Made by a program: the position numbers and the translations under genes
Shown here: positions 1 through 64,000 of the stretch, in pieces
How positions within the stretch are numbered: position 1 is the first letter of the stretch
How the letters are laid out: each line of letters starts with the position of its first letter
The notes under the pieces: generated by a model
Told to the model about the DNA's origin: nothing
The model's input: only the letters and a program-made list of their open reading frames with translations
Database searches by the model: none
Virus record (IMG/VR): IMGVR_UViG_2651869821_000001
DNA: 64,000 nt
Origin: a virus
Taxonomy: Duplodnaviria > Heunggongvirae > Uroviricota > Caudoviricetes
Reading direction: 5' to 3' (one strand)

Positions 1-857
1 TCAGGATTTCGCTGGCTGTATAAATGCCATCCCTGGTCGTCGTCCAGTTCAATTACAGTGGGTCTGTCAGAATTTCCCCATAAATTAAAACGCGAATTCA
101 GCGATGAGTTATTGTCACTCGTCAGTGATAATTTTCTACCGTCACCCGCGAGTACATCACCCACAACATATAATTTCCCCGGCTGCAAACGAGCCACAAG
201 AGCGTTATTGGCATAAACATCCAGTACCCCGTCGCTATTCTGTTTAAGACCAGTATCGTTATCGCCGAGCACAATAGAATTACCGCCAAGTGCGTTATCC
301 GTACCGATACCCAACGCACCGTTAATGCGACCACCGTTAACTGAAAGCGCCCCCATTTCGTCGGCTGATGGTTTGTTTACGGTATTGAAATCGCGTCGCC
401 AGCCCGGAGAGTAATCACCGCCGTTATTGATATACGTAAACTGAGCGCTGGCAACCCCTCCTCCTGACGTTGTTGTTGGGGTAGTGACGCGTATTGTCAT
501 TGCACCACGAAATCCCATCACCTCAACAACTGCACCGGCCAGACAGATATTACCGCATCCAGTATCCGTGATTGTCTTGTTGTCGGCGTAACTCCATGAA
601 CCCCGACACATCCAGTACCGATGATTAAATGCACCTTGCGACTCCAGCCAGACGATAAATTCCGCAGTAGTCCACGGATTGCTGTCACCTCCGATATGAA
701 TCCCGCCACTAAATGCCAGCGCCGCCCCGATATTCTGTGCAAATAACCCCTTGTCAGGAATATCGCCGCCATTCTGGTCTTTTTGCATGGCGCCGGCTGC
801 GCGATTTATGGTTTCTCTTAAACCAACGTTTTTGAAAATGCACAAGATAGCCTTAAA
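1..857 (-). CDS. Tail-fibre C-terminal (variable-type) cassette; 5' end lies on the crossover site, 3' end runs off the window (partial)
   Basis: Hand translation of the minus strand from about 857 (alternative Met at 788) to position 1 gives more than 280 codons with no stop. The product is G/N/S/T-rich and fibre-like (..NGGDIPDKGLFAQNIGAALAFSGGIHIGGDSNPW..NGGRINGALGIGTDNALGGNSIVLGDNDTGLKQNSDGV..). It is absent from the supplied track because no stop falls inside the window. Confidence 0.5.
813..838. promoter_or_regulatory. 26-bp hix/gix/cix-like crossover site for the adjacent DNA invertase
   Basis: TTCTCTTAAACCAACGTTTTTGAAAA versus the remembered hixL TTCTTGAAAACCAAGGTTTTTGATAA. Same length, central AA dinucleotide and imperfect dyad. 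It lies inside the 5' end of the minus-strand fibre cassette and about 50 bp upstream of the invertase start. Confidence 0.55.
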
Positions 858-885
858 TGGCATTATTCAGGCTTTTAAGAGGGGA

Positions 886-1448
886 GCTGTCGTGCAAATT
901 GGCTATGTGCGGGTGTCAACAAATGACCAGAACACCGATTTACAGCGAAACGCGCTGAAGTGCGCAGGATGTGAGCTGATATTTGAAGACAAAATAAGCG
1001 GAACTAAAGCAGAAAGGCCGGGGCTAAAAAACTGCTCCGGACATTAACTGCAGGAGACACACTGGTCGTATGGAAGTTAGATCGCCTTGGTCGCAGTATG
1101 CGTCATCTGGTCGTTCTGATAGAGGAGCTGCGGGAGCGTGGCGTTAATTTCCGCAGCCTGACCGACAGCATAGACACGTCGACGCCAATGGGGCGATTCT
1201 TCTTTCATGTCATGGGCGCACTCGCTGAAATGGAACGTGAATTGATTGTGGAAAGAACTCGCGCCGGACTGGAGGCGGCAAGAGCGTATGGACGCATTGG
1301 TGGCCGACGACCGAAACTAACATCGGAACAATGGGCACAGGCCGGACGCCTGATTAAAGCTGGAGAATCACGCAAACGTGTGGCTCTTATATACGACATT
1401 GGACTATCCACTCTTTATAAAAAATTCCCCGCATCGACAAAATCATAA
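886..1448 (+). pseudogene. Gin/Cin/Pin/Hin-family serine DNA invertase, split by a -1 frameshift in an A6 run (1026..1031)
   Basis: GTG start with AGGGGAG RBS; VQIGYVRVSTNDQNTDLQRNAL..ERPGLKK (catalytic Ser region). The second ORF continues [49 protein letters not shown] (C-terminal HTH). The two track ORFs 751..1047 and 1098..1448 join into one invertase if one A is added in the homopolymer. Confidence 0.85.
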
Positions 1449-1514
1449 TATATGTATGTTAGTACTTACTATATAAATATGGTATAAACTATCCATCTAT
1501 CTGTTTGACTTTTC

Positions 1515-1850
1515 ATGGAGGAATTAATGTCGAACGAGATGGCAGGTGTTACGCCTGAACAGGTGGAGCGTATTGCCGCTATCGTTGCGCGAGAAGTTGT
1601 TGGTAAGTTAGGTAAGGAGTTACGAGAGGAGATTGGTCAGGAGGTTAATGATCAGCTCAAAACCTATTTTGGCGATATGACACCTGCGCAACACAGCATT
1701 CAACACTCAAACTTAGATAAGCTTCTGAATAGGTTAGACACCATTTCCAGTGGTTTTTTTGGGGGCATTGTCTCCAAAATTACGTCGATTCTAATCACAG
1801 CACTGATTTTGGGTCTTGCCGCCTATGGCGTAAAAAGTGGAATGAAATAA
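1515..1850 (+). CDS. Small protein with one C-terminal TM segment; possible holin or lysis regulator
   Basis: RBS GGAGG upstream; soluble coiled N-terminal part then ITSILITALILGLAAYGV TM; first gene of the lysis cluster. Confidence 0.3.
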   Translation: MEELMSNEMAGVTPEQVERIAAIVAREVVGKLGKELREEIGQEVNDQLKTYFGDMTPAQHSIQHSNLDKLLNRLDTISSGFFGGIVSKITSILITALILGLAAYGVKSGMK

Positions 1851-1863
1851 CAGGAGATCACGG

Positions 1864-2556
1864 ATGAATACTCCAAGAGGAATTAGAAACAATAACCCTG
1901 GCAATCTTGATAAGGGATCGCCGTGGCAGGGGTTAATCAATAATCCTTCCGAATCACGTTTCTGCACGTTCAAAGATCCAGTTTGGGGAATTAGAGCACT
2001 GGCAGTTACGCTTATCACTTATCACGATAAACGCCGCGCAAGAGATGGCTCCAGTATAGATACCATCCGCGAAGTCATTGAACGATGGGCGCCTCCACAT
2101 GAGAACAACACTACGGCATATATTAATGAGGTAGCAAAAGCTGTTGGTGTTTCTCCGGATATGACAATAGATCTTCACAACTATGACACCATTAGACCGT
2201 TGGTTGAAGCCATTATTCGACATGAGAATGGTCGTGGGCCTCTTAAAACTCCAAATACATGGTATGCCTCAGAAATAGTCGAAGAAGGTCTTCGTCGTGC
2301 AGGTATCGTTAAGCCTGTCAAAACAGTTAAATCCGTTCCTGTTACTAAAGAAACAGCTGGAGCGACTGTTACTGCTGGCATTGGGTTAGCGCAACTTGCC
2401 GACGTAATGCCACAAGTCTCAATCGCGATGGATAAAGCCCAGGGGCACATTACTAGCGGTGATACGGTCCGCATTATTTTCGGTATTGCAACTATTGTAG
2501 TAGCCGGCTTTATCGCATGGTCTCAGGTTCGTAAACATCAACAGGGGATAGTCTGA
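1864..2556 (+). CDS. Putative peptidoglycan hydrolase (muramidase-like endolysin) with C-terminal TM anchor
   Basis: N-terminal GIRNNNPGNL..W.G signature that I associate with phage muramidase-family endolysins; C-terminal IIFGIATIVVAGFIAW hydrophobic helix; directly precedes Rz/Rz1. Confidence 0.45.
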   Translation: MNTPRGIRNNNPGNLDKGSPWQGLINNPSESRFCTFKDPVWGIRALAVTLITYHDKRRARDGSSIDTIREVIERWAPPHENNTTAYINEVAKAVGVSPDMTIDLHNYDTIRPLVEAIIRHENGRGPLKTPNTWYASEIVEEGLRRAGIVKPVKTVKSVPVTKETAGATVTAGIGLAQLADVMPQVSIAMDKAQGHITSGDTVRIIFGIATIVVAGFIAWSQVRKHQQGIV

Positions 2557-2810
2557 TGCTTACTGGCAGCCTATTTTCACAGATTAAAAGTGGTCTGATG
2601 ACGTTGGCTGCCGTTCTTTTAGTGCTTGTCGGGGCATATTCATTGGGTGGGAGAGCGGCTCGACAAGCACTTGAAGAAAAGGCCAGACGAGAAGATAACA
2701 GGCGACTACAGAATACCGTGGATGAGAAAAATGAGACTATCAACGAGATACGGCGTAAGGATGCTTCTGTCGTTCATCATGAGCTTCATGATAAGTGGAT
2801 GCGTGATTAA
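2556..2810 (+). CDS. i-spanin (Rz-like)
   Basis: ATGA start overlap with the upstream gene; N-terminal TM (LMTLAAVLLVLVGAY) followed by charged coiled-coil periplasmic region. Confidence 0.6.
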   Translation: MLTGSLFSQIKSGLMTLAAVLLVLVGAYSLGGRAARQALEEKARREDNRRLQNTVDEKNETINEIRRKDASVVHHELHDKWMRD

Positions 2811-2970
2811 GCCTCAAACGGTAGGGGTTCTTTTTTGTGATGGGGCAAACCCTATCTACGTCAGTCGGGACGACAGTATGACCGAACAAACTGAACGTGA
2901 AATACTCATTCATAACACGCTTGGAGAGCGGTTATGCCACTGGCAATATGGAACATCGTCCACTAAATAA
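2761..2970 (+). CDS. o-spanin (Rz1-like lipoprotein), +1 frame, overlapping the 3' end of Rz
   Basis: RBS TAAGG then ATG at 2761; signal peptide ending in lipobox MISGC; short Pro/Thr-containing mature part; classic embedded/overlapping Rz1 arrangement. Confidence 0.55.
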   Translation: MLLSFIMSFMISGCVIKPQTVGVLFCDGANPIYVSRDDSMTEQTEREILIHNTLGERLCHWQYGTSSTK

Positions 2971-2973
2971 ACA

Positions 2974-2997
2974 AGCCCCGTAATGGGGCTTCTCGTC
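2974..2997 (+). terminator. Hairpin after the lysis cluster
   Basis: AGCCCCGTAATGGGGCT stem-loop followed by TCTCGTC. Confidence 0.45.
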
Positions 2998-3114
2998 AAC
3001 CGTCAGTACCTGACAATTAACCTTTACACCGTCGCCGTAGGCATTTAGGCTATATCCCATATAAGAAAACAAGTTGTTTCATACGACTATAATTCACGCA
3101 AAGGGAGCTATCCA

Positions 3115-3780
3115 ATGACCAGGATCATTGTGGTTGGCGGCACGAAAGGCGGGCCTGGCAAATCTACAGTTGCCCAGCAAATTGCTGTATGCCTAAAAGT
3201 TAAAAAGAAAAAGAAAATCCAAATTACAGATATTGATATTCAGCGCACTACTACTAGCTGGTGTGAAGACCGACGCCAGAATGAAGATCTTGAACTTATT
3301 CCTTTCGCTTATGTGCCTGATGATATTGTAAAACACATCAAATCACTCAAAGGGCGTTTTGAATATGTCGTGGTCGATGCAGGAGGTTTCGACTCCGAAA
3401 TTCAGCGCCAAGTGATGCTGTTGGCGGACTTCATTATCATTCCGCTTCGCCCTAAACGCCGTGATCTGAAATCCCTTCGTGACATTGACCCAATTATAGA
3501 TAACGTTAGGAACGTCAACGAAAAAGTGAAGATCCGAGCAGTGATTAACCAATGCCCGTCACTACCTTCGCAGGCATCCCGTATTCTGGCTGCCAAAGAT
3601 ATTGTGGAAACATTTGGTATAGAGTCCGCCCCCGTTAATCTTTACAACCGTAACGTCTATGACGATGCAGAAGAAGCTGGTCGTTCAATTTTTGAAATGA
3701 CCGGTGCGGAACGTGACAAAAAGGCGGAAGCCGAGTTTGAAGAGTTTGTAGATTACATCTTGAGTCTGGAGGAAAAATAA
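3115..3780 (+). CDS. parA: ParA-family partition ATPase
   Basis: MTRIIVVGGTKGGPGKSTVAQ deviant Walker A, ParA-like length (221 aa), followed by a small basic partner ORF. Confidence 0.7.
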   Translation: MTRIIVVGGTKGGPGKSTVAQQIAVCLKVKKKKKIQITDIDIQRTTTSWCEDRRQNEDLELIPFAYVPDDIVKHIKSLKGRFEYVVVDAGGFDSEIQRQVMLLADFIIIPLRPKRRDLKSLRDIDPIIDNVRNVNEKVKIRAVINQCPSLPSQASRILAAKDIVETFGIESAPVNLYNRNVYDDAEEAGRSIFEMTGAERDKKAEAEFEEFVDYILSLEEK

Positions 3781-4139
3781 TGTCCATGAAAATGGGAGAC
3801 CTTGCTAAGCGCAAAGAGCCGGATGTTCAGGCTAAAAGTAACACACCTATGCGCCAGCCTGTCAGACCACAGGGCCGCCCGACTCGTGGGAAAGAAAAAA
3901 TTAAAAGCCGCACAATGTCGCTGGAAGACGAGTATTTCGAACTGCTGGAGATGATGAAGTTCATCCCTCGTTTCGAAAAGTTCACCCGTTCTGATGTGAT
4001 TCGTGCAGCCATTTTCCATCTGGCTGAGAAGTCGCCGCAGGAGATCGAGGATATCGTGAAGCTGAACGAGGCGATTACGGCTTCTGATGTAACAATGCGT
4101 ACTGATGAAATCAAGCGTGAGTTGATGAAAAAAGGCTGA
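3780..4139 (+). CDS. Small basic protein, likely partition partner (ParB/ParG-like)
   Basis: ATGA overlap with parA stop; lysine/arginine-rich N-terminus, 119 aa. Confidence 0.35.
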   Translation: MSMKMGDLAKRKEPDVQAKSNTPMRQPVRPQGRPTRGKEKIKSRTMSLEDEYFELLEMMKFIPRFEKFTRSDVIRAAIFHLAEKSPQEIEDIVKLNEAITASDVTMRTDEIKRELMKKG

Positions 4140-4169
4140 CAAATTCGGTCTGGTGCTACGATTTCAAGA

Positions 4170-4223
4170 CCTGCTTCCGTATATTAAATAATAAATAACT
4201 TATTAAATATATACGGAAGCAGG
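4170..4223. repeat. 54-bp AT-rich palindrome, copy 1 (identical copy at 52046..52099)
   Basis: CCTGCTTCCGTATATTAAATAATAAATAACTTATTAAATATATACGGAAGCAGG; 16-bp perfect arms extendable to about 27 bp with one mismatch. Confidence 0.85.
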
Positions 4224-4344
4224 CATGTTCTAACCACTACCCACAGACGAAACCCTTGCGTTTCCACTTCCCAAAAGGATCTCCAGTCGCTATGATCTGC
4301 CCATTACGATAAGTAAGTATCTACCTATCAGGCAGGGCGATCGC

Positions 4345-5079
4345 ATGAGTCAGATTTTCTTTAACACTATTGATAACAACCAGTATGACTTCATGACCGA
4401 GTGGAGCACCGTAGTTATGGACAAGTGGGTGGCTGAAAATATCGGTCTCTCACGATGCAAAGATGAAGCTGATCTGTATGAAACAAAGTGGTTCGATTAT
4501 CGCGACATGCACCCACTCATGGCCACTTGCCTTTTTACAGAAGCATACAAACGCCAGTACTCCTACATCATGTTGTCGCACGGTCGAGAGCATTTTGAAA
4601 CGGCTATTTATACGACAGGTCTTAAACGTCTGCCGTATCAGGAGTTGTCTTCAGTTAATAAAACTTCTCTCTGGAAAGCACGACAGTTTGCAGATAGGTA
4701 CTGCTGCTCATACGACTACTTCATATCCACTGTTCTGTCAGCGGCAGCAAGACGCTTATGGGACAAATTGCCACGCCCTCAACATCTATGGCAACCGGAG
4801 TTAGTGGAAATATTTGAGAAGAAATTAGCCAAACGTTACGAGACGCGTCTGGATGACTCACTGGTGAGTTTTAAACACATGGGAGACATGCAGCATGACC
4901 CGATACAAGAACGCTATTTCGAATGGGTTCTGGAGCGTTTGCGTGGCATTACGCGAGCCAAACGCATCCGGATCATTCTCTCCGCAGTATGGTTGATGGA
5001 ACTTGTGCCTGAGCGGGTAATTATTGCCAATTTTCCGGAAGAACTGGAAGAAGCAAGGCGTCTTGTTGATCCCCTCTAA
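4345..5079 (+). CDS. Hypothetical protein
   Basis: 244-aa ORF in the main plus-strand coding frame; preceded by an ATAAGTAAGTA-type motif. Confidence 0.45.
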   Translation: MSQIFFNTIDNNQYDFMTEWSTVVMDKWVAENIGLSRCKDEADLYETKWFDYRDMHPLMATCLFTEAYKRQYSYIMLSHGREHFETAIYTTGLKRLPYQELSSVNKTSLWKARQFADRYCCSYDYFISTVLSAAARRLWDKLPRPQHLWQPELVEIFEKKLAKRYETRLDDSLVSFKHMGDMQHDPIQERYFEWVLERLRGITRAKRIRIILSAVWLMELVPERVIIANFPEELEEARRLVDPL

Positions 5080-5129
5080 AGAATTTTTAGTATCAGAAAA
5101 CAAATTATTAAAACATTAAAGGAAAGCAC

Positions 5130-6470
5130 ATGACCGAACTTTGCCATACAGGACGAGGGTTATCTGAAGAGTTCGACGACGATTTCCAGAACCGACTTGC
5201 TGCCTATTTTTGTCGCGATCATGAGTTTTTGACTCGTGCCGGAGATCTGGTTGCACCAAACCAGTTTTCTAATGCAGCAAACGCCATTCTGGTAAACATG
5301 GTGTCCGGCTACTACAGAATGTACAAAAGCGCACCATCGTCGTCGGCAATACTGGATATGCTCAAACGTGCCAAACGTGATAAAACGATCCGCGAAGAAC
5401 TGTTCCCTGATGTTGTCGAGACATTTAAGCGTATTCTTGCTGAGAAGCTATCAGACACTGCGTACATGGTTGACCAGGTGGCAACATTCGCCAAAAGTGT
5501 AGCATTTGACGACGCGCTGATTAAGGCTGCTGAGATGAAGGAAAAGGGCGATTTTCAGGGCGCGATGGCGATAATGACCAAAGTGCAGCAAATCGGCTCT
5601 AACGAAGCTACCGGCATTTATGATTATCTTGCTGAATCATGTGAGCGTTATAAGGCGCGTGAGTATGAGTCATCAGACGACTATGTACCTAACAGCATCA
5701 CAACAGGTATACCTTTACTCGATAAGATGCTGTATCAAAAAGGGTGGGCGCGACGTGAAATGGTACTTTTCATGGGTTTTGCCAAGTCAGGTAAGTCTAC
5801 CGCAATGGGGGAGTTTTCCATCAACGCTACTCTAGCCGGCTACAACGTCCTGTATTTGTCTTTAGAGGTTCATACCTCGATATTGTCTGACCGTTTCGAT
5901 GCGCGGTTGTCTGAAACAGAAATGTCCAAATTGGTCGAGCGTCGAGATGATGTACATCGCAAATTGGCGGAGCTTGGCGCGACGAAAGGCATTGGAAGCT
6001 TGTGGATTGTTGAAAGACCATCTGGAAGTATGTCACCTGCAGATCTTGATCGCATGTTAAGCAGTATGAAAGCTAACGGCATGGTTCCGGATGTGGTTGT
6101 CGTCGACTATGCCGATCTTATGCGTGCAAGCTACGATTTGCGTGATGATCGCGCAAATGTTCGTAGCATCTACACAGACCTTCGAGCTCTATATGATAAG
6201 CATAACGTAGCAGGTATAACGGCATCACAGACTAACAGGGAAGGTGGCGCGTCCGAGGTGGCCACAATGATGCACGCCGCCGACAACATCGAGAAGGTGC
6301 GTATCGCTGACCTCGTTATCACTATCAACAAAACGGAAGAGGAAGAAGCGAAAGGCGAAGCGCGTCTTTATTTCGCTGGCTCACGTAACCAAAAGGGCGG
6401 AGTTAGTATTCGCGTTAAACAGAATCTTGAACAAATGCGTTTTATTGAGCGCATTCTGGACGTCCTCTAA
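5130..6470 (+). CDS. DnaB-family replicative DNA helicase
   Basis: GFAKSGKST Walker A, LYLSLEV, VVVDYADLM, ITASQTNREG and GSRNQKGGVSI motifs line up with DnaB/gp41-type helicase motifs H1 to H4. Confidence 0.8.
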   Translation: MTELCHTGRGLSEEFDDDFQNRLAAYFCRDHEFLTRAGDLVAPNQFSNAANAILVNMVSGYYRMYKSAPSSSAILDMLKRAKRDKTIREELFPDVVETFKRILAEKLSDTAYMVDQVATFAKSVAFDDALIKAAEMKEKGDFQGAMAIMTKVQQIGSNEATGIYDYLAESCERYKAREYESSDDYVPNSITTGIPLLDKMLYQKGWARREMVLFMGFAKSGKSTAMGEFSINATLAGYNVLYLSLEVHTSILSDRFDARLSETEMSKLVERRDDVHRKLAELGATKGIGSLWIVERPSGSMSPADLDRMLSSMKANGMVPDVVVVDYADLMRASYDLRDDRANVRSIYTDLRALYDKHNVAGITASQTNREGGASEVATMMHAADNIEKVRIADLVITINKTEEEEAKGEARLYFAGSRNQKGGVSIRVKQNLEQMRFIERILDVL

Positions 6471-6529
6471 AAAGAAGGCGTGGGGGAACGCTCCCACGCC
6501 GGTCTCCATAAGAGAACAAATTTTCTCTT

Positions 6530-7741
6530 TTGCCAAAGCCACAAAAGAAAAAACACATGAGCCTTTATGGTATTCAAATACTGAGGCTTATCAAGAAACT
6601 ACCTGCAAAAAGTAGGGCTAAGAACGTGAGCGACTTGAAAGAATTACTGACCGAGCTGGATTTCGAGCAATGGCTCGATATGGAGGGGATCATCTATCGT
6701 CGTGGTGGCGTCAGTACTCGTGGACGAGAGGTAAACATCAAGGAGTGCCCGGTCTGCGGTAGCTCTAACTGGAAGGTTTATTTCAACCTGACCAATGGCG
6801 TCGGCAAATGCTTTGCTGGTGATCATCCAGAAGAGATTCAGTTCAACAAGCTGGTCTTCCTCAAGCACTACAGCGGCAAATCCCGTCGCGATTTTGAAGA
6901 GTACGTCCAGAACGCGCTGATTTCACAAGGATGGGCGCCGAAGAAGGAAGAGCTCGTGCTGGCCAGCAAGGTTGAATTGGAGGGGCCAGTAGCACTTCCA
7001 CGTCATTACGCACTCCCTATTGACGGTCGTCTTCCTGATTATCTGGTGGAACGCCATATTTCCCCGGAACTGGCCAAATACTTTGATCTGCGTTACTGCG
7101 TAGAAGGTAAGCACGCATACGTCGATCCGTACACAGACCAAGTCAAAGGGCAGGTGTTTGATATGCGCATCCTGATACCGGTTTACGATCTGGATGGCGT
7201 GATGAAGACCTTCCAGGGGCGTGACATTACCGGTGCAGCAGAACGCCGTTATCTCTTCCCCATGCAGTTGCCGGCGTCAGGTAAGTTTCTCTACAACGGC
7301 CACAACGCAGTCGGAAAACAAACGGTCGTTGTGTGTGAAGGGGCATTTGACGTAATGGGCGTGAAGCGTGCCATTTTCGACGAAGAGACGCTGCGGGATT
7401 ACGTGGAACCAATTGGCACGTTCGGGATGCACTTATCCGGAAATATGAATGAGGATGCTGAAGATCAGTTGGGCGCGTTCCTGACGCTCAAGGTGCATGG
7501 ATTACGCAACGTCATCATGATGTGGGATAGCGAGAAACAGGCGATCCGCAACACAATGTCGGCAGCAAGACGGCTCGCCAGTCTTGGTTTTAACGTTAAA
7601 GTTGCTTGTCTGGGAGAAGAAGGACTCGATCCTGGAGGTACAACATCAGAACAGATCCTTAAAGCCTACTATCGAGCCAAGCCATACACCAAGCACCTTG
7701 AACTACAAAGTAAGGTACACGGCATTAAAGCTCTTGTATAA
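6530..7741 (+). CDS. DNA primase (Zn-ribbon plus TOPRIM)
   Basis: CPVCGSS..C..H zinc-binding region and VVVCEGAFDVMGV TOPRIM acidic motif; directly downstream of the helicase. Confidence 0.7.
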   Translation: MPKPQKKKHMSLYGIQILRLIKKLPAKSRAKNVSDLKELLTELDFEQWLDMEGIIYRRGGVSTRGREVNIKECPVCGSSNWKVYFNLTNGVGKCFAGDHPEEIQFNKLVFLKHYSGKSRRDFEEYVQNALISQGWAPKKEELVLASKVELEGPVALPRHYALPIDGRLPDYLVERHISPELAKYFDLRYCVEGKHAYVDPYTDQVKGQVFDMRILIPVYDLDGVMKTFQGRDITGAAERRYLFPMQLPASGKFLYNGHNAVGKQTVVVCEGAFDVMGVKRAIFDEETLRDYVEPIGTFGMHLSGNMNEDAEDQLGAFLTLKVHGLRNVIMMWDSEKQAIRNTMSAARRLASLGFNVKVACLGEEGLDPGGTTSEQILKAYYRAKPYTKHLELQSKVHGIKALV

Positions 7742-7821
7742 ATTGCATGCCGCAAATGATAAGTAGATGCATACTTATTTTTCTGTAAGAATATGCGCGA
7801 CGAAGGAATTGAGGAACCTTT

Positions 7822-8616
7822 ATGAAAGCAGATATACAGAAGTCCGTTACCGAAATCATCGACAAATCAGGCGTAGAAATTGATACAGAAGGGCGCCAGA
7901 AGATTATCGATGAGGCGATCGAGACTGCGCTGGAGCACATCGCCACGTCTGTTAGCGCCGCACCTCTTGCGGAAGGCTCGAAATACATGCGGGTATGGGT
8001 TCGTTTTGGTGATTCCCCGGAGCTACCTGGTGTTAAGCAGAAACGCGCAGCACTCGTGGGATTCACTCGCAAGATGAAAGACGCAACGGTCGAAGTGCAT
8101 GTCGGTGCATGGTACGACGGCCGCGTTGTCTACACCAACAAGGCAGTATGCGATGCACGTGAACGGTTTGAGGATATTGTCGACGCGACTCTTCGAGTGA
8201 TCAAAGACAGGGCTGGTGTAGAGGATGACCCGTCTATCGCGGCGTTCCTGAGCATTGTCGAACTGCCTGACGTTACCGAGCGTGTTACAGATCTGACAAC
8301 CCCACCTGGTTTGCTGGAATTGGTAGTCAATGGCGATACCAAAAAAGTCGTTGAGCGAATTCGTGAGGTTGAATACGGCATGATCTGCGATATGTGCCGC
8401 AGCGACTTAGACATGGTACGCATCATTGTCGACGCGGGTCAGACATGTGACGGGGTGCTCGCCAGTTTTGCAGGGCAGGTGGCACGTCTGGCCAACGAGT
8501 TACCGATGATTAAACAGGAGGCAAAATCCTACGCCGTCCACCATGCCAATGATTTACTGGAGCCATACCGGTTCGAAGCCGCTCAGGACAAAATGACTTG
8601 CTGGGCGACCTGGTAA
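7822..8616 (+). CDS. Hypothetical protein
   Basis: 264-aa ORF, RBS GAGGAA upstream, followed by a strong terminator. Confidence 0.5.
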   Translation: MKADIQKSVTEIIDKSGVEIDTEGRQKIIDEAIETALEHIATSVSAAPLAEGSKYMRVWVRFGDSPELPGVKQKRAALVGFTRKMKDATVEVHVGAWYDGRVVYTNKAVCDARERFEDIVDATLRVIKDRAGVEDDPSIAAFLSIVELPDVTERVTDLTTPPGLLELVVNGDTKKVVERIREVEYGMICDMCRSDLDMVRIIVDAGQTCDGVLASFAGQVARLANELPMIKQEAKSYAVHHANDLLEPYRFEAAQDKMTCWATW

Positions 8617-8633
8617 GCCTCGATAAACCATTT

Positions 8634-8656
8634 AGCCCCCTGGTGGGGCTTTTTTA
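8634..8656 (+). terminator. Rho-independent terminator
   Basis: AGCCCCCTGGTGGGGCT stem followed by TTTTTT. Confidence 0.7.
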
Positions 8657-8697
8657 AACTGCGCTTAATAAGTAAGTACACGACTATGGTTGGAAGT

Positions 8698-9174
8698 ATG
8701 TCCACAAGAACAGATTTGTCGAAAATCCCGTCTATCTCCGGAAACAACGGTTATTCGCTGCGCTGCCCGGAAGTGAAGATCAACGGTCATGAGACCCATT
8801 GCAGCTATACAGTCTGCCAACACACCATCCTCGCCTACAAAGAGAAGCGTCTTCCGGCTACATCTTTCTTATCCTGCGCTGAGGCCATTGCTGCTGGCAA
8901 ATGTCTGGCACTGAAGATGATGGTCGAAGAGATCCGAAAAGGCGAACAGCTCTACTTCATCGATATGGCTGCGCTTATCAAAGAAGTAGAAGAGCAAAAC
9001 GACCATGCCAGAACGCTCACCCGGAAGCGTAACACCATGACGATTAACAGTATGGTTCAACGCACAAAGAAAACAGAACCAGCCAAACCAGAAACCACGT
9101 CCGCCGATTCACTTGCGCCCGTCACTGACGTGTACGCGGCACTCATTGAAGAAGCAACCAAAGAAAACACATGA
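8698..9174 (+). CDS. Hypothetical protein
   Basis: Track ORF 8686..9174; the first Met-start lies inside the upstream promoter-like motif, so the start is more likely the internal ATG at 8698. Confidence 0.4.
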   Translation: MSTRTDLSKIPSISGNNGYSLRCPEVKINGHETHCSYTVCQHTILAYKEKRLPATSFLSCAEAIAAGKCLALKMMVEEIRKGEQLYFIDMAALIKEVEEQNDHARTLTRKRNTMTINSMVQRTKKTEPAKPETTSADSLAPVTDVYAALIEEATKENT

Positions 9175-9208
9175 AAACTCTCGACCTACCGATGGAGGTT
9201 AAACATTA

Positions 9209-10531
9209 ATGGAAAAACTGATTGCCCTAAAGCATAAGCTGGATGCCATCAAAACGATGGGAACCAACGCCAAGAAAGAGGCGCTGGCCAACCTTGATGA
9301 ATTTGAGCAGAGCATGGTCTCGCTAATGCTCAACCCATTTATTCGATTCGGTGTGAAGAAGTACAAAGTGGCCAAGCCACTCGAAACTTCTGTACCCAGC
9401 GACCAGAAAGTAGTAGAGCTGCTGGAGAAGCTGGCGGCGCGCGAACTGACCGGGAACGCGGCCATTACTGCTGTCGAATCACTCGTTGCCTCGATGTGCG
9501 CTGACGGGCAGGACGTGTTTCGTCGCTTCCTGCTGAAAGATCCGAAAGCCGGCGTCGGTATCAGCCTGTGCAATAAGGTGTTCGAAAACCCAATTCCGAA
9601 GTTTGAGGTACAGCTGGCCTCTCCGTACAAGGAGAAAGGCGACAAATACCCATTCAAACCAAACCCCAAAGCCAGGTGGCCAATGATCGGCAGTCTCAAG
9701 CTGGATGGGCTGCGCGTCATCTGTGAAGTCATTGTAGATGAGGAAGAGGTTAATTTCCTGTCGCGCACCGGCAACCTTATAACATCTCTCGATCACCTTA
9801 AACCCGCCATGCTGGAGTTGGGGAAGCTATCAGGCTACAAACACATCTTCTTTGATGGCGAAGGTACTGCTGGTTCGTTTAATAACTCCGTCTCAGCGCT
9901 GCGCAAGAAGAAGGTGAAGGCTGTCGGCGCCATCTACCATATCTTCGATTTCTTTCTTCCTGAGTGGCGCGTTCAGGCTAAAACGATCGAATACCAGAAG
10001 AGCGGTATGAAGCTGAAACAGCGTCTCTCAATGTTGGTGGCGTGGTTCAAAAATACTCGCGGTCAGGATTACGCTACAGATATTCATATGCATCCCTTCT
10101 ACATCATTTACAGCCACGAAGACTATGTAGAACGCTTTATGAAGCGTCTGGACGCAAATGAAGAAGGGGAGATGGGTAAAGATCCTGATTCCGTCTATGA
10201 ATTCAAGCGCACCCGTAGCTGGTGGAAACTAAAAGATGAAAACGAAGCTGATGGAGAGATTATCGGCTTCCTACCTGGAGATCCGGATGCTGGCTTTGCA
10301 CATACCCTCGGCAAAATCGTCATTCGACTCGAAGATGGAACTGAGGTCCGCGCTTCTGGAATCAAGCATCGCTACCTCGATGAGATCTGGCATAACCAGG
10401 ACAAATACATGGGGCGTATTGTGAAGGTGAATTTCCACGAGTATACGCCAGATGGCAGTCTGCGTCATCCGCGGCTGAAATGGCCTAAATGCCTTCGTGA
10501 TACCGAAGAACGTATCGGAGATAAAGAATGA
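9209..10531 (+). CDS. ATP-dependent DNA ligase
   Basis: KLDGLRV (KxDG adenylation motif I), 440 aa; sits in the replication gene block. Confidence 0.75.
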   Translation: MEKLIALKHKLDAIKTMGTNAKKEALANLDEFEQSMVSLMLNPFIRFGVKKYKVAKPLETSVPSDQKVVELLEKLAARELTGNAAITAVESLVASMCADGQDVFRRFLLKDPKAGVGISLCNKVFENPIPKFEVQLASPYKEKGDKYPFKPNPKARWPMIGSLKLDGLRVICEVIVDEEEVNFLSRTGNLITSLDHLKPAMLELGKLSGYKHIFFDGEGTAGSFNNSVSALRKKKVKAVGAIYHIFDFFLPEWRVQAKTIEYQKSGMKLKQRLSMLVAWFKNTRGQDYATDIHMHPFYIIYSHEDYVERFMKRLDANEEGEMGKDPDSVYEFKRTRSWWKLKDENEADGEIIGFLPGDPDAGFAHTLGKIVIRLEDGTEVRASGIKHRYLDEIWHNQDKYMGRIVKVNFHEYTPDGSLRHPRLKWPKCLRDTEERIGDKE

Positions 10532-10690
10532 TGCTCGGTTGGATGATCGTTTTTTTGGGTGTCGGTTTCGTCATCGGAATTCTGGTGATGTCCAGCTGTA
10601 TCAACGATTACGTGAAGCGCGGGCTGATGGAAAGACGTGGTCGCATATGCCGCATCATCGAAATTACTAACACGCTAAAGGAGACTGGCG

Positions 10691-10906
10691 ATGATCGTAT
10701 TAAGTAAGCGGGAAAGGGAAACCTTGCGTGAAATCAGTAAATGGTCGTGCTTTTATGCTCATTGGCAACCAAAAACGCGTGCCAAACTTGAGAAAATGAA
10801 CTTGGTGGCCAACGTCGAGCCGGAAGGGAAAGCGGAGAATTATCAACTGACCAATAAAGGCCGAGAATTACTGAAACAACTGACGGAAACAGGTGCTTAC
10901 TCATGA
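10691..10906 (+). CDS. Hypothetical small protein
   Basis: 71-aa ORF in series with neighbouring small ORFs (10529..10705 and 10902..11054 are also plausible small membrane proteins). Confidence 0.3.
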   Translation: MIVLSKRERETLREISKWSCFYAHWQPKTRAKLEKMNLVANVEPEGKAENYQLTNKGRELLKQLTETGAYS

Positions 10907-11051
10907 TTCCATACATCACATTAGCTTTGATTGTTGGCACGAGCCTCGGCTTCATCGCACATCGACATCTGGTTAAGCAGCAGCTTAAAACAAAATCTAT
11001 GCGCATAGGCAAGCGTGTATATCGTGTAGTTCATGAAACAGGAGTGTCAAA

Positions 11052-11357
11052 ATGACGGAACTCACCTCACTCGACTGGTGGCTGGCCGCCTACTTTACGG
11101 CGGCTGGCGTTGCGTGCGCATTCGCTACAGGCCAATTTATTGTGAAATGGTTGCTGATAAAGTTTGCCAGTAAAAAGCGTATCGATGATGGATTATGGCG
11201 TCTTGGCGTCCTATTGGAAATCCGTTATGGGGAACTGAAGGCGCACGAGAGTATTACTATCCAAGGTAAGCGATTTACCGCCACTGTCTCACGAACCCCC
11301 TCTTCGAAGGGGAGCTTGATTAAAAAGTTATCAACTGAACGCATAAAAGATAGATAA
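11052..11357 (+). CDS. Small membrane protein
   Basis: N-terminal TM (LDWWLAAYFTAAGVACAFA), 101 aa. Confidence 0.35.
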   Translation: MTELTSLDWWLAAYFTAAGVACAFATGQFIVKWLLIKFASKKRIDDGLWRLGVLLEIRYGELKAHESITIQGKRFTATVSRTPSSKGSLIKKLSTERIKDR

Positions 11358-12070
11358 GTATTTACTTATTTTTGTTATATGTATAAGATTGCTTTGTTTT
11401 CGTTAGTACGCGACTGTTTGAACGTTTAAAGATAACTGCAAACGACAATCAGTATCTGGCAGTAGCCTAATAAGCCAAACACCAGCGAGGTCAGTTTCCA
11501 GCCTCGTCACCGAAATGGGACACACTGAGCGAGTGTGATTGCAGAACGCAGGAGAGGGCATGCATGGCACGACACCACTCATGCATGCCCTCTTCGATGA
11601 AGTAACAGGATGGGCGGTTGGTTTCCTCATTCCATTCACCCATCCCGGTTTCAGTTATCGACCGCCCATCCTGTTACGTCATTTCCATTACTTATGTCGT
11701 TTAATCTGGGTTAAAGCGGCGACGTAACCCGGCTGGCGTGGTTAGCCAGCACACAACGTTGAGACCACTGTTTTCTTTCAATCATACAGTGAAATCCACA
11801 GAGGCTGTAAGACTGACAAGGTTGTAATTGGGTAAAACTAATCGGTTAAGTGGTCTCAACGTTGTGGTTAATACCTTCAGGTGTAGCAAATTATGTGATG
11901 CCACAACATGGATGATTCCATATATCCAATAAGATCTAAACATCTGGCGCCTATCAACCGCCGAGTAGTCTTTAAGATCTTCGCTCTATTTGAGCAAGCC
12001 GCAAGCCTCGTCTGGCACTAACGTAAAGTGCAAGTTGCGGGAAAACTTCGGATTCCGAAGCTAGTACCGC

Positions 12071-12145
12071 TGCGAAATTGATGGTGTAGCTCAGTGGTAG
12101 AGCGGTTGACTGTTAATCAACTGGTCGGTGGTTCGAATCCACCCA
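12071..12145 (+). tRNA. tRNA-Asn (anticodon GTT), CCA encoded
   Basis: Hand-folded cloverleaf: acceptor GATGGTG/CATCATC (one G-U), D arm GCTC-AGTGGTA-GAGC, anticodon arm GTTGA-CTGTTAA-TCAAC, T arm GGTGG-TTCGAAT-CCACC, discriminator G, CCA. Confidence 0.85.
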
Positions 12146-12147
12146 TC

Positions 12148-12339
12148 ATCGCCAATGTGCATATGTCTCATAACCTGGAGCAAGGTTTAGCTGGCCAAGC
12201 GACGAAGGGTGAAGCCGGGTGGCTGGATTGAGCGGTTGGGAAGTGAAAGTCTTAATGAAATCTCCCAGAAATATCCGGATGAGTAAGAGAGAAAGTAAAA
12301 AGGATGAGTAATGGAGCAGGTCAGGTTCGAATCCTGGTA
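12148..12339 (+). ncRNA. tRNA-like element: 5' acceptor half and 3' T-arm/acceptor/CCA separated by about 180 nt (interrupted or intron-containing tRNA?)
   Basis: GTGCATA starts 2 nt after tRNA-Asn. 192 nt downstream lies TCAGG-TTCGAAT-CCTGG-TATGCAC-G-CCA, where TATGCAC is the exact complement of the 5' 7-mer. I could not fold a complete cloverleaf in between. Confidence 0.25.
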
Positions 12340-12678
12340 TGCACGCCAACACAACAGGTAATAGCATTCGCTTGTAACGGGATCATAGCCCAATCTACAG
12401 GTTCGCCAAGAATGCTATTACCGTTGTGATGAATTGCAGCTCTTTGAAGCAACCAGAAGATAAGCATCTGGCGTCACAACAAGCTAAATTTTGAGACACA
12501 TCGCTGAACGGTTTGGTTTCTCTTTAATTGAAATGACTCCGCTAACGTCACCCAGACCGTTCAACGCTGTGATAGACATTACAGCAGACGTTATTAACCA
12601 TAGTAGTGCTTCCTAGCATCGTAGCAACACTTTTTCAGCGCAAAATTTAAAGGGGCTTATGCCCCTTTTCTCTTTTAG

Positions 12679-13998
12679 TTAGTTAAAACTGAGCGAATTA
12701 AGATTTGCTTTGTAAGCATCGATCACTCTTTCAACCTCATTCACTATTCTATCAATCCTCTCAGAATGCTGCGGATTAGATTTGAGTTCTAAATATGCTT
12801 TTGATAAAGCATATTTAGACAGACTATATCCTATGTTTTCAGCAAGCATATTGTCAACGCCATTAGTTAGCAATATACCAGTCTGTCTGGTATCGAAAGA
12901 ATGTTTATAGTAAAGCTTAATAAGCCTTTTCAGATGTTTTTCATCCTTGATTGCTCTCTCGTCTAAACCAGTTATTTTAAGTTTCCAGCCAATAACACGA
13001 TGCAACGAAGATTCAAACTTAGCCACTTCCTCGGCTGCTTTTTCCATGTTCAATTCTATGCTGTTTCTCATGTATAGAGGTAATTTATTGAATATTTCCA
13101 ATAAATGCTGTTGGCAGGGGTTGTTATAGGTCCATAGAACTGCGAATGTAACCCTTTGGTGTCGGTTTAACACATTGGTATTAGGGGGCTCGCGACCACG
13201 AACCATTTCATCAACATAAAACTCTACGCCTCTTCGATATTCTTTGTTAAATATCTCACTGACATATGAATCTAAGAAATGAACTTTTGATATTGCATCT
13301 TCAAAAAAAAGCTCACTTTCAAAAAAGTTATATTTGTTTAGTAGGTTGTAAAGTTTCTTTGCGTCATAAGTTTTGTTATTATCGATATTAAGGCCAAAAA
13401 TGGCAATTAGCAGGCTTACTTTTGGGCTAATGCTGTTGCGCAACTGTTCTATGTAAGATCTCTTTTCACTATCAGCCGATGACGGCAGATAGAAGTCTTT
13501 ATCTAAATAGTTTAGTATTAGGATAATATGGTTAATATACTTTATATAAACAGGATTTTTTGTTGTGTAGTAATACATCCTTTTGATCGTATTAATCTCT
13601 AATTTAACATCATCAAACTGAGTGTCAGTTAATAAGGTCTTATTCACATCATCAAGCAATTTATTATGCTGTTCAAGTAATATGCCGTACCATTCTTTAA
13701 AAGAGGCTTTTTTCATTTCAAGAAGCGAAGCCGATGTCAGTTGAGTGGCCTTCATCGCAGCCTTTGCGCTATTCCTTGCTTCGTAAGCAGCCCAAGCAGT
13801 AGCTAAAGTGCCAAGCGTACCTATAACCTCTACGTTTTCCTTAACGACATCCCAGAAAATAGTCATCACTGTCCCAAGTATGAGGATTAATAAAACAGGC
13901 ATTTTATAAGTGTCTTTGGTTAATTTTGGAACTGAATGATACCTAATCGACCATATCATTTCAGCTAGTTTAAAGCTGTCTCGACGAATCTGGCGCAC
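12679..13998 (-). CDS. Hypothetical membrane-anchored protein encoded by an AT-rich opposite-strand insert (moron); candidate exclusion/abortive-infection-type function
   Basis: 439-aa minus-strand ORF visibly much more AT-rich than its neighbours (by eye). One TM (PVLLILILGTVMTIFWDVV) after about 30 residues, remainder alpha-helical and K/N/Y-rich. Followed by hairpin GGGGCTTATGCCCC. Confidence 0.6.
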   Translation of the reverse strand: MRQIRRDSFKLAEMIWSIRYHSVPKLTKDTYKMPVLLILILGTVMTIFWDVVKENVEVIGTLGTLATAWAAYEARNSAKAAMKATQLTSASLLEMKKASFKEWYGILLEQHNKLLDDVNKTLLTDTQFDDVKLEINTIKRMYYYTTKNPVYIKYINHIILILNYLDKDFYLPSSADSEKRSYIEQLRNSISPKVSLLIAIFGLNIDNNKTYDAKKLYNLLNKYNFFESELFFEDAISKVHFLDSYVSEIFNKEYRRGVEFYVDEMVRGREPPNTNVLNRHQRVTFAVLWTYNNPCQQHLLEIFNKLPLYMRNSIELNMEKAAEEVAKFESSLHRVIGWKLKITGLDERAIKDEKHLKRLIKLYYKHSFDTRQTGILLTNGVDNMLAENIGYSLSKYALSKAYLELKSNPQHSERIDRIVNEVERVIDAYKANLNSLSFN

Positions 13999-14107
13999 CA
14001 GCCTTTCAAAGTTCTTTCAGCAAGACAAATAAACCCATAAATAGGTAATGACTTACCTATTTATTTTAGCTATAGTCACGACAGTTACTCACTTGAAAGG
14101 AATCAAT

Positions 14108-14881
14108 ATGGGAAACAAGCGTAAACAGGCGCGACGCGCAGCTCGTCAGGTACTAAAGAACAAATCACGCATTCGTGGTTATGAAATCGACACAATCATT
14201 GTTGACGAACTGGCTGCCGCCCCTGCTCTGCCTCCGAAACCGAAGCGCGATAACTCTCCAATCGAAGCCCTCAACGAAGCTCAGGCTCATTATCTTATCT
14301 CGTTAGATAATAAGGCGCTAACTTTTGCCACTGGTGAGGCAGGCTGTGGCAAAACATACCTGGCTACTGCTGTCGCAGCGCAACGTCTTCTGGATAAGGA
14401 AGTCGATAAGATCATCGTTACTCGTCCTGTATTGCAAGCAGAAGAAGATCTGGGGTTCCTTCCTGGCGATATAAGCGAGAAATTTGCTCCATTCTTCCGG
14501 CCAGTCTATGACGTGCTACAGAAGCGTCTGGGTAGCTCATTTCTCGAATATTGCTTAAAGCCAGATGTTGCGAAAGTGGAGATTGCTCCCTTCGCATATA
14601 TGCGTGGACGCACGTTCGAAAATGCTGTCGTGATACTGGATGAAGCACAAAACGTTACGGTGTCACAAATGAAAATGTTCTTGACCCGGATGGGTGAGAA
14701 CGTAACGGTTATCGTTAACGGGGATATTACCCAATGCGATCTGCCAGGCAATGTCAAATCAGGGCTGGAAGACGCACTGGAGCGGTTCCAACCGTCCAGC
14801 CAAGTTGGTCTGATTGAATTCATGGCCGAAGACTGCGTGCGTTCTGAATTGTGCAAAATTGCACTTGAAGCTTATTTATAG
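14108..14881 (+). CDS. phoH: PhoH-like ATPase
   Basis: GEAGCGKTYLA Walker A and ILDEAQN..GDITQCDL signature; start taken at ATG 14108 with AAGGA RBS (track ORF starts at 14048). Confidence 0.8.
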   Translation: MGNKRKQARRAARQVLKNKSRIRGYEIDTIIVDELAAAPALPPKPKRDNSPIEALNEAQAHYLISLDNKALTFATGEAGCGKTYLATAVAAQRLLDKEVDKIIVTRPVLQAEEDLGFLPGDISEKFAPFFRPVYDVLQKRLGSSFLEYCLKPDVAKVEIAPFAYMRGRTFENAVVILDEAQNVTVSQMKMFLTRMGENVTVIVNGDITQCDLPGNVKSGLEDALERFQPSSQVGLIEFMAEDCVRSELCKIALEAYL

Positions 14882-14889
14882 GTAACTAA

Positions 14890-15138
14890 ATGACCGAGAT
14901 CACAATATACGGACGCGACAACTGCTCATACTGCAAACGAGCGGTCGAGCTGGCGAAACAGCTGCAAAGCCGCGGTTATGGCGAGTACGAATACATTGAC
15001 ATCGTGGCGGCCGGCATTGGGAAGGAGAAGTTAAGCGAACTGGTAGGTAAATCGGTAGAAACCATACCACAGGTCTTTGTTAATGGGGAGCCGATCGGTG
15101 GATACGAGGAGTTTGCTGAGTTAGCAAGTATTATGTAA
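14890..15138 (+). CDS. Glutaredoxin (NrdH/NrdC-like redoxin)
   Basis: 82 aa, IYGRDNCSYCKRA CxxC active site, TIPQVF, GGYEEF; typical partner of RNR. Confidence 0.75.
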   Translation: MTEITIYGRDNCSYCKRAVELAKQLQSRGYGEYEYIDIVAAGIGKEKLSELVGKSVETIPQVFVNGEPIGGYEEFAELASIM

Positions 15139-15168
15139 AAGAAGGGCCACTTATGTGGCCCTTCTTTA
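15139..15168. terminator. Bidirectional rho-independent terminator between convergent genes
   Basis: AAGAAGGGCCAC-TTAT-GTGGCCCTTCTTT perfect 12-bp stem with A and T runs on both sides. Confidence 0.75.
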
Positions 15169-15177
15169 CTGAATCTT

Positions 15178-15444
15178 TTAAATTTCGTTTAATTCTCGGA
15201 CGAGACTACCTTTCAACTTTCTGCGTAATAGTGTGGCAGATGAATGTTTTTTGCCCGCAGAAAGACCAGCTTTAAGGCCGCGTAAATACGCCTCGGAGTT
15301 AGCGGGGTGAGTCTTCAACTCGGCAGTAACCAACGCCTGCAAAACCTTCTTCTCACCATTAATAGAGCCGAGAAGTGCGGTGCGTTCGTGCTTATTGTAA
15401 TACGACATAGCAGGCTCTCCCCTCTGTAATTGTTTTGTACGCAT
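15178..15444 (-). CDS. Hypothetical small basic protein
   Basis: 88-aa minus-strand ORF (likely start MSYYNKHER); overlaps the 3' end of the upstream minus-strand gene. Confidence 0.3.
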   Translation of the reverse strand: MRTKQLQRGEPAMSYYNKHERTALLGSINGEKKVLQALVTAELKTHPANSEAYLRGLKAGLSAGKKHSSATLLRRKLKGSLVRELNEI

Positions 15445-15961
15445 GTAAGTCTTCCGGTATCAGTGGTCGCGGAGCTTTCTTTGGCAACCCTGTACGTATA
15501 TTATAGCGCGGTTCACTTTTTAACCCAAGCATATAGTCATAGGTCTCTTCAAGAGTCGTGCGGCGCCCAATGTCCACGACACCACCAGAAGCGGCCTGGA
15601 ATACAAATCCACCAATGTTAAATTTTTCATAGTGCGCGATTAGCGCCAATGAAACCGTTTGCAAAACCACAGCACTCCCTAATCCCTCAAATTTGACGTG
15701 GCGGAAGTCGGCCAAACCATCCATACCGTCAAAAACGTCAAAATAAACTTCTGCCATTCCGTTTGCAGGAAATGCAATGCCAGGGGGCATCTCGTATCCG
15801 ATTCGAGTGAAGGTCACTTCGTCAACCAGACTCCCCACAATAACGGTATATACTTCATTGCCGGCAACAAAAACGTAGCTGTGATGAACTCGATGATCAT
15901 AAACGAATTTTTTTCGTCTCATCCCATAATCATCGAGAAAAACTTCTTCTTCTATGCGCAC
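15392..15961 (-). CDS. Hypothetical protein
   Basis: 189-aa minus-strand ORF, no motif I can name. Confidence 0.4.
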   Translation of the reverse strand: MRIEEEVFLDDYGMRRKKFVYDHRVHHSYVFVAGNEVYTVIVGSLVDEVTFTRIGYEMPPGIAFPANGMAEVYFDVFDGMDGLADFRHVKFEGLGSAVVLQTVSLALIAHYEKFNIGGFVFQAASGGVVDIGRRTTLEETYDYMLGLKSEPRYNIRTGLPKKAPRPLIPEDLHAYKTITEGRACYVVLQ

Positions 15962-16040
15962 TTATTGCCCCTTTAAGAAGCATTTCATTTTGTGTGGCAT
16001 CATTGTCCTTTAATTCTTATTTTCCGTCAAACTGACTATA

Positions 16041-16073
16041 AATGATTCCATACCTATTAAGTATGGAATCATT
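16041..16073. promoter_or_regulatory. lox/dif-like core recombination site, 13-7-13 (AATGATTCCATAC-CTATTAA-GTATGGAATCATT)
   Basis: Perfect 13-bp inverted arms around a 7-bp asymmetric spacer, about 95 bp upstream of the tyrosine recombinase gene. Confidence 0.6.
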
Positions 16074-16168
16074 GACAAAAAACCGTTAAGTTTATGTTGA
16101 TCCTATAAGAAACAATGCCTAATATACTGTTTATGCATACAGTAAAGGCGTAACTCAGTGATTGGACT

Positions 16169-17275
16169 ATGAAAAATTCCTTTGATAGAGCACGCGCAGC
16201 CGAGAACACCTCTCAAGAGACGATTGAATATCTCGACCGAGCATCACAAATGACTACGATGGCAGCCTCTCTGGTAAGTGGCGACATGCGGTTTTCAGAT
16301 GCTTTTCAGTTATTCACTCGCTTATCTTTACTGATAACAAGACGTCGACCGGAAATAGCAGTTCACTGCATTTTGATACATGTTTTGCCATTCATAGCAG
16401 ATGTAAAAGTAAGTGATATAAACAGGGTTTTAGTCAACCAACTGGTGAACCCACTGATACTGGAAGGCAAGATAGTTATGGGGAGACGCGTGTTTTCCCT
16501 GATGAAACAATTTCTGGGATGGTGTGCCTTTCAAGGGATGATTGATACATCTCCTCTTAACGATCTGTCGCTGAACAAGGTCGCCGGTGGTGCCAAACCT
16601 GCACCGCGAGAAAGAAAGTTGACTGATGCCGAAGTCTGGGTTTTTTGGAATGTCTGGGATTATTTTAATGTATGCCCTGGTACAAAATGGGCCGCTAGAC
16701 TCTGTCTCGTAGCCGCTAGACGGCCAGATGAAGTACTGCGAGCTGGAGTACAGGAGTTTGATTTAAAAAGAGGTGTATGGAATCAAGGTACACGTAACAA
16801 ATCAGCCAGACATCATTCACTACCTTTAAGTTCGCTGATGAAGAAGTGCGTTGAGGAGCTTATCAATTATGGCAAAGGTAGCAAATGGCTCGTTCCGTCT
16901 AATAAGCAGCCAGGAAAAGATGTTCCTATGTCTAAGGTGGCCATAGCACAAGCTTTAAGAAGGATTCTTGAACGCCCTGAGCTTATGGATGTGGAAGCAT
17001 TTACACCACGAGATTTAAGACGTACAGCTAGAAGCTATTTTCCAGCATTAGGGATTAATCCTGAAGTCTCGCGTAAGATTATGAATCACAGCCTTGAGGG
17101 AATGGATCGCGTCTACGATCGACACGATTACATGGATGAGATGCGAGTCGCCCTGGAAGGTTTTTCGACATACATCGCATCCATAGTAAATCAAAACGAT
17201 TTAGACGAGATAGACCACAAATTCAAGGGAGATCGTCTAGCCACCGAGCTTATTCGTATAAACTTCTCACAGTGA
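16169..17275 (+). CDS. Tyrosine site-specific recombinase (Cre/XerD-like; probable multimer resolution or integration)
   Basis: C-terminal catalytic-domain pattern ..RPDEVLR..HSLPLS..LVPSNKQ..TPRDLRRTARS..MNHS..YDRHDY; 368 aa. Confidence 0.8.
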   Translation: MKNSFDRARAAENTSQETIEYLDRASQMTTMAASLVSGDMRFSDAFQLFTRLSLLITRRRPEIAVHCILIHVLPFIADVKVSDINRVLVNQLVNPLILEGKIVMGRRVFSLMKQFLGWCAFQGMIDTSPLNDLSLNKVAGGAKPAPRERKLTDAEVWVFWNVWDYFNVCPGTKWAARLCLVAARRPDEVLRAGVQEFDLKRGVWNQGTRNKSARHHSLPLSSLMKKCVEELINYGKGSKWLVPSNKQPGKDVPMSKVAIAQALRRILERPELMDVEAFTPRDLRRTARSYFPALGINPEVSRKIMNHSLEGMDRVYDRHDYMDEMRVALEGFSTYIASIVNQNDLDEIDHKFKGDRLATELIRINFSQ

Positions 17276-17653
17276 CTTGATGGCTTCAACAACCTTTTCA
17301 GAAGCGCCATGCTGACCATCAAAGCGCTGGCGAAACGCTTCTAAAACTTTCTTTTCGTCCGGAGAAAGAGGCGCTGTACCTTCTTCTCTAAAGAACTCCA
17401 GGAGTTCTGGGTGGCGCTCTTCAAGCACCATCAACATCAGACGAACAGGGTCGGCCCCAAGAGCATTTGCCAGTGGGCGAACCTTATCAATCGGTAAAGG
17501 GATTTTGCCACTCTTGATAAGCGAAAGGTTATTAGGGTTTTTATAACCTATTTCACTGGCAATAGTTGCCTGATTTTTAGAAGAAATCGTAATTAGAGAA
17601 TCGATGTATGCAGCGTATCGACCTGATTTATTTTCTGTTTCTTTGGTAGCCAT
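17267..17653 (-). CDS. XRE-family HTH transcriptional regulator (repressor-like)
   Basis: QATIASEIGYKNPNNLSLIKSGK helix-turn-helix; 128 aa; convergent with the recombinase and divergent from downstream plus-strand genes; palindromes in its 5' region. Confidence 0.7.
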   Translation of the reverse strand: MATKETENKSGRYAAYIDSLITISSKNQATIASEIGYKNPNNLSLIKSGKIPLPIDKVRPLANALGADPVRLMLMVLEERHPELLEFFREEGTAPLSPDEKKVLEAFRQRFDGQHGASEKVVEAIKSL

Positions 17654-17915
17654 AGTTAAACCTTGCGTGTTTTGTTTATCTCTGGTAAGTGCTTACCGAT
17701 ATTACAGTAAAGGCTAGGGTTGTAAAGACTTATCTATCTATTTTAGAAGGCATCAAAGTACTTGCCAAGCGGCAGTATAACACGGCTCAAGTTACTTATC
17801 TTGCCTGGTTATGAAGGAGAAAAGTGAGATATATCTGATATAGATATATTTAGTTTTGATACAATAGGTAGTAGTATTTGATAAAATTTAACCGTGTTCA
17901 GTTGGATGATATGAA

Positions 17916-18128
17916 ATGAAAAATATTACTTCTGATTTGACCGCCCTTGAGGTTGGAACAGCTTATGCGCTAAAAGAGGAAAATGCCGCGACAATTCTTA
18001 CCGAGTTCCCAGCTGTTGAGCTACCCCTGGACATGAACGATGCAACCGCATTCAAGTTTGAGTATTGCAACAAGCGCTTCACTTTGATTAACACCGGCTG
18101 CGGCTCAATAGCAGTTAGAACGAATTAA
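17916..18128 (+). CDS. Hypothetical small protein
   Basis: 70-aa ORF after the divergent promoter region. Confidence 0.35.
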   Translation: MKNITSDLTALEVGTAYALKEENAATILTEFPAVELPLDMNDATAFKFEYCNKRFTLINTGCGSIAVRTN

Positions 18129-18236
18129 CCTAACTTCCCACCTCCGTGACCTGTACGAACAGTTTTGATGCCTGTTCGTACAGCGCTAAATTACTAACAC
18201 AAGAAAACAAATTGTTTTAGCGACAAGGAAAATCTC

Positions 18237-20510
18237 ATGTCTAAAGCTCCGACCAAAACTGTATTGAAAGAGGTACAGGACTTTCGCGACTGTGTAAAAC
18301 GTGTAGTGGCAATGTTGTCTGGTAAGCAGATACCAGTGGCAGAACGAGGCAATGACGCTTTTGTACGTTACAACAAGCGCGGAGAGCCTGTACTGGTAAA
18401 TATTCCATCGATCCCAGACGATGCAACACCAACACTAATGAACGCAGTGCGAGGTTTTCTTGACCATGAAGTGGCTCATATACTTTTCACAGACACTCTT
18501 GTGGCCATAAAGATGCGTAAAAAAGGTAAGGCACCATCTGCAGGTTTGTGGAACGCACTGGAAGATGTCTTCATTGAGCGTAAAATGGGTCAGGTTTTTA
18601 ACGGAACACGTCGTAACTTACTTGCTACACAAAATCTAATCATCGATAAGTATTTCAAAACAAAAGTGCCAGAAGCCGTCTCAATATGTCACGGTAATCA
18701 GCGCGATCTATTTCTTAAATTTTTCCTTTGCCCTGTTGTACGTGCCTGGGATGGACAAGCCCCGTTTATTGAATTTATGGAAAAGTACTGGCATCTGATC
18801 GCAAAGCCTGTGGCTTTGTTGAAAGAGCATGGGGTAGATGTTGCCGTTCGAAACATGTCTAGCACAGAAGACTGCGTCAAAGTGGCCGCTGCAATAGCCA
18901 CATTAATGAAAGACATGAAGGAGAATCCAGAAGATGAATTACCTAAGCTAAAATCCTCCGTAAAAAAATCTCCCAAAAGTGAAGAGGAGACGGAAGTAAC
19001 TACCGAGTCACCCGAAGAATCATCTACAGAACGAGTAAAAGCTAAAGATGATAGAGAGTCGACGGATGACAAGAAAGCGAAAGAAGATCGAAATGATGGT
19101 CGCGAAGAAGGGTCAGAAACAGACGATTCTGGTGTGTCTGAATCATCAAAATCAGTAGATAGGGACTTACCTACAGACGATAAAGATATAAGTGACACAG
19201 ATAATAATACTACAGAAGCAGGCGCAGACGATCTGTCGACTCCTGCGGATGGCATTCATGACGACGCTGATATTTCAGATGGCTATGGCTCTGATGAAGA
19301 CAGTGATAGTACAACAGGTGGAACTGCTGGTGAGTCGGAAGAAACCGGTGAGAAAGCAGACGACAAATTTGATGAAGGTAGTGAGAAAAAAGAAGACACA
19401 GAAACAACTCAAGAAGGTGACTCTGGTTTAACGCCTACGACAGATGACATGACATTAGAAGACGCTCTCAAGGCACTTGATGAGATGGAGGACGCGGTGG
19501 GCGAAATGACTGAGGACGCACTGTCGGCAACTATTAGTAAAGAGCTTACAAGCACATCTCTTTCAGACTATCGGCCATACGATCGTTCATACGATTTTAT
19601 AGGCTCTATAGATGATGCAGAAGGACACATAAAACGTACTCAAAAAGTGTTCGGCGCCATACCTCTTCATTACCCAATCGATCGTTATCGCATTGTCACT
19701 GAAGGTAGTAAGTTGTTTGAGAGAAGAATTGAGCGATATCTGTCTTCTGGCGTTTCCTCTACTCTTGCTAAAGATCTGGAACGTGCGATTGCAAGTCGCA
19801 ATCGCACACAGTTTATCCCTGGCCAACGTCGTGGTCGAATACACGGTTCAAGTTTGTATCGCTTATCAATGAAGGATGAGCGTGTATTTCGCAGGAAGGA
19901 AGACCACAAGGCTGTTAACGCTTGCGTTCAGCAGGTGATTGACTTGTCTGGTTCAATGAATGGCAAAAAAATACTATTGGCACTTGCCAGCGCCTACACC
20001 ATTGCCGATGCGCTTGATCGCATCAATGTGCCTAACATCATTACCGGCTTTACCACATTCGGGAATCCTGACAGTAGCGACAGGTCGAAACGTGGGTTTT
20101 CGCGCTTCGAAGCATTGATGTTGCCTATTATTAAAAACTGGAACGAAAAGGCTAACGCGCCAGAAATTCGTGCTCGTATGGGGTGCGTCAGTACTACCTT
20201 CCCTCTTCTCAACAACGTTGATGGAGAGAGCATAGTGCAACTGGCATCTCTATTCTCTGGCAGAACGGAAGATCGGAAGATCATGCTGGTTTTGAGTGAC
20301 GGCGTGCCATGTGCTACCGGAGAGGGATTTAAGGAGCATTTGAAGGCTACAACTAAAGAAATCGAAACAGTTAGCGATATCGATCTTATGGCTATAGGCA
20401 TACTAACTGATGCACCAAAGTTTTTTTATAAAAACTATGCTTTAGTGAAAAGTGTGGAGCAACTAGGTTCATCGGTAGTAACCGAGCTTTCTCGTATCAT
20501 TCTTAGCTAA
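18237..20510 (+). CDS. vWA-domain protein (CobT-like) with long acidic low-complexity linker
   Basis: C-terminal MIDAS motif VIDLSGSMNG and vWA-like fold cues; residues about 230 to 430 are D/E/S/T-rich low complexity. Confidence 0.65.
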   Translation: MSKAPTKTVLKEVQDFRDCVKRVVAMLSGKQIPVAERGNDAFVRYNKRGEPVLVNIPSIPDDATPTLMNAVRGFLDHEVAHILFTDTLVAIKMRKKGKAPSAGLWNALEDVFIERKMGQVFNGTRRNLLATQNLIIDKYFKTKVPEAVSICHGNQRDLFLKFFLCPVVRAWDGQAPFIEFMEKYWHLIAKPVALLKEHGVDVAVRNMSSTEDCVKVAAAIATLMKDMKENPEDELPKLKSSVKKSPKSEEETEVTTESPEESSTERVKAKDDRESTDDKKAKEDRNDGREEGSETDDSGVSESSKSVDRDLPTDDKDISDTDNNTTEAGADDLSTPADGIHDDADISDGYGSDEDSDSTTGGTAGESEETGEKADDKFDEGSEKKEDTETTQEGDSGLTPTTDDMTLEDALKALDEMEDAVGEMTEDALSATISKELTSTSLSDYRPYDRSYDFIGSIDDAEGHIKRTQKVFGAIPLHYPIDRYRIVTEGSKLFERRIERYLSSGVSSTLAKDLERAIASRNRTQFIPGQRRGRIHGSSLYRLSMKDERVFRRKEDHKAVNACVQQVIDLSGSMNGKKILLALASAYTIADALDRINVPNIITGFTTFGNPDSSDRSKRGFSRFEALMLPIIKNWNEKANAPEIRARMGCVSTTFPLLNNVDGESIVQLASLFSGRTEDRKIMLVLSDGVPCATGEGFKEHLKATTKEIETVSDIDLMAIGILTDAPKFFYKNYALVKSVEQLGSSVVTELSRIILS

Positions 20511-20606
20511 CATTTTCAACCTAAAAAATAAGTAATCACTTACTATACAATATAATATATTTATATAAGATATAACCCACAAAACGACCAACAGTAAGGA
20601 AAACAT

Positions 20607-21839
20607 ATGACCGCTACTGCACTACAGCAAGATAAATTACCTGAAATCGTAATCTGCAAGTGGTGTGGCAAACCCTTCCATCACTTTAAGACTCACATTT
20701 CTATGGGACGTTGCGAAAACATCCCTGAAGACGCTAAACATCTTGATGTCGATGACGTCGTAAAAATGTATACGACTCAATTCCCTGATGAACCGACACT
20801 CTCAAGTGTAGCGATGGAGAAATTGAAAGAAAAACGAGCTGAAAAAACACCACGTGAAGGGAAAATAGCTGATATCAGTTCCCATCCAGGATATGCAGGC
20901 ACTGTTGAGTATAAAACTGAACTAGTGGCCGCTCACGAACTGCTTAACGTGACCGTAAAACAGTTGGGTACACAGCGAGGGAAGCCTCTACAAGTAGCTG
21001 TGAACATAAACACTCCGTATCCTGAGTTCGTGCCAGAAGCAAAGAAAGGTTATGTGTATGGTGATTTTGATCTAATCAAAGACATTTTCATGATGCTGGA
21101 ACTTGGTATACCTGGGTATTTGTGGGGCCATGCTGGAACAGGTAAATCGTCACTTCCAACCCAGTTATGCGCGCTACTTAATCGTCCTTTAATTCGCGCA
21201 CAACATACTGCCTCAATGGAAGAAGCGCATGTTACTGGACAAATTCTAGCTAGAGACGGATCTACATACTTCGAGCCTGGTCTACTGGCACTGGCGATGA
21301 AAAATGGATGGGTATATCTGGCTGACGAGTACGACTTTGCATTCCCGCAAATTCTGGGCGTTTATCAGCCAGTACTGGAAGGCGAGCCATTAATTATCAA
21401 AGAAGCCACACCAGATTGGCGCCGTATTGAACCGCATAAGCGTTTCGCCTTTATTGGCACGGGAAATACAAATGGTTCTGGCGATGAAACAGGCCTTTAT
21501 CAAGGAACGAACATCCAGAACGCCGCTAACTTCTCTCGTTTCGGTATCGTCTCCCATGTGAAATATATGAGCGTAAAAGCTGAAACCAACATGTTGGTGG
21601 AGGCAGGAATAATACGTGAATATGCAGAAAAGTTAGTCAAGTTCGCCAATCTTGTTAGAGATGGATATGAGCAACATCTTATCAGTCAGCCAATAGGCCC
21701 TCGTGAATTGTTGCTATCAGCCAAAATTGGAATGATGCGCGGAGACTTCTCTGCCGGCATCGATAAGTCATTTATTAATAAACTCCCCTCAACTTCCGCG
21801 CAAGCTGCTCGCGAAGTGGTACAGAAAATATTCGGTTAA
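20607..21839 (+). CDS. AAA+ ATPase (MoxR/CobS-like), partner of the vWA protein
   Basis: LWGHAGTGKSSLP Walker A, VYLADEYDF Walker B region, 410 aa; N-terminal CxxC..H zinc-like motif. Confidence 0.7.
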   Translation: MTATALQQDKLPEIVICKWCGKPFHHFKTHISMGRCENIPEDAKHLDVDDVVKMYTTQFPDEPTLSSVAMEKLKEKRAEKTPREGKIADISSHPGYAGTVEYKTELVAAHELLNVTVKQLGTQRGKPLQVAVNINTPYPEFVPEAKKGYVYGDFDLIKDIFMMLELGIPGYLWGHAGTGKSSLPTQLCALLNRPLIRAQHTASMEEAHVTGQILARDGSTYFEPGLLALAMKNGWVYLADEYDFAFPQILGVYQPVLEGEPLIIKEATPDWRRIEPHKRFAFIGTGNTNGSGDETGLYQGTNIQNAANFSRFGIVSHVKYMSVKAETNMLVEAGIIREYAEKLVKFANLVRDGYEQHLISQPIGPRELLLSAKIGMMRGDFSAGIDKSFINKLPSTSAQAAREVVQKIFG

Positions 21840-22019
21840 TCGTGCGTAAAGGATGTTTCAGCTCCCTTATCGCAGCATCTGAAACGAGCAGGGTTTGTCT
21901 GGCATGTCCAGACAAATCGGAATGCCATCAATCAGCTAAAGAAGTTGCGATCTCAATATATGGGAAGTTCGTTGGCTTCCCCAGTGACAAAATTAAGAAA
22001 AACAGAAAGGTAAAAACAC

Positions 22020-25000
22020 ATGAAGGCTCTGATGGTCAGAACTGACTTTTCTCTTGGAGAGTCAGCTCTTAAAGCAGAAAACGCGGTGAAGATCGCGAAG
22101 GAGGCTGGCTATACCGCTGTGATTTCTGCGGATAGCATGAATATTGCTAGTGTGATCCCCCTGCAGCGTGCCGCTGGTGAAGACATAGCGGTGATTTGTG
22201 GTGTAAAGCTAAATATTGTTGACGATCCAACGTATGAGCACCGCGCCAGACTAGCAAAAGAGTCTTCAGAATGTATGGAATCATTGGTTCGTGAACGGAA
22301 TTATAGCTTCACCGCTCTAATCAAGAACGAACATGGCTATCGTGACATCTGCGAATTAATGACAATCGCAAACAAGCGAGAACAATTTTACTTTGTGCCA
22401 AGACTCTCACTCGATCAGCTGGCGACCACATATGCTAAAGGTAACATTATTCTGCTCACCTCCGACATTGGCAGCGTATTTCAACGTAGGGATTTCGCTA
22501 ATATTATCAGCACATTGATCACTGCAGGCGGGCGCGAAAACTTCTACAACGTGGTTTACCCTCACCCAACTCCATTCTATGACCAGATAAACGTTCGGGC
22601 GATGAAAGTAGCTAGAGCGCTGAAAATTGAGCCTGTTGCGTTCTACCCTGCATATTACGAAGAGGTCGACGACGCGGATATTAAAGATATTGCGCATATG
22701 GTGACGAATAACATCAAAATAGATCAGCCTCATCGCTTGCGTATACCCTTTCAGCGTGACAACGCTGTTAATGGGCGCCGCCATCTCCTCGAAGCATTAA
22801 AAGCCTTCTCCGTTCGCATGGATGTATCGGTAACAGCTGCAATGGCCTCAACAACGCAGGACACCATTATTGAAGCCTGCACATGGCGCTGGCATGAATT
22901 GCCACCAGCACTGCCCAAGATGGCAGACGACGAGCCTGCAACTCTGATGAAGCTGGCCATAGAGGGATTGCGCAAACGTCTTACCACAAAAGAGTTTGGC
23001 TATACGCCACCGGCTTCCCAACATCGGGTATATGTTGATCGTCTGAAATACGAAATGAATACACTTACTCGCTTGGGCTTTTGTGGTTACTTCCTGATGG
23101 TTCGCGATCTGATGAATCACAGTCGTGAAGCTGGTATTCCCGTTGGACCTGGGCGTGGTTCTTCTGCTGGTTCTCTAGTGGCGTGGTGCATTGGCATCAC
23201 AAACGTAGACCCTATTCGCCACGGTCTGCTGTTTGAGCGTTTCATTAACCCAGAACGTCTTGACCTTCCGGATGCGGATCTGGACTTCAGCCAGGCGCGT
23301 CGCCATGAGGTGATCGAGTATCTCAATGAACGCTATGGCGAAGAATATGTCGCCGGCATTCCTAATTTTACCTATCTTGGCGCCGCCTCTGCTTTGCGCG
23401 ACACCGCTCGCATTTTCGGTGTAGACGCCGCGGACATGGCCGTTTCTAAAGAGTTTAAAAATCTGGAAGACGACAGCCTGTCTCTTGAAGAACTGCGTGA
23501 ACAACTGGCCAGCCTGGACAAATACGCCACCAAAAACCCGGATGCTTTCAAAGCCGCCTGCAAACTTCAAAATCTGATGCGTGGTTTTGGTCGTCACGCT
23601 GCGGGGATGATCGTCGCTGGCGTTCCATTGGTAGAACGCACGCCCGTCGAGCTGCGTGGCAATGCTCGCTGTATTGCGTTCGATAAACGTTACTGTGAGG
23701 CGATGGGGCTAATTAAGCTGGACGTTCTCGGTCTGGCAACGCTCGATCTGCTGGATAGCGCGAAACGCTACATCAAAGAGAGTACAGGGGAAGACATCAA
23801 TCTCGATGCTATCCCACTGGACGATCGCAAGGTTCTGGATGGGTTTGCTGCAGGGTACACGCAGGGCGTATTCCAGTTGGAGTCCGGCCCCATGCGCAAG
23901 CTGCTTAAAGATCTGGGCGGTGGCATTGAGCCGATGAGCTTTAAAACCGTTGTCGCTACGACCGCACTATTTCGACCTGGCCCGATTCAGTCAGGCATGT
24001 TGGATGATTACGTCGCAGTTGCCAAAGGCTTCATGACTCCGCAATCACTGCACCCAGTACTGGACGAGCTAACCGCCGAAACAAATGGCGTCATTCTCTA
24101 TCAGGAGCAAACCATGAGCGCGACTCGTTTGCTGGCCGGCTTCACAATGGCTGAGGCAGATGGGGTACGTAAAGCGATCGGTAAGAAAGATATGGAGAAA
24201 ATGAAGAGCATGGGTGAAAGATTTATCGCTCAGGCTCAAGCTGGATGGATTGATGTTGAGCTGGCAGACGGCACAACGCAGCGCGTTCATCGAGCCGAAC
24301 ATTTCAAATGTGAAGACGGAACACTGTTAACAGTGGAAGAGGCTCTTGAGAAAGGCGCAAAGTTACCTATGGCAATTGTGCGCGTGACAGGCTCACACGC
24401 TGGTTTGTCAGAAATGAAAGCGAAAGAAATTTGGGAGGCATTCGAGAAGAACGGTGCTTACCAGTTCAACAAATCACATTCTGTGGCCTATTCGCTGATC
24501 AGTTATCAATCCATGTGGCTGAAAACACATTTCCCGGCTGAGTTCTTTGCTGCTGCGCTCACTATTCTTGGCGAGGACAAACACCAGGGGCTGGTAAAGG
24601 ATGCGCTCACCTATGGCATCCGCGTCTTACCACCAGATGTTAACGTATCTTCTAATCGCATTGAGATCCGAACATTAGAGGATGGTAATCAAGTTTTGTA
24701 TGCCCCCTTCTCTGCTGTTAAAGGTTGTTCCGAGAATGGTTGCAAAGCCATCATGCGAGCACGTGAAAAAGTCGGAGGTAAGTTTGAGTCACTGGAACAG
24801 TTTGAGGAGGCTGTAGAGAAGCGTGCGTGCAACAGTCGCGTGCGAGATTCACTACAAAAAGTCGGTGCTTTCGCATCCATCGAGTCTGGGAGTCTTCCAG
24901 CAACAGACCCCAATCGTCTGCGAGACCAGGCGGAGCTGATGGGCAACCTGGTGATCGACGCTGTGAAAGCCTCTCGTCCATTCGAGATGACCCCTAAACG

Positions 25001-25541
25001 ATCTGCGGAGGTGAATGTACTGATGACGCGCATGGCGGCCGAAATGGGTTTAGGTGATGAACTTATCCGTCCCAGCATCGGCATTAAACCGAAAATCATG
25101 GTCATTCTGGACAATGCGAACGGCAATGATGGGCGTACCGGTTACTTCATGGAAAACGGGTACGACGACTTCAAAGCGAAGTTACTTACTGCAGGCGGTC
25201 TAAGAATGGGCGATTTGTACGTCACCGGCGTGTGCAAGAAGGTGAAGGACAAAGAAAAGGACTATACCAAAGACGAGATAAGCCAGTTCACTGACTTCAT
25301 GCGCGAAGAGATCAACCTGGTTCGTCCGACCTATGTGCTGACGTGTGGCAGCCGAGCGACGTCGTTATTCAACAACAAGAGCAAACCATCCGACCTGGTT
25401 GGACGAAAAGAGTATTTACCCGATCTTGATGTAACAGTCTTCTATGGGTTCAATCCAAATATTCTGTACTTCCGCCCAGAAGAAGGGGAAAGACTGGAAG
25501 CAATACTATCTGACGTAGCTAAAACGCTTAAAACAATCTAG
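22020..25541 (+). CDS. dnaE: DNA polymerase III alpha subunit (DnaE family)
   Basis: PHP N-terminal region, then GYFLMVRDLMNHSREAGIPVGPGRGSSAGSLVAWCIGITNVDP..LFERFINPER..DADLDF, the hallmark DnaE polymerase core; 1173 aa. Confidence 0.9.
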   Translation: MKALMVRTDFSLGESALKAENAVKIAKEAGYTAVISADSMNIASVIPLQRAAGEDIAVICGVKLNIVDDPTYEHRARLAKESSECMESLVRERNYSFTALIKNEHGYRDICELMTIANKREQFYFVPRLSLDQLATTYAKGNIILLTSDIGSVFQRRDFANIISTLITAGGRENFYNVVYPHPTPFYDQINVRAMKVARALKIEPVAFYPAYYEEVDDADIKDIAHMVTNNIKIDQPHRLRIPFQRDNAVNGRRHLLEALKAFSVRMDVSVTAAMASTTQDTIIEACTWRWHELPPALPKMADDEPATLMKLAIEGLRKRLTTKEFGYTPPASQHRVYVDRLKYEMNTLTRLGFCGYFLMVRDLMNHSREAGIPVGPGRGSSAGSLVAWCIGITNVDPIRHGLLFERFINPERLDLPDADLDFSQARRHEVIEYLNERYGEEYVAGIPNFTYLGAASALRDTARIFGVDAADMAVSKEFKNLEDDSLSLEELREQLASLDKYATKNPDAFKAACKLQNLMRGFGRHAAGMIVAGVPLVERTPVELRGNARCIAFDKRYCEAMGLIKLDVLGLATLDLLDSAKRYIKESTGEDINLDAIPLDDRKVLDGFAAGYTQGVFQLESGPMRKLLKDLGGGIEPMSFKTVVATTALFRPGPIQSGMLDDYVAVAKGFMTPQSLHPVLDELTAETNGVILYQEQTMSATRLLAGFTMAEADGVRKAIGKKDMEKMKSMGERFIAQAQAGWIDVELADGTTQRVHRAEHFKCEDGTLLTVEEALEKGAKLPMAIVRVTGSHAGLSEMKAKEIWEAFEKNGAYQFNKSHSVAYSLISYQSMWLKTHFPAEFFAAALTILGEDKHQGLVKDALTYGIRVLPPDVNVSSNRIEIRTLEDGNQVLYAPFSAVKGCSENGCKAIMRAREKVGGKFESLEQFEEAVEKRACNSRVRDSLQKVGAFASIESGSLPATDPNRLRDQAELMGNLVIDAVKASRPFEMTPKRSAEVNVLMTRMAAEMGLGDELIRPSIGIKPKIMVILDNANGNDGRTGYFMENGYDDFKAKLLTAGGLRMGDLYVTGVCKKVKDKEKDYTKDEISQFTDFMREEINLVRPTYVLTCGSRATSLFNNKSKPSDLVGRKEYLPDLDVTVFYGFNPNILYFRPEEGERLEAILSDVAKTLKTI

Positions 25542-25677
25542 CAACTCTCATTTTTGTACAGAACAGGGGCAATATAGCTCCATGTTCTGCGAATGTTTTC
25601 TTACATCAAGGTGTCTACTGACTGAATTTTTGCTTGATTGTATAATTAATACAATTAAATAAATGAGAACCTAACAA

Positions 25678-26109
25678 ATGAGCGTCAAAATCTACGAAAA
25701 AGTTATGGCCGATCTGGAGTTCGACCGTGAGAATCTTGAAGAGGTATGGCGTAAGCAGCCGCGTCTTCTGATGGAGTACGGCTCTAAGCTGGCACAAGCG
25801 GAGCGTGAAGTTGCCGATGCCAAACTATCACTCGACGCTATCGAGGCAAAAATTTATGATAATGAACGTAAAAATCTAAGTATGAACGGTATTAAGTTTA
25901 ACGAGTCCGTTCTAGATGCAAAGGTCAAAACTAATCCGCAATATCTCGCCAAGAGACAGAAACTTGACGATGCCAGACACATAGCAGATCTGTACAAACA
26001 CGCTGTATCCGCCTTCTCACATCGTAGAGACATGATAGTACAGGCATCAAAAATGACGATTGTGGAGATAGAGAGATTGGGGGTTGAACGGTTCCTACCA
26101 CCCCGTTAA
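25678..26109 (+). CDS. Hypothetical coiled-coil protein
   Basis: 143-aa ORF with sigma70-like TTGATT/TATAAT upstream. Confidence 0.45.
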   Translation: MSVKIYEKVMADLEFDRENLEEVWRKQPRLLMEYGSKLAQAEREVADAKLSLDAIEAKIYDNERKNLSMNGIKFNESVLDAKVKTNPQYLAKRQKLDDARHIADLYKHAVSAFSHRRDMIVQASKMTIVEIERLGVERFLPPR

Positions 26110-26226
26110 ATTGTTATAGATAATAAGTAAGTACTGATCTATTATTTACGCGCTCAAAAGAGTCTAAACCAAACGAATGCCCAAAGCGCACGGCGCCAAT
26201 GGCCACAATCACAACAGGAGAAACAC

Positions 26227-27273
26227 ATGTCTAAGTCATTGCTCGATCTGCTTAACAAGACCCGTGGTGATATTGCTTCTAAGCGTGGCAATAACATCGA
26301 TCTGACTCGTATGAAAGACGGTAATAACTATCTTCGTATTTTCCCGAATAAGGATGACCCGAATGGTGTGTTTTTCCAGACTTTTGGTATGCACTACGTT
26401 AAGCATCAGAACGAAGAAGGTAAAGAAGTCACCACTGCCTATATCTGTGAACAGCACACTCACGGTCACGCTTGCCAGTTATGTGAAATGGTGATGGAAG
26501 GTCGTGCTCGTTTCAAGGGAAATAAAGCTATGGAGGAGCGTATCGGCCAAATGCGTGCGACTCCGCGTTATCTGGTCAATGGCGTACTTTCTGCACGAGA
26601 AGACTTTGCCGATGTTGAGAAATGCCAGCTAATTGAACTACCGGCAACTGTTTTTGATGATATTTGCAAGGTTATGTCCGAAGATATCGCTGACGATATT
26701 GGCAACCCACTGAGCAAGGAAGAAGGTTACGCTTTCTTGGTTAAACGTACCGGTTCCGGCCGAGACACCAAATACGATGTATCACCAAAGCGTAAAGTTT
26801 ACAAAGGTGATATTCCTGAAAAGCTGTGGTCAACACAACATGATTTGATCGCTTATGCAAATCAGGCTGATGAAACACGATTGTTATCCACAGCTCGTAC
26901 AATGGGACGCTTGATCGGTATCGCAGCTCCAGCAGCAACTATGTCTTCTCTGGCGGTATCCTCTTCCGTATCAAGCGCTACAGCAAGCACCACATCACTG
27001 CCTGGTTTTGGGACTATCACTGGTCATACAGAAGGCGCAACTGCCGTCGCCACAGCACACACTCCAGCACCAGGATCAACCAGCCTTGTCGACGAAGAGA
27101 TACTGCGAGCAGCAGAAGCTGAGTTCAAACCGGAAACCACACAAGATTCGGATAAAGCGCCAGAAGATGGTGCAGTAGCCGCAACTAAAAGCACTCCAGC
27201 TTCCACCATCACTGCGTCCACACCAGCTGATGAAGGTCTAGATGACTTGCTGGCTGAACTGAATGCTCTGTAA
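26227..27273 (+). CDS. ssDNA-binding protein, T4 gp32-like
   Basis: NYLRIFP, a His/Cys zinc motif (CEQHTHGHACQLC), YAFLVKRTG, an A/S/T-rich spacer and the acidic tail DEGLDDLLAELNAL; architecture of gp32. Confidence 0.6.
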   Translation: MSKSLLDLLNKTRGDIASKRGNNIDLTRMKDGNNYLRIFPNKDDPNGVFFQTFGMHYVKHQNEEGKEVTTAYICEQHTHGHACQLCEMVMEGRARFKGNKAMEERIGQMRATPRYLVNGVLSAREDFADVEKCQLIELPATVFDDICKVMSEDIADDIGNPLSKEEGYAFLVKRTGSGRDTKYDVSPKRKVYKGDIPEKLWSTQHDLIAYANQADETRLLSTARTMGRLIGIAAPAATMSSLAVSSSVSSATASTTSLPGFGTITGHTEGATAVATAHTPAPGSTSLVDEEILRAAEAEFKPETTQDSDKAPEDGAVAATKSTPASTITASTPADEGLDDLLAELNAL

Positions 27274-27289
27274 CCCATAACGAGACAAG

Positions 27290-27319
27290 TAAGGCGTCTA
27301 CGGACGCCTTACTTTTTTG
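27290..27319 (+). terminator. Rho-independent terminator
   Basis: TAAGGCGTC-TACG-GACGCCTTA followed by CTTTTTTG. Confidence 0.7.
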
Positions 27320-27332
27320 AAGGAGTGTACCG

Positions 27333-28277
27333 GTGAATTATCTCTTTGTGGATGGTAACAGTCTTGGCTATTACCACCAGCAATCCGACAAATTACATAA
27401 CGGCGATATGGAAGTTCAGGCCATATTCGGTTTCGTTAAAAACGTCCGTCGTTATTCCTCTATCCTCCATGCCCGCCCAATGATCTTGTGGGATGGATTC
27501 AGCGACAAACGTCGAGACTACTATCCGGAATACAAAGCTAATCGCGATGACGATCCGGATATGAAAAAGATGAAAGAAGGTTTCGCTATCCAGAAGCCTT
27601 ACATCCTTAAAATGATGACTGCGCTTGGCGTTAATCAGCTCATCGCAAAGGATGCAGAAGCTGACGACCTGGCAGGAATGCTTGTTTCTCGTCTGGCACC
27701 GCAGCCAACAGTTGATCACATTTATCTACTTACAGGTGACGGAGACTGGCTCCAGTTAGTGCGCGAGAATGTGAGCTGGGTAAGTCTACGCGAAGACGCG
27801 AAGCACAAGCAGGTTAACTTCGAACAATTTGCAGAACTTATCGGACTCCCAACCCCGCGCGCTTTTCTGGAAGCCAAAGCACTACAGGGGGATACATCGG
27901 ACAACATCAAAGGTGTTGGCGGTATCGGTGATGGTGGTGCGAAAGAGCTGTTGCATGAATGGGGAAGCGTCGCCTCTATGGTGCGAGGCATCAATAACGG
28001 TTCAATCGTAATCGACAAAGGCCGGTATAAAACGGCATTCAACAAGCTGGCAAAGAACGCCTTCAACGAGAAGACGGGCTGTCGGATGCTGGAAGCCTTC
28101 AAACGCAATATGACGTTGATGAATCTTATTGATACCAAATTCCCGCCCAGCGAGATCGAGTCAATTAAAGGCGTTCGAAATATGAAGACTTTCGAACAGA
28201 TGTGCCATGAGCTGAATTTCCGTTCTTTTCTGGAAGACCTGGAAGTCTTTGTACTTCCGTTTGAGAGGTACTGCTAA
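27333..28277 (+). CDS. 5'-3' exonuclease / flap endonuclease (phage RNase H, Pol I 5'-exo family)
   Basis: MNYLFVDGNSLGY.., EADDLAGM, H3TH-like GIGDGGAKELL; 314 aa. Confidence 0.75.
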   Translation: MNYLFVDGNSLGYYHQQSDKLHNGDMEVQAIFGFVKNVRRYSSILHARPMILWDGFSDKRRDYYPEYKANRDDDPDMKKMKEGFAIQKPYILKMMTALGVNQLIAKDAEADDLAGMLVSRLAPQPTVDHIYLLTGDGDWLQLVRENVSWVSLREDAKHKQVNFEQFAELIGLPTPRAFLEAKALQGDTSDNIKGVGGIGDGGAKELLHEWGSVASMVRGINNGSIVIDKGRYKTAFNKLAKNAFNEKTGCRMLEAFKRNMTLMNLIDTKFPPSEIESIKGVRNMKTFEQMCHELNFRSFLEDLEVFVLPFERYC

Positions 28278-28543
28278 TGCTGAAATCCATCATTAATGGC
28301 GGAACTACCACGCCAACCATGCTGGCTAAGGAGATTGTCTTCTGCCACGGCGAGCACGCAGTGGTGGCTCTGTCGAACATTCTGGGCGCTGCTGGCATTT
28401 CTGCTACTGAGCGTGAGTTCGCGCTGGTCAGCGAGCAGGTCGTGAAGATCATCGCTCGCGTCGCCAAACACCTGAACCACGACGCAATCAAGTTTGACGA
28501 AGCCGCTGCTTCGAAGCGAATCAACGAATCAAAAGGAGCCTGA
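28277..28543 (+). CDS. Hypothetical protein
   Basis: 88-aa ORF with ATGA overlap to the upstream gene. Confidence 0.4.
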   Translation: MLKSIINGGTTTPTMLAKEIVFCHGEHAVVALSNILGAAGISATEREFALVSEQVVKIIARVAKHLNHDAIKFDEAAASKRINESKGA

Positions 28544-28545
28544 AC

Positions 28546-29619
28546 ATGGCAAAAGGAAAATCCGCTCTCTCTCTAGCGCTTAAAAAGAAAATCGGCAGCA
28601 ACGACGAGATCCAGAAGGTTTCCCACTGGATTGATTCAGGATTCCCTCCACTGAATAAAGCCATTTCAGGGCGATATGACGGTGGATTCCCGTCTGGACG
28701 TATCGTGGAGATATTCGGGCCACCAAGCGCCGGCAAAACGTTTCTGGCAACGGCAGCGATGATCTCTGCGCAAAGACAAGAAGGTCTGGCTGTGTTCCTC
28801 GATCACGAAAACAGCTTTGACGTTGGTCTGGCAGTGGCGAACGGCTTGAATGCCGACGAAGACGACGGTCAGTGGGTTTACAAACAACCTGACACTTTTG
28901 AAGAATCAGTTGAGTTGATCGGCACTATTCTCAAACTGGTACGCGACGAAGAACTTATTCCTAAAGATGCTCCAATCTGCATCGTAGCAGACTCACTGGC
29001 ATCAATGGTGCCTAATTCAAAAGCCGAAAAGTTCATTAAGATGGCAGATGGTACGGCGAAAGATAAAGACCAACTGAATATGAACGATAACACGGCGCTG
29101 GCGCGCGCGACGAGCGCCAACTTCCCTACGCTGGCATTGTGGGCGCGTAAATACAATGCGTGCATCATCTTCTTGAATCAGGTACGCACGAAAATCGGGG
29201 TTATGTTTGGCGACCCGACCACCTCACCAGGTGGCGACTCACCAAAGTTCTACGCATCGGTACGTATTCGTCTGGGTGCATCCGTTATGAAGGATGGGAA
29301 AGAGAAAGTTGGTCAGGACGTTGGCGCCGAATGCATTAAAAACAAAGTTGCGCCTCCGTTTGGCAAGTGCTCATGGAAATTCTACTTCGACCCGACCCGC
29401 GGGCTGGACGTCATCGAATCTCTGGTTGAGTACATGTTGGAGGAAGGATACCTGCCCAAGAACGCCAGCGGGCGCGTAGAAATTGGCGATAAGAAATACA
29501 CGAAATCGCAGATCGTAGAGATGTACCGCGATAAGCCACTTCCAGAAATCATAGCGGCGCTTCAAGCAGTCGATGAGCGACGGGGAAAGGAGTCATCGCC
29601 AGCCGAGGTTGAAGAATAA
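28546..29619 (+). CDS. RecA-family recombinase (RecA/UvsX-like)
   Basis: GRIVEIFGPPSAGKTFLA Walker A in RecA context, LAVFLDHEN, 357 aa. Confidence 0.75.
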   Translation: MAKGKSALSLALKKKIGSNDEIQKVSHWIDSGFPPLNKAISGRYDGGFPSGRIVEIFGPPSAGKTFLATAAMISAQRQEGLAVFLDHENSFDVGLAVANGLNADEDDGQWVYKQPDTFEESVELIGTILKLVRDEELIPKDAPICIVADSLASMVPNSKAEKFIKMADGTAKDKDQLNMNDNTALARATSANFPTLALWARKYNACIIFLNQVRTKIGVMFGDPTTSPGGDSPKFYASVRIRLGASVMKDGKEKVGQDVGAECIKNKVAPPFGKCSWKFYFDPTRGLDVIESLVEYMLEEGYLPKNASGRVEIGDKKYTKSQIVEMYRDKPLPEIIAALQAVDERRGKESSPAEVEE

Positions 29620-29623
29620 GAAC

Positions 29624-29649
29624 AAGGCGTCCATTGGGCGCCTTTTTTA
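29624..29649 (+). terminator. Terminator-like hairpin
   Basis: AAGGCGTCC-ATTG-GGCGCCTT followed by TTTTAT. Confidence 0.55.
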
Positions 29650-29710
29650 TCACTTGAAAATATATAAGTACTTACTTATCATGCAGGAAACAAACAACTA
29701 AAGGAAACAC

Positions 29711-29914
29711 ATGATTAAAGGGTATCTCATGGCGGTATTGACTGTAGTATCAGTCTCTATTGTGTACGGATTACTTGTTCCGTCGCTGATTTCAGCCAAA
29801 AGTGATTTGGCTTTATTAATCGGCTTTTCCACAGCATTTGGCTTCCCTGTTGTCGGCTTCATCGTAGGACGTCGTTACATCAACACACTAAAAAAATCGA
29901 AGGAAAATAAGTAA
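29711..29914 (+). CDS. Small two-TM membrane protein
   Basis: 67 aa, almost entirely hydrophobic; ATGA-type coupling to the downstream SPFH gene. Confidence 0.4.
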   Translation: MIKGYLMAVLTVVSVSIVYGLLVPSLISAKSDLALLIGFSTAFGFPVVGFIVGRRYINTLKKSKENK

Positions 29915-30744
29915 TGAAGAAAGGTTTATTGGCGGTAGTTCTGGCAGCCATTTGTACAATTGGCCTTAGCGGTTGTGATCGCGTAGAGCCAGGTTACGTG
30001 GGTATTAAAGTCAACAAGCTAGGCGAAGATAAGGGGATCGGGGAAGTTGTTGGTGTCGGTCGTCAGTGGACTGGTTTAAATACCGAGCTGTATGTATTTC
30101 CTACTTTTAAACAGATGAAAACCTATGATGAACCGTTCACTTTCCAGATGAGTGACGGTACTGCAATCGGTCACAAAATTGGTGTGGCTTATCTGGTCAA
30201 CCGAGACAAGGTCACCACCGTTTTCCAGACTTACCGTAAGGGTGTGGATGATATTACAGATACGGATCTACGCCAGAAAATTGCAGACTCTTTAAATCGT
30301 CTGGCCAGCCGCATGACGACAGACGCCTTCATCGACGGCGGAAAAGCGGCTCTGCTCGACAATGCGCTGAAAGATATTCAAAAAGAAATGACCCCGGTAG
30401 GCATAGAGGTCTTAAGCCTGTCATGGGTAGGTAAACCAGACTATCCGGATACGGTCATTGAGTCCATCAATGCCAAAGTAACCGCGAACCAGAAAACACT
30501 CCAGCGTCAGCAGGAGGTTGAGCAGCGTAAAGCTGAAGCCAACATGCTACGTGAACAGGCTAATGGTGAAGCGGATGCTATCCGCGCTCGTGCAGAAGCA
30601 GAAGCGGACGCTATTAAACTGCGAGGGGAAGCGCTTAGACAAAACCCTAATGTTATGGAACTTGAAGCCATTAACAAATGGAATGGTCAGCTACCTCAGT
30701 ATATGACTCAAGGGGCAAATACTCCTTTTATAACAGTGAAATAA
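29914..30744 (+). CDS. SPFH/band-7 (prohibitin-like) lipoprotein
   Basis: Lipobox LSGC at residues 18 to 21, SPFH-like core, C-terminal Q/E/A/R-rich coiled coil (QRQQEVEQRKAEANMLREQANGEADAIRARAEAEADAIKLRGEAL). Confidence 0.65.
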   Translation: MKKGLLAVVLAAICTIGLSGCDRVEPGYVGIKVNKLGEDKGIGEVVGVGRQWTGLNTELYVFPTFKQMKTYDEPFTFQMSDGTAIGHKIGVAYLVNRDKVTTVFQTYRKGVDDITDTDLRQKIADSLNRLASRMTTDAFIDGGKAALLDNALKDIQKEMTPVGIEVLSLSWVGKPDYPDTVIESINAKVTANQKTLQRQQEVEQRKAEANMLREQANGEADAIRARAEAEADAIKLRGEALRQNPNVMELEAINKWNGQLPQYMTQGANTPFITVK

Positions 30745-30756
30745 AAACATCAGATT

Positions 30757-30790
30757 ATTACGGCGTCGAGTTGGACGCCGTAATTTTTTA
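30757..30790 (+). terminator. Rho-independent terminator
   Basis: TTACGGCGTC-GAGTTG-GACGCCGTAA followed by TTTTTT. Confidence 0.8.
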
Positions 30791-30839
30791 GTTATTATCT
30801 AAATTAAGAAAACAAATTATTTAGAAGGATGATTAATTT

Positions 30840-31664
30840 ATGCCTAACCATGTAACTAATGAGATCCGCGTTGTTGGTGGAACCAATAAGCAACGCCTTG
30901 CTTTCATACGAGCCATTACCAATAAATTCGGACTCATTGACTTTAACAACATTTGCAAACGCCCAAAAAGTATGGACATCGAAGAAAGCGGTGCCGTTGA
31001 AGCAATGGCGACAGCCATTGCTGGATATCCTATGAGTAATTTCTATTTTGGCGAAGTCAAAACGCCAAAAGAAGTTGAACTCGATCTGATTCAACGTGGA
31101 ACCACTCAGAAATATCTCCGTAAGATAAAGGCCCACGCACTGCTTCGCATTGAGAATAAGCGTCGTTACGGTTTTTATTCATGGTACGACTGGTCACGAG
31201 CTAATTGGGGAACCAAGTGGAATGCGTATAGCGTAGAAATGCCTATAAAACGCGTCAAACAACGAATCAAGTACGGACACGAACACCGCAAAACTCATGT
31301 TCGAGCATATGCAAAGCGCCTGTTTAAAAAACGTTTGGCGAGACACGCTATAAGTGGTGGTGATTTGGTTATTCGTTTCGATACAGCCTGGAATTGTCCT
31401 GAACCAGTTTATCACGTACTGGCAAGTCGCTTCCCTCATCTAGAATTCATCGTTCATTACGCTGACGAGGATATAGGTAGTAACTGCGGCTCTATTGTTC
31501 TTCGTGGAGGCAAATTGGATTCCGAAGATATTGCGCCACCATATAGCGAACAATCACCAGAAGAAAAATTGAAATGGCGAAAATTCGCCTTTGAATTGTG
31601 TCACCCTGGAGCTACACCACAAGAATACAACATGGATGAAAATTATGAATATTTGAATGAGTAA
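30840..31664 (+). CDS. Hypothetical protein with Trp-rich motifs
   Basis: 274 aa; YSWYDWSRANWGTKWNA and RFDTAWNCPEP motifs. Confidence 0.5.
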   Translation: MPNHVTNEIRVVGGTNKQRLAFIRAITNKFGLIDFNNICKRPKSMDIEESGAVEAMATAIAGYPMSNFYFGEVKTPKEVELDLIQRGTTQKYLRKIKAHALLRIENKRRYGFYSWYDWSRANWGTKWNAYSVEMPIKRVKQRIKYGHEHRKTHVRAYAKRLFKKRLARHAISGGDLVIRFDTAWNCPEPVYHVLASRFPHLEFIVHYADEDIGSNCGSIVLRGGKLDSEDIAPPYSEQSPEEKLKWRKFAFELCHPGATPQEYNMDENYEYLNE

Positions 31665-31721
31665 TTTCATACATAAAAATATGAAGTAACTATAACCGTT
31701 AATGATATTTCAAAACGTTTA

Positions 31722-32474
31722 TTGAACCAAGAGAGTGATATGAACAATCGTAAAAGTGAAGCTCCGGTAACAACAATTAACAAACACGGAGAAACCATCC
31801 AGTCACACCCAGCATTCGGTCTTGTTAAAACGAACCGTGTACACACCACAGGTATTCGTTTATTCGATTCTGAACTGGATCACCAGGAATACATTGAAAT
31901 CGGGATCTACGAGGCGGAGATGGTGATGTATCGCGAGCATCCTGCCCCACGAAGAAGCCCAGAAAGGCGCCGACCTGTCGTTGAATTTCGACTCAGCCAG
32001 GCACAATGGGCCGCAATGGTTAGCAGCTTCGGGGTTGGTGATGGTGTGCCCTGTACCATTTCTTACCGGAGTTTGGGGCAGGCAGAAAGGCTGCCAGGTA
32101 TTACGGAACAAAAAAGTGTTCGTGACAAGTTCAAATCGCAGATAGAGACCACAACAGCCAAAGAAATTGAGAAGATCAAAGACGAAGTTGCTCGTCTTGG
32201 CGACTTGGTTAAAAAGGGTAGAGCTGGCAAACGTGAACTTGAGGATGTCTACACATCGCTTCGTGCCGCTACTGTCAACCTTCCCTCTAATTTGTCATTC
32301 GCCACCAAGCTGATGCAAGAGTCGATGGATAAAATCGTCTCCTCTGGCAAGGCAGAAGTTGAAGCATATATCTCCGGCGCTGCGATGCGAGCAGGAATGA
32401 TTGAGCTGTGTGAAAGGCAAAATGATTTAGATATCAGTATACAAAAACTGTTAGATAAAGAGGATGGTCGATGA
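31722..32474 (+). CDS. Hypothetical protein
   Basis: 250-aa ORF in the main frame. Confidence 0.45.
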   Translation: MNQESDMNNRKSEAPVTTINKHGETIQSHPAFGLVKTNRVHTTGIRLFDSELDHQEYIEIGIYEAEMVMYREHPAPRRSPERRRPVVEFRLSQAQWAAMVSSFGVGDGVPCTISYRSLGQAERLPGITEQKSVRDKFKSQIETTTAKEIEKIKDEVARLGDLVKKGRAGKRELEDVYTSLRAATVNLPSNLSFATKLMQESMDKIVSSGKAEVEAYISGAAMRAGMIELCERQNDLDISIQKLLDKEDGR

Positions 32475-32842
32475 AAAACTACTCCGAAATGACAGACTTT
32501 GAGATCAATTGCCTCGTTGCAGAAGCTACTGGCCATCGACCGTTAATCTCCCAATACGGCTGGAAGGGTTCTCAGGAGGGGGATTACACAGCAGTAATTG
32601 CGATCGGCCCAAACGGAGCTGGGTCTTTCGACTGGTGCAACGATCCTGTCGATGCCTGTGACATCATTTTCAAAAATAGAATCGGCGTAATCCCAGCAAA
32701 ACAGCCAGATGAGTGGAGAGCAGCCCATAGAAGAGTAGACGACTCCACACCACAGCATTTAATTCAGAACACAAACCCTTTCAGGGCTGCAATGATTGTA
32801 TTTCTTTTAATGCAGGAGAAAAAAAGTGAAGAAACTGTATGA
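32471..32842 (+). CDS. Hypothetical protein
   Basis: ATGA overlap with the upstream gene; 123 aa. Confidence 0.4.
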   Translation: MKNYSEMTDFEINCLVAEATGHRPLISQYGWKGSQEGDYTAVIAIGPNGAGSFDWCNDPVDACDIIFKNRIGVIPAKQPDEWRAAHRRVDDSTPQHLIQNTNPFRAAMIVFLLMQEKKSEETV

Positions 32843-33236
32843 CGCGGCCAATGCTGCGCTGGATGTAGTGGATATCGAAATTGCCCAGGGTTTCCCGGAG
32901 CCAGAATGGGCGACGCAGCTGCGTGAAGCGATTGCGGAAATGAACGCACCGGAACAGTCAGAAGATGAAGCCGACTGGCAGCGTTTCGTCAGAATGTACG
33001 CGGAAGAGATTGGCCCGACGCCAACCGCAGAACAGGCCATGCTGCTCAAGTACTTCAAGGAGGCTGGAGACAATCTGCCGGTCGACGATACACCGCACTG
33101 GTTTCACGCCGCCTGGCGTAAGTTCGACGTGATCTACACCCGCGGTCTGGGAAATAAAGATATGGTCGTCTGGCATCTGATGCACATTGATAAGGCTGTC
33201 GACCGCACGCTGGAGAAGTTCTTTCCACCAGCCTGA
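32826..33236 (+). CDS. Hypothetical acidic protein
   Basis: 136-aa ORF, overlapping start with the upstream gene. Confidence 0.4.
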   Translation: MKKLYDAANAALDVVDIEIAQGFPEPEWATQLREAIAEMNAPEQSEDEADWQRFVRMYAEEIGPTPTAEQAMLLKYFKEAGDNLPVDDTPHWFHAAWRKFDVIYTRGLGNKDMVVWHLMHIDKAVDRTLEKFFPPA

Positions 33237-33304
33237 ACACAATGATTGTGCGCCGCATGGCGCACAATAATATAAATAAGTACTTACCAACAAGGAGAAA
33301 ACAC

Positions 33305-33580
33305 ATGAAGATTTTGGTTCGCATTTCAGCCAGCATTGACTATGACGCTTACCCGTTGTTCATGGTCAAGTGCGACGGGCTAAACGATGAAGAAATTCAA
33401 GCGGCAATTGAGCGCAATCTCGTTGAGTACACTGGAAAGGATGCAGATTCTGTGTATATCGATGATGACGGTGTTTGTTGGTACAACGGTAGTTTCTGGT
33501 ACGTCGAAGACAAGATGCCTGTAAGCGATGAGGACTCGGCTCATCTTGAGCGCATTTTAGGCATCAGCACTTTTGAGTGA
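33305..33580 (+). CDS. Hypothetical protein
   Basis: Start chosen at ATG 33305 with AAGGAGAAAA RBS (track ORF 33242..33580). Confidence 0.4.
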   Translation: MKILVRISASIDYDAYPLFMVKCDGLNDEEIQAAIERNLVEYTGKDADSVYIDDDGVCWYNGSFWYVEDKMPVSDEDSAHLERILGISTFE

Positions 33581-33627
33581 TATTTACAACAAAAAATGTA
33601 TAAGTTAGTATCTACCTATCATGAAAA

Positions 33628-33800
33628 TCATATTAGACACCTTGTTACTTATTGTCTCGATAGCTTTTGTGCTTGATTGCATCTTCACCGGAGCAATCCG
33701 TAAAGCGTTGGCGCCTGTTAATGGCGCAATGATTAATGCGCTGGCCGTAGTGCTGGTGTTCGACTCAGCATTCGGCGTTATCAAAGGAGCCGCGGCATGA
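33628..33800 (+). CDS. Small hydrophobic protein (57 aa)
   Basis: Not in the supplied track (under 60 aa); two hydrophobic segments; stop overlaps the start of the next gene. Confidence 0.3.
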
Positions 33801-34132
33801 AGAAAATAGCTCTGGTTCTTGCACTGCTCTCCCTCCCTGTCTATGCGGACATACATGTCTATGAGTGTGAAATGTCTGTGGCCGAAGTGAAAAACGACGT
33901 GATCCGAAACGTCGTCAAAGCTGACTACGGCGCGATGGTTGTGGACAGCGGTGAACAGTTTTATGTAGTGCGCGATGAGCGCGTTCTGTCTTCCCCCTTT
34001 CTCACTAAACGTAACGGCAAACTGTCTGGTGTGGGTGAAGATAATTTCGTTTACAACAAATCTGGTGATGTCTACGGCGTTCACGCGAAGAACGTCAGTT
34101 ACCTTTTCGATGACTGCAAGGAGGTTGGTTAA
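33797..34132 (+). CDS. Secreted small protein (signal peptide)
   Basis: MKKIALVLALLSLPVYA signal peptide. Confidence 0.45.
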   Translation: MKKIALVLALLSLPVYADIHVYECEMSVAEVKNDVIRNVVKADYGAMVVDSGEQFYVVRDERVLSSPFLTKRNGKLSGVGEDNFVYNKSGDVYGVHAKNVSYLFDDCKEVG

Positions 34133-34344
34133 TGGCAATTACACTAGCAGGTCTGGAAATAGAAAAGGCAAGCGGTTACTGGCGTGCAAAGGGATTCAAA
34201 CAACCAGACGCATTGGAACGTCTTGAGCGAGAGGATGGGGTCATTATTCATCAGCGTCGTGAGTGGCGCATGTATGACTCTGAATCAGGCAGACTCACTT
34301 CAAAAGCCCAAACACTCTGGGGTCTGTTGAAGAAAATACACTAA
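34132..34344 (+). CDS. Hypothetical small protein
   Basis: 70-aa ORF with ATGG overlap. Confidence 0.35.
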   Translation: MAITLAGLEIEKASGYWRAKGFKQPDALERLEREDGVIIHQRREWRMYDSESGRLTSKAQTLWGLLKKIH

Positions 34345-34395
34345 ATGTAAGCTGACTGCGATGAGCATCGCAGTCAATATCATGTAAAAAAGTAC

Positions 34396-34930
34396 CGCTG
34401 GCAGCATACACAGGAAGTTCTCGATAGATGTTCACCGCTGACAGCATACTAAAGTCGAATTTTAGATACGTATCTACCGTTGATAGCATACGCAAAGTTC
34501 GATGAAGACTATTTTCATCGGATTTTTAAATGTAAGCATGATCTGGTCAAAAATACCGCTGATAGCATATTACGGCTAAAAATGGGTCGCTATATACCGC
34601 TGGTAGCATATCCAAACGGAATATCACTCCTAAACTACCGCTGACAGCATACGTTAAACAAGATACATACAGATAGTTACATTCGCTGATACGAAAGCGT
34701 ATATCATCAGTGAAAGAATGTTAGTGAACACAAACATAGATGTGATGCGGTCTGTGAGGTTAGTAACCACTGGGTAATAGGTAGGAATAGATTGTGTGTG
34801 TTAAATTTCTACCGCTGACAGCATACTGAAATGTCAAAGTACCGCTGACAGCATATGTTTTACCGCTGGCAGCGTACTTTGGGCGTTAAACTACCGTTGA
34901 CAGCATACCTTTTGCCGTTGACAGCATATC
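34396..34930. repeat. Iteron array downstream of repA: about 11 copies of TACCGCTGACAGCATA in two clusters (incA-like)
   Basis: Copies at about 34396, 34430, 34469, 34552, 34595, 34635, 34810, 34841, 34860, 34890 and 34912, with 1 to 3 mismatches; both orientations are not seen (all direct). Confidence 0.85.
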
Positions 34931-36026
34931 AAAGCAGTTTAAGACTATTTGTGAGTATCTCTATCAGCTTGATGTTTTCCGGCGTCAGATTTTGCGACAG
35001 CTCGGTTATCTTATTGACAAGATTCTGTTTCGCATCGATTTCCCCTCTCTTTTCAGTCGGTTTGTCTAGCTCTCCGATGCCTTCTGGTTTCACGGAAGCG
35101 ACTTTTAGTTTCGGGTTGCGACTGTGGATCTGAATGTAGATCGAGCGTCCGCGCTTAATCTCGCTGTAGTCCAGATAACCAAGCTCTTTGAGAGATTTTA
35201 AGCCGTTGCGTATGGTCTGGTTCTGCGAACTGACGTTTCTACTACTCAGATTTAGTCGTGCTCGCAGACGAGCGAGAGAAACCGGTGCAGGTTTGGCTGG
35301 AAGACTTTCGATGAACGTATACAGCGCCTGTGCCGTTTCTTTGCGTGGAAGTTTATTAATGACCTTCAACTGGAGTAGAACCTTATGGTCGAAGCGATAC
35401 AGTTCTGCAAGCTTAGGTTCGGCATAAAAAACGACCGTGTCTTTCTGCTCGTTGTAGTCCACGCTATTGACGAGGTGAACCATCAGAAGTGAGATCTTAT
35501 TTGAGCCATCTACGTTCTTTTCTTCATATGTGCGCTGAAAAGACAATGTGGTACGCATAATTTTCAGGAGACTGTTTGTAAGTCTGTCCCGAAGAGTTTT
35601 TCTAATTTGTGACGATGGGTAGCCACAAAATTTTGCGAACTTAGTGATACTTAACTCAACACGCCCACTAGCCTCTCCGTATTCAGCCAGCGAACGTACA
35701 ACACCGACCCACGTTTTAAAATCATGATCCATATCCAAGCGCGGACCTGTTATCTTAATATCGGAGTAACCCTCTGAACGAGCAACTTCTAGCTGGACAA
35801 GCTCCTTTGAAGCATCAATCTCGTTTGGTCTGTTACGTTTGCTGTGTTTAGTCCCCTTTAACGTTGGAACGAACAGACCAAGCCTCATCAGGGCGATAGG
35901 CTGCACCGTGTTATTATTATTGGGTACAAGATCCCCTGTGTACAATTCGAGAGAATCTTCTTCAAAGTTGTCGAGGTTATCTTCTACTTCTTTGTTACTG
36001 TTGCCTTTTTTATTTTTTGTGGACAT
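34929..36026 (-). CDS. repA: Plasmid replication initiator (RepA-type, iteron-binding)
   Basis: Minus-strand ORF flanked by iterons on both sides (P1 oriR-like layout). The track ORF extends to 36173 across the upstream iterons; true start probably MSTKNKKGNS near 36026. Confidence 0.7.
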   Translation of the reverse strand: MSTKNKKGNSNKEVEDNLDNFEEDSLELYTGDLVPNNNNTVQPIALMRLGLFVPTLKGTKHSKRNRPNEIDASKELVQLEVARSEGYSDIKITGPRLDMDHDFKTWVGVVRSLAEYGEASGRVELSITKFAKFCGYPSSQIRKTLRDRLTNSLLKIMRTTLSFQRTYEEKNVDGSNKISLLMVHLVNSVDYNEQKDTVVFYAEPKLAELYRFDHKVLLQLKVINKLPRKETAQALYTFIESLPAKPAPVSLARLRARLNLSSRNVSSQNQTIRNGLKSLKELGYLDYSEIKRGRSIYIQIHSRNPKLKVASVKPEGIGELDKPTEKRGEIDAKQNLVNKITELSQNLTPENIKLIEILTNSLKLL

Positions 36027-36047
36027 GTGGATACCTTTCTCGTTCAA

Positions 36048-36150
36048 CCGCTGACAGCATACGTTATTTACCGCTGACAGCCTACAAAAAACAGACAACA
36101 GCATATTGCTTGCCGCTGACAGACTATCTTTTACCGCTGACAGCATACAC
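36048..36150. repeat. Iteron array upstream of repA (origin / incC-like), 4 to 5 copies
   Basis: AACCGCTGACAGCATACG, TACCGCTGACAGCCTACA, a partial copy, GCCGCTGACAGACTATC, TACCGCTGACAGCATACAC. Confidence 0.8.
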
Positions 36151-36338
36151 GAATGCTCTCTCAGACCAGTCACGGCGCGGCTTACAGCGATCGGGGATCT
36201 ATTAGGATCTATTTATGGATCTCTATAGGGATCTTATTATTAGGATCTATCCAGTGGATAATGTGGATAAGTAAAACAGGCATTTACGAAAATCTGTATA
36301 CCTTGTGCGGTATCGTATCCAAGACAATAACGAGCAGA

Positions 36339-36992
36339 ATGACAAACATGGATTTAAAACGCACGCGCTGGGTTCGCCGTCTTGAGGATGGTTCTTACAC
36401 CATCGAGTCGAACGGCACCCTTAACAAACAGAAATTACTCTGTGACCTTTGTGGTATCGCATCGAAATGCCCAATTAATGAGGCCCGCTTAAAGCTTCAT
36501 AATGCCGGCGCACACTTCCACCTTAACAGTTGCGTCAGATATGTTCCGCTGCTGACATTTCGCAAACCGATCATCGGATTAGACGCCCCCTACTTCAACA
36601 CGCTTCGTTCTGGTGTTACGTGGAAAGAAAGAGTTGAACCTGGCAAGCTCGTTTGTCTGGTCGAAGCTGAAAGAGGAAGTATCATCCGGTTCGGTAGAGT
36701 CGATAAAGTTTACTCCGGCCCGGTGGATGAGATGCTACGGAAACACAGCCGGTTTAACCATCTCTGCATGGGCGGAGAGAAGATCGAGAAGGTTGGCGAA
36801 GTGATCCGCAAATCCTACGGACATTTCCTGAATGATGATAGCCTTCTCACAGCCATATACATCCGCCATGTTGATCGGGAGTTCGATATGGAGTATCACA
36901 GTGCTGAAGAATTAGATCTTGTCGACTCTCGTCCAAAAGCTGGGGTAATTGATATCAACACAGCGCGTCAGAAGCCACTAGCAGAAAAATAA
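36339..36992 (+). CDS. Hypothetical protein
   Basis: Track ORF 36153..36992 begins inside the iterons; start more likely at ATG 36339 or 36348 (MTNMDLKRTRW). Confidence 0.45.
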   Translation: MTNMDLKRTRWVRRLEDGSYTIESNGTLNKQKLLCDLCGIASKCPINEARLKLHNAGAHFHLNSCVRYVPLLTFRKPIIGLDAPYFNTLRSGVTWKERVEPGKLVCLVEAERGSIIRFGRVDKVYSGPVDEMLRKHSRFNHLCMGGEKIEKVGEVIRKSYGHFLNDDSLLTAIYIRHVDREFDMEYHSAEELDLVDSRPKAGVIDINTARQKPLAEK

Positions 36993-37288
36993 GTGGTTTA
37001 GCGAGTATTTGCCCAAGTAAAAGTTAGCGCCCATTACAGTGGCGCTCTGGAGATTTAAAGATAGTCTCTGGTGACAATTCGACCACCTGTAACAGCAAAA
37101 TCTACGCCCCACTTCTCACAATGCTTATGCAGACAATACCTGCAACCTCATAAAATAAGTATGTAATTACTTATATTATTTGTCATAATCATATGCCTCT
37201 ACATTTCCTTTATCGTCTTGCTGTCTGGATTGTTCGCCTCACAAGCACGCATAAAATCTGTATCAAAATGAGCACGAAGGAAAAACAT

Positions 37289-38374
37289 ATGACTGTTCCA
37301 TACGGGGTAATTTCAGATCCCCATTATCATCGTTGGGATGCTTTTGCGACAACAAACGCTGACGGCTTGAACTCCAGACTGGAGATTCAACTCGACGCCA
37401 CCAAAGAAGCTGCGAAAGCCATGAAAGCGGCCGGTTGCAAGTACATGTTGGTGGCTGGCGATACGTTTCATGTTCGTGGCGCCGTATCGCCTTCTGTTCT
37501 GCATTTCGTCACGGAAACATACGAATGGATTATCAAAGAGCTTGGCCTCAAAGTAGCTATGTTGGCGGGCAATCACGACCTTGAAACAAATGACTCCGTT
37601 TACAGCGCTAACGCCGCGGCATCTTTGCGCTCGATTGGGGTGGAAATCGTCTGCGGCAAACGCCCCCATACCATCAAAATGGGCGATGTTTCAGTCCATA
37701 TGGTGAGCTGGCGAAACAACCACGCGGAACTGATTAGCGACCTGAAGACGCTGCGGTCTGGTCTGGACGACGGAAAGCATGACGTTGTAGTGCATACCTC
37801 GATCAACAAAGCCATTCCAACCATGCCTGATGTGGGCATAGACGCGCAAGAACTGAAAGACATTGGCTTTCGCCTGCTGCTGTCCGGGCATTACCACAAC
37901 CACAAAGAGGTGCTGCCTGGCGTCGTGAGTATCGGCGCTCTGACACACCAGAATTGGGGAGATGTAGGCTCGCTGGCTGGCTTCATGATTGTCAACCCTG
38001 ACGGCACATTCACCCACCACGAAACCTCCGCACCCAAGTTCGTGAACCTTGAGGACGATGTGGAAGACGATCAAATCCGCGGTAACTACGTGCGCTTCCG
38101 TGCCGTTGTTGAGAGCGATGAAGAAGGCATCAAACTCAAGAACGTCCTGAAAACAATGGGCGCGAAGGGAGTCGTCTGCAACTTCATCCGCAAGGCATCG
38201 ATGATGGAAGGCACTGCCAGTACTGCGGAGACCAGCAAAATAGACAGCCTGGGCGAGTCCGTCGCCGCGTACTGCAAGATCATTCACGACACTGACGGCG
38301 GCTTCGACCTGAGCAGGTTGGATATGCTGTGTCAGGAAATCCTGACAGAAGCGGAGAGTGCGGAGGCAGTGTGA
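37289..38374 (+). CDS. SbcD/Mre11-family nuclease
   Basis: Calcineurin-like phosphoesterase motifs GVISDPHYH, VAGDTFH, LAGNHD, VVHTS, SGHYH; start chosen at 37289 with AAGGAAAA RBS. Confidence 0.8.
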   Translation: MTVPYGVISDPHYHRWDAFATTNADGLNSRLEIQLDATKEAAKAMKAAGCKYMLVAGDTFHVRGAVSPSVLHFVTETYEWIIKELGLKVAMLAGNHDLETNDSVYSANAAASLRSIGVEIVCGKRPHTIKMGDVSVHMVSWRNNHAELISDLKTLRSGLDDGKHDVVVHTSINKAIPTMPDVGIDAQELKDIGFRLLLSGHYHNHKEVLPGVVSIGALTHQNWGDVGSLAGFMIVNPDGTFTHHETSAPKFVNLEDDVEDDQIRGNYVRFRAVVESDEEGIKLKNVLKTMGAKGVVCNFIRKASMMEGTASTAETSKIDSLGESVAAYCKIIHDTDGGFDLSRLDMLCQEILTEAESAEAV

Positions 38375-38603
38375 ATACGACCAATTCTGGAAGATTTCGG
38401 GACTTCATCTCCACGATGAGAAGACTTGAACGAGGTCAGACGGTCATGTTCCACAAACCTTATCCTCCAACCGGTAACCCCGTAGCATTTTATCTTGGGC
38501 GACTTTCTGACGTCGGTGTTTTGAATCGTAGATCATTTCCGGCTCATACGGAGTTCAGACTAAGAAGCGGTCAGGAACTGACATACAAAATTAGAGGAGT
38601 CGT

Positions 38604-40520
38604 ATGAAATTTCTAAAGCTCCAGGTGGAAAACTTTATGGCATTGTCTAACGCCGATATCGAATTAGATCAGCGTGGGCTTGTGCTAATACAAGGTATTA
38701 ATAGTGGCGATTCATCTGCCGCCAGTAATGGCGCTGGCAAATCCACTCTTATGAACAGCTTGATGTGGTGTCTTTATGGCGAAACTGCGCATGGTGTTAA
38801 AGGGGACGATGTTCTGTCTACGGGCCATGAAAAAAATTGTCGAGTGATGGTGACTATTGAGGATGAGGGCAAGCGATACGCCATCATACGTCATCGCAAA
38901 CATAAGGAGTTCAAAAACAGGCTGATCGTTCGTGGTGAAGACGGCGACATGACAAAAGGTAAGGACACGCTGACGCAAGAGTTTGTAGAGCGGTTGATTG
39001 GTGCGTCGAAAGAAGTATTTATGGCCTCTATCTATGCCAGCCAGGAGGCGATGCCTGATTTGCCTGGTATGTCGGATAAAAACCTCAAAACTATCGTAGA
39101 AGAAGCTGCCGGCGTCGATCGTCTTACCAAAGCCTACGCGATTGCTCGCGAACGAGCCAACGCAGCTGCCGCACGAATGGAGACCACTAAAACCAAGATG
39201 GACGCCTGCTTATCTCTGGTCGAATCGTCCCAAAATGAGCTGGAATCTGCCAAAACCTCATCTGCAGCTTGGGAGCGAGACCGCGGAAAACGACTTGACG
39301 TCGCTCGTGCTGATCTGGTTGGGGCGGAAGTCACGCTCACTGAGGTCGAAATGGAGTTACGCAGTCTGCCTGAGCAGATCCGCGATACTGAAAATGCAAT
39401 CGATAAAGAGCGGGAAAAACTTGCGTCCAAAGAAGAGCACGATGCCAAGCTGGTTAAGGTTCGCGGAGCGATCACTGATATTCGCGCCAGCATCCGCGTT
39501 ACCGAAAACATCCAGAAGGAAGCGATGCAACGTGCCCGCGCATTCAAGATGAAAGCGGAAGAAGTTAATACTAAAGTCGGTGAGCCATGCCCTACCTGTG
39601 GCAAGGCTTATTGTGTTGAAGATCTGTCTACCGTGAAGGAGAGTTTTGTTGAACAAGCGCGCAGTGAGATTTGCCAAGCGCAGGCATCTGTAACGTCAGT
39701 GGCTAAATACCAAGAGCATCTTGAGAAGGCCCTCAAAATTGAATCATCACTTGTCGCCGGCACACCAGATGTGTCTGCCATTATTTCCAGAATCGAACAA
39801 CTGACTAAAGAGCTGGGTACGCTTCGTCATCGGGAAAAAGAAGTTGTGGCTGTAGAAGCTATGGTTGCCAGGGCGAGAAGCGAAGTGAATCGCATTACCA
39901 AAGAAACTAACCCATTTTTGGCTGTTATCAAACGCCATGAGGAAAGCCTGGCTGCCAATAAATCTAACTATGGTGTACTTAAAACTGAGTTAAAGAATAT
40001 ACAAGAACAAGCTTTGCTACTGGATAAGGCTAGACAGGTTTACTCCCCTGCTGGGGTGCGTTCTCATATCCTGACTTCTGTGACACCGTTCCTGAATATC
40101 AGGACTGCGGAATATCTCAATACCCTTTCTGACGGGAACATCATTGCCGAATGGTCAACAATGGAAGCCACCAAAAAAGGTGAATATCGAGACAAGTTCA
40201 ATATCTGCGTAAGCAAAACAGGCTCCAGTAAATCCTTCCAGACTTTGTCTGGTGGTGAGAAGCGTAAGGTGCGTATTGCGTGCTCTCTTGCCTTGCAGGA
40301 TCTGGTTGCCAGTCGCGCTAGCAAGAGTATCGAGTTATTTATCGGCGATGAGATTGATGATGCTCTGGATACTGCCGGTCTGGAGCGTCTCATGGGGATT
40401 CTGGAAGCAAAAGCACGCGAACGCGGGACAGTGATGATCATTTCCCACAAAGAGATGAAATCGTGGTTCAGGGAAACTATTACTGTTGAAGTTAAAGAGG
40501 GTCGTAGCTATGTCGTTTAA
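38604..40520 (+). CDS. SbcC/Rad50-family ATPase
   Basis: N-terminal Walker A ASNGAGKSTLMNS after FLKLQVENFMAL, long coiled-coil middle with CPTCG zinc hook, C-terminal signature LSGGEKRKVRIACSLAL and D-loop FIGDEIDDALD. Confidence 0.8.
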   Translation: MKFLKLQVENFMALSNADIELDQRGLVLIQGINSGDSSAASNGAGKSTLMNSLMWCLYGETAHGVKGDDVLSTGHEKNCRVMVTIEDEGKRYAIIRHRKHKEFKNRLIVRGEDGDMTKGKDTLTQEFVERLIGASKEVFMASIYASQEAMPDLPGMSDKNLKTIVEEAAGVDRLTKAYAIARERANAAAARMETTKTKMDACLSLVESSQNELESAKTSSAAWERDRGKRLDVARADLVGAEVTLTEVEMELRSLPEQIRDTENAIDKEREKLASKEEHDAKLVKVRGAITDIRASIRVTENIQKEAMQRARAFKMKAEEVNTKVGEPCPTCGKAYCVEDLSTVKESFVEQARSEICQAQASVTSVAKYQEHLEKALKIESSLVAGTPDVSAIISRIEQLTKELGTLRHREKEVVAVEAMVARARSEVNRITKETNPFLAVIKRHEESLAANKSNYGVLKTELKNIQEQALLLDKARQVYSPAGVRSHILTSVTPFLNIRTAEYLNTLSDGNIIAEWSTMEATKKGEYRDKFNICVSKTGSSKSFQTLSGGEKRKVRIACSLALQDLVASRASKSIELFIGDEIDDALDTAGLERLMGILEAKARERGTVMIISHKEMKSWFRETITVEVKEGRSYVV

Positions 40521-41250
40521 CTTGAGTCGTCAGCAGTTTTTGCAGATGTTTGCCGTGATGCAGTCAATCAATCTGATTAACAGCTATACCGCTGAAGGAG
40601 CAGCGCCAGGTCTTGCTGTATGCAACAAAAATATTCTGACTGATCAGTTTGCGCTACTGATTCGCCTGCTGTCCGAGACCCCGTTGATGCCAAATCTAAA
40701 ATCTATGCCGCCAGGAAGCACGGCACCAATCCTGATTAATCCGTTTGCGGAAGGCGGCTATCTTCCGCACTCTGGTCCAGGATTTGTGGTTAATCCAGAA
40801 ACGAGTGATTTGAACATCGAAGAGAATGCTCTCTACGGAGCTATGGAAGCACATATCAATACAGCTTTCACTAACCTTATTCGACGTGTCAACATGAGCG
40901 CCAATCAGATTACAGCATCTGGTTCAGCATTTAGTCACTTCGGTATCGAGCGCTCTCCATACTCCCCACTTTCTGAGCGAGTTAAACTTGTTTTCGGGTG
41001 TGATAAAGATGATGTAGCCATGATTGAAGTCACTCTTCCCCATGTATTTGTCTTTGATGAAAAAGCGGCTAACAAACTAATACATATCATACGTAACTTC
41101 ATTGGGCAGACTATGATCGACAATGATTTCTCGTCTTGTACACTGGTTTACGACGACGTTAGCAAGATAAATAGTGTTCATGTTCGCCAAACACACGAGA
41201 AAACACTCGAACAGAAATTAATGGAATGCCCGATATGGGCAACATGGTAA
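40510..41250 (+). CDS. Hypothetical protein
   Basis: Start at 40510 (ATGT overlap with sbcC stop region); 246 aa. Confidence 0.45.
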   Translation: MSFNLSRQQFLQMFAVMQSINLINSYTAEGAAPGLAVCNKNILTDQFALLIRLLSETPLMPNLKSMPPGSTAPILINPFAEGGYLPHSGPGFVVNPETSDLNIEENALYGAMEAHINTAFTNLIRRVNMSANQITASGSAFSHFGIERSPYSPLSERVKLVFGCDKDDVAMIEVTLPHVFVFDEKAANKLIHIIRNFIGQTMIDNDFSSCTLVYDDVSKINSVHVRQTHEKTLEQKLMECPIWATW

Positions 41251-41261
41251 GGAGACTAAAA

Positions 41262-41831
41262 ATGAGTAAAACCATACGGGTAGTCGGTGTCGACCCTTCA
41301 ATGAGCAACTTTGGCCTGGCAATGGGAACACTGGATCTGGAAACGAATAAATTGGATATTTACGAGCTGACGCTGGTGGAAACCAAAGCAGGCGGTAACA
41401 AGAAGACAGTTCGCGTGAATAGCGATGATCTACGCCGCGCCAATGAAATATGGCGAACAGCTAAACCCATTATCGAGCAGGCTCATATGGTTTTCTGTGA
41501 ACTTCCGGTAGGTAGCCAGTCCAGTCGCGCTCAAACCTCCTATGGCATCTGCATTGGTGTACTGGCGTGCGTAGACAAACCTTTGATTCAGGTTACGCCA
41601 AATGAGATTAAGCACTATGTAGGGAATAAGCTAACCACGTCGAAGGAAGAGATCATCCAGTGGGCTACGCAGAAGCAACCAAACGCACCGTGGTTGCGCC
41701 GGAAGCAATCAGGAAAGGAAGTGCTAGTGAACAAGAATGAGCATCTTGCTGACGCAGTCGCGTCGATTTATACCGGTATGCAGACTGATCAATTCCGTCA
41801 GGTGCGAGATGTTCTTGCAGGAATTTTATAA
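41262..41831 (+). CDS. RuvC-fold Holliday-junction resolvase-like protein
   Basis: IRVVGVDPSMSNFGLAMG N-terminus resembles RuvC/YqgF motif I (acidic residue after a beta strand); AAGGAGAC RBS. Confidence 0.5.
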   Translation: MSKTIRVVGVDPSMSNFGLAMGTLDLETNKLDIYELTLVETKAGGNKKTVRVNSDDLRRANEIWRTAKPIIEQAHMVFCELPVGSQSSRAQTSYGICIGVLACVDKPLIQVTPNEIKHYVGNKLTTSKEEIIQWATQKQPNAPWLRRKQSGKEVLVNKNEHLADAVASIYTGMQTDQFRQVRDVLAGIL

Positions 41832-41908
41832 TCCCCGCATTGATAGGTAGGTGCTTATCTATTAACATGAGGCTACTACATCTAGTGGCCTTTTAAATCG
41901 GGTAATAC

Positions 41909-44218
41909 ATGATAAGCATCGTAAAACGTGACGACTCTATAGAACCGTTGTCTGAGGAAAAATACAATCGTGTTGTTATGTGGGGGGTGGAAAACATTCG
42001 CAACGTTAGTGCTTCTGCAATCGCTATGGGCGCCGCTGCAAGCATTTTTGACGGAATGACTACCTGCCAGTTACACGAAGCACTGGTGAAGTCTGCTGCT
42101 GATCTGATCTCTCCTGAAACACCAAACTACTCCAAGGTCGCCGCTCGTTTGAACTTGTTCAAACTTCGCAAAGACGCCTTCGGTCAGTACGAATATCCAA
42201 ATTTTTATAACCACATCGTGAGCAACGTGAGCCGTGGCGTTTACGATGAAGATCTCCTCAAATTCTACTCTCCAGAAGAGATTGTAGAGTTGGGTGTTTA
42301 CATCAAGCCTAAGCGCGATGAGTACTTTAGTTACGCCGCAACCGTACAACTTGCGAGCAAATATCTCGTTCAGAACCGTGTAACCGGCGAAATTTACGAA
42401 GGGCCACAACAGTTGTATATGTTGGTAGGTATGTGTCTCTTTCAAAATTGGGAAGATGGTTGCGCAGGTAAAACTCGCCTGGAAATGGTCAAAGGATTTT
42501 ATGACGTTACCAGCACATTCAAATTGTCTTTGCCAACCCCAATTATGGCAGGTGTGCGTACACCTACCCGCCAGTTCTCCAGTTGTGTACTGATTGAAGC
42601 AGAAGATAGCCTAAAGGGAATTAGCGCCGCTTCCTCCGCAATCATCGACTATGTATCACGTCGTGCAGGCATTGGGGTAGGTTTTGGTCGTCTGCGTGCG
42701 CTGGGTAGTGAAATCCGCAATGGCGAGGCCACCCACACTGGCGTTATTCCATTCCTGAAACACTTCCAGACGGCGGTCAAATCCTGTTCTCAGGGCGGTG
42801 TTCGCGGCGGCGCTGCTACTGCGTTCTATCCTATCTGGCATCTGGAAGTTGAAAGTCTGCTGGTGCTAAAAAATAACCGTGGCATCGAAGAGAACCGTGT
42901 TCGTCATCTTGACTATGGCGTGATGATTAATCGTCTGATGTATCGCCGCCTGGTGCGCAACGAAAACATTACTCTGTTCAGCCCACATGATGTACCTGAT
43001 CTGTACGACGCGTTCTTTGTTAATCAGGACAAGTTTGAAGAGCTGTACCTGAAGTATGAAGCTGACGAGAGCATCCGTAAGAAATCTATCCCGGCCGTTG
43101 ACCTGTTCTCTACGTTAATGCAGGAGCGCGCCTCTACTGGTCGCGTTTATATTGCCAACGTAGACCACATGAACAATCACGGCGCATTCGTTCCGGAAAT
43201 TGCACCGGTACACCAGTCCAATCTTTGCATGGAGATCACGCTGCCGACAAAGCCACTGGCGTTCACTGACGATCCGAACGGTGAAATCGCGCTTTGCACA
43301 CTGTCTGCGTTCAACCTGGGCGCAATCCGCACGCTGAACTCGCTGAAAGACGTGGCGTTCTATGCTGTAGCCGCGCTGGATTCTCTGCTCGACTATCAGG
43401 ACTACCCGATGGATGCTGCAGAAATCCCGGCTAAAGCACGTCGTAGTCTGGGTATTGGCGTGACCAACTTTGCCTACTATCTGGCGAAGAACGGCTTTAA
43501 CTATTCTGGCGCTGCTGGCAACCAATTGGTGCATGAGACCTTCGAAGCCATTCAGTATTACCTGCTTGATGCAAGCTGCCGACTGGCCGAAGCAAAAGGT
43601 GCATGTGACTGGTTCTCCCACACCAAATATGCACAGGGCCAGTTGCCAGTCGACCACTATCGCAAAACGCTGGATGCCAACCCGGAGACTTCTTTCGAGT
43701 TGAAAATGCCGTGGGAAGAGCTGCGTGGTCGCATCTGTGAGCATGGTCTACGTAACTCCACTCTGACCGCCCAAATGCCGTGCGAGACGTCCAGTCAGAT
43801 CACCAACTCCACCAATGGTATTGAGCCACCACGCGGCCCGGTGTCAGTGAAGTCTTCCAAAGACGGCATCGTGAAGATGGTCGTTCCTGACTTCGCGCAA
43901 CTGAAAGACCAATACGAGTACCTGTGGGATATGCCTGATAACCGCGGCTATCTGACTAAGGTGGCCATCATTCAGAAGTTCTTCGATCAGGCTATCTCTG
44001 CGAACACCAACTACGACCCGACTCGCTTCCCAGGCGATAAGGTTCCAATGATGAAGCTACTGGAAGATCTGCTGTTTGCGTATCAGAAAGGTGTGAAGAC
44101 ACTTTATTACCACAACACGCGTGATGGGGCAGGTAAGCGTGAAGATGATTTGGCATCCTTCTCTGCTGCTGACGTGGTAGAGCCAGAAGATGAGTGCGAT
44201 GGCGCTTGCAAAATCTAA
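41909..44218 (+). CDS. nrdA: Ribonucleoside-diphosphate reductase alpha subunit (class Ia)
   Basis: N-terminal ATP-cone (VKRDDSIEPLSEEKYNRVV), catalytic-core motifs and C-terminal redox tail ..ECDGACKI, as in E. coli NrdA. Confidence 0.9.
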   Translation: MISIVKRDDSIEPLSEEKYNRVVMWGVENIRNVSASAIAMGAAASIFDGMTTCQLHEALVKSAADLISPETPNYSKVAARLNLFKLRKDAFGQYEYPNFYNHIVSNVSRGVYDEDLLKFYSPEEIVELGVYIKPKRDEYFSYAATVQLASKYLVQNRVTGEIYEGPQQLYMLVGMCLFQNWEDGCAGKTRLEMVKGFYDVTSTFKLSLPTPIMAGVRTPTRQFSSCVLIEAEDSLKGISAASSAIIDYVSRRAGIGVGFGRLRALGSEIRNGEATHTGVIPFLKHFQTAVKSCSQGGVRGGAATAFYPIWHLEVESLLVLKNNRGIEENRVRHLDYGVMINRLMYRRLVRNENITLFSPHDVPDLYDAFFVNQDKFEELYLKYEADESIRKKSIPAVDLFSTLMQERASTGRVYIANVDHMNNHGAFVPEIAPVHQSNLCMEITLPTKPLAFTDDPNGEIALCTLSAFNLGAIRTLNSLKDVAFYAVAALDSLLDYQDYPMDAAEIPAKARRSLGIGVTNFAYYLAKNGFNYSGAAGNQLVHETFEAIQYYLLDASCRLAEAKGACDWFSHTKYAQGQLPVDHYRKTLDANPETSFELKMPWEELRGRICEHGLRNSTLTAQMPCETSSQITNSTNGIEPPRGPVSVKSSKDGIVKMVVPDFAQLKDQYEYLWDMPDNRGYLTKVAIIQKFFDQAISANTNYDPTRFPGDKVPMMKLLEDLLFAYQKGVKTLYYHNTRDGAGKREDDLASFSAADVVEPEDECDGACKI

Positions 44219-44222
44219 TTAG

Positions 44223-44250
44223 AGTGGGGAGAAATCCCCCACCTTTTCAA
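44223..44250 (+). terminator. Terminator-like hairpin after nrdA
   Basis: GTGGGG-AGAAATC-CCCCAC followed by CTTTTC. Confidence 0.55.
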
Positions 44251-44336
44251 AACGTTGTATACCTTGTTTAACCAAATAAGATAACAATTTGTTTTATAAA
44301 TCAATAAAACAATTCAATTACATCAAAGGTAAACTA

Positions 44337-45479
44337 ATGAGCTATTCTACTTTCCGTTTGGGCGCCAACGACGCAACGAAAGAACCTATGTTCCTAGGCC
44401 AGTCCGTAAACGTAGCACGTTACGACCAGCAAAAGTACCGCGACTTTGAAAAGCTAATCGAGAAGCAACTTTCTTTCTTCTGGCGTCCGGAAGAAGTTGA
44501 CATAACTACCGATCGCATTGACTTCAACACGAAGCTACAAGAGCATGAGCGCCATATTTTTCTGAGCAATTTGCGTTATCAGACACTTCTTGATTCTGTT
44601 CAAGGACGCAGCCCTAATGCGACTTTGCTTCCGCTTATTTCTATCCCGGAGCTGGAAACATGGGTGGAGACCTGGTCTTTCTCCGAAACCATCCATAGCC
44701 GCAGCTATACACATATTATCCGCGGTATGGTTGATGATCCGAGCATTGTGTTCGACGGGATCGTTACTGACGAAGAGATTATCAGCCGAGCAATCAGTAT
44801 CTCCAGTGAATACGATAAACTGTATGAGATGACCTGCGCCCGCCAGTACGTTGGCGAAGATGAGTTTGAGCGTCTCTATGCATCCGAATTTGACGGTAAA
44901 CCCTACTCTCTCCAGCGCCAATTGTTCCGCACGCTGGTTTCCATAAATGCTCTGGAAGCGATCCGCTTTTATGTGAGCTTTGCGTGTACATTTGCTTTTG
45001 GTGAGCGGAAACTGCTGGAAGGCAATACAAAAATTATGCGTTTCATTGCGCGTGATGAGGCGCTGCACTGTGAAGGTACTGAGCGCATGATTCGCTTTAT
45101 GCGCACTGGTCGGGAAGGTCTGATATGGAAGCAAATTGCCATTGAAGAAGAAGGCTTCGTGTATCAGACAATGAAGGACGTCGCGGAGCAGGAAATGCGT
45201 TGGGCCGACTATCTTTTTAAAAACGGTTCCATGATCGGCTTAAACGCAGAAATCCTCAAAAGCTATGTAAAATACCGAACTAATCTGGCCATGCGCCGGC
45301 TTGGACTTATGCCATTTTTCCCAGAAATAAAAGACGATCCACTGGTATGGATGAACAAATGGCTGTTGTCCGATACTTTGCAGATCGCTCCACAGGAGGC
45401 AGAACAAAGCACCTATCTCGTTGGTCAGATTGACTCTACTGTTGATCGAGACACTCTAAGCCATTTCGCAGACCTTTAA
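44337..45479 (+). CDS. nrdB: Ribonucleoside-diphosphate reductase beta subunit
   Basis: Near-collinear with my recollection of E. coli NrdB over the whole length ([34 protein letters not shown]..), including iron ligands and the tyrosyl-radical region. Confidence 0.9.
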
Positions 45480-45558
45480 GCCTGATAGTAAAATTTCGTG
45501 ACCTTACCACGCTGGGTCACAATGGACTCGATGAATATGTATGAAGGAAAGGAAAAAC

Positions 45559-46434
45559 ATGAATTTCACGAAACTGACCGACCATCTGAAACTAGTCGCA
45601 GACAAGCTGGTAGGTTTTAAACCTGAGCCGTATGAGCTTAAACCAGGCTTTGGTAGCGCTACTGAAAGTATTTACATGATGGTTGACCAGTTCCATGCAC
45701 TGTTTCAGCATCCTCGTCGTGTAATGCCAGATCCGTCACTGTTACGTTTACGTGCGAGCCTAATTCATGAAGAAGCTGTAACAGAAGGTATTCCTGCCGC
45801 AACGAATGGGGATATTGAGCAATTACTGGATGCAATGGCGGATTTTCTTTATGTAGGAATTGGCACAATGGTGGCCATAAAGGGCGGCATCTCTACAGGT
45901 ATGAGTTACTACACTCAAGAACAAAGCGTTGATCGATTCATGACTACTATTTACGTACCTGGGAATACCGTGTTTGATGATATGGCTATGCCATTCAGGG
46001 AGGCACATGAGGCGGCGATAATGCTGGAAGAACTGGCTGACAAACTTGCATTCACAAACATAAGCGATTCTGAGCTTATCCAGGAGCTGCGCCGTGTTAT
46101 GAATAAAATCTACGTTGCGTGCATGATGACTTACCGTCTTGCTGAGTTTCTGGGTATCGATATCGTCGAGCTGGTGTCTGAAATCCATCGTTCTAACATG
46201 ACAAAACTATGGCCGGCAGACATAGAGGAACGTCGTATAGCGGTTGAAAACTGCAAATACGATAAAAATGATCTTGGCTTCAGACATGCTGAAGGGACTG
46301 AGATGATGATTGGCTATCGTCTCTCAGATGGAAAAATACTCAAATCCCCTACCTATAGTAATGTTGATCTCTCTCGTTTTGTTCAGAAGGCTAAGTCTTC
46401 ATCACTTTACGATGTAGTAAAAAATAAATTGTAA
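45559..46434 (+). CDS. Hypothetical protein, possibly MazG-like all-alpha NTP pyrophosphohydrolase
   Basis: EExxE/D-containing helices (LIHEEAVTEG..DIEQLLDAMADFLY); weak call. Confidence 0.3.
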   Translation: MNFTKLTDHLKLVADKLVGFKPEPYELKPGFGSATESIYMMVDQFHALFQHPRRVMPDPSLLRLRASLIHEEAVTEGIPAATNGDIEQLLDAMADFLYVGIGTMVAIKGGISTGMSYYTQEQSVDRFMTTIYVPGNTVFDDMAMPFREAHEAAIMLEELADKLAFTNISDSELIQELRRVMNKIYVACMMTYRLAEFLGIDIVELVSEIHRSNMTKLWPADIEERRIAVENCKYDKNDLGFRHAEGTEMMIGYRLSDGKILKSPTYSNVDLSRFVQKAKSSSLYDVVKNKL

Positions 46435-46597
46435 GTACTAACTTATTATAATATATTGTGTCTGCGTGTATGTTTTCTATCTCTTTGTAGCTCTCTTTGT
46501 TACTCTCTTTTATGGTGGCCTTGTGCCACCATTTTTTCTGCTTATTTATTGCGAGACTAGATTCCATACAGTTAAAATCGTGTAAGATAATAGGTAT

Positions 46598-47728
46598 GTG
46601 GTTACTTATCTTGCGAGGTTTAACTTGTCTATCCTTCTTAATCGAGAAAATACCAACGGTCAGTTTGCCAGTGGTTCATATGTCAAAGTGGTTGAAACGG
46701 TGCTCAACACTGGCGTTCACGCAGGTGATCGCACTGGAATCGGCACGAAAAGCGTTTCATATGTCCCTTCCTACTACATGCTGACGGGCGGCTCAGTCCC
46801 GCTTATTTCCGGAAAAACTGTCAATCTAAAGCCGTTACTGGTTGAGCTGGAGTGGTATCTAAAAGGAACGGGCAACATCCAGTTCCTGAAAGACAATGGC
46901 GTAAAAATCTGGGATGCCTGGGCTGATGAAAATGGTGATTTAGGCCCAGTCTATGGCAAGCAATGGCGTAGGTGGGAAGACACTCGCATCGTGAGCCATA
47001 GTGAGTATCTTAGCAAAATCAACACGTTCCGTGAACGCGGGTACAAGATCGAGGGGTATCTGGGCGTGAGTGAAGATCGAGTTGTTTTGTCCCGTGAAAT
47101 CGACCAGCTACAACGTATCGTTGACACGCTTCGCACCAACCCTACAGATCGTCGCATTCTGCTGAATGCCTGGAATGTTGGCGAACTGGAAGACATGAAG
47201 CTGCCGCCATGCCATTTCGTGTTCTCACTGTGGAGTCGCGAGCTGGACTTTGAGACTCGACTGATGATGGCAACCGACATTGGCATTCAGCACAACCGCC
47301 ACGGCCATGAGTCCATTTACACCCAGATGCTGTGTCTTCTGGAAAGAGATGGCGGCATTGCCGAGAACATGCTGGACGAACTGGGCATCCCTAAACGTAT
47401 CCTGAACTCATGCCTGGTGCAGCGCAGCGTCGATACCTTTGTTGGTATGCCGTTCAACATCGCCGGTTACGGCATTCTCACCCACTTCCTCGCGAAGATT
47501 ACCGACCACATGGCTGGCGCATTCGTGCATTTTGGCTTTGACGTTCATCTGTATGACAACCACATGGAGGCTGCTCAAGAGCTTATGGGGCGAGGTATTC
47601 CTGGAGATTCTGATCCGGTTGTCATCTTTCCGCATGAATGGGCAGAACTGGACGATTTCAAATGGGATGATGTGCAGATCTGTGGCTATAACCCTCTTCC
47701 GTGGATCAAAGTTCCAGTGGCGGTGTGA
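46598..47728 (+). CDS. thyA: Thymidylate synthase (ThyA family) with N-terminal extension and two internal insertions
   Basis: GDRTGIGT, LLVELEWYLKG, GDLGPVYGKQWR, RRILLNAWNVGEL, catalytic PPCH, GMPFNIAGY; GTG start at 46598. Confidence 0.8.
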   Translation: MVTYLARFNLSILLNRENTNGQFASGSYVKVVETVLNTGVHAGDRTGIGTKSVSYVPSYYMLTGGSVPLISGKTVNLKPLLVELEWYLKGTGNIQFLKDNGVKIWDAWADENGDLGPVYGKQWRRWEDTRIVSHSEYLSKINTFRERGYKIEGYLGVSEDRVVLSREIDQLQRIVDTLRTNPTDRRILLNAWNVGELEDMKLPPCHFVFSLWSRELDFETRLMMATDIGIQHNRHGHESIYTQMLCLLERDGGIAENMLDELGIPKRILNSCLVQRSVDTFVGMPFNIAGYGILTHFLAKITDHMAGAFVHFGFDVHLYDNHMEAAQELMGRGIPGDSDPVVIFPHEWAELDDFKWDDVQICGYNPLPWIKVPVAV

Positions 47729-47739
47729 GGCGGTGTGAT

Positions 47740-48153
47740 ATGGCGAGAGGCATGTATGTACTGTGTGAAATTGAAGGTGTGTTAGCGAGAGTTAGCCATC
47801 GTAAATCTGTATCTGATGCAGATGCAGGTGCTCTTATTGCAGGTGATGAACTTATTTTTTCCACCAGTCGTATGTTGCGTGGCTTTACTCGATCCGGGGC
47901 AGAAGTGGCGCTTATCAGTAGTCGTCCAGAATCGCTAGAAGCGCCAACGAAACGTTGGTTGAAAGATTTCGGCATTGATTATGACTGGCTTCATTTGGTT
48001 CCTCATGGCGTCAATTTTGAAAACCATATCAAGCGCACATTGGCAGAACACAAAAGTGATCTACTTATAGCCGCATTGGTTCACGACCCCAGACTGCGCT
48101 CCACGCTTGCTGATTATCACCAGCGACCAATCATATATGAGGTAAGTAAGTGA
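47740..48153 (+). CDS. Hypothetical protein
   Basis: Start at ATG 47740 (the track ORF start at 47701 would overlap thyA). Confidence 0.4.
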   Translation: MARGMYVLCEIEGVLARVSHRKSVSDADAGALIAGDELIFSTSRMLRGFTRSGAEVALISSRPESLEAPTKRWLKDFGIDYDWLHLVPHGVNFENHIKRTLAEHKSDLLIAALVHDPRLRSTLADYHQRPIIYEVSK

Positions 48154-48155
48154 AG

Positions 48156-48626
48156 ATGATTGCAGCTGTCGGTCGTAACTATGAAATAGGTATTGGAAAC
48201 GAAATACCCTGGCGTTGCCCTACCGATCTGAGACTTTTCAAAAAACTTACTAAAAACGCCACTGTTGTGATGGGGCGTAAGACAATGGAGAGTCTGAAGC
48301 GACCGCTTCCAGAACGCCACAACCTCGTTTTAACACGTTCTCGTGGCTTTATCCCCAATGGATTCTACCCTGCTGGCGTTGACGATGTCTTGAAACTTCC
48401 AGATCCGGTTTGGGTTATTGGTGGTGGGGAGATTTATTCGTTACTAATGCCGCATGTAGAAGAAATCTGGCTGTCACATATTGGTATTGATGTACCTGGA
48501 GCGGATGCCTTCTTTCCGGCGTCAATCATGCGTTATTTAGGTTTTATACCAGTTGAAACGGCTTATACCCAACGTGCGAATGAATCTGAACCTGGATTTT
48601 TGCAGATTGTTTACAGAAGGTCGTAA
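48156..48626 (+). CDS. folA: Dihydrofolate reductase
   Basis: MIAAVGRNYEIGIGNEIPWRCPTDLRLFKKLT..VVMGRKTMES matches the DHFR N-terminal fold signature; about 157 aa. Confidence 0.8.
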   Translation: MIAAVGRNYEIGIGNEIPWRCPTDLRLFKKLTKNATVVMGRKTMESLKRPLPERHNLVLTRSRGFIPNGFYPAGVDDVLKLPDPVWVIGGGEIYSLLMPHVEEIWLSHIGIDVPGADAFFPASIMRYLGFIPVETAYTQRANESEPGFLQIVYRRS

Positions 48627-49270
48627 TGGATTACCGTATTGGGATCACTGGTGCTCAGGGCAGTGGCAAAACAACCCTGGCGAAATATATAGACGAGCAC
48701 TACGGAGTTCCGTATGTAGACGCCGGCGTAGGTAAGCTGATGAGCAGGCTTGGCGTCAAAGTTGGTGAAGAATTGCCACTTTATGAACGTCTGCAAGTGC
48801 AAATGGAAATAGCTCGACATATCGAGACTATTACCCGTGGCATGGATGGTTTTGTTATAGACAGAACGCCCGCTGATGTTGTTGCTTACACGTTGGATTT
48901 GGTAGGCCAGTCAAACGAAGACCGCTGCATTAAGCTGGCGTTGGACATTGAACGATTCTGCCATAAGGCTGCAGTAAGTAACTTTAACGCTATTGTTGGG
49001 TTGCGTCCTGGAGTAAGGCTAACAGATGCCGATCGTAAGCGTAAGCAACGCGGCTCTCTCGACCATCTTTACGTAGCGCGCATTGATGCGCTGATGTGTG
49101 GCGAACTTACCAAAATTAATGCGCTACCAAAGATAGGTGATTTGCAGGTGTTCGTCATCTCCGAAAAATGCAAAACAGTGGAAGCGCGAGCAAGGTCTGT
49201 CATGCGTGTACTGGATCGGGTTGCGGAAAACATAGAGCGCCGTTCAATTGGTAGAGTGACCCTACACTGA
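48626..49270 (+). CDS. P-loop nucleotide kinase-like protein (dNMP kinase candidate)
   Basis: IGITGAQGSGKTTLAKYI Walker A near the N-terminus, small size, sits in the nucleotide-metabolism block. Confidence 0.5.
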   Translation: MDYRIGITGAQGSGKTTLAKYIDEHYGVPYVDAGVGKLMSRLGVKVGEELPLYERLQVQMEIARHIETITRGMDGFVIDRTPADVVAYTLDLVGQSNEDRCIKLALDIERFCHKAAVSNFNAIVGLRPGVRLTDADRKRKQRGSLDHLYVARIDALMCGELTKINALPKIGDLQVFVISEKCKTVEARARSVMRVLDRVAENIERRSIGRVTLH

Positions 49271-49293
49271 CAGTTGTTCACCTGCTAAGCGAT

Positions 49294-58123: not shown

Positions 58124-58495
58124 ATGAAGTTGGGAAATGCTATTTCGCTTTATTTCACTCTTCTATTTGTAGGCTTTGGCTTTCGCTACTGCCCTGCTTG
58201 GGATAAGGCGCTAAACAAATTACTGGATAACGGAACGCTGCTTGAATTGAAGTCTGGGATCGCGCTTTTTGAATATGAGGCACAGCTTTACGAGATTTTC
58301 GTTGGGGCTGGCTTCAGTCACTTCGGTTATCTCGTTGGATTTAATGATGAAGCAATTGATGGAAATCTCATGCGTCGCCCATCGTTCCGAACGATGGACA
58401 GATTGCAGCGTGTGGTAACAGCGGAGATAGCGCGAGTAGCCAAAGAAAAAGAGCGAGAAATGAGGGGCATTCTAAAGTCTCTTCTTAGCGAATGA
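58124..58495 (+). CDS. Hypothetical protein
   Basis: 123-aa ORF. Confidence 0.4.
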   Translation: MKLGNAISLYFTLLFVGFGFRYCPAWDKALNKLLDNGTLLELKSGIALFEYEAQLYEIFVGAGFSHFGYLVGFNDEAIDGNLMRRPSFRTMDRLQRVVTAEIARVAKEKEREMRGILKSLLSE

Positions 58496-58578
58496 AATAA
58501 AGGTCGCAATTATTGCCTTAAACAAATTGTTTTCTACCTTTTCTAAACTGTGAAAATAACAGCGTTTGAAACAGATGG

Positions 58579-58875
58579 ATGCTGAACATGACAGATAAAG
58601 ATAACCACTATCGTTTCCTGCGCGATCACTACAAACATGAGCGTTTCGAAGGTCGAAACAGTCCTGTCTGGGGGCATGACTATGCGGCATGTATTGAGAG
58701 AAGCGCCAGAGAGTCTTTGGAAAAGTATGGCTTTTCGGTGATCTCATGTCACGAGTCTAAAACTGGTGAAGCGATTTTTTATGACAGAAAGCTGAATATT
58801 CTCAAGGGTGAACAAATTAAACGAGCACTTCACGGTGCTTATTTGAAAGCAAAGAAAGAGAAAAAATATGAGTAA
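58579..58875 (+). CDS. Hypothetical protein
   Basis: 98-aa ORF. Confidence 0.4.
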   Translation: MLNMTDKDNHYRFLRDHYKHERFEGRNSPVWGHDYAACIERSARESLEKYGFSVISCHESKTGEAIFYDRKLNILKGEQIKRALHGAYLKAKKEKKYE

Positions 58876-59278
58876 CAAGATCGAGAACCCTGTAGTGATT
58901 GTTCACAAGCGCCAAAACAGCGACTCATATGCGGTGGCGATCACCAATGGCAGTAATAATTTTTATGATGGCTTGCTTGTTGTAGACGTAAATCCGGATG
59001 AAAAGAATGATCAATTTGCTGTTTTTTCTATGGCCGGTTACTACATGGCTGCTGAAATAGAGAGGCTTCGTAGACGTATTGATGAGTTGGAAAGTAAGAG
59101 CGAGTTCCCTGTTTTGCCTGAATTGGGGTCTCAGGAAATAAATGAAGCTGCTTGGTCGCTACATAATTCACTGGTAGCGAACGGTCCTATTAACGCCTCG
59201 CAATTCAACAATCTGAAGACGAGTTTTTACGAAGCTTTAAAAGTGGCAGTTGCCTCAAACATAGAGAAGACAGTATGA
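58868..59278 (+). CDS. Hypothetical protein
   Basis: Overlapping start with the upstream gene. Confidence 0.4.
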   Translation: MSNKIENPVVIVHKRQNSDSYAVAITNGSNNFYDGLLVVDVNPDEKNDQFAVFSMAGYYMAAEIERLRRRIDELESKSEFPVLPELGSQEINEAAWSLHNSLVANGPINASQFNNLKTSFYEALKVAVASNIEKTV

Positions 59279-59817
59279 GCATAACTGTAGAAAAGATTAA
59301 CGTTTTGTCCTTCATCATAACAGGCGCTGAACGCCTCGACCCTGTTCGCGTGATGATTGAAAACATTGAGCCGGGTAAAGGTCTGCTCACTATTACCTGC
59401 TTTGGCCGGTCATGGAATGGCTCCTGGGGTTCGATGGGCGGCGATACGGTTCAGGAGTTCATTAAACGCGTCAGCAATGACTATCTGATCGGCTGTTTAG
59501 CTCCACGACTTGAAAGTACCGTTGATGCTGACAATGAGGCAAATCTCATCTTTGTTAAGTCGCAAATCATAAAGCTTCGCCGCGAACGTGAAATTGATAG
59601 AGGGGAAGCCCGTGAAATGTGGACCGAGGCTAATGATGCAGAGAATGTGAAAGCTAACTGCTGTGATTTTCTGGTCGGTGACAAGCTTTTAAACCTGTTT
59701 GGTGACGATTCGTGGTACGCGGGCTGGCCCACAGTACTAAACCCTGAATATCAATATCTAGATCGCGTTATTAACGCGGTTCGTGACGGCATGGCAGAAA
59801 TGGAGCGTGCAGCATGA
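59275..59817 (+). CDS. Hypothetical protein
   Basis: ATGA overlap. Confidence 0.4.
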   Translation: MSITVEKINVLSFIITGAERLDPVRVMIENIEPGKGLLTITCFGRSWNGSWGSMGGDTVQEFIKRVSNDYLIGCLAPRLESTVDADNEANLIFVKSQIIKLRREREIDRGEAREMWTEANDAENVKANCCDFLVGDKLLNLFGDDSWYAGWPTVLNPEYQYLDRVINAVRDGMAEMERAA

Positions 59818-59851
59818 CAGCACTCGACAAAAAAGCAGAAGGAGCAGCCCA

Positions 59852-60211
59852 ATGATCAATATCGACAAAATCAATGACCATGAACTGGTTGATCTGAAAA
59901 ACGCTATCGAAAGAGAGCTTAAACGACGCGCTGAAGGGCCAAAAGTCACCACGTATTATGTCGTATCCTGCATCACTGATTCTCAGCATTTTACTGATTT
60001 GGACTGCGCCTTACGTTGCTTAAAAAGTGTCACCGAAGACCTTATGGAGTGGGTAGCGGAATCCCCAGAAAACCGGGATTACGTCAATCGATGCACAGGC
60101 ATTGTTGGGGCAAAACTCCAAGTGGAGGAGATGAATCTCGATCACTTCAACATGTGCGTCGCAGAAAAATATTTCGACGATATTTGTTATCCACCGGAGA
60201 CAGCCCAATGA
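59852..60211 (+). CDS. Hypothetical protein
   Basis: Start at ATG 59852 (MINIDKINDHELVDLKN); the track ORF start at 59783 overlaps the upstream gene. Confidence 0.4.
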   Translation: MINIDKINDHELVDLKNAIERELKRRAEGPKVTTYYVVSCITDSQHFTDLDCALRCLKSVTEDLMEWVAESPENRDYVNRCTGIVGAKLQVEEMNLDHFNMCVAEKYFDDICYPPETAQ

Positions 60212-60253
60212 GCAACATCGACAAACAGGCGCTGCGTATTGAGAGGGGGTGAG

Positions 60254-60430
60254 ATGAGTAACTTCCACGAACGCAAAGTTCGTCGAACTGAATATTACCA
60301 ACGTTTCGTTTTTGGCTGGAAGCTGCGTCCCTGCACGTCGTGTAACGGCAGTGGTTATTACGACCACAACGGTAGTCCGAAATGCTCGTCCTGCAATGGC
60401 ACAGGCAAAGAGCGGTACAAACCAAATTAG
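60254..60430 (+). CDS. Small zinc-finger protein with two DnaJ-type CxxCxGxG motifs
   Basis: CTSCNGSGY and CSSCNGTGK; 58 aa from ATG 60254. Confidence 0.45.
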   Translation: MSNFHERKVRRTEYYQRFVFGWKLRPCTSCNGSGYYDHNGSPKCSSCNGTGKERYKPN

Positions 60431-60481
60431 TAGAATTACGGCAGAAATTAAACGCCGCTGGCATCGGTAAGGGGATGTGAA

Positions 60482-60700
60482 ATGACAAAAATACTCCGGA
60501 AGAATTATCCACGTCAAAGTCGGTTTAAAGAGGCTCTATTTTTCCTTCTCTTTCTTATTTTAATGGTTCCAATATCACCGATATTCTTCATCTGGTTAGC
60601 AGGCGTACAGGCAGAAAAAATAGCCGAGTGGTATAGCTCCATCGTATGGGGGCCATTTAATAAACTGCACAACAAATTAAATCCGTACAGGGAGGGCTAA
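60482..60700 (+). CDS. Small membrane protein
   Basis: ALFFLLFLILMVPISPIFFIWLAGV hydrophobic core. Confidence 0.4.
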   Translation: MTKILRKNYPRQSRFKEALFFLLFLILMVPISPIFFIWLAGVQAEKIAEWYSSIVWGPFNKLHNKLNPYREG

Positions 60701-60703
60701 CCC

Positions 60704-62269
60704 ATGACCACTATTACCAGAGAACAGGCACAGAAAATAATTGAAGCAGCCGATGATGTTATCAATGCCATCGCAGGAAATCATGATGACGTTAGCCCGG
60801 AAAGCGACGGAATGTTACGCCTGTGGGACGACCTGAACGACCGTTATGCACCTCCAGAAGTTGTGCGCGAGCTGGCGCGTATCGCGCTGGCATCTCTCGA
60901 AGCGGAACCTATTGGCGCTTTCCACATTGCCGATCAGCAGGTGGGCGGAACCTCGGATTATATCAAGGATGGCGAGTGGCCCATCGATAATGGAGTCATT
61001 GAGGTATATGCCGCCCCGCCAGCGTCAGAACGCGAACGTATTCGCCATGAACATGCTGAATGGTCTTATGCCGACCCCGTTGTGTTCACCGACGAACGAA
61101 ATCTTCGTCACATTGCCAGTGGCCGAGAAACCTCTTTGATTTGGGGTAAACAAAACCAGGAGGTGGGAGATATCCCGCTCTATCGTCACGCCCCGCCAGC
61201 GCCGGCTGTAATTCAAAGCAGTCAGCTATTACACGACTTTTACCGAGCATATGCTGATTGGCTCATCAGCGGTGGCGATGGGCAGTTTTCGTGTGTGAAC
61301 GGATTATGTGCAAATCTGTTTGATTACTGCGACCGTAAAGGTGTCGGCAGTGCACAGGCGCTTAATGAAATGCATGTTCAATTTGTCACTGCGGGCATGA
61401 ATGAAAAGCTACCGTTTAACACCAGTGTCAGTGATTTCGATGCGGAAAGTGCTGATGGTAAATGCCACCTGAATACTGCACGCCGTAAATGGGTTTTCAG
61501 GCGAATTATTGACGGAGTTAAGCCAGTGCCGGTAGTGCCGGATGAGTGGACTATTGAGGATGCTGTGAAGTTTTGCAGGGAAACTGGAAGACAAGATGCT
61601 GGCTCAGCTATGGAGGCATGGAACGCCTGTCGCACTGCCATGCTCAACGCCGAGCCGCTGCGTGCCATCCAGACCGCGCCAGCATTGGATTTCTTGAATA
61701 AAAACGCCGCTCCGCTGCATGCCACCCCCAAAGGAAATAGACTCCGTATTGCGGAAGGTGAATTTGCAGCATATTTCCCGCAAGAGCGGCCTGTGTCCGG
61801 AGCGCGCGTAATTGCCTGGGATGAGAGCGGTCATTTGTTGGGTATCGGATTCGGTCGCGATACCCGAGGATCAGGCATCGCAATAGTTGTTGAGGGGAAG
61901 AAGTACGACTCAAATCATATTATCCACTGGTGCAACTATCCGGCGATCCCTGAAGGTTTAAATATTCGCGCTATCGCCGCGCTTCGTGCCGCCGTACGTA
62001 ATCAGTGGCTGAAGTCTGATAATTTTGCAGACAAGGTTTACTGGAAGAGCATGCACTCTATTGCCAATGAGATCGTCGAGGCAATGATGAAAAATGAGCC
62101 ACATCAACCTACCGAAAACCATATCCCATCCCGCGAAGCCATTATTGCTGGTGGCGTTTTGGTCCAATGCCCTCGATGCTATAACGATTCTTACCGTTTG
62201 AATGTTAATGGTCTGACTCATTATTGGTGCGACAAGTGTGCAAACTCCATTACTTCGGAGAGCAAATGA
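60704..62269 (+). CDS. Hypothetical protein (521 aa)
   Basis: Shares a WNACR-AMLN segment with the next gene; C-terminal CxxC..C..C. Confidence 0.5.
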   Translation: MTTITREQAQKIIEAADDVINAIAGNHDDVSPESDGMLRLWDDLNDRYAPPEVVRELARIALASLEAEPIGAFHIADQQVGGTSDYIKDGEWPIDNGVIEVYAAPPASERERIRHEHAEWSYADPVVFTDERNLRHIASGRETSLIWGKQNQEVGDIPLYRHAPPAPAVIQSSQLLHDFYRAYADWLISGGDGQFSCVNGLCANLFDYCDRKGVGSAQALNEMHVQFVTAGMNEKLPFNTSVSDFDAESADGKCHLNTARRKWVFRRIIDGVKPVPVVPDEWTIEDAVKFCRETGRQDAGSAMEAWNACRTAMLNAEPLRAIQTAPALDFLNKNAAPLHATPKGNRLRIAEGEFAAYFPQERPVSGARVIAWDESGHLLGIGFGRDTRGSGIAIVVEGKKYDSNHIIHWCNYPAIPEGLNIRAIAALRAAVRNQWLKSDNFADKVYWKSMHSIANEIVEAMMKNEPHQPTENHIPSREAIIAGGVLVQCPRCYNDSYRLNVNGLTHYWCDKCANSITSESK

Positions 62270-62973
62270 CACTAATCATCCAATCCGAGGCTTATATCAT
62301 TGGTATAGAGAAGGCACTAGACGATTCAGAGCGCACCGTTGGGAGCATCATCGAACCGCAGAAAGACGGATCTCTACGTGTTGTGGCTACGTTCAATGAG
62401 GCAGTAGCTTCCGTCATAGAGCAGCTGGACAACAAGGTACGCGCCGCCGAACAGCGCGTAAAAGAGATGGAAGCGAAACAGCAGCATGTCAGCCTGAAAC
62501 CGCAGCCGCTAACACTGGCGAACGAGACGATGGACGTTGATCGCCTGCGTGAAATCGCTGAAGAGGACAATGGTAGCGACGTTAAGTTTGAATGCTCAGT
62601 GATGGCGCGCATGCTGCTTTCTGTGGCCCTAAACAGCGATCCAGTGGCCTATACCGACGCGGAGGAGTTGGAGAGCCTGGAAGGAGTTGATGGGCACTCT
62701 TACGCGCACCTGTGGCCAAACTCCTACGGTTTCGGCAAAGACATTGCGCTCTATACCGTTCCGCAGATGATGCCGCTGCCGGTGAACATCCTGGACGATG
62801 AAACCAATCGGGACGTCTTTGAAGCCTGGGTGGCGGACTATACCGGCCATACCAAAGGCTTTGTGCGCCAGTTCCGAGTAGACGACAAATACCGTATCGA
62901 CTCGATGTGGAATAAATACTGGAACACCTGGAACGCTTGTCGCGCTGCCATGCTCAACGGAGGTAAATCGTGA
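62266..62973 (+). CDS. Hypothetical protein ending in the WNACRAAMLN motif
   Basis: ATGA overlap with the upstream stop. Confidence 0.45.
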   Translation: MTLIIQSEAYIIGIEKALDDSERTVGSIIEPQKDGSLRVVATFNEAVASVIEQLDNKVRAAEQRVKEMEAKQQHVSLKPQPLTLANETMDVDRLREIAEEDNGSDVKFECSVMARMLLSVALNSDPVAYTDAEELESLEGVDGHSYAHLWPNSYGFGKDIALYTVPQMMPLPVNILDDETNRDVFEAWVADYTGHTKGFVRQFRVDDKYRIDSMWNKYWNTWNACRAAMLNGGKS

Positions 62974-63329
62974 AAGAGAATCAAATCCGAGAACTGGTTA
63001 ACGAGCTGCGTGATATTGCTATTGAGTATCACGGCACACAACAGTTACGTGAACAAATTGCGCGTACAGTTCGTGCAGCGATAATTCAGGCCGGCAACTC
63101 TCCGGTAACTCCGGATGGTTGGATTCCAGTAAGTGAGCGGATGCCCGAAAATAAACCGGGTAGCTACGAGTACATTGTGTTTGAGTCGTTAAATAATCGC
63201 GCGCATCACGATTACTGGAATGTGCCAGATGGCTCTTGTGATGATTTCTCTCCATTCTGGAATCACTATGGAAAGTATGTAACTCACTGGATGCCACTGC
63301 CGGCAGCACCGCAGCAGGAGGAAAAGTAA
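62970..63329 (+). CDS. DUF551-like phage protein
   Basis: DGWIPVSERMPE..THWMPLPAAPQ pattern that I recognise from DUF551 proteins. Confidence 0.5.
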   Translation: MKENQIRELVNELRDIAIEYHGTQQLREQIARTVRAAIIQAGNSPVTPDGWIPVSERMPENKPGSYEYIVFESLNNRAHHDYWNVPDGSCDDFSPFWNHYGKYVTHWMPLPAAPQQEEK

Positions 63330-63632
63330 TGCAACCATTTGGGAAATTCTATTCGGTTGATGGTTGTACCTGTTCGTTGTGTCGCTCACGAGGCTACAGA
63401 AAAGGAAACGGATATGATGCTGAATTGAGAACCTGTAAACATCGAGCTCGTCAGCAGAGTAAGCGACTGATTGATAAGGAGTTAAGATAGTTCGAAGGCA
63501 TTCGCGATTATTGATCAAACTGAACTATAGCAGGAGCAGTAAACAATTTGTTTTCAGAGTTAAGTTATTATTTCACCATTCAAAATTGACCAACATTTGC
63601 TTTAATTTATACTGTATGAAAATACAGTATTC

Positions 63633-63911
63633 ATGGTGGCTAAAATGGGTGGCAAAGTACCTAACTACCAAATCGTTTATAGAGACGAGACACTCAATTA
63701 TTTCAAGCCTGGAGGATATGTTTTCTTTCAAAGGCTTAAAGAATATGGCGGTGGTTATTGGTTAGGAAAAATTTACGAGGATGGATTCGAGTTTGTGCTT
63801 GAAAGGCCAACCTCATTAAGTGAGGGAATTAAGCATTTACTTGTTTTAAAATACGTTGAAGATGGGTATCTGGAATTTGTAGATGATATCGACAACTTCA
63901 AGCTCCAATGA
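63633..63911 (+). CDS. Hypothetical protein
   Basis: 92-aa ORF. Confidence 0.35.
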   Translation: MVAKMGGKVPNYQIVYRDETLNYFKPGGYVFFQRLKEYGGGYWLGKIYEDGFEFVLERPTSLSEGIKHLLVLKYVEDGYLEFVDDIDNFKLQ

Positions 63912-64000
63912 TGCGATAGCTTTTAACATATCTCATGTGAAGATTATACGTTCGTATGTCATTCAGCACGTAGCTATCTTATGCGGCAAGATAAAACAAG

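What the first reader, a model, noticed from the sequence alone, without database searches (positions are those of the whole stretch)
12679..13998. AT-rich opposite-strand moron encoding a 439-aa membrane-anchored protein; candidate exclusion/defence function
This is the only large gene on the minus strand in a 60-kb plus-strand array. It is conspicuously more AT-rich than the flanks (rough visual estimate about one third GC against roughly one half around it) and sits right next to the tRNA block, a common landing site for acquired cargo. The product has a single N-proximal TM helix followed by about 390 aa of K/N/Y/L-rich helical sequence with no catalytic motif I recognise. That is the architecture typical of superinfection-exclusion or abortive-infection proteins carried as morons by prophages and phage-plasmids. 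If this window hides an undescribed system, this is my leading candidate gene.
Basis: partly seen in the sequence, partly recalled or inferred. Interest (0 to 1): 0.65.

Follow-up and report, generated by a model that had tools for sequence, protein, structure and literature searches.

The report
AbiC-like membrane defence gene cassette
An AT-rich, self-contained gene cassette on a Salmonella SSU5-type phage-plasmid encodes a membrane-anchored protein that is a remote, so far unrecognised relative of the lactococcal AbiC/AbiP abortive-infection proteins. It is most likely a single-gene anti-phage defence, but nobody has tested that.

Summary
The ORF exists, lies on the minus strand, and is the most AT-rich 1.3 kb of the window (35.8% GC against 46.3%, z = -3.6). 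Three details in the finding are wrong.

- **Length:** the protein is probably 407 aa, starting at ATG 13902, not 439 aa.
- **Strand:** it is not the only large minus-strand gene. A RepA-like ORF lies at 34929-36173.
- **tRNAs:** only one tRNA (Asn) is next to it.

**What the window is:** an SSU5-like phage-plasmid of Salmonella.

**The cassette:** the gene has its own promoter-like element and terminator hairpin. A near-identical backbone (pSTM_Phi) lacks the whole unit cleanly. The same unit sits solo and on the opposite strand in a lambdoid prophage, a P2-like prophage and two chromosomal sites. It is always 11-23 GC points below its surroundings and is under purifying selection (dN/dS 0.14-0.24).

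**Homology:** the window protein scores below threshold on Pfam putAbiC (PF16872). Its family aligns to PF16872-positive enterobacterial proteins at 99.8% hhalign probability. The PF16872 core also aligns to a lactococcal AbiC-like protein. PADLOC, PDB and viral fold libraries return nothing.

**Verdict:** a new member of the AbiC/AbiP kind. The moron and defence reading is largely supported, but the phenotype and mechanism are untested. Interest is moderate.

The parts
12679..13902 (-). Most likely coding sequence: a 407-aa AbiC/AbiP-superfamily protein, from ATG 13902 (M33 of the maximal ORF) to stop 12679-12681.
   Evidence: ORF. Homologues start at MPxL. In-frame stops lie upstream of this ATG in the Cedecea, P2-like and K. 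aerogenes copies. dN/dS is 0.14-0.24. PHROG 18168 matches from residue 45 of the long ORF.
13903..13998 (-). The 5' extension of the maximal ORF (32 codons from GTG 13998). Most likely a non-coding leader plus promoter, not protein.
   Evidence: DNA is conserved up to 13973 across unrelated contexts but is interrupted by in-frame stops elsewhere. The leader from 13935 to 13903 is unstructured.
13936..13964 (-). Sigma-70-like promoter element CTGAAA-N17-TATCAT. It would start transcription about 30 nt upstream of ATG 13902.
   Evidence: Consensus scan gives 9/12 matches. TATCAT and CTGMAA are kept in the phage-plasmid, Pectobacterium, lambdoid, P2-like and K. aerogenes copies (alignment A5). 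It is a consensus match only and has not been shown to be active.
13843..13902 (-). Encodes TM helix 1 (residues 1-20 of the 407-aa protein, MPVLLILILGTVMTIFWDVV).
   Evidence: Kyte-Doolittle 2.34 over 17 residues. Present in all full-length homologues.
13666..13833 (-). Encodes the second hydrophobic, small-residue-rich helix and the juxtamembrane helix (VEVIGTLGTLATAWAAYEARNSAKAAMKATQLT...). This is the most conserved part of the protein.
   Evidence: Mean majority fraction is 0.79, against 0.46-0.53 for the C-terminal half. The invariant residues W, T, A, W, A, A lie here. Hydrophobicity is 1.12 here and 1.6-2.1 in most relatives.
13315..13542 (-). Encodes the putAbiC (PF16872) core, residues 121-196 of the 407-aa protein.
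   Evidence: Pfam gives E 0.011, 16.6 bits. The same register appears in hhalign to PF16872-positive proteins and to the lactococcal AbiC-like protein.
12679..13314 (-). Encodes the variable C-terminal half: helices plus a small beta element. Candidate sensor region.
   Evidence: Lowest conservation in the family. The AF2 model is confident here, pLDDT mostly 86-97.
12649..12668 (.). G+C-rich 8-bp hairpin (AAAGGGGC-ATAA-GCCCCTTT) 10 nt after the stop codon. Likely a bidirectional intrinsic terminator, and the 3' edge of the cassette.
   Evidence: Terminator scan. Fold of -13.6 kcal/mol, z = -2.7. A hairpin is present after the stop in all ten contexts aligned (A6).
12676..14057 (.). The presence/absence unit: 1382 bp that are replaced by 52 bp in the near-identical Salmonella phage-plasmid pSTM_Phi.
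   Evidence: blastn of the window against L016: homology ends at 12675 and resumes at 14058.
14037..14064 (.). Perfect 12-bp A+T-rich palindrome with a 4-nt loop, at the 5' edge of the cassette in the divergent intergenic region with phoH.
   Evidence: Inverted repeat I9. Folds at z = -4.0 and -5.0 on the two strands. A hairpin of different sequence sits at the same place in E. coli and Klebsiella relatives (A5) and in the empty site.

Best explanation
The gene is a single-gene, self-contained cassette (own promoter, gene, terminator). It encodes a cytoplasmic-membrane-anchored protein of the AbiC/AbiP (PF16872) superfamily. The phage-plasmid most likely carries it as an anti-phage defence for its lysogen.

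Proposed working, all of it inferred:
- The protein is made constitutively from its own promoter while the phage-plasmid is a plasmid.
- A short N-terminal hairpin inserts it in the inner membrane. The hairpin is TM1 plus a small-residue-rich second helix, joined by an acidic loop facing outside. A K/R-rich stretch follows on the inside, so the roughly 340-residue helical domain faces the cytoplasm.
- The variable C-terminal half recognises a product of an infecting phage. For the relative AbiP the trigger is a major tail protein.
- The conserved membrane/juxtamembrane module and PF16872 core then stop the infection. They could do so by disturbing the membrane, or, as described for AbiP, by binding RNA and blocking the early-to-late switch. 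AbiC lowers capsid protein production.

Shown here: the cassette anatomy, its mobility, purifying selection and the homology chain. Inferred: expression, topology, the defence phenotype, the trigger and the effector step.
For: Homology:
- Pfam putAbiC is the top hit for the window protein, though below threshold (E 0.013).
- It hits 31 of 69 close family members (best 1.5e-5).
- It hits 53 of 63 distant relatives found by a full-library profile search (best 1.4e-11).
- hhalign of the family against PF16872-positive 'putative phage abortive infection proteins' gives 99.8% probability, E 5.9e-28, over 312 columns.
- A lactococcal AbiC-like protein (PADLOC AbiC 4e-133, AbiP 3e-5, PF16872 32 bits) aligns to the broad profile in the same register (E 3.6e-5).

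Architecture:
- N-terminal TM helices as in AbiC (two) and AbiP (one) (PMC13064643).
- No enzymatic motif and no structural neighbour, as the review also reports for AbiC/AbiP (PMC13064643).
- The membrane module is conserved and the C-terminal half is variable.

Moron and defence-like behaviour:
- Clean presence/absence against pSTM_Phi.
- Alleles only 31-39% identical sit at the same slot in E. coli and Klebsiella phage-plasmids.
- The same unit (window 12643-13973) lies solo and on the opposite strand in a lambdoid prophage, in a P2-like prophage between the baseplate-spike (Phage_base_V) and tail-completion (Phage_tail_S) genes, and in two chromosomal sites, with no shared neighbour.
- Its GC is 31-38% everywhere.
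- dN/dS is 0.14-0.24.
Against: - No experiment exists for this family or for any enterobacterial PF16872 protein that I could find.
- The window protein is below Pfam's gathering score. PADLOC gives no hit to it at E up to 1, and no AbiC or AbiP hit to any of its 69 family members.
- Similarity to lactococcal AbiC covers only about 60 residues and is of modest significance. With the narrow family profile it is not significant.
- A lactococcal AbiC-like protein 38% identical to AbiC gave no resistance when tested (PMC11381338), so family membership does not guarantee activity.
- No known defence gene flanks it in this window.
- In this allele the second hydrophobic helix is shortened, so the topology is uncertain.
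- The mechanisms of AbiC and AbiP are themselves unresolved.
Confidence: 0.6

Rival explanations
1. Superinfection exclusion. The membrane protein blocks DNA entry of incoming phages at the envelope, like P22 SieA, T4 Imm or lactococcal Sie2009, rather than aborting an established infection.
For: - It is membrane-anchored and encoded by temperate elements with its own promoter, opposite to the phage operons.
- It carries no enzymatic motif.
Against: - Its only detectable relatives are AbiC/AbiP-type proteins, which act after DNA entry (PMC13064643).
- From my own knowledge, known Sie proteins are much smaller and lack a 340-residue cytoplasmic domain.
- It also occurs at chromosomal sites outside recognisable prophage genes.
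Confidence: 0.12
2. A lysogenic-conversion or fitness factor unrelated to phages, for example an envelope protein that changes stress tolerance or competition. A variant of this rival is a membrane toxin that helps keep the plasmid.
For: - It is AT-rich cargo in an accessory region that elsewhere holds a YafO toxin and a microcin immunity gene.
- Function is unknown in every database searched.
Against: - No conserved partner or antitoxin exists in any context, and the mobile unit has no room for a second gene.
- Homology points to Abi proteins.
- Replacement by very divergent alleles at one slot, together with a variable C-terminal half, is the pattern expected of an arms-race gene.
Confidence: 0.15
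3. A gene serving the phage-plasmid's own life cycle, such as a lysis, injection or replication accessory.
For: It sits among replication and nucleotide-metabolism genes (ligase, PhoH, glutaredoxin, CobT, Pol III alpha).
Against: - It is absent from SSU5 itself, from the other SSU5-like phage records in the phage collection (about ten by the ligase marker), and from about five in six SSU5-like plasmids.
- It is absent from the near-identical pSTM_Phi.
- It is found as a solo gene in unrelated phage types and in chromosomes.
Confidence: 0.04
4. A decaying or spurious ORF in AT-rich junk DNA.
For: - Low GC, and no family hit above threshold.
- Truncated copies and IS insertions occur in some relatives.
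Against: - dN/dS is 0.14-0.24 over saturated synonymous distances.
- There are 85 cluster representatives with full-length conservation.
- The AF2 model is confident, pLDDT 83.6.
Confidence: 0.02

Closest known systems
Lactococcal AbiC (pTN20; Pfam PF16872 putAbiC; PADLOC AbiC) and its p275A homologue
   Same: - A single-gene system on a mobile element.
- N-terminal transmembrane helices followed by an all-helical domain with no enzymatic motif and no structural neighbour.
- A shared core of about 60-80 residues (Y..[IL]..[IL]L..[IL][DN]..F ... K.Y...LR..[IL] ... L[IL]A[IV]), aligned in the same register by Pfam and hhalign.
- The gene is more AT-rich than its surroundings.
   Different: - 407 aa here, against 338 aa for the p275A homologue and about 344 aa for AbiC itself (from memory).
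- Similarity is confined to the core.
- The window protein is below Pfam's cut-off and is not detected by PADLOC's AbiC model.
- The C-terminal 200 residues have no counterpart.
- Gram-negative host, carried by a phage-plasmid.
- No phenotype is known.
Lactococcal AbiP
   Same: - Same superfamily: the AbiC-like protein also hits PADLOC's AbiP model, and the review groups them as AbiC/P (PMC13064643).
- An N-terminal membrane anchor that is essential for function, with a cytoplasmic domain.
- Thought to be activated by a phage structural protein.
   Different: - AbiP has one TM helix and a demonstrated RNA/ssDNA-binding domain. Nothing of that kind was tested here.
- The soluble domain here is only mildly basic, pI 8.8.
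- There is no direct significant alignment to AbiP.
Enterobacterial 'putative phage abortive infection proteins' with PF16872 (e.g. P0109 Klebsiella michiganensis, P0163 Citrobacter amalonaticus, P0116 Pectobacterium peruviense)
   Same: - Clear homologues over about 310 columns, covering the membrane hairpin, the LLEQH helix and the PF16872 core (hhalign 99.8%).
- Similar length (427-491 aa) and the same taxonomic range.
   Different: - Only 18-29% identical.
- The window family lost enough of the Pfam signature to be annotated 'hypothetical protein' everywhere.
- Its C-terminal part differs.
- These proteins are untested too.
SLATT-type two-TM effectors and RexB-like membrane Abi effectors
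   Same: - A short N-terminal TM hairpin followed by helices.
- Weak, sub-threshold SLATT_1 matches over the hairpin.
- The idea of a membrane-perturbing effector step.
   Different: - The matches are far below cut-off (12-14 bits against 26-41).
- No associated nucleotide-signalling or partner gene.
- Resemblance of concept only.

Membership tests
AbiC/AbiP superfamily (Pfam PF16872 putAbiC) | PF16872 domain at or above Pfam's gathering score in the protein itself | tested here: not met
   16.5 bits, E 0.013, against a cut-off of 22. It is the top hit, at residues 153-228 of the long ORF.
AbiC/AbiP superfamily (Pfam PF16872 putAbiC) | Profile-level homology of its family to proteins that do pass PF16872 | tested here: met
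   hhalign A2 against A4 gives 99.8% probability, E 5.9e-28, 312 columns. PF16872 hits 31/69 close and 53/63 distant relatives.
AbiC/AbiP superfamily (Pfam PF16872 putAbiC) | Direct similarity to lactococcal AbiC | tested here: inconclusive
   - PADLOC's AbiC model does not hit the window protein or any of the 69 family members.
- It does hit one PF16872-positive enterobacterial relative, P0177, at 3.6e-5.
- hhalign of the broad profile A3 against the p275A AbiC-like protein gives E 3.6e-5, 71% probability, 58 columns.
- The narrow profile A2 gives E 0.076 in the same register.
AbiC/AbiP superfamily (Pfam PF16872 putAbiC) | N-terminal transmembrane anchor (two helices in AbiC, one in AbiP) | tested here: met
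   TM1 scores KD 2.34. The second helix scores 1.12 here and 1.6-2.1 in most of the family. The p275A AbiC-like protein has two helices at 2.5. These are hydropathy values only; no dedicated TM predictor was available.
AbiC/AbiP superfamily (Pfam PF16872 putAbiC) | Works as a single gene without a conserved partner | tested here: met
   Five unrelated genomic contexts share only window 12643-13973.
AbiC/AbiP superfamily (Pfam PF16872 putAbiC) | Abortive-infection or phage-resistance phenotype | not testable with these tools
   Needs plating, one-step growth and survival assays. No report was found in the literature searches.
Moron (Hendrix/Juhala sense: autonomous promoter-gene-terminator unit inserted between phage genes) | Own promoter and terminator flanking one gene | tested here: met
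   The promoter-like CTGAAA-N17-TATCAT is conserved with the gene across contexts. A terminator hairpin follows the stop in all contexts. Activity itself was not measured.
Moron (Hendrix/Juhala sense: autonomous promoter-gene-terminator unit inserted between phage genes) | Present in some and absent from other closely related elements; deviant base composition | tested here: met
   pSTM_Phi provides an empty site. SSU5 lacks it. GC is 11-23 points below the flanks in nine loci.
Abi_C / AbiJ HEPN RNases (PF14355), easily confused by name | Abi_C domain with a conserved Rx4-6H motif | tested here: not met
   No PF14355 hit. No conserved R...H pair among the invariant columns; the only invariant polar residues are H79, Y122 and Y150.
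SLATT two-TM effectors | SLATT domain above threshold, usually with a SMODS/SLOG partner | tested here: not met
   SLATT_1 scores 12.4 bits (cut-off 26.3) in Pfam and 14.1 bits (cut-off 41) in NCBIfam. No partner genes.
Superinfection-exclusion proteins (SieA, Imm, Sie2009 types) | Sequence or fold similarity to a known Sie protein | tested here: not met
   PHROGs returns only families of unknown function. BFVD and PDB fold searches give nothing significant.
Superinfection-exclusion proteins (SieA, Imm, Sie2009 types) | Blocks phage DNA entry | not testable with these tools
   Needs DNA-injection assays.

The most novel reading that the evidence does not exclude
The family is an unrecognised enterobacterial defence family that shares only an ancient core with AbiC/AbiP. 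Its nearly invariant small-residue membrane and juxtamembrane helices form an infection-triggered pore or membrane lesion. Its fast-evolving C-terminal half reads a phage structural protein. The whole 1.3-kb promoter-gene-terminator unit moves as a cassette between the accessory slots of three unrelated temperate phage types: SSU5-like phage-plasmids, lambdoid prophages and P2-like prophages.
Probability: 0.3. Interest if true: 0.55.

Novelty: new member of a known kind. Interest (0 to 1): 0.38.

Why it matters
- **Open mechanism.** AbiC was described in 1992, and its mode of action and AbiP's are still open. This is a Gram-negative branch that can be studied in E. coli or Salmonella, with natural 'with and without' backbones (CP119474/AnCo3 against pSTM_Phi).
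- **A blind spot in defence surveys.** PADLOC does not flag this family, and a DefenseFinder survey of SSU5-like phage-plasmids does not list an AbiC-type system (10.1101/2025.09.12.675607). Defence inventories of these clinically common elements may therefore be undercounted.
- **A worked example of a moron.** The same small autonomous cassette appears in three unrelated temperate phage types, which is a tidy case of how such units travel.
- **Limits.** The kind of system is known and no phenotype has been shown, so the overall surprise is moderate.

Tried and rejected
- **PADLOC:** no family for the window protein at E up to 1; for its 69 relatives only scattered weak hits to unrelated models and no AbiC or AbiP hit. 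No known defence gene among nine neighbours; PhoH gives only generic P-loop matches.
- **NCBIfam:** only a sub-threshold SLATT match.
- **PDB by sequence:** nothing, with the single protein or with profile A3.
- **afdb50:** the library was unavailable.
- **Literature:** 'putAbiC' returned nothing. 'AbiC' hits in the S. aureus SadR, Tn7 cargo and integron papers concern the unrelated Abi_C/AbiJ HEPN domain PF14355, so I rejected them as irrelevant.
- **HEPN-like or other catalytic motifs:** no conserved R...H pair.
- **Insertion by the nearby integrase (16169-17275) with att repeats:** no direct repeats flank the cassette, and the empty site shows no target duplication.
- **Second gene or small RNA in the cassette:** Rfam finds only tRNA-Asn, and the shared unit has no room for another gene.
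- **GTG 13998 as the start:** rejected because of in-frame stops in other contexts.
- **tblastn against 50,697 phage records:** no match. Only about ten SSU5-like phages are in that collection, so this absence says little.
Full report
**1. Observation**

The ORF is real. It runs at 12679..13998 on the minus strand, with a GTG start and 439 codons.

- Its GC is 35.8%. The window mean is 46.3%, with SD 3.0% for 1320-bp windows.
- It is the lowest-GC stretch of that size in the 64 kb (z = -3.6). Only 0.26% of windows are as low, and all of them overlap it.
- GC3 is 35%, against 38-58% in fourteen other genes.
- ARAGORN and Rfam find one tRNA in the window, tRNA-Asn(GTT) at 12080-12154.

Three points in the finding need correcting.

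- The gene is not the only large minus-strand gene. ORF 34929..36173(-) is 414 aa and has a Rep3_N replication-initiator domain. The minus-strand ORFs 15392..15961 and 17267..17653 correspond to annotated genes in the relative AnCo3.
- The 'tRNA block' is a single tRNA here. Related elements have Asn+Thr+Ser.
- 439 aa is the longest ORF, not the likely protein (section 3).

**2. What the window is**

The 4 kb around the gene is 99.0% identical to Salmonella enterica plasmid CP119474.1 and 97.1% identical to AnCo3 (NZ_KY515226). It is more distantly related to hundreds of non-mobilizable plasmids of about 105-115 kb from Escherichia, Klebsiella, Enterobacter and Yersinia, and to phage SSU5.

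The window is therefore an SSU5-like phage-plasmid. The local gene order is:

- DNA ligase
- small ORFs
- tRNA-Asn
- the target gene (-)
- PhoH
- glutaredoxin
- two small (-) genes
- integrase
- a small (-) gene
- CobT-like

. SSU5 itself goes straight from tRNA-Asn to the CobT-like 'porphyrin biosynthetic' gene. Everything from about 12155 to about 18200 is therefore accessory.

**3. Anatomy of the unit**

blastn of window 11800-14400 against nine loci from other genomes defines what travels with the gene.

- In a Pectobacterium chromosome (L004) and a P2-like prophage (L009), similarity covers window 12642/12643 to 13973/13974.
- In a Klebsiella aerogenes chromosome (L010), it covers 12670-13972.
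- In a Cedecea lambdoid prophage (L006), it reaches the same 5' end, 13973.

The shared DNA therefore contains three things:

- the ORF from ATG 13902;
- 71 nt upstream of that ATG;
- on the 3' side, a hairpin right after the stop codon.

The upstream 71 nt lie inside the '439-aa' ORF. They contain in-frame stop codons in the Cedecea, P2-like and K. aerogenes copies. Nearly all homologues outside the phage-plasmid clade begin 'MP[VIL]...'. I conclude that the protein starts at M33 (ATG 13902) and is 407 aa.

The conserved leader carries a sigma-70-like CTGAAA-N17-TATCAT (13964..13936, 9/12 matches). Its -10 hexamer is identical in seven copies that align confidently. The 33 nt between it and the ATG are unstructured.

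Ten nt after the stop lies an 8-bp G+C hairpin at 12649-12668 (-13.6 kcal/mol, z = -2.7), followed by a U-rich tract on both strands. Every context has a hairpin at that place, with different sequences.

This is the textbook promoter-gene-terminator unit. Activity of the promoter and terminator is inferred from sequence only.

**4. Presence and absence**

pSTM_Phi (NZ_KP763470, S. Typhimurium) has a ligase 99.1% identical and a backbone 92-96% identical. It matches the window up to 12675 and again from 14058, with 52 bp in between instead of 1382 bp.

The edges coincide with the G+C hairpin on one side and a perfect 12-bp A+T palindrome (14037-14064) on the other. No target duplication or flanking direct repeat is visible. 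The mechanism of gain or loss is therefore unknown, and recombination in conserved flanks is the simplest guess.

- tblastn finds the family in 137 of 72,556 plasmid records.
- About 750 plasmids have an SSU5-type ligase at 80% identity or more. Roughly one SSU5-like element in six has a family member, and only three carry this allele (>=95%).
- In E. coli and Klebsiella phage-plasmids, alleles only 31-39% identical occupy the same slot in the same orientation.
- No phage record has the gene. That collection holds only about ten SSU5-like genomes.

**5. Other contexts**

- In Cedecea neteri the gene sits alone on the opposite strand in a lambdoid prophage. It lies between the replication genes (lambda-P-like) and the RusA/antiterminator-Q region.
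- In a 4.76-Mb genome it sits alone on the opposite strand in a P2-like prophage, between the baseplate-spike (Phage_base_V) and tail-completion (Phage_tail_S) genes. From memory, that is where P2 carries its own low-GC orf30; I did not check this.
- In Pectobacterium brasiliense and K. aerogenes it is chromosomal and flanked by long non-coding gaps. One related contig has an IS110 next to it.

No neighbour is shared between contexts, so it acts alone.

In all nine loci examined the gene is 31-38% GC, 11-23 points below the rest of its locus. AT-richness is a property of the family, not of a recent arrival.

dN/dS against the Enterobacter, K. aerogenes, Pectobacterium, P2-like and Cedecea copies is 0.14-0.24, at dS 0.7-1.9. 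It is a functional protein gene.

**6. The protein: sequence searches**

- Pfam, PADLOC, PHROGs and NCBIfam on the protein itself give one strong hit, PHROG 18168 (unknown function, 4.5e-140, from residue 45). They also give a sub-threshold top Pfam hit to putAbiC PF16872 (E 0.013, 16.5 bits against a cut-off of 22). PADLOC returns nothing.
- A word-indexed search finds 74 relatives. All are 'hypothetical', and most come from contigs of about 105-112 kb.
- A full HMMER profile search of 1.84 billion cluster representatives finds only 85 at E <= 0.001. The family is rare.
- PF16872 hits 31 of 69 close members (best 1.5e-5) and 53 of 63 distant ones (best 1.4e-11).
- A second search with the broad alignment returns proteins that NCBI names 'putative phage abortive infection protein', from Klebsiella, Citrobacter, Pectobacterium, Pantoea and Proteus.
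- hhalign of the window family against those PF16872-positive proteins gives 99.8% probability, E 5.9e-28, 312 aligned columns. The alignment covers the membrane hairpin, the 'LLEQH' helix and the PF16872 core.

To tie PF16872 to the experimentally defined system, I fetched the AbiC homologue of L. lactis plasmid p275A named in PMC6458302 (L015 24554-25570).

- It scores 4.3e-133 on PADLOC's AbiC model, 3.4e-5 on AbiP, and 32 bits on PF16872.
- It aligns to my broad profile at E 3.6e-5 over residues 119-175 of the 407-aa protein. This is the same segment that Pfam marks.
- With the narrow family profile the same register appears, but it is not significant.

The chain of homology is:

1. lactococcal AbiC/AbiP to PF16872;
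2. PF16872 to enterobacterial PF16872 proteins;
3. those proteins to the window family.

The last link is strong and the first is limited to a core of about 60-80 residues.

**7. The protein: structure and conservation**

AF2 with 69 sequences gives pLDDT 83.6 and pTM 0.76. The model is all-helical with a small beta element near residues 307-353. The first 60 residues are of low confidence.

Hydropathy:

- TM1 (residues 1-20) scores 2.34.
- A second segment rich in A/T/G/S ('VIGTLATSLAFLATAWAAYEA') scores 1.6-2.1 in most relatives.
- It scores only 1.12 in this allele, which lacks four residues.

The loop between the two is acidic (DVVKENVE), and the sequence after the second segment is K/R-rich. 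By the positive-inside rule this suggests an N-in/C-in hairpin with the large domain in the cytoplasm. That topology is an inference.

Conservation along the protein:

| Region | Mean majority fraction |
|---|---|
| Second helix plus juxtamembrane helix | 0.79 |
| PF16872 core | 0.70 |
| C-terminal half | 0.46-0.53 |

No conserved catalytic constellation exists. Across the broad alignment, the only conserved polar residues are one His and two Tyr.

**8. Interpretation**

The best-supported reading is a single-protein, membrane-anchored defence of the AbiC/AbiP kind, carried as a moron. Three things are known for the relatives (PMC13064643):

- AbiC has two TM helices and lowers capsid-protein production.
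- AbiP has one TM helix and binds RNA more strongly than ssDNA. It blocks phage DNA replication and the early-to-late transcription switch.
- AbiP becomes toxic when a major tail protein is present.

By analogy, I propose a variable cytoplasmic sensor and a conserved membrane-proximal effector. I cannot choose between a membrane lesion and nucleic-acid binding as the effector step.

I put 0.6 on 'anti-phage defence of this kind', and much less on any specific step.

The rivals are superinfection exclusion, a phage-unrelated conversion or maintenance factor, a function in the element's own cycle, and junk. They are weighed in the Rival explanations section. The last two are contradicted by the presence/absence and selection data.

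**9. Novelty and verdict**

The kind is known, and the NCBI name of the sister clade already says 'putative phage abortive infection protein'. What is new:

- This clade is not recognised by Pfam's threshold or by PADLOC. A DefenseFinder survey of SSU5-like phage-plasmids does not list an AbiC-type system (10.1101/2025.09.12.675607).
- The cassette, promoter and terminator included, is shared by three unrelated temperate phage types.

I rate it a new member of a known kind, of moderate interest.

Noticed in passing
window 34929-36173 (-): A 414-aa minus-strand ORF with a Rep3_N (RepA-type initiator, WH1) domain. It is probably the plasmid replication initiator of the phage-plasmid. ORF 33605-34138(-), which has no family hit, lies next to it.
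   Followed up: partly
window 12155-12409, especially 12313-12348: Relatives carry tRNA-Thr and tRNA-Ser after tRNA-Asn; this window does not. A stretch resembling a tRNA T-arm plus acceptor 3' end (GGTCAGGTTCGAATCCTGGTATGCACGCCA) remains, probably the remnant of a lost tRNA.
   Followed up: partly
window 12410-12481: 72 nt that are 94-97% identical to the 'plp' lipoprotein region of phages P1, P7, D6, RCS47 and SJ46, and conserved in Klebsiella and E. coli SSU5-like elements. It is a short sequence shared between two unrelated phage-plasmid groups, of unknown meaning.
   Followed up: no
window 14037-14064: A perfect 12-bp A+T-rich palindrome with a 4-nt loop between the cassette and phoH. E. 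coli and Klebsiella relatives, and the empty site of pSTM_Phi, keep a hairpin there with a different sequence. It could be a weak bidirectional terminator, an operator or a recombination hotspot.
   Followed up: partly
window 12788-12819: A perfect 14-nt inverted repeat (TCTAAATATGCTTT / AAAGCATATTTAGA, 4-nt spacer) inside the 3' part of the coding sequence. No explanation.
   Followed up: no
window 14048-14881 (+): The maximal PhoH ORF starts at 14048, inside the palindrome. Relatives are annotated from the second ATG (14108), which has a good Shine-Dalgarno sequence (GAAAGGA). PhoH is probably 257 aa, not 277.
   Followed up: partly
window 15178-15444 (-) and 15392-15961 (-): Two overlapping minus-strand genes (88 and 189 aa) with no Pfam or PADLOC hit. 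In Enterobacter and Klebsiella phage-plasmids the equivalent slot holds a hypothetical gene plus a YafO-family toxin, and in one case a microcin immunity gene. This looks like a second variable cargo slot.
   Followed up: partly
window about 12155-18200: The whole stretch between tRNA-Asn and the CobT-like gene is absent from phage SSU5. It holds the cassette, phoH, grxA, two unknown genes, a tyrosine integrase at 16169-17275 and a small minus-strand gene. AnCo3 has an extra Gp49-family gene here.
   Followed up: partly
L004 1671-3521; L009 20612-21245: In the Pectobacterium chromosome and beside the P2-like prophage, genes for AAA_15/AAA_21 (OLD/Gabija-type) ATPases lie within 10 kb of the homologue. 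This is a weak hint of a defence-rich neighbourhood.
   Followed up: no
plasmid hits H45-H48, H54 (E. hormaechei); proteins P0058, P0059, P0043: Several relatives have an IS3-family ISSen4 next to or inside the homologue, and truncated products of about 250-285 aa. The gene is sometimes inactivated.
   Followed up: no

What the first reader, a model, noticed from the sequence alone, without database searches (positions are those of the whole stretch)
16041..17653. lox-like 13-7-13 site plus Cre/Xer-like recombinase and convergent XRE regulator
AATGATTCCATAC-CTATTAA-GTATGGAATCATT (perfect 13-bp arms, asymmetric 7-bp spacer) lies about 95 bp upstream of a tyrosine recombinase gene. This is the geometry of loxP/dif-type core sites, and together with parA and an iteron repA it argues for a P1-style plasmid multimer-resolution (or integration) module. 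The XRE HTH protein converges on the recombinase and has GGTAAGTGCTTACC and GATATATC palindromes in its own upstream region (17684..17697 and about 17835..17860), plausible autoregulatory operators.
Basis: partly seen in the sequence, partly recalled or inferred. Interest (0 to 1): 0.5.

Follow-up and report, generated by a model that had tools for sequence, protein, structure and literature searches.

The report
Plasmid recombinase with its lox-like site
A perfect 13-7-13 bp palindrome just upstream of a tyrosine recombinase gene on this Salmonella phage-plasmid is almost certainly that enzyme's own target site, an uncharacterised Cre/lox-like pair found only on plasmids, most likely used to resolve plasmid multimers, and unexpectedly under SOS (LexA) control.

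Summary
AATGATTCCATAC-CTATTAA-GTATGGAATCATT lies at 16041-16073, 95 bp upstream of a 368-aa tyrosine recombinase gene (16169-17275). That gene overlaps, tail to tail, an HTH repressor-like gene (17267-17653). The window is an SSU5/pHCM2/pMT1-type phage-plasmid of Salmonella.

Comparative evidence ties the palindrome to the recombinase, not to the repressor:
- All 130+ related loci with enough flank carry a palindrome of the same geometry, with a 7-bp spacer, 40-100 bp upstream of the gene.
- The arms follow the recombinase phylogeny: TGATTCCATAC in clade A and TGACTCCAGAC in clade B.
- Clade B includes Pantoea, Erwinia and Rahnella megaplasmids with no repressor or phage genes.
- The spacer is hypervariable.
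- Gene and site co-occur one to one and only on plasmids. In E. coli they are in 252 of 5,426 complete genomes, never on a chromosome.

The protein lacks the arm-binding domain of its nearest relatives, the P4-type integrases. I read this as a simple self-by-self recombination system, most likely for multimer resolution or cyclisation. Integration is disfavoured.

I found no publication on this system. Recombination itself is untested.

The parts
16041..16073 (.). 33-bp candidate recombination core site: 13-bp arm, 7-bp spacer, 13-bp arm
   Evidence: Read directly. It exceeds chance. A site of the same geometry lies upstream of every homologous recombinase gene examined.
16041..16053 (+). Left arm AATGATTCCATAC, the presumed binding site for one recombinase monomer
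   Evidence: The inner 11 bp are invariant in all clade-A loci retrieved. These loci came mostly from an exact-arm scan, plus five fetched independently of the motif. The outer 2 bp change symmetrically with the right arm: AA..TT becomes TG..CA.
16054..16060 (+). 7-bp asymmetric spacer CTATTAA, the presumed strand-exchange region
   Evidence: The length is 7 in every locus. About 20 different sequences occur among relatives, and some are flipped relative to identical flanks.
16061..16073 (-). Right arm GTATGGAATCATT, the inverted copy of the left arm
16097..16125 (+). Candidate sigma-70 promoter of the recombinase gene: TTGATC (16097-16102), 17 nt, TAATAT (16120-16125)
   Evidence: Conserved in relatives. 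It is below the threshold of the consensus scanner, at 8 of 12 matches, so it is inferred.
16125..16144 (.). LexA (SOS) box TACTGTTTATGCATACAGTA, directly after the -10 element
   Evidence: CTGT-N8-ACAG match. By my own count, not a tool result, 17 of 20 positions match the E. coli consensus TACTGTATATATATACAGTA, which I recalled from memory. CTG-N10-CAG is present in 98 of 98 clade-A loci with at least 75% recombinase identity.
16169..17275 (+). Tyrosine recombinase gene (368 aa), annotated as 'site-specific integrase'
   Evidence: Pfam PF00589 and PHROG 1. The AlphaFold model has pLDDT 84.6 and an all-helical N-terminal half. The best Foldseek matches are lambda Int and Tn1549 Int. The catalytic residues R184, K211, R284 and Y316 are invariant, and H307 is nearly invariant.
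17267..17653 (-). HTH (XRE-like) regulator gene, the probable lysogeny repressor, overlapping the recombinase gene tail to tail by 9 bp
   Evidence: PHROG 8. Annotated as an XRE family regulator or 'putative repressor' in relatives. The Cyrano homologue is expressed in lysogens (PMC9928086). Phage SSU5 lacks the whole module.
17684..17697 (.). GGTAAG-TG-CTTACC palindrome, the candidate autoregulatory operator of the regulator
   Evidence: It lies 2 bp downstream of the -10 of the predicted minus-strand promoter TTTACA-16-TAATAT at 17726-17699. It is conserved where the regulator is at least 64% identical. It is replaced by other GTAAGT-type repeats in diverged regulators.
10902..10914 (+). Isolated copy of the arm motif, CATGATTCCATAC followed by ATC. 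It coincides with the first codons (M-I-P-Y-I) of a 50-aa phage ORF
   Evidence: It is found at the equivalent place in many relatives, where the flanks vary.
11911..11923 (+). Isolated copy of the arm motif, GATGATTCCATAT followed by ATC. It is intergenic, about 160 bp upstream of tRNA-Asn
16775..16787 (-). Isolated copy of the arm motif inside the recombinase gene (codons V-W-N-Q)
   Evidence: It is exact in most relatives and has one mismatch in the E. coli Cyrano group.
22273..22285 (-). Exact isolated copy of the 13-bp arm inside dnaE (codons C-M-E-S-L)
   Evidence: The motif is present in 36 of the 41 loci that cover the place. It shows no synonymous variation, while neighbouring codons vary.
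15392..15961 (-). Lineage-specific cargo ORF (189 aa) in the variable slot that abuts the left arm
   Evidence: No family hit. It is unrelated to the gene at the same place in Cyrano. The left flanks of 97 loci fall into 19 unrelated clusters, whereas the right flanks form one cluster.

Best explanation
The 33-bp palindrome is the core recombination site of the recombinase encoded 95 bp downstream.

Proposed mechanism (inferred):
- One monomer binds each 13-bp arm.
- Two sites synapse as a tetramer.
- Strands are exchanged across the 7-bp spacer.

Each plasmid has one site, so the natural substrates are the two identical sites of a plasmid dimer, or of a terminally redundant infecting genome. 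The outcome is resolution to monomers, or cyclisation. This is the job Cre/loxP does for P1.

The enzyme is a 'simple' two-domain recombinase derived from P4-type integrases by loss of the arm-binding domain.

In the phage-plasmids its promoter carries a LexA box. Expression should therefore be low in lysogens and rise on DNA damage. The resulting transcript runs head-on into the repressor gene.

Shown here: the site exists; it is linked one to one with the gene; the arms co-vary with the enzyme; the spacer is free to vary; the system occurs only on plasmids; the arm-binding domain is absent; the LexA box is conserved.

Inferred, not shown: binding, cleavage positions, resolution as the physiological role, and the effect of SOS control.
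For: 1. Linkage. An exact scan for the arms found 7 stretches in 185,579 species-representative genomes and 113 in viral contigs. In every locus with enough flank, the site lies 40-100 bp upstream of a homologue of the gene, at 54-100% amino-acid identity.

2. Unbiased check. Eight homologues were fetched by protein, not by site: Xenorhabdus, Providencia, Pantoea allii, P. vagans pPag3, Erwinia persicina, Rahnella (two) and Klebsiella. All have a palindrome with 11-15 bp arms and a 7-bp spacer upstream.

3. Co-variation. Clade A has TGATTCCATAC. Clade B (43-50% identity to clade A, 51-81% within the clade) has TGACTCCAGAC. Both arms changed at the same two positions. The arms follow the recombinase tree rather than the element type. 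Within clade A the outer base pairs switch symmetrically from AA..TT to TG..CA.

4. Independence from the repressor. The megaplasmid members have no XRE gene or phage genes nearby. In phage-plasmids the arms stay identical while the repressor falls to 42-48% identity and its own upstream repeats change.

5. Self-by-self logic. The spacer is always 7 bp, but it has about 20 sequence variants among close relatives. There is one site per plasmid.

6. Plasmid-only distribution. The gene and the site are each found in 252 of 5,426 complete E. coli genomes. All are on plasmids and none is on a chromosome. In PLSDB, 930 records have the gene and 854 have the clade-A-like site, with nearly identical counts per genus.

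7. Protein. The nearest outgroups, at 27-35% identity, carry Pfam Arm-DNA-bind_3; this family does not. The AlphaFold N-terminal half is all helices. The fold matches the core-binding plus catalytic domains of lambda Int and Tn1549 Int. The catalytic residues are conserved.

8. No competing enzyme. The only other site-specific recombinase annotated on the near-identical plasmid is a small serine 'recombinase family protein' beside the tail-fibre genes.

9. Precedent. Predicting targets as palindromes next to tyrosine recombinase genes was confirmed experimentally in about half of the cases tested (PMC10250229).
Against: - No experiment or natural recombination product shows that the enzyme cuts or exchanges at this site. 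Everything here is comparative inference.
- LexA repression is an odd way to regulate a housekeeping multimer resolvase.
- The histidine of the usual H-x-x-R motif is an arginine (R281).
- Conserved isolated half-sites lie up to 6 kb away. A plain lox-like model does not predict them, and they may indicate a regulatory or architectural role for DNA binding.
- The site sits between two divergent promoters, so it could act mainly as an operator.
- The large clade-A sample was ascertained by searching for exact arms. The unbiased sample contains only eight loci.
Confidence: 0.6

Rival explanations
1. The palindrome is only an operator. The recombinase, or a degenerate DNA-binding descendant of one, binds it and the isolated half-sites to regulate its own promoter, the divergent cargo promoter and other genes. 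No physiological recombination takes place.
For: - The site lies between a minus-strand promoter-like element (16030-16002) and the recombinase promoter.
- Conserved single arm copies cannot support recombination by themselves, yet they occur at four other places.
- Spacer drift is equally compatible with a dimeric DNA-binding protein.
Against: - The catalytic residues, including the tyrosine, are invariant across 36 homologues down to 41% identity. That would not be expected of a pure DNA-binding protein.
- The 7-bp spacing is absolutely fixed, and the geometry is that of known recombination cores.
- Megaplasmid members keep the palindrome and show no extra arm copies within about 3 kb on either side, apart from one single-mismatch copy inside the Rahnella recombinase gene.
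Confidence: 0.15
2. The palindrome is an attP. The enzyme integrates the phage-plasmid, or parts of it, into a chromosome or another replicon.
For: - The gene is annotated as an integrase, and its nearest relatives are integrative P4-type enzymes.
- A tRNA-Asn gene lies 4 kb away.
- Some plasmids that carry the gene are large, at 160-340 kb, and might be co-integrates.
Against: - The gene and the site are never chromosomal in 5,426 complete E. coli genomes.
- No orphan full site was found in 185,579 representative genomes.
- There is no arm-binding domain.
- The dyad symmetry is perfect.
- A hypervariable spacer is incompatible with pairing to a conserved attB.
- The site is intact in the large plasmids listed.
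Confidence: 0.07
3. The site and enzyme mainly serve gene capture or module exchange, in an integron-like or shufflon-like way. They recombine with secondary half-sites to bring cargo into the slot left of the palindrome.
For: - The 120 nt left of the site fall into 19 unrelated clusters in 97 loci, whereas the right side forms a single cluster.
- The cargo differs between lineages: a YafO toxin, a colicin immunity gene, and unrelated ORFs.
- Single-arm sites followed by a 7-bp segment recall the one-armed sfx sites of the R64 shufflon (from my own knowledge).
Against: - No element was seen with two full sites flanking a cassette. There is one palindrome per plasmid.
- The half-sites to the right lie inside conserved genes, not at cassette borders.
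- Variable 'moron' slots are common next to lysogeny modules without any dedicated recombinase.
Confidence: 0.08
4. The palindrome is an operator of the neighbouring XRE repressor.
For: It lies close to the repressor gene and has dyad symmetry. Scattered copies recall the dispersed operators of P1 C1 (from my own knowledge).
Against: - The palindrome persists with the recombinase in megaplasmids that lack the repressor.
- The arms are unchanged where the repressor is only 42-48% identical or is replaced by a different gene.
- The repressor's own promoter carries a different motif family of GTAAGT type.
Confidence: 0.03
5. The palindrome is just a transcription terminator or RNA hairpin.
For: As RNA it folds at -16.5 to -18.9 kcal/mol, with z about -5.8. 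In Citrobacter and Enterobacter it follows a plus-strand gene.
Against: - There is no U-tract on either strand, and the scanner does not call it.
- The stem is AT-rich.
- In the window it lies upstream of both flanking genes.
- The arm sequence is conserved, not just the pairing, and the same sequence recurs as unpaired single copies.
Confidence: 0.02

Closest known systems
Cre/loxP of phage-plasmid P1, and the Cre-type pairs Dre/rox, VCre, Vika/vox, Nigri/nox and Panto/pox
   Same: - A single tyrosine recombinase without accessory proteins.
- A target of two 13-bp inverted arms around a short asymmetric spacer, placed next to the gene.
- Carried by a phage-plasmid. The known role in P1 is multimer resolution and cyclisation (PMC7969092, PMC4957104, PMC10250229).
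   Different: - There is no detectable sequence relationship to Cre. Foldseek gives Cre E about 0.15-0.4, against 1e-5 for lambda Int and Tn1549 Int.
- The spacer is 7 bp, not 8 bp.
- The promoter carries a LexA box.
- Extra isolated half-sites are present.
- Activity is untested.
- Published screens for new Cre-type systems required an 8-bp spacer, so they would have missed this one.
P4-type (heterobivalent) phage and island integrases
   Same: They are the closest sequence relatives outside the family, at 27-35% identity. They share the Phage_int_M core-binding domain and the catalytic domain.
   Different: - This family lacks the N-terminal arm-binding domain PF13356. It has short helices instead.
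- Its site is a perfect palindrome with no arm-type sites nearby.
- It is never found integrated.
Single-recombinase Xer systems (XerH/difH, XerS/difSL)
   Same: One recombinase acts on a nearly palindromic site that in XerS/difSL lies next to its gene (from my own knowledge). The role is dimer resolution. XerH is among the structural matches.
   Different: - This system is plasmid-borne rather than chromosomal.
- There is no GC-skew switch at the site.
- The spacer is 7 bp.
- FtsK dependence is unknown.
TnpI/IRS of Tn4430 and Rci/sfx of the R64 shufflon (from my own knowledge)
   Same: - TnpI uses additional copies of its core-arm motif as accessory sites.
- Rci sites have one conserved arm, a 7-bp spacer and a non-conserved second arm. 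This resembles the isolated arm copies followed by AT(C/T) seen here.
   Different: - Here the extra copies are 0.7-6 kb from the core, not within about 100 bp.
- No rearrangements between them were observed.
LexA-controlled induction modules of temperate phages, such as 186 Tum and N15 AntC (from my own knowledge)
   Same: A canonical SOS box sits on a promoter inside the lysogeny region of an SOS-inducible element. The relative Cyrano is induced 39-fold by ciprofloxacin (PMC9928086).
   Different: The LexA-controlled gene is a recombinase that converges on the repressor gene, not a recognisable antirepressor. A second LexA box, at 63610-63629, precedes a small ORF that could be the antirepressor.

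Membership tests
Tyrosine recombinase superfamily (Pfam PF00589) | The catalytic domain matches the family profile above the curated threshold | tested here: met
   PF00589 with E 7.7e-11 and 42.5 bits against a cut-off of 27.1. PHROG 1 with E 3.8e-45.
Tyrosine recombinase superfamily (Pfam PF00589) | Catalytic residues R, K, H-x-x-R, H/W and the nucleophilic Y are conserved | tested here: inconclusive
   R184, K211, R284 and Y316 are invariant, and H307 is at least 90% conserved, in 36 homologues. The position of the first histidine of H-x-x-R is an invariant arginine (R281). The assignment of residues to roles is by motif spacing, not by a structural superposition.
Simple recombinase with a lox/dif-type core site (Cre, Xer, Flp style) | The target is two inverted 11-14 bp arms around a 6-8 bp spacer | tested here: met
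   13-7-13 in the window. In all relatives the arms are 11-17 bp and the spacer is always 7 bp.
Simple recombinase with a lox/dif-type core site (Cre, Xer, Flp style) | No separate arm-binding domain and no arm-type sites | tested here: met
   There is no PF13356 hit, whereas the outgroups have it. The AlphaFold model shows only helices before the catalytic domain. No clustered direct repeats of another motif lie beside the core.
Simple recombinase with a lox/dif-type core site (Cre, Xer, Flp style) | The enzyme recombines two copies of the site | not testable with these tools
   This needs an in vivo or in vitro assay. There is only indirect support from linkage and arm co-variation.
Cre-type recombinases | Sequence or fold relationship to Cre, and a 13-8-13 target | tested here: not met
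   The profile search of PDB sequences finds only XerH and a phage integrase fragment, and only weakly. Cre chains rank 39th and lower, at E 0.15-0.4. The spacer is 7 bp.
P4-type integrative integrases | N-terminal Arm-DNA-bind_3 domain (PF13356) | tested here: not met
P4-type integrative integrases | The element is found integrated in chromosomes, typically at tRNA genes | tested here: not met
   No chromosomal place for the gene or the site in 5,426 complete E. coli genomes. All PLSDB hits are plasmids by definition of that collection.
Xer/dif dimer-resolution systems | The site lies at the replication terminus, where skew switches and polar motifs converge | tested here: not met
   GC skew is uniformly positive across the window. 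The convergent copies of the arm motif are noted but are not KOPS-like.
Plasmid multimer-resolution systems (functional class) | Single copy per replicon, plasmid-restricted, and independent of host attachment sites | tested here: met
   One palindrome per plasmid. Plasmid-only distribution. The spacer is hypervariable.
Plasmid multimer-resolution systems (functional class) | Loss of the system increases multimers and plasmid loss | not testable with these tools
   This requires genetics.
LexA regulon (SOS box) | A CTGT-N8-ACAG palindrome close to the 20-bp consensus, overlapping a promoter | tested here: met
   16127-16142 is an exact match. By my own count, 17 of 20 positions match the consensus. 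It starts at the last base of the -10 element. It is present in 98 of 98 close relatives. LexA binding itself was not tested.
XRE/Cro-CI type HTH repressors (the neighbouring gene) | The HTH domain matches a family profile | tested here: inconclusive
   No Pfam or NCBIfam hit at E<=0.01. PHROG 8 'transcriptional regulator' matches with E 7e-11. The Xenorhabdus homologue has a weak precomputed HTH_19 hit. The RefSeq/GenBank name is XRE family.

The most novel reading that the evidence does not exclude
The recombinase module is an SOS-operated switch and not only a housekeeping resolvase. LexA cleavage would fire the recombinase promoter. Its transcript has no intervening terminator and overlaps the repressor gene tail to tail in every phage-plasmid examined. 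It would silence the non-cleavable XRE repressor by convergent transcription or antisense RNA. The induced recombinase would bind the palindrome and the conserved half-sites that converge on it, including one in its own gene and one in dnaE. This binding would reorganise or resolve the replicating genome for the lytic cycle. That would be a new way of coupling DNA damage to the induction of a phage-plasmid family. The family includes Y. pestis pMT1 and about 5% of complete E. coli genomes.
Probability: 0.15. Interest if true: 0.7.

Novelty: new member of a known kind. Interest (0 to 1): 0.5.

Why it matters
**Prevalence.** This recombinase and its site are on about 930 sequenced plasmids:
- SSU5-like phage-plasmids of E. 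coli, Klebsiella, Enterobacter and Salmonella.
- Yersinia pestis pMT1.
- The large Pantoea, Erwinia and Rahnella megaplasmids.

They are also in 4.6% of complete E. coli genomes. I found no description of what the 'integrase' does.

**Annotation and plasmid biology.** Recognising it as a non-integrative, self-targeting system corrects a misleading annotation. It also gives a testable basis for the stable inheritance of these low-copy, clinically relevant elements, some of which carry resistance genes.

**Tool potential.** The system offers a compact pair that is unrelated to Cre. It has a 33-bp target, two natural arm specificities and many natural heterospecific spacers.

**Induction biology.** The conserved LexA box, the convergent repressor gene and the dispersed half-sites make the unknown induction circuit of SSU5-type phage-plasmids directly testable.

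Tried and rejected
- **Second, attB-like copy.** The exact-arm scan of 185,579 representative genomes gave only 7 hits. The five covered by my gene search all lie beside the gene. The E. coli chromosome search gave none. I rejected integration as the main role.
- **Operator of the XRE protein.** I rejected this because of the megaplasmid members that lack XRE, and because the arms stay invariant while the repressor diverges.
- **Terminator.** There is no U-tract and the scanner does not call it.
- **Terminus or dif analogy.** There is no GC-skew inflection.
- **Do the isolated half-sites switch to the clade-B arm in Xenorhabdus and Providencia phage-plasmids?** These elements have no isolated copies within 10 kb on either side, so the test was uninformative.
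- **SSU5 deletion junction.** Phage SSU5 lacks the whole block from phoH to XRE. The deletion end-points, judged from gene positions alone, do not coincide with copies of the motif (one search compared). I did not scan the SSU5 sequence for the motif.
- **Is the gene left of the site the highly expressed Cyrano moron CYRAN_43?** It is not homologous.
- **Is Panto/pox from Pantoea the same system?** No. Panto is 41% identical to Cre, and pox resembles rox.
- **Literature.** Full-text searches for the arm sequences and for pMT1, pHCM2 or SSU5 integrase function found nothing relevant.
- **Sequence search of PDB.** It gave only marginal hits.
Full report
**What is in the sequence**

The repeat finder scores it as 16-nt arms, 94% complementary, around a central T, so the 7-bp spacer is asymmetric but nearly symmetric. 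In 60 first-order Markov simulations of the window, no palindrome with a spacer of 12 bp or less reached 13-bp arms; the longest arm was 12.

Ninety-five base pairs downstream starts a 368-aa ORF (16169-17275, +). It matches Pfam Phage_integrase above threshold and weakly matches the Phage_int_M core-binding domain. It also matches PHROG 1 'integrase'.

A 128-aa ORF (17267-17653, -) converges on it and overlaps it by 9 bp. It matches a PHROG family of transcriptional regulators. In a 99.4%-identical plasmid it is annotated as an XRE family regulator.

**What the window is**

The region is 99.4% identical to Salmonella Newport plasmid CP119474.1. It is about 75% identical to SSU5-type phage-plasmids of E. 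coli, Klebsiella, Enterobacter, Citrobacter and Yersinia.

The window also carries a ParA/MipZ ATPase (3115-3780). It has a Rep3-type initiator (34929-36173, -) with at least ten iterons next to the gene.

On the near-identical plasmid, the only other annotated site-specific recombinase is a small serine 'recombinase family protein' beside the tail-fibre genes. From my own knowledge of P1 Cin, it is probably an invertase.

Phage SSU5 itself lacks the whole block from phoH to the repressor gene. Its tRNA-Asn is followed directly by the CobT-like gene. In E. coli phage Cyrano the homologous genes are annotated 'Integrase' and 'putative repressor'. The repressor is expressed in lysogens, and the phage is induced 39-fold by ciprofloxacin (PMC9928086).

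**The palindrome belongs to the recombinase**

I scanned public collections for TGATTCCATAC-N7-GTATGGAATCA. The scan found 7 stretches among 185,579 species-representative genomes and 113 among viral contigs.

In every locus with enough flank, the site lies 42-98 bp upstream of a homologue of the gene. These homologues are 54-100% identical to the window protein. There is one site per locus.

That sample is biased by the search pattern, so I also fetched homologues by protein alone. They came from Xenorhabdus, Providencia, Pantoea allii, Pantoea vagans pPag3, Erwinia persicina, two Rahnella plasmids and Klebsiella. All eight have a perfect palindrome with 11-15 bp arms and a 7-bp spacer in the same position.

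In the homologues that are 43-50% identical, the arms read TGACTCCAGAC. The same two positions have changed in both arms.

A pairwise identity matrix gives two clades:
- Clade A is 57-86% identical internally.
- Clade B is 51-81% identical internally.
- Identity between the clades is 43-50%.

The Xenorhabdus and Providencia phage-plasmid enzymes group with the megaplasmid enzymes, not with the other phage-plasmids. The arms follow this grouping. Within clade A the two outermost base pairs also switch symmetrically, from AA..TT to TG..CA.

**It does not belong to the repressor**

The Pantoea, Erwinia and Rahnella members sit in 165-575 kb plasmids among siderophore-receptor, H-NS, chemotaxis and metabolic genes. 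They have no XRE gene and no phage genes nearby, yet they keep the palindrome.

In phage-plasmids the arms are identical where the repressor has diverged to 42-48% identity. They are also identical in Chimaeribacter, where the repressor is replaced by a different convergent gene.

The repressor gene has its own, different motif. GGTAAG-TG-CTTACC (17684-17697) lies two bases after the -10 of a predicted minus-strand promoter, TTTACA-16-TAATAT. It is conserved wherever the repressor is at least 64% identical. In diverged lineages it is replaced by other GTAAGT-type repeats.

The AT-rich GATATATC palindromes further upstream are not conserved.

**Distribution points to a self-by-self, plasmid-only reaction**

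- In 5,426 complete E. coli genomes the palindrome is present in 252, always on plasmids and never on a chromosome.
- The gene is present in 252 genomes as well, again only on plasmids.
- In PLSDB the gene is on 930 plasmids.
- The clade-A-like site is on 854 PLSDB plasmids.
- The per-genus counts for gene and site almost match: Klebsiella 345 and 350, Escherichia 229 and 230, Enterobacter 92 and 92, Yersinia 63 and 63, Salmonella 49 and 49.
- The number of matches is twice the number of records, as expected for one palindrome that matches on both strands.

The spacer is always 7 bp, but it has about 20 different sequences among elements whose arms are identical. Some elements share both flanks and have the spacer in opposite orientations.

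A site that must pair with a conserved chromosomal attB could not vary in this way. A site that only meets an identical copy of itself, in a plasmid dimer or a terminally redundant genome, can.

**The protein is a simple two-domain recombinase**

Outside the family, the nearest proteins (27-35% identity) are P4-type integrases carrying the Pfam Arm-DNA-bind_3 domain. No family member carries that domain.

An AlphaFold model built from 36 homologues has mean pLDDT 84.6. It shows only helices before the catalytic domain.

The best Foldseek matches are the core-binding plus catalytic parts of lambda Int (residues 75-356) and Tn1549 Int (82-397), followed by XerH and IntI. Cre appears only at E 0.15-0.4.

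R184, K211, R284 and Y316 are invariant, and H307 is nearly so. The usual first histidine of H-x-x-R is an invariant arginine, R281.

It is wrong about ancestry.

Between the palindrome and the start codon lies a conserved promoter-like TTGATC-17-TAATAT (16097-16125). Directly after the -10 comes TACTGTTTATGCATACAGTA (16125-16144). By my own count, not a tool result, this matches the E. coli LexA consensus, recalled from memory, at 17 of 20 positions.

CTG-N10-CAG is present at this place as follows:
- in 98 of 98 clade-A loci with at least 75% identity;
- in 10 of 21 loci with more diverged clade-A enzymes;
- in 0 of 6 clade-B loci.

The recombinase and repressor genes overlap tail to tail by 4-16 bp in every phage-plasmid examined, in both clades. 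A de-repressed recombinase transcript would therefore run antisense into the repressor gene.

This may be part of the induction circuit, but that is speculation. A second good LexA box, at 63610-63629, precedes a 92-aa ORF of unknown function that could be a conventional antirepressor.

The arm motif occurs 8 times in the window with up to 2 mismatches, against 2.0 expected. Across the related loci, single copies extended as TGATTCCATAC-AT(C/T) recur at fixed places, 232 times against about 18 expected. The window copies are:
- two on the + strand to the left of the palindrome, at 10902 and 11911;
- one on the - strand inside the recombinase gene, at 16775;
- one on the - strand inside dnaE, at 22273.

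All of them point toward the palindrome.

At the dnaE place, chosen by protein alignment rather than by motif, 36 of 41 loci carry the motif. It shows no synonymous change in 19 haplotypes, while adjacent codons vary freely. This suggests selection on the DNA itself.

The copy at 10902 coincides with the first five codons of a real 50-aa phage gene. The copy at 11911 is intergenic.

Clade-B phage-plasmids have no such copies within 10 kb on either side. Their role is unexplained. Only four or five independent sites underlie the polarity, so the polarity alone is weakly significant, at about 1 in 16.

In 97 clade-A loci, the 95 nt to the right of the palindrome form one homology cluster. The 120 nt to the left fall into 19 unrelated clusters. 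The genes there differ between lineages: a YafO toxin, a colicin immunity gene, and unrelated ORFs.

The palindrome is therefore the sharp edge of the conserved module, next to a hypervariable slot. This is compatible with occasional site-mediated capture, but it does not show it.

**Alternatives considered**

- Terminator: there is no U-tract, the scanner does not call it, and in the window the site lies upstream of both neighbouring genes.
- Terminus-like dif site: there is no GC-skew switch.
- attP: this is contradicted by the distribution, the spacer variability and the missing arm-binding domain.
- Pure operator for the recombinase: I cannot exclude this computationally. The invariant catalytic residues argue against it.
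- Already described: I found no paper on this enzyme or site. Panto/pox from Pantoea is a different, Cre-type system. Published screens for new lox-like systems required 8-bp spacers.

**Verdict**

The core of the interpretation, a recombinase with its own lox-like site serving plasmid maintenance, is well supported by comparative evidence but not experimentally.

I rate it a new member of a known kind, with unusual regulatory trimmings. Confidence that the palindrome is the enzyme's cognate site is about 0.8. Confidence that multimer resolution or cyclisation is its role is about 0.6.

Noticed in passing
window 16097-16144: There is a conserved promoter-like TTGATC-17-TAATAT, followed at once by a canonical LexA box (TACTGTTTATGCATACAGTA). 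The 'integrase' of SSU5-type phage-plasmids therefore looks SOS-regulated. The box is present in 98 of 98 close relatives and absent from the megaplasmid clade.
   Followed up: yes
window 10902-10914, 11911-11923, 16775-16787, 22273-22285: Isolated copies of the palindrome arm, extended as TGATTCCATAC-AT(C/T), are conserved at fixed places in relatives. All are oriented toward the palindrome. The dnaE copy shows no synonymous variation in 36 of 41 loci. Their function is unknown.
   Followed up: partly
window 63610-63629 and ORF 63633-63911: A second strong LexA box (TACTGTATGAAAATACAGTA) follows a TTGACC promoter-like element. It lies just upstream of a 92-aa ORF of unknown function (phrog_2100). 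This ORF is a candidate SOS-controlled antirepressor.
   Followed up: partly
window 15178-16040; compare L001 2310-2864, L003 2229-3257, L135 1281-2115: The DNA that abuts the left arm is a hypervariable cargo slot, with 19 unrelated flank families in 97 loci. In different lineages it holds a YafO toxin, a colicin-immunity gene, the very highly expressed Cyrano gene CYRAN_43, or, here, an orphan 189-aa ORF.
   Followed up: partly
L010, L061, L128-L134 against the window; L026, L063, L125 against L067, L091: The 7-bp spacer occurs in both orientations relative to the recombinase gene and to otherwise homologous flanks (CTATTAA and TTAATAG; CTATAGA and TCTATAG). This looks like small loop inversions between the perfect arms.
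   Followed up: no
L005 (phage SSU5, NC_018843 36000-46600): The type phage SSU5 lacks the whole phoH-grx-recombinase-repressor block. Its tRNA-Asn is followed directly by the CobT-like gene. This fits its behaviour as a plaque-forming phage and a lysogeny role for the module.
   Followed up: partly
L007, L009, L012 (Chimaeribacter): In these relatives the gene that converges on the recombinase is a different protein of about 200 aa. The LexA box sits upstream of that gene rather than upstream of the recombinase gene.
   Followed up: no
window 34385-34933 and 34929-36173: At least ten iterons (TACCGCTGACAGCATAC) lie next to the Rep3-type initiator gene.
   Followed up: partly
window 12080-12154: There is a single tRNA-Asn(GTT) gene. 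E. coli phage Cyrano has Asn, Thr and Ser tRNA genes at the same place, so the tRNA content of this region varies among relatives.
   Followed up: no
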